Assembly (NCBI GenBank): GCA_965230905.1
Contig: OZ246396.1
Coordinates: forward strand, 420,001-452,000
DNA: 32,000 bases
Origin: Candidatus Saccharimonadota bacterium
GTDB taxonomy: Bacteria; Patescibacteriota; Gracilibacteria; UBA1369; 2-02-FULL-48-14
Direction: 5' to 3'
Shown: one piece after another, positions 1 to 32,000 of the stretch
Numbering within the stretch: the stretch's first letter is position 1
Layout of the letters: each line of letters begins with the position of its first letter
Made by a program: the position numbers and the translations under genes
Notes under the pieces: model-generated
The model's input: only the letters and a program-made list of their open reading frames with translations
Told to the model about the DNA's origin: nothing
The model's database searches: none

Positions 1-2
1 AA

Positions 3-2573
3 GACGGCATCGACAAAACCTTCACTAGCCCACTTTTTCCATGGGAAACAGCTAAAGAAGCGCAGACAAAGTACGCGGCGCTCATGGCAGAAGAAGCCGT
101 AGCAAAACGTGCAGAAGTCGAGCGTCGTGGTGAAGACGCCATTGACCTTGATGATGATGGAGTTATTGATGTCCCTGCAGTACCGGGACTTGATCCTGAG
201 GTGCAAGAACCTGACTCTGCGGAGGACGCCCCAGTAGAGGCGGAAGCCGATGCTGCTGAAGAAGAACCCGAGGAAGAAACCGCGCCGGAGACTGAGCTCT
301 CTCGCGATGAAGCGCTAAAGGCGGAATGGCCGAAGGTAAGAGGGCGCATTGAAGGATTGGCGTCTAGTTTTCCAGGCGTGACTATTACTTTCAAGGATGC
401 CTCTGATGATAAAAAGGAAGATAAGCCGGCTGATGAAGCAGACATGTTCACCAACTACTCCAAGGGTAAAACGGTTTCGATTAAATACGGACCGCGAGAA
501 ACCGATGTAAAGCGTTACCAAATTATTGTTCCAAAAGAGGCGACTAGCTATTTAGATGCTTCCGTTACTATAAAGGAAGATGCAAGAAAGGGACTGGGAG
601 TTACATGGGAATCCGTAGAAAGGCAGCCTACAGAGAATCTTTATGACTATTTTGCAGGCGAGATAGATGAGGCGATTAAAGAAAACATTTTAGATAAAAT
701 TAAGGTGAAAGACCTTGCTCGGCTCAATGAATTAAGCCCCGCTGCACAACTTTACTATTTAGAGTGGTACGTCGAACACACCTTGAGTTTGGCCAAGAAA
801 AGTCCTGACGATTTAAGTAAAGCAGAGCAAAAGGAACTAGCTGAATTCTATAAAAAGGGCGTTGAGATGGAGGTTTCAGAAAAGTGGTTCGTGGAGCTGA
901 ATCAAAAATTGGCTTCGGCTGAGGCTAGTACCCAAACACGCTTAGACAAGATTGAGCTTAATATTCGGGCTCTTCAAAAGCTTCGGGCTGAGCGGGCTGA
1001 GCCTGTGGCGCCTGCAGCGCCTGCAGCCTCAAATGAAACCGGCGCGAAAAAAGCAGCTGAGGCTTTGGGTATTGCTCCCGCAGTTACCCCTGAACTGATA
1101 AAAAATGCCCCTGGAACCTTTTTGCGAAATGCATGGGCTCACACGGATGGATTTGTGGATGAATACAAACCTGAAGATGCTTCCTTGGCGCCTTACTTAA
1201 CTGTCAACAGTAGAAATATTGGGACACCACTGAGTGATGGTAGCGCTGCTTGGAGGATGCAGCTCACAACTGCCGCTGGAGATAAAATCTACATTGGCGA
1301 AAACACCCCAGCCGTTGATCCGGCTAAAGTGACCGCTTTTGTTGAGGCGCAAGCTGCTCTTGGCAAGACGTATCTCCCGGAAGAGGTGACTCTTTATGCC
1401 GGATACCTCCAAATTATGAATGCATGGGAAGAAGCCCTTGATGAAGCTAAAGCCGAACATAAGCTCGATGAAAAATATCGTGAGTACATTGCTACAGAGC
1501 CAGTGGCTCCTGCGGAGGTGGCGGCGAGTGAGCCAATTCCTGAAGCGGATGTAGCGGCGAGGCGCGAGCGGGATGCCCTGGAGAACAGGAACACCTTTTC
1601 AATACCAATTACTCCAGCGGGAGCAGAGTTGATGAAAGAATGGGGGCTTAAGATCCAGACCAACCGTATATATATTAATGGCGTGGAACAACCAGGCAAC
1701 TTTGGAGAAGATACCACTATCCTCTCTATAGATGCAGCGTTCGGTAGAATGTATGTCACTGAGACTAATGTAGATGGCAGCAGCTCTTTTTATACAGGAT
1801 CAAGCCCAGAAGAGTTGTTTAGCAATATAATCTATGTTGGCACTCAAATCTATCTTGAGAAAAATAGGGCGACACTTACAGCTAGCGAGCTGCGTGAGTA
1901 CAATGCATCACTTCGATCTCTTGAAAAGGCGTATCCACGTTTTAAGTTCCTGCCTCAGTACAGTGCGGAAACATCGGTGGCGGCCGCACCTTCAGGCGAA
2001 ATCGATTTTGAGCTTGATGCGGATGATGACCCAATTCCTGTGGAAACTGTGCTGCCCCCAAATAATCCTGAATGGATTGAGGATATAATCAATGAGCCTA
2101 CTGAACCTGATTCAATACCTAATTTTGACGAGTCCGGATTAAAGATTGTTGACGTACCAACGCCAAATAGACGTGCCTTCCATAAATATGACCTCAGCAA
2201 GTCATTCACGCTGTCTACATTGGCCTCAACTGCTTCTTTCGTATATGAAGGTACTCCTCGGGGCTGGCTCCCAACAAGGTTGACGTTCACGACACCCTCT
2301 GCAGAGATTATCCAATCAATCTCACAAAAGTACTTACGGCCCAACTGGGCGGATGGCCTAAGCCAAGATCAAAAAACACCAGTGACTATAAATGTAATCG
2401 CTCTTGCACGTTGTGAAGCAGTCCTTTCGATCATAAATTCAGCGGAGGCAAGGCTTAAAGCAACTTATGCCCAGGAAGAGTCTTTTCAGGAGACTGTATA
2501 TGATGCAGAAAAGGCTCTACTTACCAATGAGTGTACTAAATTCAAGACTGCTCTCCAGCCTTACCTTAAATAA
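3..2573 (+). CDS. Large acidic protein of unknown function; 5' end runs off the window
   Basis: The frame is open from nt 3 (DGIDKTFTSPLFPWETAKEAQTKYAAL precedes the first Met at 84), with stop TAA at 2571-2573. It has a D/E-rich N-terminal part and Ala/Pro linkers (EPVAPAAPAAS, EPVAPAEVAASEP). I recognise no signal peptide, TM segment or catalytic motif. Confidence 0.6.
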   Translation, partial: DGIDKTFTSPLFPWETAKEAQTKYAALMAEEAVAKRAEVERRGEDAIDLDDDGVIDVPAVPGLDPEVQEPDSAEDAPVEAEADAAEEEPEEETAPETELSRDEALKAEWPKVRGRIEGLASSFPGVTITFKDASDDKKEDKPADEADMFTNYSKGKTVSIKYGPRETDVKRYQIIVPKEATSYLDASVTIKEDARKGLGVTWESVERQPTENLYDYFAGEIDEAIKENILDKIKVKDLARLNELSPAAQLYYLEWYVEHTLSLAKKSPDDLSKAEQKELAEFYKKGVEMEVSEKWFVELNQKLASAEASTQTRLDKIELNIRALQKLRAERAEPVAPAAPAASNETGAKKAAEALGIAPAVTPELIKNAPGTFLRNAWAHTDGFVDEYKPEDASLAPYLTVNSRNIGTPLSDGSAAWRMQLTTAAGDKIYIGENTPAVDPAKVTAFVEAQAALGKTYLPEEVTLYAGYLQIMNAWEEALDEAKAEHKLDEKYREYIATEPVAPAEVAASEPIPEADVAARRERDALENRNTFSIPITPAGAELMKEWGLKIQTNRIYINGVEQPGNFGEDTTILSIDAAFGRMYVTETNVDGSSSFYTGSSPEELFSNIIYVGTQIYLEKNRATLTASELREYNASLRSLEKAYPRFKFLPQYSAETSVAAAPSGEIDFELDADDDPIPVETVLPPNNPEWIEDIINEPTEPDSIPNFDESGLKIVDVPTPNRRAFHKYDLSKSFTLSTLASTASFVYEGTPRGWLPTRLTFTTPSAEIIQSISQKYLRPNWADGLSQDQKTPVTINVIALARCEAVLSIINSAEARLKATYAQEESFQETVYDAEKALLTNECTKFKTALQPYLK

Positions 2574-2590
2574 GTGAATTGTCAGGCCGG

Positions 2591-2619
2591 TTGCTCTTTC
2601 AGTGAAAATTTGATATAAT
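2591..2619 (+). promoter_or_regulatory. Sigma70-like promoter with extended -10 (TTGCTC-17 nt-TGaTATAAT) for the LPXTG gene
   Basis: ttgctc lies at 2591-2596, followed by a 17-nt spacer and tataat at 2614-2619 preceded by tg at 2611-2612. The element is 37 nt upstream of ATG 2656. Confidence 0.5.
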
Positions 2620-2655
2620 AATAAGATTTAAAAACAAAAGTTAACCAAATCACGT

Positions 2656-4128
2656 ATGGCACACGTTTCTAAAATTCTGCGACTCAGCAGTCGAGTATGC
2701 GCACTCACGTGCGTGCTTTCCCTTGTGGGAGGGTTGGCGGCTAGCGCTGAAATTGTAGACACTTCGCTGCTTCCTTCCGTAGTGGAAGGGCTCGATGCGG
2801 TTCCTGGAGATGGTCAAGTGACCCTCACTTGGGACGCTGCAACTGACGACACAGGCGTGGAAGGTTACTATGTTTACTCCGGACTCCAACCCATTGCGGA
2901 AAAGGGAGGTTCTTATACCTTTCCTTCTATTGATGCGGAAAACACTACTACTTATACCGTAGACAACCTCACCAATGGAGTGACGTACTACTTTGCCGTC
3001 ACCGCTTACGATGACGAAGGCAACGAATCCGAATTCTATTCTAAGGAAGTGGAAGCCACTCCAGAATCTTCTGAAATTGCTGACTACACCGCTCCAACCG
3101 TTAAAAGCGCGAGCGCGGTGACCAACTCCCTCGTGGAAGTGGCCTTCTCTGAAATGGTGGAATTGCCTAGCGACCCTAGTTCTGCCTTTGCCTTAATTGC
3201 AGCCGACGGAACACCGCTTGAAATCATCAGCGCTTACCTTTCAGATGACGAAGCCACCGTATTCTTGGTGACCGACCTCCAAGAAGCTGGCAGCGAATAT
3301 GAACTCACCGCCGGAATTTCCATTAGCGACGCTGCTGGAAACCCTATTGAAAGCGGAACTTCCGATACGGCTTACTTCACTGGAAGCGGCGTTGTAAAAG
3401 AAGAAACGACTCCAGTAGATGTTGAAAAGACGAGCGACGCGTTCATGATTGCAGATGTGGACGCCACCGATGTGAACGAGCTTGAACTCACCTTCACTCA
3501 GGAAGTGGCTTCTGCCGACGCGGACGCCTTCACCATTCAATTGGAAGACGACGCTAGCGAAGAAATTGAAGTCCTTGCGGTTAGCATCGACAAAGACGAC
3601 GCCACTAAAGTGACGCTCGTAACTGAAGAAATGGATGCTGGGTACGACTACGTGCTCACCCTAGACGACACCGTCTTCAATGAAGATGGCGAATCCCTTT
3701 CTGAAGAAAACATGAGCGTGGACTTCACCTCAAAAACCCTCGACCTCGCGGATTTGATTGCTCCTGAAGACGTCACTAATTTCTTGTCTAAAGTGAGTGG
3801 CGACACCAGCATCTTGCTCACCTGGACTTCCAGTGTGGACACTGCGGGTGACCTGGCTGAATACTGGCTCTACCAAAGTATGGATGGAGGAATGACCTTT
3901 GAAGACGCCATCAAGGTGGCACGGAGCGCTAGCGAATACGAAGTGGAGGACCTCACCGCCGGTGAAACCTACACCTTCAAAGTGACGGCCGTGGATGAAA
4001 ACGGGAACGAATCGGAGGGAGTGCTCACCACGGTGGCCTTGCCTAAGACCGGACCTGGACTCTTACTCATGGGAGCGCTTTCGCTTCTTGGGGCGGGAGC
4101 CGCCAGCCGACGCAAGAAACAGCTCTAG
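2656..4128 (+). CDS. Sortase-anchored surface protein: signal peptide, Fn3 domain, Ig-like (SbsA-Ig-type) repeats, Fn3 domain, LPXTG anchor
   Basis: The N-terminal signal is LSSRVCALTCVLSLVGGLAASAE. Fn3-like segments occur at both ends (GQVTLTWDAATDDTGVEGYYVY...YYFAVTAYDDEGNES and TSILLTWTSSVD...YTFKVTAVDENGNES). The C-terminus is LPKTG followed by a hydrophobic stretch and RRKKQL, a classic sorting signal. Confidence 0.85.
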   Translation: MAHVSKILRLSSRVCALTCVLSLVGGLAASAEIVDTSLLPSVVEGLDAVPGDGQVTLTWDAATDDTGVEGYYVYSGLQPIAEKGGSYTFPSIDAENTTTYTVDNLTNGVTYYFAVTAYDDEGNESEFYSKEVEATPESSEIADYTAPTVKSASAVTNSLVEVAFSEMVELPSDPSSAFALIAADGTPLEIISAYLSDDEATVFLVTDLQEAGSEYELTAGISISDAAGNPIESGTSDTAYFTGSGVVKEETTPVDVEKTSDAFMIADVDATDVNELELTFTQEVASADADAFTIQLEDDASEEIEVLAVSIDKDDATKVTLVTEEMDAGYDYVLTLDDTVFNEDGESLSEENMSVDFTSKTLDLADLIAPEDVTNFLSKVSGDTSILLTWTSSVDTAGDLAEYWLYQSMDGGMTFEDAIKVARSASEYEVEDLTAGETYTFKVTAVDENGNESEGVLTTVALPKTGPGLLLMGALSLLGAGAASRRKKQL

Positions 4129-4151
4129 TCGGACGACACTAACAATGATTT

Positions 4152-4187
4152 AAAGAGGGAGGCCCAGAGTGGTTTTCCCTCTTTTTT
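4152..4187. terminator. Bidirectional rho-independent terminator between convergent genes
   Basis: aaagaggga (4152-4160) pairs with tccctcttt (4176-4184). The loop is 15 nt and a T-run follows; the A-rich left flank would serve the minus-strand vapBC operon. Confidence 0.65.
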
Positions 4188-4191
4188 ATGC

Positions 4192-4614
4192 TTAAAAAGC
4201 ATTTGGCTCGTATCTCTTACAGCCCAATCGATCAAAGTCTTTATCATAGGAAACCACTGCCCACTCTCCACTTTGAATTTCAGGTGCAGAGGCAATCAAT
4301 GCATCTGTGTATTTTACTGAATGATTTGCATAAAGATCCACTCCCAGCTCCATGTTTTGATGATCCACCACTTTTAGATTGTGAACGCCTTGTAATGATT
4401 GAAGCGCTATCACTACTTTCTCTTTGTTCAGATGGTAGTAACTACGCAAGGTCCACGCAAATTCAGAGAGCACCAAAGTAGACGTGAAGGCTTCATATTT
4501 GCCTGAGCTGACTTTATCTAAGAACTTTAAACTTTCTATGGCCTGCTTGGGGACATCATGAACAAAAGCCCGGAGAAAAATATTGGTATCGATAAAAAAT
4601 TTAGATTCTTTCAT
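4192..4614 (-). CDS. vapC: PIN-domain toxin (VapC-type ribonuclease)
   Basis: FIDTNIFL, LSEFAW, YTDALIA and SYDKDFDRL supply the conserved acidic PIN residues. I prefer the ATG at 4614 (MKESKFFIDTN), which overlaps the antitoxin stop by 14 nt; the ORF track starts at 4635. Confidence 0.85.
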   Translation of the reverse strand: MKESKFFIDTNIFLRAFVHDVPKQAIESLKFLDKVSSGKYEAFTSTLVLSEFAWTLRSYYHLNKEKVVIALQSLQGVHNLKVVDHQNMELGVDLYANHSVKYTDALIASAPEIQSGEWAVVSYDKDFDRLGCKRYEPNAF

Positions 4615-4840
4615 AGTTGTTTTCCATGTATTCACGAGCTTTCATTACGTCTTTTTTATTTTTCACGTTCATAGAACCTGCAAGCTCAAAAAAGTTGGGC
4701 AGTGGCTTAACTCGAATTTCCCCTGATTTCTCGTCTAAAAATACGCTGAGCTTCGTATTTTTCTGGATTTGCATTTTCTTACGGATGAAATTGGGGATAG
4801 TGATCTGTCCCTTGATGGTCATCGCAGTGGTGTAGTTCAT
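4601..4840 (-). CDS. vapB: AbrB/SpoVT-type antitoxin (VapB-like)
   Basis: TIKGQITIPNFIRKKMQIQKNTKLSVFLDEKSGEIRVKPL is a swapped-hairpin AbrB/MazE-type DNA-binding domain. The gene lies directly upstream of, and overlaps, the PIN gene. Confidence 0.8.
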   Translation of the reverse strand: MNYTTAMTIKGQITIPNFIRKKMQIQKNTKLSVFLDEKSGEIRVKPLPNFFELAGSMNVKNKKDVMKAREYMENNYERI

Positions 4841-4849
4841 TTTTAAAAT

Positions 4850-4892
4850 GTATTACTTTTTAAGTTTAGCCTACTTTATTATAAAGTAATAC
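4850..4892 (-). promoter_or_regulatory. vapBC promoter/operator: perfect 10-bp inverted repeat overlapping a TATAAT box
   Basis: gtattacttt (4850-4859) and aaagtaatac (4883-4892) are exact reverse complements. On the minus strand, TATAAT (complement of 4878-4883) abuts the distal arm, upstream of ATG 4840. Confidence 0.55.
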
Positions 4893-4925
4893 TTAATTGG
4901 CGGCAAGGCAATTCGGGCACAAAAA

Positions 4926-4960
4926 TGTCAGGAAAATTTCAGGTATTTGTCAGGAAAATT
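4926..4960 (+). promoter_or_regulatory. Array of three heptamers phased at exactly 11 bp (TGTCAGG / TTTCAGG / TGTCAGG), Pho-box-like; copy A
   Basis: The heptamers start at 4926, 4937 and 4948, and the 13-mer tgtcaggaaaatt is repeated at 4926-4938 and 4948-4960. The array lies 17-51 nt upstream of the MBL gene ATG. A near-identical copy sits on the minus strand at 27380-27407. Confidence 0.5.
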
Positions 4961-4976
4961 CTGCTAGCGTGAAGGA

Positions 4977-5822
4977 ATGAAAAAGAAATTATGGCTGGTG
5001 GTGGTTTTGGCAGCGGCATTGGCGCTGGGGCAGGCCTGGCTAAAATTGCCGGCGACTTTTGAACTGCACATGCTGGACATTGGGCAGGGCGATGCGATTT
5101 TGCTGCGCACGGAAAGTGGCGAAAATATTTTGATAGACGGCGGACCGGGGAGCGCGGTTTTGGAGGAGCTGGGCGAGGTGCTGTCGCCTTTTGACCGGCG
5201 GCTGGATTTGGTGATTTTGACGCATCCGCACGAGGACCATGTGGCCGGGCTGGTGCCCGTGCTGCAGCGCTTCGACGTTGGCGAAGTGATGCTGAGCGCG
5301 CCGGATTATGGGAACGAAGCGTATGAAGCTTTTATGGAGGAAATTGGGCGGCGGGGCATTCCGTATAGTTTTGCGGACGACGAGCATGACTTTGAATTTG
5401 GAGACTTACGGCTGGACGTTTTGTTTCCGTTTGAACCTTACACGGGCGACAGTATGGACAATGTGAACAACGCGTCGCCGGTGATCCGGGCGAGCTGGCG
5501 AGATGTGAGTATTTTGTTTACGGGAGATGCGGAAATGGAGGTGGAAGAAGCGCTTTTGGCGGCCGGCGTGGACATGGAGGCGGACCTTTTAAAGGCCGGA
5601 CACCATGGGAGTAAGAGCAGTAGCACTTTGGAGTTTTTGGAAGCGGTGGGTGCGGAGTTCATGCTGATTTCCTGCGCGGCCGGGAACGACTATGGACACC
5701 CACACTCGGAGACGCTGGAAAAAGCGGGAGATTTGGACATGGAAGTGTGGCGGACGGATTTGGAGGGGAGGATTGCGGTGATTTTTGGGGAGGGAGGCTA
5801 TGAGGTAAGGACAGAGCGGTGA
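4977..5822 (+). CDS. Membrane-anchored MBL-fold metallohydrolase (ComEC/Rec2 C-terminal-domain-like)
   Basis: The N-terminal signal/anchor is KKKLWLVVVLAAALALGQA. MBL motifs are present: LDIGQGDAILL, THPHEDHVAGL, and GDAE...KAGHHGS. Confidence 0.8.
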   Translation: MKKKLWLVVVLAAALALGQAWLKLPATFELHMLDIGQGDAILLRTESGENILIDGGPGSAVLEELGEVLSPFDRRLDLVILTHPHEDHVAGLVPVLQRFDVGEVMLSAPDYGNEAYEAFMEEIGRRGIPYSFADDEHDFEFGDLRLDVLFPFEPYTGDSMDNVNNASPVIRASWRDVSILFTGDAEMEVEEALLAAGVDMEADLLKAGHHGSKSSSTLEFLEAVGAEFMLISCAAGNDYGHPHSETLEKAGDLDMEVWRTDLEGRIAVIFGEGGYEVRTER

Positions 5823-6634
5823 ACTTGCACTTTTTGATCCACCGTGTGAGCAATGCTGTGGTGTTCGTGACACAAGGGAGCCAGGTACTTAGGATCGTGA
5901 GTGCTCGCGAGACTGAAGCGCTGACTGTGATGGATTTCTGTGGCCAGGCGTAGACAGGTTTTTATGGAACATTTTTGTCCATATTCTTCTTCAATAATGG
6001 CACGGACTGCAACGGACATGTAACGAGAGCTGGTGGGCTTTGTGTTTTGAGCGAGTTGCTCTTTTTTTTGTTGAATTTTTTCTTTTCGCTCTGTTAAGAG
6101 GCTGGTTAGGAGTTGGCTCACATCTTTGCCCTGAGCGTTGAGTTCATTCAGTTGGGTGATGAGGTCTTGAGATAATTCAAAGTTTAAAGTCTGCGGTCGC
6201 AGACTTTTTGAGTCAAATAGTGCCTTATTTAAGCCATTCTCGCTTGCGATCTGACGCTCATCTCTCACCAAAGTCTCCAGTGCTGGCTGGGATAGAAGCT
6301 TCACTTTCTCCGCCAACTCTTCTTCATTCTCCACGGTGGCAATGGAAGCAACACGGGTGAGCTTATTCAGACTCACCTCGCCATCTAGTAACAAATTTTT
6401 GAGAGACGGTTTATCTGAAAATCGCTTTTCCAGGTTGAGCGCTAAACGCACCTGTTCTTGGGAAAGTCCGGCTAGCTTGGCTGCGAAAACAAAGATGGAC
6501 TCGAAACCTTTTTTCTCATAGAGGCGGCGGCGATTCACCTCCGGAAGTAGGCCGATGAACTTCTGCCGCCACTGCCTTGCCTGGGCGCCGTATTGTTTAC
6601 ATAGTTGGTAGAGTTTTTCGTCGGAGATTTTCAT
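5798..6634 (-). CDS. HNH endonuclease with DUF222-like helical N-terminal domain
   Basis: The C-terminus CLRLATEIHHSQRFSLASTHDPKYLAPLCHEHHSIAH carries the HNH motif. The 3' end overlaps the convergent MBL gene by 25 nt. The gene is A/T-richer than its neighbours. Confidence 0.75.
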   Translation of the reverse strand: MKISDEKLYQLCKQYGAQARQWRQKFIGLLPEVNRRRLYEKKGFESIFVFAAKLAGLSQEQVRLALNLEKRFSDKPSLKNLLLDGEVSLNKLTRVASIATVENEEELAEKVKLLSQPALETLVRDERQIASENGLNKALFDSKSLRPQTLNFELSQDLITQLNELNAQGKDVSQLLTSLLTERKEKIQQKKEQLAQNTKPTSSRYMSVAVRAIIEEEYGQKCSIKTCLRLATEIHHSQRFSLASTHDPKYLAPLCHEHHSIAHTVDQKVQVHRSVLTS

Positions 6635-6858
6635 GTATTTGCAGGTTAAAATAACAAGAAAAGTATAACAAAAAATATGCCAATTCTTTAGCTAAATGAC
6701 TCAGTTTGGGTGGCGAGTTTTGAATAACATTGTATGGTGAGTGAATACTCACCCTCTCTCTTTAGGCCACCATACGAAAGGGACCGCGTGAAGACTGACC
6801 ATCATGCAGGACCTTTCAGTTGTAATCCGTATATTTTATATCGTTAAAATTTTCTGAA

Positions 6859-8115
6859 TCAAGCACGTCGTTCAATCTTGGCGCCGAGGCTGCGGAGTTT
6901 TTCGTCGATGCGGGAGTAGCCGCGATCGATGTAGTTGATGTCGCTGATGATGGTTTCGCCTTCGGCTATGAGGGCGGCGAGTACCATGGCGGCGCCGGCA
7001 CGGATGTCCCAGCTCACGATGGGCGCGCCTTTGAGGCGAGCGGGGCCGGTGATGGTGGCCTGGTGAGGGTTGAGGAGTTCGGCAGTGGCGCCCATGCGTT
7101 CCAGCTCGGGGAGGTAGTTGAGACGGCCTTCGAACAAAGTTTCGTGCACTTCACTGGTACCTTCACATTGCGTGAGCAGCACGGCGAAAGGCGCTTGAAG
7201 ATCGGTTGCGAAACCGGGATACACGGAGGTTTGGAGTTTTTCCACGGCATGGAGTTCGCCGTGTGGGAGGATATGAACTTCGTTTTCGCTAAGCTCAAAC
7301 TTCGCGCCCACTTCTTCGAGTTTTTGCCAGAAGCTGTCGAGGTGTTCCACGGGACAGTTTTTAATGCGCACATCGCCATTGGTGAGCACCGCTGCGAGGA
7401 CGAGGGTGCCGGCTTCGAGATAATCGGAGGTCACGGAATAGTCCACGCCGGTGAGGGGTTTGCCACCTTGAATGGTGAGGGTCGGCGAACCGATGCCGGA
7501 AATGTCGGCGCCCATTTTTTGCAAAAACCGGCAGAGGTCTTGCACGTGCGGTTCCATGGCCACCCAACGAATGGTGGTAGTGCCGGGAATGAGCACCGCG
7601 GCCATCACCGCGTTTTCGGTGGCGGTCACGGACGCTTCGGCCATAATAATATTCGCAGGCTGCAGGGCCGCGGCTTTTAAGTGAATGGATTCGTCGCTTT
7701 CAATAATTTCGGCGCCAAGTTTGGTGAGGGCGTGAAGGTGCGCGTGAACACTGCGTTTGCCGAGTACACAGCCGCCGGGGAAGGCGAGGTCTACTTCGCG
7801 GAAACGTGCGAGCAGCGGGCCGAGCAGCAAAATGCTGGCGCGCATGTGCTTCACGAGACTTGGGTCGATTTGTGCGGAGGCCACCCGAGACGGGTTCACG
7901 GTCACGGTTCCGGCGTCAAAACTCACGTCCGCGCCGAGGCCACTCAGAATCTTTAAAAATGCGTGCACGTCCGAAATGTCCGGAACGTTGTGAAGGGTGC
8001 TGGGCGTGGTCGCGAGTAAAGTGGCTGCCAAAATAGGCAGCGCGGCATTTTTGGAGCCGCCGATGCTGATTTCTCCTTTGAGTGGCTGACCACCTTGGAC
8101 TATGAATTGAGGCAT
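6859..8115 (-). CDS. murA: UDP-N-acetylglucosamine 1-carboxyvinyltransferase
   Basis: The protein resembles MurA over its full length (QGGQPLKGEISIGGSKNAALPILAATLL, and FPGGCVLGKRSV with the active-site Cys). I prefer the ATG at 8115 (MPQFIVQGG) over the TTG at 8136. Confidence 0.95.
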   Translation of the reverse strand: MPQFIVQGGQPLKGEISIGGSKNAALPILAATLLATTPSTLHNVPDISDVHAFLKILSGLGADVSFDAGTVTVNPSRVASAQIDPSLVKHMRASILLLGPLLARFREVDLAFPGGCVLGKRSVHAHLHALTKLGAEIIESDESIHLKAAALQPANIIMAEASVTATENAVMAAVLIPGTTTIRWVAMEPHVQDLCRFLQKMGADISGIGSPTLTIQGGKPLTGVDYSVTSDYLEAGTLVLAAVLTNGDVRIKNCPVEHLDSFWQKLEEVGAKFELSENEVHILPHGELHAVEKLQTSVYPGFATDLQAPFAVLLTQCEGTSEVHETLFEGRLNYLPELERMGATAELLNPHQATITGPARLKGAPIVSWDIRAGAAMVLAALIAEGETIISDINYIDRGYSRIDEKLRSLGAKIERRA

Positions 8116-8202
8116 AAGTTGCCTGGAGTATAGCAAAAGGAAACTGGGGCCGCCAGCCTCGACTTGCGGAAATTTGCTTATATGTTAAGATGCCGTCTTG
8201 TT

Positions 8203-8685
8203 ATGGAACAAAGCACCCCACCACTCGCGGCCCCTGAACAGCTCACCTTGGGCGAACTTAAAGACCAGGCATTTGATATAAAGCGTCAGTTTCACAGAGG
8301 AGAACATGGGCCTGAACTTGTTGAAGCCGCACGGATGGTTTTGTCCCACTCATCAGCTCCCTCTTTGCCCAACCATATTTTAAGGGGCTTAAATCAACTT
8401 GTGGGCGGGGCGGTTCCCGTGGAAATGGTGCGTTCTTGTCGTCAGGCTCCACCTCCAAAGGCTTTCCCTATCCTTATTCAACAGGACAAGACCCACCGTA
8501 ATGCCGTGAGCCGCATACCAGCAGGCCTGAGGGAAAAAGCTGCAGAAAAATCGCCTATATGTGCACCCCACGTACCGGGCTTCCGACCCAGTTCCTTTTG
8601 GGACCAAACCGACCGCACACCGGCTAACCGAGTCGCCAAGTGGGTAGATGGCACAGCTGTGCACAAAGACTGGAGAGCCAAATAA
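8203..8685 (+). CDS. Hypothetical protein (weak call; alternatively a non-coding transcript)
   Basis: The ORF fills the gap between murA and tRNA-Tyr. A plausible promoter, TTGCGG (8164-8169)-16 nt-TAAGAT (8186-8191), sits just upstream of ATG 8203. The product is P/R/H-rich with no motif, and three overlapping ORFs lie on the opposite strand. Confidence 0.35.
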   Translation: MEQSTPPLAAPEQLTLGELKDQAFDIKRQFHRGEHGPELVEAARMVLSHSSAPSLPNHILRGLNQLVGGAVPVEMVRSCRQAPPPKAFPILIQQDKTHRNAVSRIPAGLREKAAEKSPICAPHVPGFRPSSFWDQTDRTPANRVAKWVDGTAVHKDWRAK

Positions 8686-8740
8686 ACGGGATTTTCAAGT
8701 ATTGCGTTATCCGCTGATTTCGCTATAATCGCTCAGCTTT

Positions 8741-8825
8741 GGGCAGGTTCCAGAGTGGCCAAATGGGGCGGACTGTAAATCCGCTGGCTCTGCCTTCGAA
8801 GGTTCGAATCCTTCCCTGCCCACCA
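8741..8825 (+). tRNA. tRNA-Tyr (anticodon GTA), long variable arm, encoded CCA
   Basis: The acceptor is gggcagg/cctgccc and the anticodon loop is ctGTAaa. The T-arm is ggaaggttcgaatccttcc and the 3' end is acca. TATAAT at 8724-8729 lies just upstream. Confidence 0.95.
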
Positions 8826-8831
8826 TTTTTA

Positions 8832-8859
8832 TTGACATTAAAAGATTTGCTGTTAGAAT
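8832..8859 (+). promoter_or_regulatory. Sigma70-like promoter TTGACA-16 nt-TAGAAT (TG-extended) for the SLH/CAP gene
   Basis: ttgaca lies at 8832-8837, tgt at 8851-8853 and tagaat at 8854-8859. The promoter is 10 nt upstream of GTG 8869. Confidence 0.6.
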
Positions 8860-8868
8860 CGACCAGCC

Positions 8869-8937
8869 GTGAAAATCACCCGCGTACTTTTACTCCTCAG
8901 TTTTTTTTGCTTTTCCAAGCAGCGTTCTTGCCTATAA
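8869..8937 (+). pseudogene. Detached 5' fragment encoding the signal-peptide start of the SLH/CAP gene (out of frame with the body)
   Basis: GTG 8869 opens VKITRVLLLLSFF, then reads through the T8 tract (8901-8908) into nonsense and stops at TAA 8935-8937. Removing one T joins it in frame to AFPSSVLAYNDVDEGHTY... Confidence 0.6.
8901..8908 (+). repeat. T8 homopolymer at the frameshift point of the SLH/CAP gene
   Basis: Eight consecutive T residues counted directly from the sequence. Confidence 0.9.
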
Positions 8938-8941
8938 TGAT

Positions 8942-9853
8942 GTGGATGAAGGCCATACTTATGCAGAGGCGATTGAATATTTAAGCGATCAAGGCGTTGT
9001 GGAGGGCTACGATGATGGCAGCTACAAACCTGATCAGGAAATCAATCGGGCGGAGTTTTTGAAGATTGTCATGACGGCAAGAGACCCGACCGTGGCGGGA
9101 AACGCGTATAGTAAAAAATGTTTCCCCGATGTGGATTTAGACGAGTGGTATGCTCCCTATGTTTGCGCAGCGAAAGAACTGGGCATTGTGGAGGGCTACC
9201 CAAGCGGCGACTTCGAACCCGACAGCACCATCAATATGGCGGAGGCTTTGAAAATTACCCTGGGTTCCTATGATTATCCGATCGAGGAAACGGATCCTTG
9301 GTATGAAGGCGTGATGGATCAAGCAGAGGATCTCAAGCTTTTACCAGAAACTTATGAGCGTGCAGACCAGTGGGTGAATCGTGGTGAAATGGCGGAGATT
9401 ATGTACCGCCTGACGGGAGACTATGATTTCACTCAGGAGGGCTTGGATCGGGAGGGGCTGGATGCGATGGAGGAGGAATTCTTAGCCCTGCTCAACGACT
9501 ATCGAGCAGATTTGGGCTTGGATCCGTTGGACGATGATTTGAATTTAAATCGAGCGGCACTTCTGCACTCTGAATGGATGTACGAAACAGGTATTTATAG
9601 TCATGAAGGAAAAAACGGCAGCTCCCACACTCAGCGATGTATCGACTCGGGCACGTATTGTTATGGAGAGATTTTGATGCTTTCCTACAATCCCGATCCT
9701 CAAGGATATTTGGAGGCATGGCAGGGAAGTTTCAGTCACAACGCCACTATGACCCGGTGGTACTACACAGACGTAGGGATTAGCTTTTATGAGGGCTACG
9801 CTACGGTGGTTTTCAGTTTCACTTACGATCCAGGAGTTGACTATGGGTGGTGA
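8942..9853 (+). CDS. Secreted SLH-repeat protein with C-terminal CAP (SCP/PR-1, YkwD-like) domain; N-terminus disrupted by frameshift
   Basis: SLH-type repeats are present (DVDEGHTYAEAIEYLSDQGVVEGYDDGSYKPDQEINRAEFLKIV; FPDVDLDEWYAPYVCAAKELGIVEGYPSGDFEPDSTINMAEALKI). The CAP-like C-terminus is LLNDYRADLGLDPL...LHSEWM...HEGKNG...SHNATM...VGISF. Confidence 0.8.
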   Translation: MDEGHTYAEAIEYLSDQGVVEGYDDGSYKPDQEINRAEFLKIVMTARDPTVAGNAYSKKCFPDVDLDEWYAPYVCAAKELGIVEGYPSGDFEPDSTINMAEALKITLGSYDYPIEETDPWYEGVMDQAEDLKLLPETYERADQWVNRGEMAEIMYRLTGDYDFTQEGLDREGLDAMEEEFLALLNDYRADLGLDPLDDDLNLNRAALLHSEWMYETGIYSHEGKNGSSHTQRCIDSGTYCYGEILMLSYNPDPQGYLEAWQGSFSHNATMTRWYYTDVGISFYEGYATVVFSFTYDPGVDYGW

Positions 9854-9886
9854 GCGTGGGTAAGGTGATCTCTTTAATTTCACCTT

Positions 9887-10594
9887 ATGAACCTCAAACT
9901 TAAATCGCGAGACCAAATGCTCGCCGCAGGAGATGTTTTTATTGCAGATCCTGAAGGCCATCGGAATCCAGATGAACCCTTTGCTTACCTTTGTGAGGGT
10001 TTTAAGGATTACTATATGCAAATTGCGGAACTGGGCGGGCAGAATCGAAATAATTTAGCCGTGCTTTTTCAAGACATTCCTAATGCGGAGTCGCGCCGCA
10101 CTTTGGGGCGCATGCAATCGGATGGGCCCACAATCAGATTGGCTAGAGATTTGCGAGGTGTGTTAGACCCGCTTAAGGAAGCAGCAGCCGTGCCACTTTC
10201 GGAAAAATTAGATATGGTTTTTCGTCCGAGCCCTATCGGTGTTTTTTTAGCGACTCAGCCACTTAAAGGCCGCCTGTGCACCCGAGCAGATTATTTAGTG
10301 GGAGATGATGGAAACGTAGAACTTGCATTTAAGGGTTTCAACTTAGAAAAGATTTTAGGAACCTTAAATTGGTTAGGACACTCAGATTGGAATGAACACA
10401 CGGCGAAAATTTTTGATAAGTATCTTTCCGAAAAAGGTTTCTATACTAATGTTTCACAGCCCACAACTGGCGCCTTTATTCCTAGCGAGATGTCTTGCTT
10501 GCGGGTGTGGCCTATGGGGGAGCCAAGCAGGCATAACAGCTTCCAAGCGGCGTTTGATGCGGTGCAGGAAGCTGAAAGTCGGCTGGCGATCTAA
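9887..10594 (+). CDS. Hypothetical protein
   Basis: This is a 235-aa ORF with no recognisable motif. The ATG follows immediately after a 7-bp hairpin (aaggtga 9862-9868 / tcacctt 9880-9886). Confidence 0.55.
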   Translation: MNLKLKSRDQMLAAGDVFIADPEGHRNPDEPFAYLCEGFKDYYMQIAELGGQNRNNLAVLFQDIPNAESRRTLGRMQSDGPTIRLARDLRGVLDPLKEAAAVPLSEKLDMVFRPSPIGVFLATQPLKGRLCTRADYLVGDDGNVELAFKGFNLEKILGTLNWLGHSDWNEHTAKIFDKYLSEKGFYTNVSQPTTGAFIPSEMSCLRVWPMGEPSRHNSFQAAFDAVQEAESRLAI

Positions 10595-10653
10595 ACTTGC
10601 AGAAGCAGACGGGGCTGCCTATACTACGCAGGCTAAATTCACTTTAGTGGCGG

Positions 10654-10729
10654 GCCATCTTAGCTCAGTTGGTAGAGCGGCGGTATCGTAAACCGCAGGT
10701 CACCGGTTCGATTCCGGTAGATGGCTCCA
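10654..10729 (+). tRNA. tRNA-Thr (anticodon CGT), encoded CCA
   Basis: The acceptor is gccatct/agatggc, the D-arm is gctcagttggtagagc and the anticodon loop is atCGTaa. The T-arm is accggttcgattccggt. Confidence 0.95.
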
Positions 10730-10750
10730 TTAGATTCTGGTGACTTGGAG

Positions 10751-10778
10751 TTGAAAAGATCCTTTTTTGCTATATAAT
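10751..10778 (+). promoter_or_regulatory. Promoter of tRNA-Thr(TGT): TTGAAA-16 nt-TATAAT
   Basis: ttgaaa lies at 10751-10756 and tataat at 10773-10778, 13 nt before the mature 5' end. The 10-mer tataatcgct is shared with the tRNA-Tyr promoter. Confidence 0.55.
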
Positions 10779-10791
10779 CGCTTGGCCCAGC

Positions 10792-10867
10792 GCCACTTTA
10801 GCTCAGCTGGTAGAGCAACGGTTTTGTAAACCGTGGGTCGTCGGTTCGATTCCGACAAGTGGCTCCA
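10792..10867 (+). tRNA. tRNA-Thr (anticodon TGT), encoded CCA
   Basis: The acceptor is gccactt/aagtggc, the anticodon loop is ttTGTaa and the T-arm is gtcggttcgattccgac. Confidence 0.95.
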
Positions 10868-10872
10868 TTTTT
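10859..10872 (+). repeat. 14-nt direct repeat, copy 1 (3' end of tRNA-Thr(TGT) plus 5 trailing T)
   Basis: gtggctccattttt is identical to 11482-11495. Confidence 0.85.
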
Positions 10873-10943
10873 GGCATCTCGATCTGTTCAATAAAGTTAT
10901 TTTTTGGTATAATTACAAGATTTTACTATTCCATTCTATAAAA

Positions 10944-11336
10944 GTGGGTAAAAAACTAAACCTTGGCGTCGTTGGCTACTGCCCTCCTTCACGTTTTGAT
11001 GAAACAACAGCTAGAGATCTGGTGAAAAAAGGGTTTGACGCACTTGCTACAGCCCATCCCGATGCCGAAATTACTGTAGTATCAGGGCTAACCAATGTGG
11101 GTGTATTGAAAATTGCTTACGAAGAAGCACGAGACCGGGGTTGGCGTACCGTAGGTATTGCTTGTAAAAAAGCAGCAGATTATGAACTTTTTCCCGTTGA
11201 TGAAGTAAGAATTGTTGGCGAAAATTGGGGAGATGAGAGTGCAACATTCGTCAGCTCAGTTGATGCGATGTTGAGAGTGGGAGGCGGTCCTCAATCAAAA
11301 CGTGAAGCTGAGTTAGTAAGGGCAGGGGGGGGGTGA
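10944..11336 (+). CDS. Small SLOG-superfamily (LOG/DprA/DUF2493-like Rossmann) protein, apparently truncated at a G9 tract
   Basis: The GTG at 10944 (VGKKLNLGVVGYC) is the first start clear of the tRNA. VVSGLTNVGVLKIAYEEARDRGWRTVGIA resembles the DprA/LOG GxxxGxD..A..A helix. VGGGPQSKREAE resembles the LOG PGGxGTxxE motif. The ORF stops right after G9 (11325-11333). Confidence 0.55.
   Translation: MGKKLNLGVVGYCPPSRFDETTARDLVKKGFDALATAHPDAEITVVSGLTNVGVLKIAYEEARDRGWRTVGIACKKAADYELFPVDEVRIVGENWGDESATFVSSVDAMLRVGGGPQSKREAELVRAGGG
11325..11333 (+). repeat. G9 homopolymer at the 3' end of the SLOG gene
   Basis: Nine consecutive G residues counted directly. This tract is unusually long for this window. 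Confidence 0.9.
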
Positions 11337-11409
11337 AGTTCTTGAATATGAGCTTGAATTGATCACAGATGGAACTCGCGAATTGGTCGGTAAAGTACTT
11401 GAGGGCTGA
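11332..11409 (+). pseudogene. Out-of-frame 3' continuation of the SLOG gene
   Basis: The frame +1 reads GEVLEYELELITDGTRELVGKVLEG and stops at 11407-11409. It would join the SLOG ORF if the G tract were 8 nt. Confidence 0.45.
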
Positions 11410-11481
11410 ATTTGGATGAAAGGATACTGCTTCTCCTCACGACAAAACCCAAATACAAACATAAAATAAGTTGAAAACATT

Positions 11482-11495
11482 GTGGCTCCATTTTT
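11482..11495 (+). repeat. 14-nt direct repeat, copy 2
   Basis: gtggctccattttt duplicates the 3' end of tRNA-Thr(TGT). It overlaps the stop codon of the phosphoesterase gene. Confidence 0.85.
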
Positions 11496-12507
11496 AACTT
11501 AGGTCCCAATGGAACCCTTCCACTCTGTGATCAGGGTAAAGCCACGCCGCAGCACACTGGGTATTTGCGGGGTTTCGGCCATAAGAGGAGTCTAAGCCAA
11601 ATAATTTCACCTTGGGGTGCGTCGTCCAAAGTCCACGGCTTTCGTAGTCGTGACCAAAAAATACCTTTAAAACTCCTTTGGCTTTGAGCTTGCCCCAGAT
11701 GGGATCCTTTTCAGTGGGTACTTTTGTAATACGATTGTCAGGATGCAAAAAGAGGCGGTAGGCTTCGTTGACCCTCTTTGCGTCTTCGTCAGTACTTCGT
11801 TCTGCGTTTTTTTGTCTCCAGGAAAGGCCCACGGCTTTCTGGAAAAGCGGGTTTAGAGTTCCCTTGTCGTCAATGATGATCCTTAGCATTTCTTTTGTTG
11901 GGGGCGTGTGAAGGAATAAGCTGCTGCCGTGAATCGCAAAAAGCTCCAGATTAGCGAAATATCGCATGACTTCTCGACCTCTACTGGACATTTTAAAACG
12001 CCCCAGGAAGGGATCCTTCCCTGTAGGAGAAATGAGACCCTCTCGTTGCTGACGAAGCTCTTCAAGAGTTCGGCTTGAACCTGTTCGCATGGCGGACACG
12101 GCACCTAAGAGCGTCCCTAGTCCTACGTATGGTTTAGATATTCTTTTCTCTTCATTGGGATCTTCCTCGTCTAATTCGTTTCTTATTTTGTAGCAGAAAT
12201 TTCTAGGGTCTTTCGTTAAAAACCGGTGCCCCATGGCTTCATGATTTCCCATCAAGCTCGTGCAAGAACCACCGGCCGCGCGTACCTGTTCACGAAGGCG
12301 ATTGATGCTTGCGGCCACTTCAAAGTCATCTGTACCACGGTCAGCAAGGGCATCGCCTAGAAAAACCAGGTCTGTGTCTGTATGTTTCCAATTTCCCTGT
12401 GGGTCGATGGCACCGGCTCCCAGCAAGTTGCCCTCCAAAGCTTTATGAGTCCCGTGAAGATCTGCGATGACTAGGGTGCGACGGGGGACTAAATCAGGGA
12501 TTTTCAT
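11494..12507 (-). CDS. PPP-family metallophosphoesterase (Ser/Thr phosphatase / ApaH-like)
   Basis: The ordered signature motifs are present: LVIADLHG (DxHG), FLGDALADRG (GDxxDRG), GNHE, and a C-terminal FFGHDYES. A long insertion follows the GNHE motif. Confidence 0.8.
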   Translation of the reverse strand: MKIPDLVPRRTLVIADLHGTHKALEGNLLGAGAIDPQGNWKHTDTDLVFLGDALADRGTDDFEVAASINRLREQVRAAGGSCTSLMGNHEAMGHRFLTKDPRNFCYKIRNELDEEDPNEEKRISKPYVGLGTLLGAVSAMRTGSSRTLEELRQQREGLISPTGKDPFLGRFKMSSRGREVMRYFANLELFAIHGSSLFLHTPPTKEMLRIIIDDKGTLNPLFQKAVGLSWRQKNAERSTDEDAKRVNEAYRLFLHPDNRITKVPTEKDPIWGKLKAKGVLKVFFGHDYESRGLWTTHPKVKLFGLDSSYGRNPANTQCAAAWLYPDHRVEGFHWDLS

Positions 12508-12589
12508 TGGGTTCCGCGAGGTTTGTGAATTATACTAAAATATAAAATTGCTTCTGTCAATTTTTACTGTTAAGCTATGCTGCATTCTT

Positions 12590-13294
12590 ATGAACGTTTT
12601 TAAACCCGACCGATTGCTCACCTCAGGGGCGGAGCATGAGGTTTATATTCAGAATCGGCAAGGCAGTCCGGCGGTGCTCAAGGCGCCGGCGAGCTGGTCG
12701 TGGTGGCAGGACATGAGCGCGGAAACCGCTCAGGCTGATTTGGATGCGCTGCAGGAGTATGGCATTCGCCACGTGCCCACTCGGGTCCACCCCAATGTGC
12801 TGCTGGAGGGCTTGGACGGCACGCGCAAAGAGCTAAGCTACGTGCTTGAGCAGCCTTTTAAAGAAGCGCGGCCGGTGACTGTGGCCGACTTGAGGAATCC
12901 AGCTATTGGGAGCCAATTGGCGGAGATGTTCGAGCGGAGCCAGGATTTGTATCGGGGAACGGGGCGGAGTGTGGATTATGTGGGATTTGCCGCCCTTGTG
13001 GGTTTGATGCGCAGTCTGCATAAGGAAAAACTCGAGGTGGCTATTCACAATGTTTTAGTTACGGAGGAAGCGGACAAACCGGTTGTGGAGCTGTGTGACA
13101 CGCGGCTGTTTAGGGCGGAGGGATTTGCCTTGCCGCTGCGATGGGCTTTAATGCGATCCAACAACCTGCAACACGATATGGTTGGCCGGGCACTGAAAAC
13201 GGCGGGTTACCCCAATGTGCGTGCCTCCACGGAGTGGCTGCCTGAGCTGGTGGGGCGCACTCTCTACGCGGGTATACAAAACAAGCTGGAGTAG
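12590..13294 (+). CDS. Protein-kinase-like fold protein (Bud32/RIO/Kdo-like), possibly catalytically degenerate
   Basis: SGAEHEVY resembles the Gly-rich loop, AVLK the VAIK-type Lys, and YVLEQPF the hinge. The catalytic-loop position reads AIHNVLV (no HxD Asp), and ELCDTRLF sits at the DFG position. I prefer the ATG at 12590, since a TTGCTT-17-TAAGCT promoter ends at about 12577. Confidence 0.4.
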   Translation: MNVFKPDRLLTSGAEHEVYIQNRQGSPAVLKAPASWSWWQDMSAETAQADLDALQEYGIRHVPTRVHPNVLLEGLDGTRKELSYVLEQPFKEARPVTVADLRNPAIGSQLAEMFERSQDLYRGTGRSVDYVGFAALVGLMRSLHKEKLEVAIHNVLVTEEADKPVVELCDTRLFRAEGFALPLRWALMRSNNLQHDMVGRALKTAGYPNVRASTEWLPELVGRTLYAGIQNKLE

Positions 13295-13307
13295 TTAAAA
13301 TACAGGC

Positions 13308-14177
13308 GTGGACATTGAAACAAAAATTCGTGAAGACGCTCCGTTGGCGCCGTTTTGCACCTTTCAAATTGGCGGCCTCGCGGATAGTTTTTTAGAGGCA
13401 AAATCAACAGAAGAGGTTTTGGCGGGGATTGAATGGGCCGAGGAACGGGACATGCCGGTATTTGTGTTTAGCGGCGGCAGCAATTTGCTTTTTGATGATG
13501 GTGGTTTTCGCGGGCTGGTGATTCGGGTGAAATCGGCTGGTTTGAAAGTGGAAGGCGAGGAGATTCATGCGGACAGCGGAGTTATAATGGCGAAAGTGGT
13601 TTTGGCGGCTCTGGAAGCGGGCTTAACCGGCATGGAAGAATGGAATGGATTGCCCGGCAGTGTGGGCGGAGCGGTGTATGGAAATGCGGGGTGTTTTGGA
13701 ATGGAGACCAAGGATGTTTTAAAAAGCGCGACGGTTTTTGTACCGGGCGAGGGCGTGAAAACCGTGACGGCGGCCGAGCTGGAGTACGACTATCGGCAGT
13801 CGCGGCTGAAAAAAGAGGGCGGAGTGGTTTTGAGTGCGGTGTTTAAATTACGCGCCGGTGACAAAACGGCGATCCAAGAAAAAATGCGGGAAATTGCCAA
13901 AAGCCGCATACAAAAACAGCCGGCCGGAAGCAGCACGGGTTCGTTCTTTAAAAATCCGCCGGGGGACTTTGCGGGGCGACTTATTGAGGCAGTGGGACTC
14001 AAAGGAAAACGGCTGGGGAAAGCGCAGATTTCTGAGCAGCATGCGAATTTCTTTTTGAACACGGGCGGGGCGAGCGCGGGTGAAATTTTGGAGCTGGCGG
14101 CGCTGGCCGAGGCAGAGGTTTTTAAACAATTTGGCGTGAAACTGGAGCGGGAAGTGGTCTTTGTGGCTAGTGAGTGA
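13308..14177 (+). CDS. murB: UDP-N-acetylenolpyruvoylglucosamine reductase
   Basis: The protein resembles MurB over its full length (FQIGGLADSF, FVFSGGSNLLFDD, GLPGSVGGAVYGNAGCFG, SSTGSFFKNP, ISEQHANFFLN). It has a GTG start. Confidence 0.95.
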   Translation: MDIETKIREDAPLAPFCTFQIGGLADSFLEAKSTEEVLAGIEWAEERDMPVFVFSGGSNLLFDDGGFRGLVIRVKSAGLKVEGEEIHADSGVIMAKVVLAALEAGLTGMEEWNGLPGSVGGAVYGNAGCFGMETKDVLKSATVFVPGEGVKTVTAAELEYDYRQSRLKKEGGVVLSAVFKLRAGDKTAIQEKMREIAKSRIQKQPAGSSTGSFFKNPPGDFAGRLIEAVGLKGKRLGKAQISEQHANFFLNTGGASAGEILELAALAEAEVFKQFGVKLEREVVFVASE

Positions 14178-14237
14178 AACTTGCAAGGCCTTAAAAAAGC
14201 TGCTTAAATGGCGAGTGAATTGCACTAACCCCACGCT

Positions 14238-14678
14238 ATGCAAGTTAAAGCATTAGTTAAACACCAAATTTTCCGCGAACTTTTGATTTTCGCAGGACTT
14301 TTGGGAGCCGCTCTTCTTATTTCTCAGGTTCTTCCTAACCTAGCTTTTGCTAGCAACGGATTCATCACTCCTGAAGACAATCCAGATATCATCAGCAACG
14401 CGACCAACAATGAAAGCGACTTCAAATCTTTGGCGCTCACTATTTTGAACTACTTCCTTGGATTCCTTGGATTCGTATCTGTAATCATGGTGATTTACGG
14501 AGGTATTTTGTACGTGACTTCTGCCGGAAACGACGACAACGTAGGAAAAGCAAAAAAGATTTTGCTCTACGCAGCAACGGGTATCGTTCTCATCTTGGTA
14601 TCATTCGCTCTGGTCAACACCATCCTCGGTGCTGCACTTGGCGGAGCCTCTGATGGAGGAACCACTACGATTCAGTAA
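14238..14678 (+). CDS. T4SS-pilin-like (TrbC/VirB2-type) small membrane protein of the kind common in CPR genomes
   Basis: It has a signal/TM segment followed by LALTILNYFLGFLGFVSVIMVIYGGILYVTSAGNDDNVGKAKKILLYAATGIVLILVSFALVNTIL. This is two TM helices around the conserved G-G-x-x-Y-x-T-S-x-G...AKK motif. Confidence 0.7.
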   Translation: MQVKALVKHQIFRELLIFAGLLGAALLISQVLPNLAFASNGFITPEDNPDIISNATNNESDFKSLALTILNYFLGFLGFVSVIMVIYGGILYVTSAGNDDNVGKAKKILLYAATGIVLILVSFALVNTILGAALGGASDGGTTTIQ

Positions 14679-14716
14679 TCAGACCCGACAGGGTCCTATC
14701 AATAAGCATTTAAAAG

Positions 14717-14746
14717 AGGCCCCCTTTATCTGGGGGTCTTTTTTTG
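14717..14746. terminator. Bidirectional rho-independent terminator
   Basis: aggccccc (14717-14724) pairs with gggggtct (14732-14739), including one G-U pair. The loop is 7 nt and a T-run follows; an A-rich left flank is present. It lies between convergent genes. Confidence 0.75.
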
Positions 14747-14751
14747 TGTTC

Positions 14752-15258
14752 TTACGTTGGCAACGGCACTTGTACACGGACCATGGCCTTTTTTTCCGGC
14801 TCCACGTTCAGAATAATGGCGTTGTCGGTGATTTCTTCAATGTCTTTGTACGAAAAGAGGCGGTCGGCCCACGTAATCCACAGGAATTTTTTGGAGACTT
14901 CAAAGGTGAGCAGGGAAGAGGTGGCGGTATCAAAACAAAAGTCGCGCACTCGGCCCAGGGTTTTGCCATTTTTGCTGCGCACGCGTTTGCCGTTTAAAAA
15001 GGTGCGGCGCAGGCCGTAATCGCGGATGCGCAAAATATCCATGGGGGAGCTTAGGGAGTCTGCGTCGCGCACTTTTACATAGTCGGAGTGCCATTTTTCA
15101 ATTTCCGCCGACACCAGCACCTTGGTGTAGCCCACCAAAAAGCCAATGAGCTGCCCCGTTTCCGGGTGAAGGAAGGTGCCGTTCAAAACACCGAGCGGAC
15201 GCTCTTCTTCTGAAACCACTACGGCTAGGCCGACGAGATCAGTCCACTGCTTCTTCAT
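14752..15258 (-). CDS. PRC-barrel domain protein (two PRC-like halves)
   Basis: DLVGLAVVVSEEERPLGVLNGTFLHPETGQLIGFLV and LNGKRVRSKNGKTLGRVRDFCFDTATSSLLTFEV match the PRC-barrel pattern. Confidence 0.7.
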   Translation of the reverse strand: MKKQWTDLVGLAVVVSEEERPLGVLNGTFLHPETGQLIGFLVGYTKVLVSAEIEKWHSDYVKVRDADSLSSPMDILRIRDYGLRRTFLNGKRVRSKNGKTLGRVRDFCFDTATSSLLTFEVSKKFLWITWADRLFSYKDIEEITDNAIILNVEPEKKAMVRVQVPLPT

Positions 15259-15260
15259 AC

Positions 15261-15289
15261 TTGTTTAGAAGGCGATTTTATGATACAAT
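15261..15289 (+). promoter_or_regulatory. Sigma70-like promoter with extended -10 (TTGTTT-17 nt-TGaTACAAT) for the 104-aa/781-aa operon
   Basis: ttgttt lies at 15261-15266, tg at 15281-15282 and tacaat at 15284-15289. The geometry matches the promoter at 2591-2619. Confidence 0.5.
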
Positions 15290-15320
15290 ATTAAGATTTA
15301 ATTCTTGATTAGCCAAGCTA

Positions 15321-15635
15321 ATGCCAACGACTCAAGACCTAATGGCGGATAACTTTGTTGCTTGGGCGCAAACCCTTCCTGGGGTGAGCACTAGCCAACT
15401 GGAACGAATCAAACACCTGGTGCCTAAGCTGACTTCTGAAGAGTTACGCCAACTTAAAGCGACTTTGGAACGAAATGAGGAAGACCAAGCGAAAGCTAAG
15501 GAAGTTTTGGCTCAAGTAGCGGTAAGACAAACTGACTATATCAGTGATGAACGTCGCGAAACACGTGAAAACAAAGAGGCCATTGAACAGGCACAAGACG
15601 CCGCCAATGCCGACCAACTTTTTACAAAAATTTAA
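15321..15635 (+). CDS. Hypothetical helical/coiled-coil protein
   Basis: This is a 104-aa ORF with a charged heptad-like sequence (EELRQLKATLERNEEDQAKAKEVLAQ). It ends 9 nt upstream of the 781-aa ORF. Confidence 0.6.
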   Translation: MPTTQDLMADNFVAWAQTLPGVSTSQLERIKHLVPKLTSEELRQLKATLERNEEDQAKAKEVLAQVAVRQTDYISDERRETRENKEAIEQAQDAANADQLFTKI

Positions 15636-15644
15636 TTTAAAAAT

Positions 15645-17990
15645 ATGGCAGAGACTGTAGACGCTCACCGAGAGAAACTGGTTGCTAGCCAACTTGAAAC
15701 CCTCACCGAAGGACAGGGTTTGAAGGTTTCAGCCGAGTTCCTTACGGCGCTTAAAGCCTCCACCAACCCAAAAGACCAAGCCTTATATACAAACTTAATG
15801 GCTTACTATGAGCTAGAAAGTGGTGAAAACGGTTTAGAGGTGAGCTTAAAAGACGCTACTGGTCTCGACAGCAAAATTGACGATTACGAAGCGGCTTATT
15901 TAAAAAGAGCGGTAAGCAAAGTCCTTGGACCTTCTTCATTCCCTCAAGTCAAGATTGGGCCCGACGGTGCACGTATCCAAATCTCTGCAGGTGTAAAAGG
16001 TCTCACGATAACAGGTAGCGGAGACCATTGGACGATCGATGGTAACACTGAGCTCAGTTTTGACAGCCTGGATGCTTGTTTGCGTGCAAGTGAGCTAATC
16101 GCCGCAGGGCTCAATGCTCTTGGGAAAGGTGAGCCTGGCACCCCTGGGGATCTTGAGAGTCCATTTTACCTAAGTGGGCTCGCATTAACCTTTGATAGAG
16201 ATTGGGCGGCAGATCTTCACCCATGGATAGATGATAACCCTCTAAATGAGCGTATACCCACTGAAACGAAAGATGCGTGTGTGAACTATCTTAATAAAAT
16301 CTTCCGTGATCGCCTCGTTACGAATAGCAATGCGCCAGCAGTAGCGGCAAAAGCAGCTGAGGAGAAAAAAGCCGTTGCAGATGCAGATAAAATTGCGGTT
16401 TCTCCCGAAGCACTTAAAGCCGACGGACAAGAATTCATAAGCACACATGGGCTGATGCCTATTGACGACTTGATGGCAAAAGCCCGGGCTCTCAGTGGCA
16501 AGGCCGTGGGAGAGGGGCTTAACTTAGTTTCCGAGGCATCTAAAACGAATGGCTTTAGCGTCAGCGCCTTGGTGCTTGAGAATGGTCAAATACAAATTAT
16601 CCTTTCGGGAAATCCTAACGCGACAGGAAAAGAAAAACGCCAATGGACTTCTTACCGGGGAAATCTCGCACTGTCTATGCGAGGAGAAAAGGGTTATTCC
16701 TATCGAGAGCTGAAGTCGACCATTCGTCAAGAATTAGGGGGCGCCAGCGTAATAGTATTTGGTGAAAAAACTACCGAAGGCACCCAACGAGAATTTATTA
16801 CAAAAAATAGTCTCCCAAGCAATGCTTCACTGCAACGAAAGGTTGATGAATTTTTAGCGTCAGCCAAAGAGGGCGACTACTATACTTTCCAAACCGTTCA
16901 TGGCTACCTTGTGAGTGTTATTAAAAAAGAGGGGCGTGTCTTGGCACATCTTTCTGGATCAGAAGCTCCTGAGGCTGCTAGTAGCAAGGCTGATTGGGAT
17001 CAATACCGAACAAATACAAAAGCCCTTTTCTCTCCCTATCCAGGATATACAGTCGAAGATGCTGGTGAGGCCGCCCTGCCCAATGGTGTTACATATATTT
17101 ATGTAACAGGAAAACCTCGTGAAGCAGTGGCACGACAAAGTAGTGCGCCTTCAAGCACGCCAGCCCTTGCTCCTGAAGCAGCTGCCGAAGACCCTAAAAA
17201 TTACCTTAAATGGAATGCGGATGGAAAATCCTTCACATTCACCGCAGCTCCCGGTTCTGAAGCGGACAAAAAGATTCGTATTGAACAACTTTTGACTACT
17301 AACGCGGAACGAAAGTTGGTTTTGACCTCTGATAAGATAAGCGGTGAATTCACCTTTCAAAACGGTGATCAAGGATATTCCTGGTACAACGACGCCGGAC
17401 AACGTCTGGTGATTCGTGCCGGAGATCTTATCACTAAGAAAGTGGCGGAGGCACCTCTCGTAGCTGCTGCTCCAAGTGCACCTGCAAAAGTAGTGGTGGC
17501 TGGAGAGGCACCGGTTGAAGTGGCTCCGATTGTTGCTGCTGAGGCCCCATTTACGGAATCAGAGGCTCGGGATCTTGTAGGTCTAATTGAGGTAGGGGAA
17601 CGAGCAGTGAAAGACCTTCAAAAAGAAAAGGTGCGGGTGGCTGGACGCTGGCTTGTTCTTTCCAAGGACAGACAGCAGGCTCAACTCGACGAACTCGACA
17701 AAAAAATTATCGAAGAATCCGGGATGGTGGTAAAAAATATTGCCTTGCTACAAGCCAAGGCTCAACCTGAGTTTTATGCAAACCTGGCGGACCACTATAG
17801 ACCCATAGAGGCTGAGCAGCGAAGATTGGCAAAACTGCCACCAGCATCTGATGCACCTGCTCTTGCTACGGCAGAACCTACTCCTGTTGTGCCAACCGAA
17901 GTGCCTACTCCGGCGCCAGACAGCGAAGAGGGAGTGGCGGACAATCAGACTAGTGATCAAGCTGCTGATACGGAAAATGCGGACAGGTAA
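15645..17990 (+). CDS. Large acidic protein of unknown function
   Basis: This is a 781-aa ORF with Ala/Pro linkers (APLVAAAPSAPAKVVVAGEAPVEVAPIVAAEAP) and an acidic low-complexity tail. I recognise no signal peptide, TM segment or catalytic motif. Confidence 0.7.
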   Translation: MAETVDAHREKLVASQLETLTEGQGLKVSAEFLTALKASTNPKDQALYTNLMAYYELESGENGLEVSLKDATGLDSKIDDYEAAYLKRAVSKVLGPSSFPQVKIGPDGARIQISAGVKGLTITGSGDHWTIDGNTELSFDSLDACLRASELIAAGLNALGKGEPGTPGDLESPFYLSGLALTFDRDWAADLHPWIDDNPLNERIPTETKDACVNYLNKIFRDRLVTNSNAPAVAAKAAEEKKAVADADKIAVSPEALKADGQEFISTHGLMPIDDLMAKARALSGKAVGEGLNLVSEASKTNGFSVSALVLENGQIQIILSGNPNATGKEKRQWTSYRGNLALSMRGEKGYSYRELKSTIRQELGGASVIVFGEKTTEGTQREFITKNSLPSNASLQRKVDEFLASAKEGDYYTFQTVHGYLVSVIKKEGRVLAHLSGSEAPEAASSKADWDQYRTNTKALFSPYPGYTVEDAGEAALPNGVTYIYVTGKPREAVARQSSAPSSTPALAPEAAAEDPKNYLKWNADGKSFTFTAAPGSEADKKIRIEQLLTTNAERKLVLTSDKISGEFTFQNGDQGYSWYNDAGQRLVIRAGDLITKKVAEAPLVAAAPSAPAKVVVAGEAPVEVAPIVAAEAPFTESEARDLVGLIEVGERAVKDLQKEKVRVAGRWLVLSKDRQQAQLDELDKKIIEESGMVVKNIALLQAKAQPEFYANLADHYRPIEAEQRRLAKLPPASDAPALATAEPTPVVPTEVPTPAPDSEEGVADNQTSDQAADTENADR

Positions 17991-18057
17991 TTGACCCACG
18001 CTTAAGTTTTCCCTATACTCCGCAAGCGCTACGCATATTGTGGAAGCGCACTATTGT

Positions 18058-18134
18058 CGGGGTATAGCAAAGTTGGCTATTGCGCTCGGTTTGGGACCGA
18101 GAGGCCGCAGGTTCGAGTCCTGCTACCCCGACCA
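18058..18134 (+). tRNA. tRNA-Pro (anticodon TGG), encoded CCA
   Basis: The acceptor is cggggta/taccccg, the anticodon stem-loop is ctcgg-ttTGGga-ccgag and the T-arm is gcaggttcgagtcctgc. Confidence 0.95.
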
Positions 18135-18409
18135 TTTGATTGGCGCGAAACGAAAAACGAATGGCACGAACCGAAGGTGAGCACCATCTAGGACTTCCTC
18201 TTGTTCACAAACCTTCCTGTGGCGGCATTTCGTACTACGGTGCGCTGGTCTTTGTTGGCTGCTTTTGCAGCACTTCTAACGAGTGTCATCTCTAATTTTG
18301 GACTTATGCTGGAAATGGTTGTAGTTGTCATAGCTTTATTTTACCATCGCATTCTTTCGAGGCTACTGAAAATACCTTTTACCAAGCTCTTCGTCGCGTA
18401 ACTTCAGCC

Positions 18410-18426
18410 CGTGACAAAATGTCACG
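18410..18426. other. Perfect 7-bp hairpin/palindrome cgtgaca-aaa-tgtcacg
   Basis: The arms at 18410-18416 and 18420-18426 are exact reverse complements. Confidence 0.7.
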
Positions 18427-18451
18427 ACCTCAGCGTTAGTGCAATTTAGAG

Positions 18452-18476
18452 GGGTGGGGGCAATTTGCCCCCACCC
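18452..18476. other. Perfect 11-bp G/C-rich hairpin gggtgggggca-att-tgcccccaccc (no T-run)
   Basis: The arms at 18452-18462 and 18466-18476 are exact reverse complements. Confidence 0.7.
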
Positions 18477-18531
18477 ATTGTCTCGGCATAAAGGGTATGT
18501 ACAAGGTGTACCTATCCTCTACTAAGCCTGG

Positions 18532-18560
18532 TTGACATAGTGATTTTTTGTATTTAAAAT
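18532..18560 (+). promoter_or_regulatory. Sigma70-like promoter TTGACA-17 nt-TAAAAT
   Basis: ttgaca lies at 18532-18537 and taaaat at 18555-18560. The promoter sits within the first codons of the tracked ORF, which favours the ATG at 18578 as the start. Confidence 0.55.
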
Positions 18561-18577
18561 ATGCCTCTTTCTTCTAT

Positions 18578-19381
18578 ATGCGGCTGGCTGGTAAAGAATT
18601 TACGGTTGAAAACTTAGCTCCGTTTGGGGAACGCTGGGTGCCTACGGAGGGCGGACTTTTTGTGGACAAATGGCTCAAGCAAAATCTCCCCGAGATTGTT
18701 CAGGCCGTGCGAAAGGCAAAATTGGCGGTTCTACAAAACACGCAGATTGGTGCAAACTGGGAAAAAAGACCCGTGAATCCTCGCGATGAGATTCCTCACA
18801 TTGATAACGATCCATCCGTTGCGAATACGATAGGAGTGGTACAGATTTTGCATGCAGAAGGTCCTCGGGGTCCTACCGGCTACTCTAAACATCCTTATCT
18901 GGAATTGGCTGCTCAAAGCCATGCCGACTTACTCAAACAAGCCTGGGAGCAAGCTAGTCCTACCGTTCAAAAACTCTACCAACTGGAAGACTTGTGGCGC
19001 ATGTATGCAGAACGACGCGTCCCTTATGTTTATAAAGACACAGAGGCACATTTTCGCTTGATGAGGGATATGCAAGTTTACCCTGAACTACGAAGCACTT
19101 TTGAACTTCTGGATGCTTTTTACCGACGGGTGGCTAGGGACTGCCAAAAGGTGGTCCATGATTGGACTCAAGAACCTGGCAGCACCGTGATGGCTTACCA
19201 AGGTTTTGATGAGCAGTTTAAACCAGACAGACCGGTGGTGAATCACTTTGCCGTGGATTCGACGGGAAATCCAGATGGAGCACCTTTACACAGGAATTTT
19301 ATCCTCAACACCAAGCGATTTGATGAGCCTGAATATAGACTATTTAGAGACGATGAGGACTTAGATGGAATGGGCTTCTAG
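18578..19381 (+). CDS. Hypothetical protein (weak HxD...H pattern reminiscent of 2OG-Fe(II) oxygenases)
   Basis: The ORF is in frame from 18548; I prefer ATG 18578 (MRLAGKEF). IPHIDND ... VNHFAV ... LHRNF is the only motif-like feature and it is weak. Confidence 0.55.
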   Translation: MRLAGKEFTVENLAPFGERWVPTEGGLFVDKWLKQNLPEIVQAVRKAKLAVLQNTQIGANWEKRPVNPRDEIPHIDNDPSVANTIGVVQILHAEGPRGPTGYSKHPYLELAAQSHADLLKQAWEQASPTVQKLYQLEDLWRMYAERRVPYVYKDTEAHFRLMRDMQVYPELRSTFELLDAFYRRVARDCQKVVHDWTQEPGSTVMAYQGFDEQFKPDRPVVNHFAVDSTGNPDGAPLHRNFILNTKRFDEPEYRLFRDDEDLDGMGF

Positions 19382-19965
19382 CACGCTCCCCAGAGTCCGA
19401 GCTTGGCTTCTTGGGCCTGGCTTTCGAGGGCTTTGAAATAGTCCGGGGTGGTGGTTGGATATTGATCTGGGTAGCTGGCGTAACCTTCACGGAGCAAGGC
19501 GTCGTTGAGGCGGCTGAAGCTGCCATCAGATTGGAGCGCGTCTACGTAGCGGAGTTTGCGGCCATAAGGGTCGAGGTCCTCGTTGGCGGGGTCGGCGGTG
19601 AGGCGGACGGCGCGGTTTTTAAGGAAATCCATGGTGAAGAGGGCGGCTTCAGGGCCGTAGCACTCGGCGGTGGAATCGGGTCCGTTGATTTCGTTGGTGT
19701 CCACGGCGAGGAGGCGAACCTGGAAAAGGCTGCGATCGGGCGCGGAGAGGAGGAGGGTGTCTCCGTCTAACACGGCTACCACCCAGTAGAGGTCTTCCTC
19801 GGTGAGGTTTAAGAGGTCGGTTTTAGCGGTGTACACGGGTGCCTCCACTTCCTCCACAATCTCCAAAGCGTATTTTTCAGGCCAATCCTGCGCTTCCAAA
19901 GTTTCCGCAGAAACTACAGGAGTGGCGAAGGCCGAGAAAATGAATTGGAGAAGGGTGTCGAACAA
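19378..19965 (-). CDS. Secreted thermonuclease (staphylococcal nuclease / SNase-like)
   Basis: The signal peptide is MFDTLLQFIFSAFATPVVSAE. The SNase core reads VLDGDTLLL...VRLLAVDTNE...ECYGPEA...DPYGRKLRYV...LLREGYA. Confidence 0.85.
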   Translation of the reverse strand: MFDTLLQFIFSAFATPVVSAETLEAQDWPEKYALEIVEEVEAPVYTAKTDLLNLTEEDLYWVVAVLDGDTLLLSAPDRSLFQVRLLAVDTNEINGPDSTAECYGPEAALFTMDFLKNRAVRLTADPANEDLDPYGRKLRYVDALQSDGSFSRLNDALLREGYASYPDQYPTTTPDYFKALESQAQEAKLGLWGAC

Positions 19966-20052
19966 TGGAAATTTAGGATGGGTATTGTTTTAACATAATT
20001 TAAAAGACCTGTCAATAGTGCCTAGCTGAGGCTCCGTGGTAAACTGCCGTTA

Positions 20053-22512
20053 ATGAAGCAAACGCCACGCAGTTTCATCTTTAAATCCTATTCTTTTGAC
20101 GCCAAAAAGAAGCGGGTACGGTTTTCGTATGCGTTTAAGGGCGGGCCGAGTTTTACAGAGGAGATTCTGCTGCCGCGCGCGGTGAAAGCCGTGCCTAAAG
20201 ATTTGCTGCGGCTGGTTTTGGAAAGCGTGCATCTGATGCTGGGAATCAGTTACTACAAACTCTACTGCCCGGAGAAAGTGGAAATTCCGTACGCACTAAC
20301 AGCGGAACAGGCGGCTTTTTGGAACACGGTTTACAGTAAAGGCTTGGGGGAATTTGCTTATCGGAATAAATTAGATCCGCGGAAGTTTGCGAAGTTTCCA
20401 GTGAAAAAGGGGGCGCGGGCAGAATCGGTGGATTTTGAACGAAAAGACCGCAGTTTGCTCGGCATTGGCGGTGGGAAGGATTCGATTGTGGCGGGGGAAC
20501 TTTTGAAGGCGAGTGGATTTGAATTCGATGCGTTTTTGGTGGAGACAGAGCGAAAGTCGCCGGTGGTTGCTGACGTGGTGAAGACGATGAAGGTAGGCGC
20601 GCTGACGCTGGAGCGAAAACTGGATCCGAAGATTTTTAAGGAGCTGCCGGGGACGACCAACGGACATGTTCCCATCTCTGGTGTGTTTGCGTTTTTGGGA
20701 CTGTTGAGCGCCGTTTTATACGACTACCGCTACGTGATTGTGGGTAACGAGCAGAGCAGCAATTTTGGGAATGTGCAGTACAAGGGCATGGAGGTGAATC
20801 ATCAGTGGAGCAAATCCGCCGAATTTGAAACGCTTTTGCAAAATTATACGCGGGAATTTTTGACGCCGGACGTGACGTATTTTTCGCTGCTTCGGCCGTT
20901 TTATGAAATTCGCATCGCAGAAATGTTCACGCATTATCCACAGTATTTTGGCGTGTTCACCAGCTGTAATCGCAGCTTTAAGGTTCACAAAGAGCGTGGC
21001 GCGAAATTGTGGTGCTGCGAATGCGCGAAGTGTGTGTTTGTGTTTACTCTTTTGTCGGCGTTTATGGAGAAGGCGGAGGTGATAAAGATTTTTGGAAAGG
21101 ATTTGTACGCGGAGCCGAGTTTGGAGCCGATGTTTTTGGATTTGTTGGGCCAGGGAAAAATGAAGCCGTTCGATTGCGTGGGGACTTTTGAGGAAATGCA
21201 GGAGGCGTATGCGCTGAGCCGCCGGAAATCCAAGTTTGTACCACGAGGGCACTTTGTGCACGTGCACAAAACGGTGGCCGCGCCCACGGTGCCGGTACCA
21301 TTTCGACTGCTGGGCATGGATGATGTGCTGATTTTGGGTTACGGAAAAGAGGGTAAGGCGACGGAGGAATTTTTGAAGGCGCGCTGGCCGGAGCTGAAAG
21401 TGGAGATTGGCGACCAAGCCACGGATGCGAATTATTTGAGCAAGCAGGAGGATTTTGATTTTGTGATTAAGACGCCGGGGATTTCAAAGACCAAGGTCAC
21501 GCGTCCCTACACCACGGCTACTAATTTGTTCTTTGCGGCGCGGAAGAACAGGAACGCTGCGCTCCGCGCAGTGGTGGTTGGTGTGACCGGCAGCAAGGGC
21601 AAGAGCACCACCGCTTCGCTGATTGCGCATTTAAGCGGCGGACGGCTGATGGGAAACATTGGCAAGCCGATGCTGACGAGTTTGCTGGAGCCAGTGAAGG
21701 CCAGCGAAATTTTTGTTTTGGAACTTTCCAGTTACCAGTTGGACGACTTGGAATATTCACCAGACATTGCGGTGGTGACGAACCTCTTTCCGGAGCACAT
21801 GACCTACCACGGCGGACTGGAGAATTATTATGAAGCCAAGCGCAATATTGTGAAGCACCAGCGCGAGGAAGATGTATTTGTTTACAACCCGGCGAATGCG
21901 CAGCTGAAAGCGTGGGCAAAGGCCGCGCGCAGCCACACCGTTTCGTTCACCAAAGACTTGCCGCTGAAAGCGAGCGAGATTCCGCTGCTGGGAGACCACA
22001 ACCGCGACAATGTGCGCGCGGCCGTGACCGTGGCACGGATGCTCGGCGTTTCGGACGCGCTGATTAAGAAACGCATACTCAGTTTTAAGAGCTTGCCGCA
22101 CCGCCTGGAATTCGTTGGCACTTTTAAAAAAATCCACTTTTACGACGATGCCATTTCCACCACGCCCGAGTCCACTATGGAGGCGCTGAAGGCCCTGAAA
22201 AAAGTGGACACTATTTTCCTCGGGGGCGAGGACCGGGGTTACGAATTCGGCGAGCTGGAGAAAATGCTGCGCAAAATGAAAGTGCGAAACATCGTGCTGT
22301 TCCCCGATACCGGCGCGCGCATGCTAAAATCCCGTACGGGCTTCAAGATTTATGAGACGCGCCGCATGGAGGACGCGCTGCATTTTGCTTACAAAAACAC
22401 CGCGCCGGGGAAAATCTGTCTGCTTTCCTGCGCATCGCCAAGCTACAGTTTGTGGAGCAATTTTGAAGAAAAAGGCGAGCAGTTTCAGAAGTGGGTGAAG
22501 GAGCTGGGTTAA
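20053..22512 (+). CDS. murD: Fusion protein: N-terminal PP-loop/Cys-cluster domain (MurL-like candidate) plus C-terminal UDP-N-acetylmuramoyl-L-alanine--glutamate ligase (MurD-type)
   Basis: A single 819-codon ORF. Residues ~1-425 contain LLGIGGGKDSIVAG (SGGxDS-like PP-loop) and CNRS...WCCECAKC. Residues ~425-819 are MurD-like (ILGYGKEGKAT, GVTGSKGKSTT, LELSSYQLDD, NLFPEHMTYHG, LLGDHNRDN, LPHRLE). Confidence 0.8.
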   Translation: MKQTPRSFIFKSYSFDAKKKRVRFSYAFKGGPSFTEEILLPRAVKAVPKDLLRLVLESVHLMLGISYYKLYCPEKVEIPYALTAEQAAFWNTVYSKGLGEFAYRNKLDPRKFAKFPVKKGARAESVDFERKDRSLLGIGGGKDSIVAGELLKASGFEFDAFLVETERKSPVVADVVKTMKVGALTLERKLDPKIFKELPGTTNGHVPISGVFAFLGLLSAVLYDYRYVIVGNEQSSNFGNVQYKGMEVNHQWSKSAEFETLLQNYTREFLTPDVTYFSLLRPFYEIRIAEMFTHYPQYFGVFTSCNRSFKVHKERGAKLWCCECAKCVFVFTLLSAFMEKAEVIKIFGKDLYAEPSLEPMFLDLLGQGKMKPFDCVGTFEEMQEAYALSRRKSKFVPRGHFVHVHKTVAAPTVPVPFRLLGMDDVLILGYGKEGKATEEFLKARWPELKVEIGDQATDANYLSKQEDFDFVIKTPGISKTKVTRPYTTATNLFFAARKNRNAALRAVVVGVTGSKGKSTTASLIAHLSGGRLMGNIGKPMLTSLLEPVKASEIFVLELSSYQLDDLEYSPDIAVVTNLFPEHMTYHGGLENYYEAKRNIVKHQREEDVFVYNPANAQLKAWAKAARSHTVSFTKDLPLKASEIPLLGDHNRDNVRAAVTVARMLGVSDALIKKRILSFKSLPHRLEFVGTFKKIHFYDDAISTTPESTMEALKALKKVDTIFLGGEDRGYEFGELEKMLRKMKVRNIVLFPDTGARMLKSRTGFKIYETRRMEDALHFAYKNTAPGKICLLSCASPSYSLWSNFEEKGEQFQKWVKELG

Positions 22513-23198
22513 GCCGCTTTCTTAATTCTTTCCGCTCCATCTTTAGCGGCGGTTTCGACATCGGCCCCTTTCCCAACAAGGCTTTGGACATAAGCCATCC
22601 AGAGCAAGACCTCGGCTCCTTTTTTCTTTCCAAGTTCGTCTACTTTTTCGGCTCCGATTTCAGCAGCGATGTGATCGATTTGATCCACCTCTTCTTCGTA
22701 GGTGTCGTTGTTTGCGCCAATGGCTCGCTGGGTTCGCCAGTGAACGAGCCCCTCGCTGTGCTGCTCCGTGTCTCCAACGGCTTCGTTTCCACTGTGAATA
22801 TCTTCATGAACAATCACTTCGCACACTTTTGCAATGCCGGCGCGCGTGCTAGCAATGTCTTCACGGATGCGCTTTTGCTTACTGCCGGTGTTAAAGGTAC
22901 CGCCGGCATTTCCCATCTCCTCAACACTTCCCACTTCCATTCCCCAAAAGTTCCGCCCACCGCGTAAACGGCTAGCTCGATTCACTTCCGTTTCGAGCTG
23001 CATTCCCAGCTCCGTTCCCGCCATCTCCTCTCGGTAGTCTTGTAGCGTTTCCATATACATCGGGTTAAGGGACCATATTACTCCCGCGGGCTTTATTTTT
23101 CCATGCTTTTTTGCTTTAATGGATTCACCTAACCCACATACCATGAGCGACAAAAATTCGTTTGATCTTTCGAATCGGGTGTTTACTTTGTTTGCCAT
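22509..23198 (-). CDS. Hypothetical protein with HExxH motif (possible zincin-like metallopeptidase); start uncertain
   Basis: VIVHEDIHSGNEAVGDTEQHSEG contains HEDIH. The ATG at 23198 would overlap the divergent SIMPL gene. Alternative starts lie at 23144, 23060 and 23054; the last two are preceded by a minus-strand TAATAT box (complement of 23075-23080). Confidence 0.5.
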   Translation of the reverse strand: MANKVNTRFERSNEFLSLMVCGLGESIKAKKHGKIKPAGVIWSLNPMYMETLQDYREEMAGTELGMQLETEVNRASRLRGGRNFWGMEVGSVEEMGNAGGTFNTGSKQKRIREDIASTRAGIAKVCEVIVHEDIHSGNEAVGDTEQHSEGLVHWRTQRAIGANNDTYEEEVDQIDHIAAEIGAEKVDELGKKKGAEVLLWMAYVQSLVGKGADVETAAKDGAERIKKAA

Positions 23199-23895
23199 TT
23201 TGGGAGTGGGCCTGACTTTGTTCTGGATATTTAGAATGGTGGAAATTTGGAAAGATTTTCAGGGAGATTATGCGCGTGAAATTTCTGTGGAGGGAAGCGG
23301 CGACGCCTATGTGGTGCCGGACCGAGCGGTGATTCAACTCGGGGTGACCACCGATGCGGCGACGTCTGAAGAAGCGGTTTCTATGAATACCGAAAAGATG
23401 AACAAAGTGCTGGAGGCGGTTAAGGCGCTGGGCGTTGCGGAAGAAGACATTCAAACCACGGGTTACTATTTGAATCCAAAGTACGATTGGACCGATGAGG
23501 GCCAAGTGGATGACGGCTACACGCTCACGCAAAACGTGGAAGTGAAATTGACCGATTTTGACCTGCTGGGACAGGTGATTGCCGATAGCAGCGCAGCCGG
23601 TGCCAATGTGGTGGGCGGTGTGGAATTCACGGTGGAAGACCCTGAAATGGCTAAAGCAGAAGCCCGTGAAGAAGCCGTTGCTGAGGCTAAAGAAAAAGCT
23701 GAACAAATTGCGGCCACCAGCGGACTCAAACTGGGCGACGTGGTGAATTACTATGAATACAGCTCGGGTGGGGAAAGCTACTATCCCATGATGTACGAAG
23801 CGGACGCCGTGAAAGCTGAGGGCTCCGTGCCCAGCATTGAAGCTGGACAGGAAGAAGTGAGCCTCACGGTTACGCTGACTTACCAACTTCGCTAA
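23143..23895 (+). CDS. SIMPL / DUF541 family protein with N-terminal membrane anchor
   Basis: The TM segment is VFTLFAILGVGLTLFWIF. The SIMPL pattern follows: ISVEGSGDAYVVPDRAVIQLGV...EDIQTTGYYLNPKYDW...GYTLTQNVEVKL...VEFTVEDPE...AKEKAEQIA. An alternative ATG lies at 23119. Confidence 0.8.
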   Translation: MSDKNSFDLSNRVFTLFAILGVGLTLFWIFRMVEIWKDFQGDYAREISVEGSGDAYVVPDRAVIQLGVTTDAATSEEAVSMNTEKMNKVLEAVKALGVAEEDIQTTGYYLNPKYDWTDEGQVDDGYTLTQNVEVKLTDFDLLGQVIADSSAAGANVVGGVEFTVEDPEMAKAEAREEAVAEAKEKAEQIAATSGLKLGDVVNYYEYSSGGESYYPMMYEADAVKAEGSVPSIEAGQEEVSLTVTLTYQLR

Positions 23896-24284
23896 TGGTG
23901 CACCAACTGCTCACAGCGCTGCTCACTCTGCCTGTAATCCTGGCAATGGATTTTGTGTGGCTGGGCTTCGTGGCCCGTCCATTTTACCAAAAACAGATTG
24001 GCATATTGATGGGTGAAACGAAATTCTGGGCGGCAGGCGTGGTTTATTTACTGTTAGCCCTGGGGCTGATTTTGTTTGCACTGCCGCATGCAAAGACCTA
24101 TCCGCAGGCGCTGCTGTGGGGCGGACTGTTTGGCCTTATTGGTTACGGCATCTATGATTTCACCAACTTGGCTGTTTTAAAAAACTGGACCCTCACGGTT
24201 TCCCTTGTGGACATGGCCTGGGGCGGCGTGGTTTGCGCCGTAGCCACCTGCGCGGCAATGTTTATAGACAAGCTGCTTAGGTAA
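23895..24284 (+). CDS. DUF2177-family integral membrane protein
   Basis: It has four hydrophobic segments (LDFVWLGFVARPFYQKQIG, YGIYDFTNLAVLKNW). Its ATG overlaps the SIMPL stop (TAATG), which suggests translational coupling. Confidence 0.7.
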   Translation: MVHQLLTALLTLPVILAMDFVWLGFVARPFYQKQIGILMGETKFWAAGVVYLLLALGLILFALPHAKTYPQALLWGGLFGLIGYGIYDFTNLAVLKNWTLTVSLVDMAWGGVVCAVATCAAMFIDKLLR

Positions 24285-24308
24285 GGTATAATCCGCCTGC
24301 ATTTTTGT

Positions 24309-24394
24309 GCACTCGTGGTGGAATGGTAGACACGCACGCTTCAGAAGCGTGTCCGCGTATGCGGGTGGAAGTTCAAGTCTTCTCGAGTGCACCA
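24309..24394 (+). tRNA. tRNA-Leu (anticodon CAG), long variable arm, encoded CCA
   Basis: The acceptor is gcactcg/cgagtgc and the anticodon stem-loop is cacgc-ttCAGaa-gcgtg. The variable arm is tccgcgtatgcgggt. TATAAT at 24287-24292 lies upstream. Confidence 0.95.
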
Positions 24395-24405
24395 GATTGA
24401 TTTGT

Positions 24406-24822
24406 TCAAGGACTTTTGCGTTCTAAAAGCGCATAAGCCTTTGCCAACATAACTTTTTCTTCTTCGGGTTCTTCGTGGTCGTAGCCCAGGAGGTGCAGGG
24501 TACCGTGGGTGAAAAGAAACTGAAGCTCTTCCTCTAGGCTTTGGCCGATGTCCTTGGCTTGCTGGCGGGCGCGGTCCACGGAAATGACGAGCTGGCCCAA
24601 GTGGACAGGGTCTTCCATGGAAAACGACAGCACGTCCGTGGGCTTGTCTTTGCCGCGGTATTGTTTGTTGAGGGCGTGAATGGTGGCGTCGTCGGTAAGC
24701 AGGAGCTCGACGTCTTTGTAAGCAAGGGGGCCTTCGACTTTGGGAACGCGTTTTAGGATGCTCTTAAAAAGCTTAGGGTCGACAGGCGTTTTCGTCTCAT
24801 TGACAAACAGAAGTTGGATCAT
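24406..24822 (-). CDS. ybeY: rRNA maturation endoribonuclease YbeY
   Basis: FLFTHGTLHLLGYDHEE is the H-x-x-x-H-x-x-x-x-x-H zinc motif, and DVLSF is also present. I prefer the ATG at 24822 (MIQLLFVNE) over the TTG at 24879. Confidence 0.9.
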   Translation of the reverse strand: MIQLLFVNETKTPVDPKLFKSILKRVPKVEGPLAYKDVELLLTDDATIHALNKQYRGKDKPTDVLSFSMEDPVHLGQLVISVDRARQQAKDIGQSLEEELQFLFTHGTLHLLGYDHEEPEEEKVMLAKAYALLERKSP

Positions 24823-24951
24823 GGACACAGTATAAATCAGATATGTTTTTGCATCAATTCCAAGTCGCGGCAAGAGCAACTCGACACAAAAAGGTAGTCA
24901 AAGTAGACACGCCTTGTTAAGCTTCAAATAGACAGTTCACCACCACGCCAT

Positions 24952-25623
24952 ATGAACGTACAAATTCCTAAATTCACGATCACTCGCAAGCAGGCGGCGG
25001 ACCTTTTGGACGTTTCCACTCGCACGATCGATCGTTATATTCGCAACAAGAGACTTTCTGCCCGCAAAAAGGGTGGGAACATCTTGCTTTCCGAAGAAGA
25101 ACTCAACAATTTAAAGGTTTCTCTTTTCCAGAACATGCACGGAGCTTCTCCGGATGTGGAAGGACGAGCGCACCGTCACGTTGACGGCGTAGCTGCCCGA
25201 GACAACCAGGCGATTTTTGATGCTGAGACCGGAGAAATTGAAGAGACCATTGAAAGACCGATTCCCGTTGAAAGCGGCAGCCTCACCAAGCGCAGCGAAC
25301 GTGAAACCGTGTTCGAAGAATTGTATGACTTATCTCGCCGTGAAGTACGCGAATACCACAACAAGCTGGAGGCTGCGAACTACCGTCTTGGGCAAATCGA
25401 GACTCAAATGAAGCATTCTGTGCCACTTCTCGAATACCATGAAAAAGAAGAACTCGTTCGTGAACAAGCTCACCTCATCGACGGAAAGATCAAACGCCAA
25501 GAAGAAGCCGTGAACATGATGGAGAGCGAGCTTAAGGGAGAACGTCTGAACAAGAATATCTACATTGGTCTCTTGTTTGGTCTCCTCGCGCTCCAACCTC
25601 TTTTGTGGCTCTTGCTACAATAA
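24952..25623 (+). CDS. Membrane-anchored helix-turn-helix protein (excisionase/MerR-like HTH, coiled coil, C-terminal TM)
   Basis: The HTH is ITRKQAADLLDVSTRTIDRYIRNKRLSARKKGGNILL. A charged helical middle region follows. The C-terminal TM segment is IYIGLLFGLLALQPLLWLLL. Confidence 0.7.
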   Translation: MNVQIPKFTITRKQAADLLDVSTRTIDRYIRNKRLSARKKGGNILLSEEELNNLKVSLFQNMHGASPDVEGRAHRHVDGVAARDNQAIFDAETGEIEETIERPIPVESGSLTKRSERETVFEELYDLSRREVREYHNKLEAANYRLGQIETQMKHSVPLLEYHEKEELVREQAHLIDGKIKRQEEAVNMMESELKGERLNKNIYIGLLFGLLALQPLLWLLLQ

Positions 25624-25650
25624 GAAGCTAAGCATCAATTAAGAATAAAG

Positions 25651-25680
25651 AGGACTCATAGAGTGGTGGGTCCTTTTTTT
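25651..25680. terminator. Weak candidate bidirectional terminator
   Basis: aggac (25651-25655) pairs with gtcct (25670-25674), followed by T7. The stem is short, so support is modest. Confidence 0.35.
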
Positions 25681-26449
25681 ATTTAGATCTGGTTCGTGGT
25701 GTAGCCCTGTTTGCAGCAAGTGCTGCGTCTTCGGCTACCTTACGCCTTAGATCTCGTATTTTTTCTGTGGCCCAAGCTTCTACTCGTTCGCAATCTCCTT
25801 CATATGCAATTACGCCCTGTTCACAGTGTTGTTCAAATTCTTCTCCTTTAAGCTCAAGGGGTTCTCCCGTAGCTAGAGAGATAAACTGATAGACGAAATC
25901 TGGCGGAGGGCTTTTACGTACAAAGATGGCACGTGCCCCATCATGGCCTGGACTGACCACTATTGTGCCGGGTTGCATGCGAGTATACCAAGGGTATTCT
26001 AGCTCTAGGGCAGCGGAGCGTGCATTTGGCGCGGGTGGTGGTGGAAGGTCTTCTCTTAAAACTTTTTTGCCACAGACAATAAATACTTCAGCTGGTATTT
26101 TTTCTTTTAAATTGGCGGACAGACTTTGAACAAATTCAGTTTGCTGGTTTGACCTACTTTCTGGAATGAAAACCGTAAGGACTCTTTTATTCGGATATTT
26201 AACCAGCAAAAATTGAAGTCCATGAGATAAGTACACCCTATAAGCCGATGGATTTGAACTGACCGTTTCCGAATCTTCTAGTGTATAACCTAGCTCCTGC
26301 AGCTCTCCTACTATACTGCCACCAATCACACGTTCAGTGATTTCTTCTGCTGGCACGCTTTGCGCTTCAAGTTCTTCAATGAACTGAGCAAATTCAGTGG
26401 TCATTTCAGGCGTTAATTCGGTGTATTTGTCTGATATTTCTGAAGTCAT
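25679..26449 (-). CDS. Hypothetical protein
   Basis: I prefer the ATG at 26449 (MTSEISDKYTEL). Its own minus-strand promoter is TTGTGC-17 nt-TATAGT, just upstream of ATG 26449. It has a PPPPAP linker and no recognisable motif. Confidence 0.6.
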   Translation of the reverse strand: MTSEISDKYTELTPEMTTEFAQFIEELEAQSVPAEEITERVIGGSIVGELQELGYTLEDSETVSSNPSAYRVYLSHGLQFLLVKYPNKRVLTVFIPESRSNQQTEFVQSLSANLKEKIPAEVFIVCGKKVLREDLPPPPAPNARSAALELEYPWYTRMQPGTIVVSPGHDGARAIFVRKSPPPDFVYQFISLATGEPLELKGEEFEQHCEQGVIAYEGDCERVEAWATEKIRDLRRKVAEDAALAANRATPRTRSK

Positions 26450-26550
26450 AGAGGCTAAGTTACAGTAGTATACTATAGCATATTTGCTGCATTTGCACAA
26501 GTACCCGACCTCCCGGCTGAAGTAGGCCTACGAAAATATCGAGCATGAGA

Positions 26551-26802
26551 TTAACTTCTGCCGTTGGTGTACTTATGAATGATGCTAGAAACAAAAGTCT
26601 GGTAGGGGATGCCATCTAGCGCTGCTAGTTTTTTGACATCCTTTAAGTCCTTCATGGTGATTCGAATATTGATGTGCTCGGTTTTTTTTAAATTTCCCTG
26701 AGCGATTTTTCTAATCTCAGGAATTCTGGATTTTTGTGAAATCCAGCCTCCTTTTTCAACGGATTCAATGGTGTCTTTTTCGTCCTGATCAAAGTATTTC
26801 AT
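26551..26802 (-). CDS. Ribbon-helix-helix (CopG-like) antitoxin
   Basis: MKYFDQDEKDTIESVEKGGWIS...KKTEHINIRITMKDLKDVKKLAALDGIPYQTFVSSIIHKYTNG matches the antitoxin pattern (EExxxLxSxExGEW ... INIRxxxxDLxxLK ... GIPYQTLIxSxxHKY). The ORF track starts at 26883. Confidence 0.7.
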   Translation of the reverse strand: MKYFDQDEKDTIESVEKGGWISQKSRIPEIRKIAQGNLKKTEHINIRITMKDLKDVKKLAALDGIPYQTFVSSIIHKYTNGRS

Positions 26803-26910
26803 AGTAGAAATATAGTTTTCACTAAGCCCTGAAGTCAAGGAAGGAGGGTTGAGCTTGTAGTCAGTATCATCTTTTAGTACCATAGAGATACTTTCGGGGA
26901 TTTCCCGCGG

Positions 26911-26930
26911 CCCTGCCAGAAATGGCAGGG
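26911..26930. other. 8-bp hairpin with GAAA loop between the MazF-like toxin and RHH genes
   Basis: The structure is ccctgcca-gaaa-tggcaggg with a perfect stem and no U-run on the minus-sense transcript. Confidence 0.6.
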
Positions 26931-26937
26931 AATATTT

Positions 26938-27330
26938 TTATAGGTAAAGTTTTTGAAATCCATTTTTTACTCTTTTATAATCGACTTCATCCAATTCGCC
27001 CAATCTTGTAGAGAGCCTTCTATGATCGACGGATCTGGCGTGCTGAAGACAGGCAGTCATTTCTCTACCCTGCTGACTAAAGCTTACATACCAGGTACCA
27101 GTGCGCAATTGAGTCGTAACAGGAATCACGAAGTAGAAACCATGCGTCAGCTTTCTAAAAATTATGGCTGGCCGTGAGAATAAATAATTCTTCCCGTTGA
27201 TTTCAGCTCCTACGTTTTCGCCAATACTAACCCACCAGATCTCACCTTCAGACACATGAGGAGCTTCGTGTACAATTGAGTGCAATCTTTCCTTCAAACC
27301 AATCCATTCTAAAAACTTTTTGACATGCAT
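26938..27330 (-). CDS. PemK/MazF-family toxin (long N-terminal variant)
   Basis: GEIWWVSIGENVGAEINGKNYLFSRPAIIFRKL...VIPVTTQLRTGTWYV...LQHARSVDHRRL matches the MazF/PemK SH3-like core. I prefer the ATG at 27330 (MHVKKF). A minus-strand TATAAT box is the complement of 27353-27358. Confidence 0.75.
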   Translation of the reverse strand: MHVKKFLEWIGLKERLHSIVHEAPHVSEGEIWWVSIGENVGAEINGKNYLFSRPAIIFRKLTHGFYFVIPVTTQLRTGTWYVSFSQQGREMTACLQHARSVDHRRLSTRLGELDEVDYKRVKNGFQKLYL

Positions 27331-27379
27331 AAATAAAATTAAGGGTTTTACAATTATAAAGTATGGCCTCCACAAAAGT

Positions 27380-27407
27380 CCTGACAAAAACCTGAAATTT
27401 TCTGACT
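27380..27407 (-). promoter_or_regulatory. Phased heptamer array, copy B (minus-sense aGTCAGa / TTTCAGG / TGTCAGG)
   Basis: The reverse complement of 27378-27410 is aaaagtcagaaaatttcaggtttttgtcaggac. The 4923-4956 copy is aaatgtcaggaaaatttcaggtatttgtcagga. They differ by 2 mismatches and 1 indel over about 31 nt. Confidence 0.5.
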
Positions 27408-27410
27408 TTT

Positions 27411-28160
27411 TTAGAACTTCCTTTGAAGCAAACCCACGAAGATACCGAGCATGATGAAGCCACAGAAGCCTTGCGTGGCTACCAGGACTTTGCCGGCTTC
27501 CGTGACGGGGACGATGTCTCCAAGCCCCACGGTGGTGGTGACGACTATGGAGAAGTAGAGGTAATCGAAAAGATGGCCGAGGCCGGCGGGGATCATGCGG
27601 ACGGTTTCAAATTGATCCACGGCCCAGTAGGCGACGGCGAAGATGAGGGTGAAAACGAAGGTGGTTCCGGCCCAACGGAAAAGGCTTGTTCCGTATGAGC
27701 TAGTGAGCTGGAAGAACAGATATTCTAAGTAGCTAAGGAATTTCTTGTCGTAGTAATAGCTGTTTTTGCGATAGCCCATTTTCCGCTCGTTAGCGGCGTT
27801 GCGACGCACATTGAAATTGTGACGTTCGTAGAGGAATTCCAGCGAGCTGTAGCAGCGTTCCATGAGTTGGTAAAAATCACGTCTTTCGCTGAGGGGGATT
27901 TTTTTGTCTTTGAGATAAACCTTTTCTTGAGCCTCAAACTCGCAGTCCATTTTTTCGTAAAATTCAATGCACTCCTGGGTTTCGTGCACCAACTGGGCCT
28001 TGAGGTAGCTGGCGAGCAAATAGTAGTAACAAAGGGCCCTCTCAATGTGGTTGTCTTTGGTTAGACTTTTGAGCTGTTCTTCAAAGAATGGTTTCACCTC
28101 CGCAAAGCGGTTGAAATCTCCACGTTCCTCGATTTTTCGGACGGCTTCTTGGAAATCCAT
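27411..28160 (-). CDS. Two-TM potassium-channel-family protein with novel ~150-aa cytoplasmic N-terminal domain
   Basis: The pore region is YFSIVVTTTVGLGDIVPV (TVGLGD in place of TVGYGD). It is flanked by TM helices FRWAGTTFVFTLIFAVAYWAV and VLVATQGFCGFIMLGIFVGLL. No RCK domain is present. Confidence 0.8.
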   Translation of the reverse strand: MDFQEAVRKIEERGDFNRFAEVKPFFEEQLKSLTKDNHIERALCYYYLLASYLKAQLVHETQECIEFYEKMDCEFEAQEKVYLKDKKIPLSERRDFYQLMERCYSSLEFLYERHNFNVRRNAANERKMGYRKNSYYYDKKFLSYLEYLFFQLTSSYGTSLFRWAGTTFVFTLIFAVAYWAVDQFETVRMIPAGLGHLFDYLYFSIVVTTTVGLGDIVPVTEAGKVLVATQGFCGFIMLGIFVGLLQRKF

Positions 28161-29087
28161 TTAGGCGGTGATGAGTTCAGTGAAAACGAAAAGTAGGTAG
28201 AATGCAAAGAGAAACAGTCCTTCTTTTTTCTTGAGGACGCGCCCGCTCTGCATGAAGTAATAGAGGAGGACGGCGGCAAATAGCATATAGAAACCCGTGA
28301 TGTGCACGAGGCGTTTGTCGAACGCAAATGGCTGGATGATCGCCACGATTCCCATCACGATGGTGGCATCGGTCATAACCGTGCCCAGTACATCCCCGAG
28401 GGCCAGGGAGTCAAAATGGTGTCTGGCTGCCTTTATGGCGAAGATGAGTTCGGGGAGAGTGGTTCCCACTCCCACAAAGAACATACCCACCAGTACGGGG
28501 CTAATATGCAGCGCCGCGGCCACCGCCACTCCGGACTCCACGGTGAAGTGAGAACCCACGAGCAGCAGGCCCATGCTCGCCACTAAGAACGCTAAACTTT
28601 TGTATGAAAAATCTACCTTCACCTGCTTGATTTTCTGCTTGTCGCGCTTGAGTGCGTAAATGTGAAAGAGCACCCCGGTGAGGATCATGGCGACTCCTTC
28701 CCAACGAGAATAAAAACCGTTGTAACCCAAGAGGAGCGGTATGGCCAATCCCAAAAAATACCAATATTGATCTTTGAGGACTTTGCTTTCTACTTTGAGT
28801 CCTTTCCCAACAAAGAGCAGGACCACGGCAAAGACCAAGGTGAGGTCGGCCACGTTGGAACCAAACAGGGTTCCCACTCCAAAAGAAGGAATGCCTTGGA
28901 AGGCCGATTGAACGGCGATGAGCGTTTCGGGGAGCACAGAAATACCCGCCACAATCAGGAAGCCCACCACGTGTTTAGAGAGGTGCAGCGAATCTGCCAA
29001 ATTGGACGAATAACGAATGGCTGAATCGGCGGCTTTCACCACCACAAGGAGGGAGAACAGAAAGATCAGGAGATCCAACATAGGCAC
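28161..29087 (-). CDS. Ca2+/cation antiporter (CaCA / YrbG-type Na+/Ca2+ exchanger family)
   Basis: The protein is polytopic and carries the two alpha-repeat signatures GSNVADLTLV and GTTLPELIFAIKAA. Its stop codon abuts the channel ATG (TAAATG). Confidence 0.85.
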   Translation of the reverse strand: MPMLDLLIFLFSLLVVVKAADSAIRYSSNLADSLHLSKHVVGFLIVAGISVLPETLIAVQSAFQGIPSFGVGTLFGSNVADLTLVFAVVLLFVGKGLKVESKVLKDQYWYFLGLAIPLLLGYNGFYSRWEGVAMILTGVLFHIYALKRDKQKIKQVKVDFSYKSLAFLVASMGLLLVGSHFTVESGVAVAAALHISPVLVGMFFVGVGTTLPELIFAIKAARHHFDSLALGDVLGTVMTDATIVMGIVAIIQPFAFDKRLVHITGFYMLFAAVLLYYFMQSGRVLKKKEGLFLFAFYLLFVFTELITA

Positions 29088-29167
29088 TTTTAAAAATATC
29101 TACTTATTATAGCAGATTCTGCAGGTTTATTCCAGGTCAAGCACTGAGCGAGTTGGTGCCTGTGGGC

Positions 29168-29202
29168 TTGTAAGATTTTGTACAAAATGTTAATATTGTA
29201 CA
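29168..29202 (+). promoter_or_regulatory. phd-mazF promoter/operator: TTGTAA-17 nt-TAATAT with two TGTACA palindromes; near-leaderless
   Basis: ttgtaa lies at 29168-29173 and taatat at 29191-29196. TGTACA occurs at 29179-29184 and 29197-29202. The ATG at 29204 is only 8 nt after the -10 box. Confidence 0.55.
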
Positions 29203-29203
29203 T

Positions 29204-29449
29204 ATGAAACATTACAGCACTACTGAAGCGCGGAAACACTTGAGTGAGATTGTTAGCCAAGTGAAGTACCAAAAAATCATCATTTCCATTGGCAGGCATG
29301 ATGAAGAGGAGGTTTTGGTGGTTCCTAAAATGGAATTGGGGGAGTCTTTGCCAATTAGTGAGATGAACGCCGCGTCGCCCAGCTTTAACTTTCTGGAAGA
29401 TGAACCCGACCTTTATTCCCTAGACGATCTAAAAAAGAGATATGTTTGA
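29204..29449 (+). CDS. Phd/YefM-family antitoxin
   Basis: The N-terminus YSTTEARKHLSEIVSQVKYQKIIISIGRHDEEEVLVVP is typical of Phd/YefM. The gene overlaps the downstream toxin gene by 8 nt. Confidence 0.8.
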   Translation: MKHYSTTEARKHLSEIVSQVKYQKIIISIGRHDEEEVLVVPKMELGESLPISEMNAASPSFNFLEDEPDLYSLDDLKKRYV

Positions 29450-29792
29450 GTTTGGAACCATTGTTTTGGTGCCTTTCCCATTTACCGACCTTACTTCAAC
29501 TAAGGTTCGCCCCGCTTTAATTGTTTCACGAACCAGCCCGACTTCACCCGACTTAATGCTCTCCTTCATCACGTCGCAAGTGGCCAGAAAGGAAAGGTCT
29601 GGAATCTTCACACTGAGAAATGACGAAGATGGTTTTGCAGAAACTGGACTTAAAGTAGATTCGAGTTTTCGTTTCGATAAAATCGCGACCCTTAGCAAGA
29701 CCTTGATACTTGGAGAGTTGGGTTACGCTAAAAAAGCCGTGCTCAAGAAGATGGTGAGTGCCTTTGATGACGCGTTTGGATTTACTGAGTAA
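29442..29792 (+). CDS. MazF/PemK-family toxin
   Basis: FGTIVLVPFPFTDLTSTKVRPALIVS...MLSFITSQ matches the MazF/PemK N-terminal core. Confidence 0.8.
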   Translation: MFEFGTIVLVPFPFTDLTSTKVRPALIVSRTSPTSPDLMLSFITSQVARKERSGIFTLRNDEDGFAETGLKVDSSFRFDKIATLSKTLILGELGYAKKAVLKKMVSAFDDAFGFTE

Positions 29793-29804
29793 GAACAGAG
29801 AGGC

Positions 29805-30053
29805 CTAAGCTCCACTCAGAATGACGTTCACCATGGCAAAGGCAATCAGGGTGCCAATGATGACGAGAGGCGGAAGCACGATGAGGGCAATGCCCCAAAT
29901 GATGCGGCGTTTTTTAGCTTTTGGATCTTTGTTGTTGAGGCCCGTGACGAGGAGGACGATTCCGCCGGGAATGCCAATAAAAACTCCGATGACGGCAAGT
30001 AAGCCTAGAAAACTGATAATATAATTCATGGTGACTAAAACAGTATCTTTCAT
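29805..30053 (-). CDS. Small two-TM membrane protein, unknown function
   Basis: It has two hydrophobic helices (ISFLGLLAVIGVFIGIPGGIVLLV and IIWGIALIVLPPLVIIGTLIAFAMV) around KDPKAKKRR. It lies directly downstream of guaA. Confidence 0.55.
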   Translation of the reverse strand: MKDTVLVTMNYIISFLGLLAVIGVFIGIPGGIVLLVTGLNNKDPKAKKRRIIWGIALIVLPPLVIIGTLIAFAMVNVILSGA

Positions 30054-30076
30054 GGCGAAGGGTTAGGGGGCGGAGT

Positions 30077-31897
30077 TTATTCCCACTCTATGGTAGCGGG
30101 TGGTTTGTTGGTGACGTCGTAGAAGACGCCGGAGATTTGTGAATCCTGAAGGAGGGCGCCGGTGAGGAGGGCGAGGGAATCCATGGGAAGCTGGGCGAAG
30201 TGGGCGGTCATGGCTTCTTCGGACACAATCGGACGAAGCACGAGGGATTCTTTGCCCGGCGCGTTTATGGAAAGAGGCAGGAGCACGGTGGGCATTTGCC
30301 AAACGGCGCGGTCTTGGCCGATTTCTTTGAGCCATGTCATGGCCAGAAGATCAGCGGTTTGCAGGGTTTTGATGCGGGCTGGGTTGAGGTCGCCGGGAGT
30401 AATGGAAAGCTGGGTGATGGCTTGCGGCGCGAAGGTGTAAAGTACGCGATTGATTTCGGGAAAACGGTTGGTGAGCGCTGGCGCGAGTAGCACCAGTTGT
30501 TCCCATGTAGTTGCTCCAGTAAGCGCGAGAGGGTGGCGGTAGGTGCGGAAATCACCCTGAACACCTACAGATTTGAGCGGGAGAATGTGGGCGCTGAGAG
30601 CGCTGCCTTTTTCTTGAAGGAAGTCGTTGATTTTTTCTTGGAGGGCCTCGTGGTTTTCGGGCCAATCTTCTGTGCGCGCGCACAGAATGCGCACCGCGAG
30701 ACCTGGACCTGGGAAAGGGTGACGCCAGACCAGCGAAGGCGGCAGCCCGAGTTTTTCGCCGACTTCACGAACCTCGTCTTTATATAAATCTTTGAGCGGT
30801 TCCAGCACGCGGCCCTGTTTGATGAGTGCCTCAATTTCCGGCACACGGTTGTGGTGCGTTTTGATCTTGGCAGAATTTTTGGTGCCGCCGGATTCGATGG
30901 TGTCCGGGTAAATGGTTCCTTGGCCGAGCATCCAGTGATCCGGATTCAGGCCGAGTTTCTCTGCCACTTTCTTTTGGATTTCTAAGAAAACGCGTCCGAT
31001 GATTTCTCGTTTCTTTTCAGGTTCATAGACGCCTGCAAGGGCCTCGGTGAACTCAGCGCTGCCTTCATAGACGTGGAGGTTTTGGATGCCTTCGTCGCGC
31101 AGGGCTTTTTCCACTTGTTCACGTTCGCCGGCGCGCATGAAGCCCGTGTCTACAAAGAGTCCATAGACACGCTCGGGGCCCAGGGCTTTTACGAGCAAAA
31201 CAAAGGCCACGGTGCTGTCCACTCCGCCGCTGATGAGCATGAACACATTGCGGTCCGCCACGAGTCTTTGCGTTTCGCTCACGCTGTAATCTATAAAATT
31301 GCCCAAGTCCCAGTCGCGTTCAATGCCGCAGAGGTCGAGGAAGTTGGAGTAAATTTTCGTGCCTTTTTCACTGTGGGTCACTTCGGGATGGAATTGGAGT
31401 CCATAAAAATTGCGGCTCACATCTCCCACGGCCGAGTACTTATCGTCTGCAGAAGAGGCGAGGATTTCAAAACCTTCGGGGAGGCGGGTCACGCGGTCGC
31501 CATGGCTCATCCAGACCTGGGTTTTGTCGCCGGGTTCAAAGCCCGCAAAAAGGCCTTCGTTTTTTTGAATAGTGATTTCGGCTTTTCCAAATTCGCGGCC
31601 CTGGCCTTCGCCGGGTTCCACGGTGCCTCCGAGCAGATGGGTGAGGAGTTGGTGGCCGTAGCAAACACCAAGCACAGGGATACCGAGCGCAAAAACTTCC
31701 GGGTCCACGGTGGGGCTGCCGGCTTCATAAACCGAAGCGGGGCCGCCGGAAAGAATGATTCCTTTGTAGGCTTTTAAAGCTTCAGCTGACGCTGAAGTAG
31801 GATCTAAAATTTCACTATAAACGCCCAGCCGTCGTATACGCGTGGCAATCAGGTGCGTGTACTGGCTTCCAAAGTCGAGAATGGCGATTTTATTCAT
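30077..31897 (-). CDS. guaA: GMP synthase (glutamine-hydrolysing), long form
   Basis: The GATase domain shows GVCYGHQLL and LQFHPEV. The PP-loop is LISGGVDSTV. The C-terminal end is NKPPATIEWE. I prefer the ATG at 31897 (MNKIAILDFGSQY). The C-terminal dimerisation region is longer than in the ~520-aa bacterial form. Confidence 0.95.
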   Translation of the reverse strand: MNKIAILDFGSQYTHLIATRIRRLGVYSEILDPTSASAEALKAYKGIILSGGPASVYEAGSPTVDPEVFALGIPVLGVCYGHQLLTHLLGGTVEPGEGQGREFGKAEITIQKNEGLFAGFEPGDKTQVWMSHGDRVTRLPEGFEILASSADDKYSAVGDVSRNFYGLQFHPEVTHSEKGTKIYSNFLDLCGIERDWDLGNFIDYSVSETQRLVADRNVFMLISGGVDSTVAFVLLVKALGPERVYGLFVDTGFMRAGEREQVEKALRDEGIQNLHVYEGSAEFTEALAGVYEPEKKREIIGRVFLEIQKKVAEKLGLNPDHWMLGQGTIYPDTIESGGTKNSAKIKTHHNRVPEIEALIKQGRVLEPLKDLYKDEVREVGEKLGLPPSLVWRHPFPGPGLAVRILCARTEDWPENHEALQEKINDFLQEKGSALSAHILPLKSVGVQGDFRTYRHPLALTGATTWEQLVLLAPALTNRFPEINRVLYTFAPQAITQLSITPGDLNPARIKTLQTADLLAMTWLKEIGQDRAVWQMPTVLLPLSINAPGKESLVLRPIVSEEAMTAHFAQLPMDSLALLTGALLQDSQISGVFYDVTNKPPATIEWE

Positions 31898-31913
31898 GGG
31901 AGTGAGGCCTGTT

Positions 31914-31993
31914 GTTTGTAGAATGTCGGAGCAGGCGTTTTTTGGCAAGTGTTTCAGAGTTTTTTAGTAATGCCACGCTTGCTGTCTACAAAC
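31914..31993 (-). promoter_or_regulatory. About 80-nt nested imperfect hairpin in the guaA 5' region
   Basis: Three nested complementary pairs are present: 31914-31922/31985-31993 (9 bp), 31930-31937/31976-31983 (7 of 8) and 31943-31947/31971-31975 (5 bp). Confidence 0.4.
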
Positions 31994-32000
31994 TTTACCC

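What the first reader, a model, noticed from the sequence alone, without database searches (positions are those of the whole stretch)
20053..22512. PP-loop/Cys-cluster domain fused to an atypical MurD: candidate MurL-MurD2 route to D-Glu in peptidoglycan
Seen in sequence: one uninterrupted 819-codon ORF. The C-terminal ~395 aa is a complete MurD-type ligase (ILGYGKEGKAT, P-loop GVTGSKGKSTT, LELSSYQL, NLFPEHMTYHG, GDHNRDN, LPHRLE). The N-terminal ~425 aa is unrelated to Mur ligases. It carries an SGGxDS-like PP-loop (GIGGGKDS) and a Cys cluster (CNRS...WCCECAKC). At the position where canonical MurD reads NDSKATN, this protein reads DDAISTT. In E. coli MurD the Lys in that motif is part of the D-Glu pocket, and here it is replaced by Ile. 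Established knowledge: in Xanthomonas and some other lineages lacking glutamate racemase, MurD2 ligates L-Glu and the ATP-dependent epimerase MurL then converts UDP-MurNAc-L-Ala-L-Glu to the D-Glu form. Inference: the N-domain is a MurL-type adenylating epimerase physically fused to a MurD2-type ligase. That would channel the intermediate and remove the need for free D-Glu in a reduced genome. I cannot confirm MurL homology by eye.
Basis: partly seen in the sequence, partly recalled or inferred. Interest (0 to 1): 0.7.

Follow-up and report, generated by a model that had tools for sequence, protein, structure and literature searches.

The report
Fused MurL epimerase–MurD2 ligase gene
One 819-residue protein of a small-genome (CPR/Patescibacteria-type) bacterium joins the two enzymes of the alternative Xanthomonas-type route that adds L-glutamate to the cell-wall precursor and then flips it to D-glutamate; this fusion is common in that radiation but is not described in the papers I could search.

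Summary
ORF 20053-22512 (+) encodes 819 aa.

- **N-terminal module (residues 3-388).** It matches NCBIfam MurL (E 1e-96) and both Pfam MurL domains. It keeps every residue that is invariant in Xanthomonadales MurL. Its confident AlphaFold model has a QueC-like PP-loop ATP-pyrophosphatase core.
- **C-terminal module (residues 423-819).** It is a complete three-domain MurD-type ligase with all catalytic residues. The published positions that set D-Glu versus L-Glu specificity are in the MurD2 state (E581, I701, R728, P796, Y798). This signature is nearly identical to Xanthomonadales MurD2 (E-I-R-P-S-F) and unlike E. coli MurD (D-K-K-A-S-L).
- **Gene context elsewhere.** In 120 fetched genomic loci from other organisms, murL is almost always followed directly by a murD2-type gene. 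The fusion preserves that order.
- **Reality and spread of the fusion.** The exact protein lies on six contigs. At least 120 protein clusters share the architecture, mostly from CPR.

Not shown: enzymatic activity, substrate channelling, and absence of murI from the rest of the 1.3 Mb genome.

Verdict: a new architectural variant, and a much wider distribution, of a known pathway. Interest is moderate.

The parts
20053..22512 (+). Whole gene: 819-codon ORF encoding the fused MurL-MurD2 protein (stop codon at 22510-22512)
   Evidence: The ORF is listed. The identical protein is found on 6 contigs. The 120 best homologues have the same architecture.
20053..20427 (+). Residues 1-125: N-terminal beta-sheet plus helices of the MurL module (approximate extent of Pfam MurL_N); role unknown, possibly substrate recognition
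   Evidence: Precomputed Pfam PF26299 MurL_N hit. AF2 secondary structure shows strands E7-39 and helices H49-104 at pLDDT above 90. The boundary is approximate.
20434..20952 (+). Residues 128-300: PP-loop ATP-pyrophosphatase (HUP/adenine-nucleotide alpha-hydrolase) core of the MurL module
   Evidence: Foldseek against the PDB returns Cap9 (9nto_B), QueC (3bl5), TtuA, 3k32, ArgG and GMP synthase. Weak hits to PP-loop Pfam families recur among homologues.
20467..20484 (+). G139-G-G-K-D-S144: PP-loop-like ATP-binding motif (SGGxDS type), lying between strand 131-137 and helix 142-153
   Evidence: The motif is invariant in 60 fused proteins. G140, G141, D143 and S144 are 99-100% conserved in 87 MurL sequences that include Xanthomonadales.
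20797..20829 (+). N249-HQWSK-S-A-E257FE259: invariant MurL family motif, candidate active-site residues
   Evidence: It is 97-100% conserved in 87 sequences. The same motif, back-translated, retrieved MurL loci from Xanthomonadales, Actinomycetota and CPR.
20965..21033 (+). C305-x15-C321-x2-C324-x2-C327: four-Cys cluster, inferred structural metal (Zn) site of the QueC type
   Evidence: Each Cys is 99-100% conserved across 87 MurL sequences. QueC-type proteins are the nearest folds. Metal binding itself is an inference; the geometry was not measured.
21163..21183 (+). K371-P-F-D-C375-V-G: invariant lone cysteine motif, candidate catalytic acid/base or thioester site (speculative)
   Evidence: C375 is 98% conserved and KPF is 89-98% conserved across the family.
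21223..21318 (+). Residues 391-422: junction between the two modules; predicted to be ordered rather than a floppy linker
   Evidence: Full-length AF2 gives block pLDDT of 71-96 over residues 391-430 and an overall pTM of 0.90.
21319..22509 (+). Residues 423-819: complete three-domain MurD-type ligase module of the MurD2 (L-Glu-adding) type
   Evidence: TIGR01087 scores 252 bits and covers model positions 2-440 of 441. Foldseek TM is 0.73-0.76 (normalised to the target) against ligand-bound E. coli MurD. All catalytic residues are conserved.
21583..21612 (+). VTGSKGKSTT: Mur-ligase ATP-binding P-loop (K517 = E. coli K115)
   Evidence: Alignment to E. coli MurD; K is present in 121 of 121 sequences.
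21781..21813 (+). NLFPEHMTYHG: contains E581 (= E. coli D182, MurD2 E197) and the Mg-ligand H582 (= H183)
   Evidence: The specificity role of this position comes from PMC8788868.
22144..22164 (+). DDAISTT: I701 replaces E. coli K319; D699 (= D317) and T703 (= T321) are retained
   Evidence: Ile is found in 114 of 121 fused proteins and in 16 of 17 Xanthomonadales MurD2. K319T lets E. coli MurD accept L-Glu.
22222..22248 (+). GGEDRGYEF: R728 replaces E. coli K348 (= MurD2 R358)
   Evidence: Arg is present in 121 of 121 fused proteins and in every MurL-linked ligase examined.
22435..22449 (+). SPSYS: P796 and Y798 replace E. coli A414 and L416 (= MurD2 P433 and F435); S797 (= S415) is retained
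   Evidence: Pro in 121 of 121 and Tyr in 120 of 121 fused proteins. Xanthomonadales MurD2 reads P-S-F at these positions.

Best explanation
The gene encodes a bifunctional enzyme that carries out both steps of the MurD2/MurL route to the D-Glu residue of peptidoglycan.

**Ligase module (residues 423-819).** This is a MurD2-type Mur ligase. It activates UDP-MurNAc-L-Ala with ATP, through an acyl-phosphate, and adds L-glutamate instead of D-glutamate. [quoted passage not shown] It binds ATP at G139GGKDS144 and adenylates the alpha-carboxylate of the terminal L-Glu, releasing AMP in the end. Adenylation makes the C-alpha proton acidic. Conserved residues then invert the centre; the candidates are C375, H205, H250 and K254. 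[quoted passage not shown] No free D-Glu is needed.

**Origin of the fusion.** It arose by joining the adjacent murL and murD2 genes in their operon order, and it is widespread in CPR/Patescibacteria.

**Shown here:** homology of both halves, the specificity signature, fold, motif conservation, gene linkage and the reality of the fusion.
**Inferred:** the activities, the adenylation and inversion chemistry, the Zn site, and any channelling between the two active sites.
For: **MurL module**
- NF041275 matches at E 1.1e-96 over model positions 5-393 of 447.
- Pfam MurL_N and MurL_epimerase_C both hit the protein.
- Identity to Xanthomonadales MurL is 33-39%, with E around 1e-72 to 1e-78.
- The motifs GGG[KI]DS, GHxP, NE, NHQWSK, EFE, R281, SCN...WCxxCxKC and KPF[ED]C are 97-100% conserved in 87 sequences from Xanthomonadales, Actinomycetota, Alphaproteobacteria, Planctomycetota and CPR.
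- The AF2 model has pLDDT 93.6 and pTM 0.93. Its best PDB matches are the PP-loop enzymes Cap9, QueC, TtuA, ArgG and GMP synthase. That agrees with the published one-ATP-to-AMP requirement of MurL (PMC8788868).

**Ligase module**
- TIGR01087 scores 252 bits, above its cutoff of 212.
- All catalytic residues are kept.
- The signature at E. coli positions 182/319/348/414/415/416 is E-I-R-P-S-Y. Xanthomonadales MurD2 reads E-I-R-P-S-F and E. coli MurD reads D-K-K-A-S-L.
- The E197D/R358K double mutation converts MurD2 to D-Glu specificity, and K319T relaxes E. coli MurD.

**Linkage and architecture**
- murL is directly followed by a murD-like ORF on the same strand in nearly all of 120 loci. Single-ORF fusions occur in 11 loci, 8 of them CPR-labelled.
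- The full-length AF2 model has pLDDT 92.5, pTM 0.90 and an ordered junction.
- The window also encodes MurA-like and MurB genes and shows no MurI or Dat hit.
Against: - No biochemical data exist for any fused or CPR member.
- The MurL score of 324 bits is far below the NCBIfam equivalog cutoff of 700. That model was built for Xanthomonadales, and identity to that lineage is only 33-39%.
- Position 182 is Asp in 16 of 121 fused proteins and in at least 20 of the 36 sequences in my 'Actino/other' group of MurL-linked ligases. So Glu at this position is not a strict marker.
- Only E. coli MurD, plus the S. agalactiae MurD alignment, served as canonical comparators. No broad MurD versus MurD2 tree was built.
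- Absence of murI, dat or a second murD could not be checked in the rest of the 1.3 Mb genome.
- At least one Saccharibacterium has a functional MurI according to a paper cited in PMC11974145. CPR bacteria are therefore not uniformly without MurI.
- The window's own N-domain gives no Pfam PP-loop hit at E <= 1.
Confidence: 0.85

Rival explanations
1. The N-terminal module is MurL-like but catalyses a different adenylation-dependent change to the terminal glutamate alpha-carboxylate. One example would be amidation to iso-glutamine, as MurT/GatD achieves by other means. Another would be an activity on a different substrate. Under this view the protein is a ligase plus a modifying enzyme, not a ligase plus an epimerase.
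For: The MurL score is below the equivalog cutoff: 324 bits against 700. The fold belongs to a superfamily rich in amidotransferase-type chemistry, including QueC, NAD synthase, GMP synthase and asparagine synthase. Identity to characterised-lineage MurL is only 33-39%.
Against: Every residue that is invariant in Xanthomonadales MurL is also invariant in the fused family, which argues for the same chemistry. The attached ligase has the L-Glu-type pocket. An L-Glu product would need epimerisation before MurE can use it (established pathway knowledge). No glutaminase or other ammonia-donor domain is fused or adjacent.
Confidence: 0.07
2. The ligase half is an ordinary D-Glu-specific MurD. The genome obtains D-Glu from MurI, from Dat or from its host. 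The N-terminal PP-loop domain has an unrelated or regulatory role.
For: TIGR01087 (murD) is passed above its cutoff. Public records name the homologues 'D-glutamate ligase'. Some CPR bacteria do have MurI.
Against: The five positions that distinguish MurD from MurD2 all carry the MurD2 state, and they match Xanthomonadales MurD2. TIGR01087 cannot separate the two, since XOO_1320 itself was annotated as MurD. The N-domain is a clear MurL homologue. MurL-type genes are linked to this ligase type in almost every locus examined.
Confidence: 0.05
3. The single ORF is an artefact: a frameshift, a lost stop codon or a mis-assembly has joined two separate genes.
For: Split murL and murD2 gene pairs are the rule outside CPR and also occur in Peribacteria and some other CPR lineages.
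Against: The identical 819-aa protein is found on 6 contigs from at least two assembly sources. There are 120 homologous clusters of 778-860 aa from many independent metagenomes. The junction is conserved and predicted to be ordered.
Confidence: 0.01

Closest known systems
[quoted passage not shown]
   Same: The match is near full length at E 1e-96, and both Pfam domains are present. All family-invariant motifs are kept. It is linked to a MurD2-type ligase, with murL lying upstream of murD2.
   Different: It is covalently fused to the ligase rather than being a separate protein of about 450 aa. Identity is only 33-39%, and the score is below the equivalog cutoff. The Xanthomonadales C-terminal tail (model positions 394-447) is replaced by the junction to the ligase. 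The host is a CPR-type bacterium, a group not listed in the published distribution.
[quoted passage not shown]
   Same: It has the three-domain Mur ligase architecture and shares the specificity signature: E at position 182, I at 319, R at 348, P at 414 and an aromatic residue at 416 (determinants).
   Different: Identity is 28-33%. Position 416 is Tyr rather than Phe. It is the C-terminal module of a fusion protein.
Canonical MurD (E. coli, S. agalactiae; TIGR01087)
   Same: The fold matches at TM 0.73-0.76. The catalytic residues are conserved: K115, N138, E157, H183, K198, N268, N271, H301, R302, D317, T321, S415 and F422. It passes the TIGR01087 cutoff.
   Different: D182, K319, K348, A414 and L416 are all replaced, by E, I, R, P and Y. 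The predicted substrate is L-Glu, not D-Glu.
QueC-type PP-loop ATP pyrophosphatases (B. subtilis QueC 3bl5; CBASS Cap9 9nto; YcfA 9kq7)
   Same: It shares the alpha/beta PP-loop core, an SGGxDS-like loop and a C...CxxCxxC cluster. Carboxylate adenylation chemistry that yields AMP is expected (chemistry by analogy).
   Different: The window protein has no significant sequence similarity to these families. It has about 125 extra N-terminal residues and a helical C-terminal extension. Its substrate is a UDP-muramyl dipeptide, and the outcome is inversion plus hydrolysis, not nitrile or amide formation.
Other bifunctional peptidoglycan-precursor fusions (MurC-Ddl NF011171; MurE-MurF NF008896; MurF-Alr NF008897)
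   Same: These set a precedent for fusing consecutive or related cytoplasmic peptidoglycan steps into one polypeptide. All three models appear as weak hits.
   Different: They join a Mur ligase to another Mur ligase, to Ddl or to a racemase. None of them joins a Mur ligase to an ATP-dependent peptide epimerase.

Membership tests
[quoted passage not shown] | Significant, near full-length similarity to the curated MurL model and Pfam MurL domains | tested here: met
   NF041275 matches at E 1.1e-96 over model positions 5-393 of 447. PF26299 MurL_N and PF26298 MurL_epimerase_C both hit the protein.
[quoted passage not shown] | Score above the NCBIfam equivalog cutoff (700 bits) | tested here: not met
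   The score is 324 bits. The model is specific to Xanthomonadales, so failure means the protein lies outside that narrow equivalog. It does not mean the protein lies outside the family.
[quoted passage not shown] | Conservation of the residues invariant in the characterised (Xanthomonadales/actinomycete) lineages | tested here: met
   GGGxDS, GHxP, NE, NHQWSK, EFE, R281, C305, C321, C324, C327 and C375 are all present and 97-100% conserved in 87 sequences.
[quoted passage not shown] | Genetic linkage to a MurD2-type ligase | tested here: met
   The two are fused in the window. Elsewhere murL is directly followed by a murD-like gene in nearly all of 120 loci.
[quoted passage not shown] | ATP/Mg-dependent, unidirectional L-to-D epimerisation with AMP release | not testable with these tools
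   This is a biochemical property. The only support here is the PP-loop fold.
[quoted passage not shown] | Genome lacks glutamate racemase and D-amino-acid aminotransferase | tested here: inconclusive
   None of the 28 large ORFs of the 32-kb window hits Asp_Glu_race or aminotransferase class IV. The remaining 1.27 Mb or so of the source contig could not be read.
MurD2 (L-Glu-adding Mur ligase) | Complete Mur ligase with intact catalytic residues | tested here: met
   TIGR01087 covers model positions 2-440 of 441. Thirteen catalytic or binding residues are conserved. The fold matches MurD.
MurD2 (L-Glu-adding Mur ligase) | Glu and Arg at the positions of E. coli D182 and K348 (MurD2 E197 and R358), the pair whose mutation flips chirality | tested here: met
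   E581 and R728 are present. The determinants come from PMC8788868.
MurD2 (L-Glu-adding Mur ligase) | Pro and an aromatic residue at E. coli A414 and L416 (MurD2 P433 and F435), and no Lys at E. coli K319 | tested here: met
   P796, Y798 and I701 are present. Xanthomonadales MurD2 has P, F and I at these positions.
MurD2 (L-Glu-adding Mur ligase) | Preference for L-Glu over D-Glu in vitro | not testable with these tools
   This needs an enzyme assay.
Canonical D-Glu-specific MurD | D-Glu/ATP-site residues D182 (or T), K319, A414 | tested here: not met
   The window protein has E581, I701 and P796. E. coli MurD and S. agalactiae MurD both have K319 and A414.
PP-loop ATP pyrophosphatase superfamily (QueC-like) | HUP-type alpha/beta fold with a glycine-rich PP-loop between the first strand and helix | tested here: met
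   Foldseek gives probability 1.0 to Cap9, QueC and 3k32, with TM 0.45-0.66 normalised to the target. GGGKDS lies between strand 131-137 and helix 142-153.
PP-loop ATP pyrophosphatase superfamily (QueC-like) | Sequence-level membership of a Pfam PP-loop family (QueC, tRNA_Me_trans, NAD_synthase...) | tested here: not met
   The window N-domain has 0 families at E <= 1. Among 60 homologues there are only weak hits: tRNA_Me_trans in 23 of 60 (best E 1.6e-5) and QueC in 4 of 60.
PP-loop ATP pyrophosphatase superfamily (QueC-like) | Cys4 zinc site | tested here: inconclusive
   The C305-x15-C321-x2-C324-x2-C327 cluster is invariant. Neither its geometry nor any bound metal could be examined.

The most novel reading that the evidence does not exclude
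The MurD2/MurL route, not glutamate racemase, is the principal source of peptidoglycan D-Glu in large parts of the CPR/Patescibacteria and in many Acidimicrobiia and other lineages. In CPR the two activities have been fused into one compact enzyme, which hands the L-Glu intermediate directly from the ligase site to a QueC-like adenylating epimerase site. The invariant Cys375 and the Cys4 cluster would then define a new mechanistic class of unidirectional peptide epimerase that spends ATP.
Probability: 0.35. Interest if true: 0.7.

Novelty: new variant of a known kind. Interest (0 to 1): 0.55.

Why it matters
[quoted passage not shown] The data here show otherwise. There are about 1,200 MurL clusters at 50% identity with E <= 1e-30. 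They occur in many phylum-level labels, including a large part of the CPR, where the two enzymes are fused.

**Annotation.** Public records call these proteins D-glutamate ligases. That is probably the wrong substrate, and it hides the epimerase. Metabolic reconstructions of CPR cell-wall synthesis, and claims that CPR depend on their hosts for D-Glu, would be affected.

**Mechanism.** MurL was described as lacking recognisable domains. A confident PP-loop/QueC-like model, together with a short list of invariant residues, gives concrete mutagenesis targets.

**Experimental use.** The natural fusion is a convenient single-polypeptide system for complementation, for structural work and for testing channelling.

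Tried and rejected
- **Local Pfam-A.** This copy has no MurL models, so the N-half gave no hit. I relied on NCBIfam and on the precomputed Pfam labels instead.
- **Sequence searches of the PDB.** The whole protein and the PP-loop core found no MurL-like or PP-loop chain. The only hit to the Cys cluster was a non-significant LIM zinc finger at E 3.2.
- **Literature.** Searches for a described MurL-MurD2 fusion, for MurL in CPR, and for murI presence or absence in CPR or Peregrinibacteria found nothing relevant.
- **MurD versus MurD2 tree.** I did not build a broad phylogeny because only E. coli MurD was available as a full canonical sequence. The published specificity positions were used instead.
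- **murI in the rest of the genome.** The source genome (1.3 Mb contig) could not be scanned. The look-up tool returns only +/-10 kb, and walking the contig would exceed the cap.
- **Promoter and terminator scan.** The region around the gene showed nothing above the shuffled expectation.
- **Frameshift-artefact reading.** Considered and rejected; see the rival explanations.
Full report
**Observation.** The window has a single uninterrupted ORF at 20053..22512 (+), running ATG to stop and encoding 819 aa. Upstream, 87 bp away, is a divergently oriented SNase-family gene (19378-19965, minus strand). Downstream, a convergently oriented hypothetical gene overlaps the 3' end by 4 bp, so the gene appears to stand alone. 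The identical protein is carried on six contigs in public assemblies. These include a 1,307,106-bp ENA contig (ERZ1292638 NODE_1; the window corresponds to positions around 659-682 kb) and an independent Logan assembly. The ORF is therefore real and not an assembly join.

**What the two halves are.**
- NCBIfam places residues 3-388 on the curated MurL model NF041275. The match has E 1.1e-96 and 324 bits and covers model positions 5-393 of 447. It is below the Xanthomonadales-specific equivalog cutoff of 700 bits.
- NCBIfam places residues 425-816 on TIGR01087 murD at 252 bits, above the cutoff of 212, covering model positions 2-440 of 441.
- The local Pfam copy sees only Mur_ligase_M and Mur_ligase_C. 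The precomputed Pfam annotation of this very protein lists PF26299 MurL_N and PF26298 MurL_epimerase_C ahead of the Mur ligase domains.
- No solved structure matches the N-half by sequence.

**Ligase specificity.** The review of the pathway (PMC8788868) names the positions that separate E. coli MurD from X. oryzae MurD2.
- D182, K348, A414 and L416 in MurD correspond to E197, R358, P433 and F435 in MurD2.
- The E197D/R358K double mutation switches MurD2 to D-Glu.
- K319T lets E. coli MurD accept L-Glu.

I aligned the window protein, 120 fused homologues and E. coli MurD. Every catalytic or binding residue is conserved in 121 of 121 sequences: K115, N138, E157, H183, K198, N268, N271, H301, R302, D317, T321 and S415. 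F422 is conserved in 120 of 121. The specificity positions read as follows:

| Window residue | E. coli position | Frequency among 121 sequences |
|---|---|---|
| E581 | D182 | E in 105, D in 16 |
| I701 | K319 | I in 114 |
| R728 | K348 | R in 121 |
| P796 | A414 | P in 121 |
| Y798 | L416 | Y in 120 |

To compare with the characterised lineage, I scanned the species-representative genomes for the invariant N-domain motif NHQWSK..EFE. I wrote the pattern with GC-rich codons so that CPR hits would not dominate. The scan returned 120 loci. They included Dokdonella, Dyella, Pseudoxanthomonas and Arenimonas; Dyella and Pseudoxanthomonas are among the genera the review lists as MurD2/MurL carriers. 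The ligases encoded next to murL in 17 Xanthomonadales loci read E-I-R-P-S-F at positions 182/319/348/414/415/416.

One caveat applies. Position 182 is Asp in at least 20 of the 36 sequences in my 'Actino/other' group of MurL-linked ligases, so it is less diagnostic than positions 319, 348, 414 and 416.

**Epimerase module.**
- The window N-domain is 33-39% identical to Xanthomonadales MurL over about 360-400 residues, with E between 1e-72 and 1e-78.
- In an alignment of 87 MurL domains from Xanthomonadales, Actinomycetota, Alphaproteobacteria, Planctomycetota, Acidobacteria and CPR, these motifs are 97-100% conserved and all are present in the window: G140-G141-x-D143-S144, G204-H-x-P207, N232-E233, N249-HQWSK254, E257-F-E259, R281, C305-N306, W320-C321-x2-C324-x-K326-C327, and P372-F-x-C375.
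- AlphaFold2 with a 60-sequence alignment gives a very confident N-domain model, with pLDDT 93.6 and pTM 0.93.
- Foldseek against the PDB returns PP-loop ATP pyrophosphatases as the best matches: the QueC-like Cap9 (9nto_B, E 7.5e-5, TM 0.66 of target), TtuA, B. subtilis QueC (3bl5, TM 0.60), M. jannaschii 3k32, argininosuccinate synthase, YcfA and GMP synthase.
- GGGKDS lies between the first core strand (131-137) and helix 142-153, where the PP-loop sits in such enzymes.
- Among 60 homologues, weak Pfam hits recur to PP-loop families: tRNA_Me_trans in 23, PAPS_reduct in 9, NAD_synthase in 6, QueC in 4 and ThiI in 2. The window's own N-domain reaches none of them at E <= 1.

The published biochemistry is one ATP consumed, AMP formed, L to D only, with 'no known conserved domains'. 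That is what a PP-loop carboxylate-adenylating enzyme would give.

By analogy I infer that the C...CxxCxxC cluster is a QueC-type structural metal site. I also infer that C375, possibly with H205, H250 and K254, takes part in proton abstraction or return, or in a thioester intermediate. None of this was tested.

**Architecture and evolution.** In the 120 loci, the murL ORF is followed directly, on the same strand, by a murD-like ORF almost everywhere. This is the order of the two modules in the fusion.

| Group | Split pairs | Single-ORF fusions |
|---|---|---|
| Xanthomonadales | 21 | 0 |
| Peribacteria | 10 | 0 |
| Actinomycetota and unassigned labels | 50 | 3 |
| Other CPR-labelled loci | 4 | 8 |

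Of the three fusions in the 'Actinomycetota and unassigned' group, two come from MAGs labelled Gammaproteobacteria and one from an 'uncultured bacterium'. At least one of them (L037) is 54-57% identical to the window protein in both modules, and sequences from this group sit inside the mostly fused CPR clade. They are probably mislabelled.

Database searches show that the fusion is common.
- 1,877 proteins scored E <= 1e-10 among the 8,000 candidates scored.
- The best 120 clusters are all 778-860 aa and carry both MurL domains plus Mur_ligase_M.
- Where a name is given, they come from MAGs named Gracilibacteria, Parcubacteria, Moranbacteria, Staskawiczbacteria, Paceibacterota and Patescibacteria.
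- An exhaustive search of 50%-identity representatives with the N-domain found 2,605 clusters at E <= 1e-3 and 1,187 at E <= 1e-30.
- Of the top 150 representatives, 23 are fused and 117 are standalone.

A neighbour-joining tree of MurL domains puts the window in a mostly fused clade nested among standalone CPR MurLs. A few fused sequences lie elsewhere in the tree, so fusion or fission probably happened more than once (distance tree only).

The full-length AlphaFold model is confident (pLDDT 92.5, pTM 0.90), and the junction (residues 391-422) is ordered rather than disordered. The C-terminal half superposes on ligand-bound E. coli MurD at TM 0.73-0.76. This is compatible with a fixed arrangement of the two active sites, but it does not demonstrate channelling.

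**Context.** The window is 49% GC and reads well in the standard genetic code. It also encodes a MurA-like enzyme (6859-8136, minus strand), MurB (13308-14177), a T4SS pilin, an SLH/CAP protein, toxin-antitoxin components, YbeY, GuaA and five tRNAs. This gene content, the 1.3 Mb contig and the CPR-named homologues point to a CPR/Patescibacteria genome. None of the 28 large ORFs hits a glutamate racemase or a class-IV aminotransferase. The rest of the genome could not be examined.

**Comparison with what is known.** The pathway itself is established (Feng et al. 2017, as reviewed in PMC8788868 and PMC5808125). The reviews list Xanthomonadales, three alphaproteobacterial genera and four rare actinomycete genera as carriers, and they call the distribution limited. 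They mention neither a fusion nor CPR, and I found no paper that does. Curated models for MurL do exist (NCBIfam, Pfam), so the family is known to databases. Even so, the fused proteins are publicly named 'D-glutamate ligase' almost without exception. Other bifunctional peptidoglycan fusions, such as MurC-Ddl and MurE-MurF, are known precedents.

I therefore class this as a new architectural variant of a known system, with a much broader distribution than published. It is not a new kind of system.

**Verdict.**
- Channelling, and the absence of MurI from this genome, remain untested.
- Interest is moderate (0.55). The result is a well-supported finding that corrects annotation and offers a useful mechanistic handle on MurL, but it extends a known pathway rather than revealing a new one.

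Noticed in passing
L011, L037, L080 (genome-contig loci): Three loci carry single-ORF MurL-MurD2 fusions: two MAG contigs labelled 'uncultured Gammaproteobacteria' (GC 0.51-0.52) and one labelled 'uncultured bacterium'. At least one (L037) is 54-57% identical to the window protein, and sequences from this group fall inside the mostly fused CPR clade. They are probably taxonomic mislabels or mis-binned contigs.
   Followed up: partly
L006:2947-7179 (MAG labelled Bacillota): Here murL is followed by an 856-aa stop-to-stop frame that contains MurD-like_N and Mur_ligase_M, and then a diacylglycerol-kinase catalytic domain. This is either two genes in one frame or a different fusion.
   Followed up: partly
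L023, L049, L079, L109 (Acidimicrobiaceae, Thermoleophilaceae and other Actinomycetota MAGs): MurL or the adjacent MurD2 is split over two reading frames. The cause could be frameshifts from sequencing or assembly error, or pseudogenes.
   Followed up: no
window 84-2573 (+) and 15645-17990 (+): These two large ORFs (829 and 781 aa) have no Pfam family at E <= 0.001. Their function is unknown.
   Followed up: no
window 6859-8136 (-) and 13308-14177 (+): A MurA-like gene (EPSP_synthase family) and MurB lie 6-13 kb upstream of the fusion gene, interspersed with unrelated genes and tRNAs. The peptidoglycan precursor genes are dispersed here rather than grouped in a dcw-type cluster.
   Followed up: no
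window 4192-4635 (-), 26938-27387 (-): There is a PIN-domain gene and a PemK/MazF-like toxin gene. The public gene calls for the same contig list a second PemK-like gene near window positions 29.4-29.8 kb.
   Followed up: no
window 8741-8825, 10654-10729, 10792-10867, 18058-18134, 24309-24394: Five tRNA genes are present, all on the + strand: Tyr-GTA, Thr-CGT, Thr-TGT, Pro-TGG and Leu-CAG.
   Followed up: no
MurL family alignment, position of window K142: The Lys of the PP-loop-like motif GGGKDS is Ile in 19 of 87 MurL sequences and Arg in 2. This Lys is therefore not essential to the family, unlike G140, G141, D143 and S144.
   Followed up: no
Database names of P0003, P0021, P0025, P0047, P0067 and others: Fused MurL-MurD2 proteins are publicly annotated as 'UDP-N-acetylmuramoyl-L-alanine--D-glutamate ligase' or 'Mur ligase family protein'. 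Only one JGI record (P0065) names the epimerase. This looks like systematic mis-annotation of the substrate, and it omits the second activity.
   Followed up: partly
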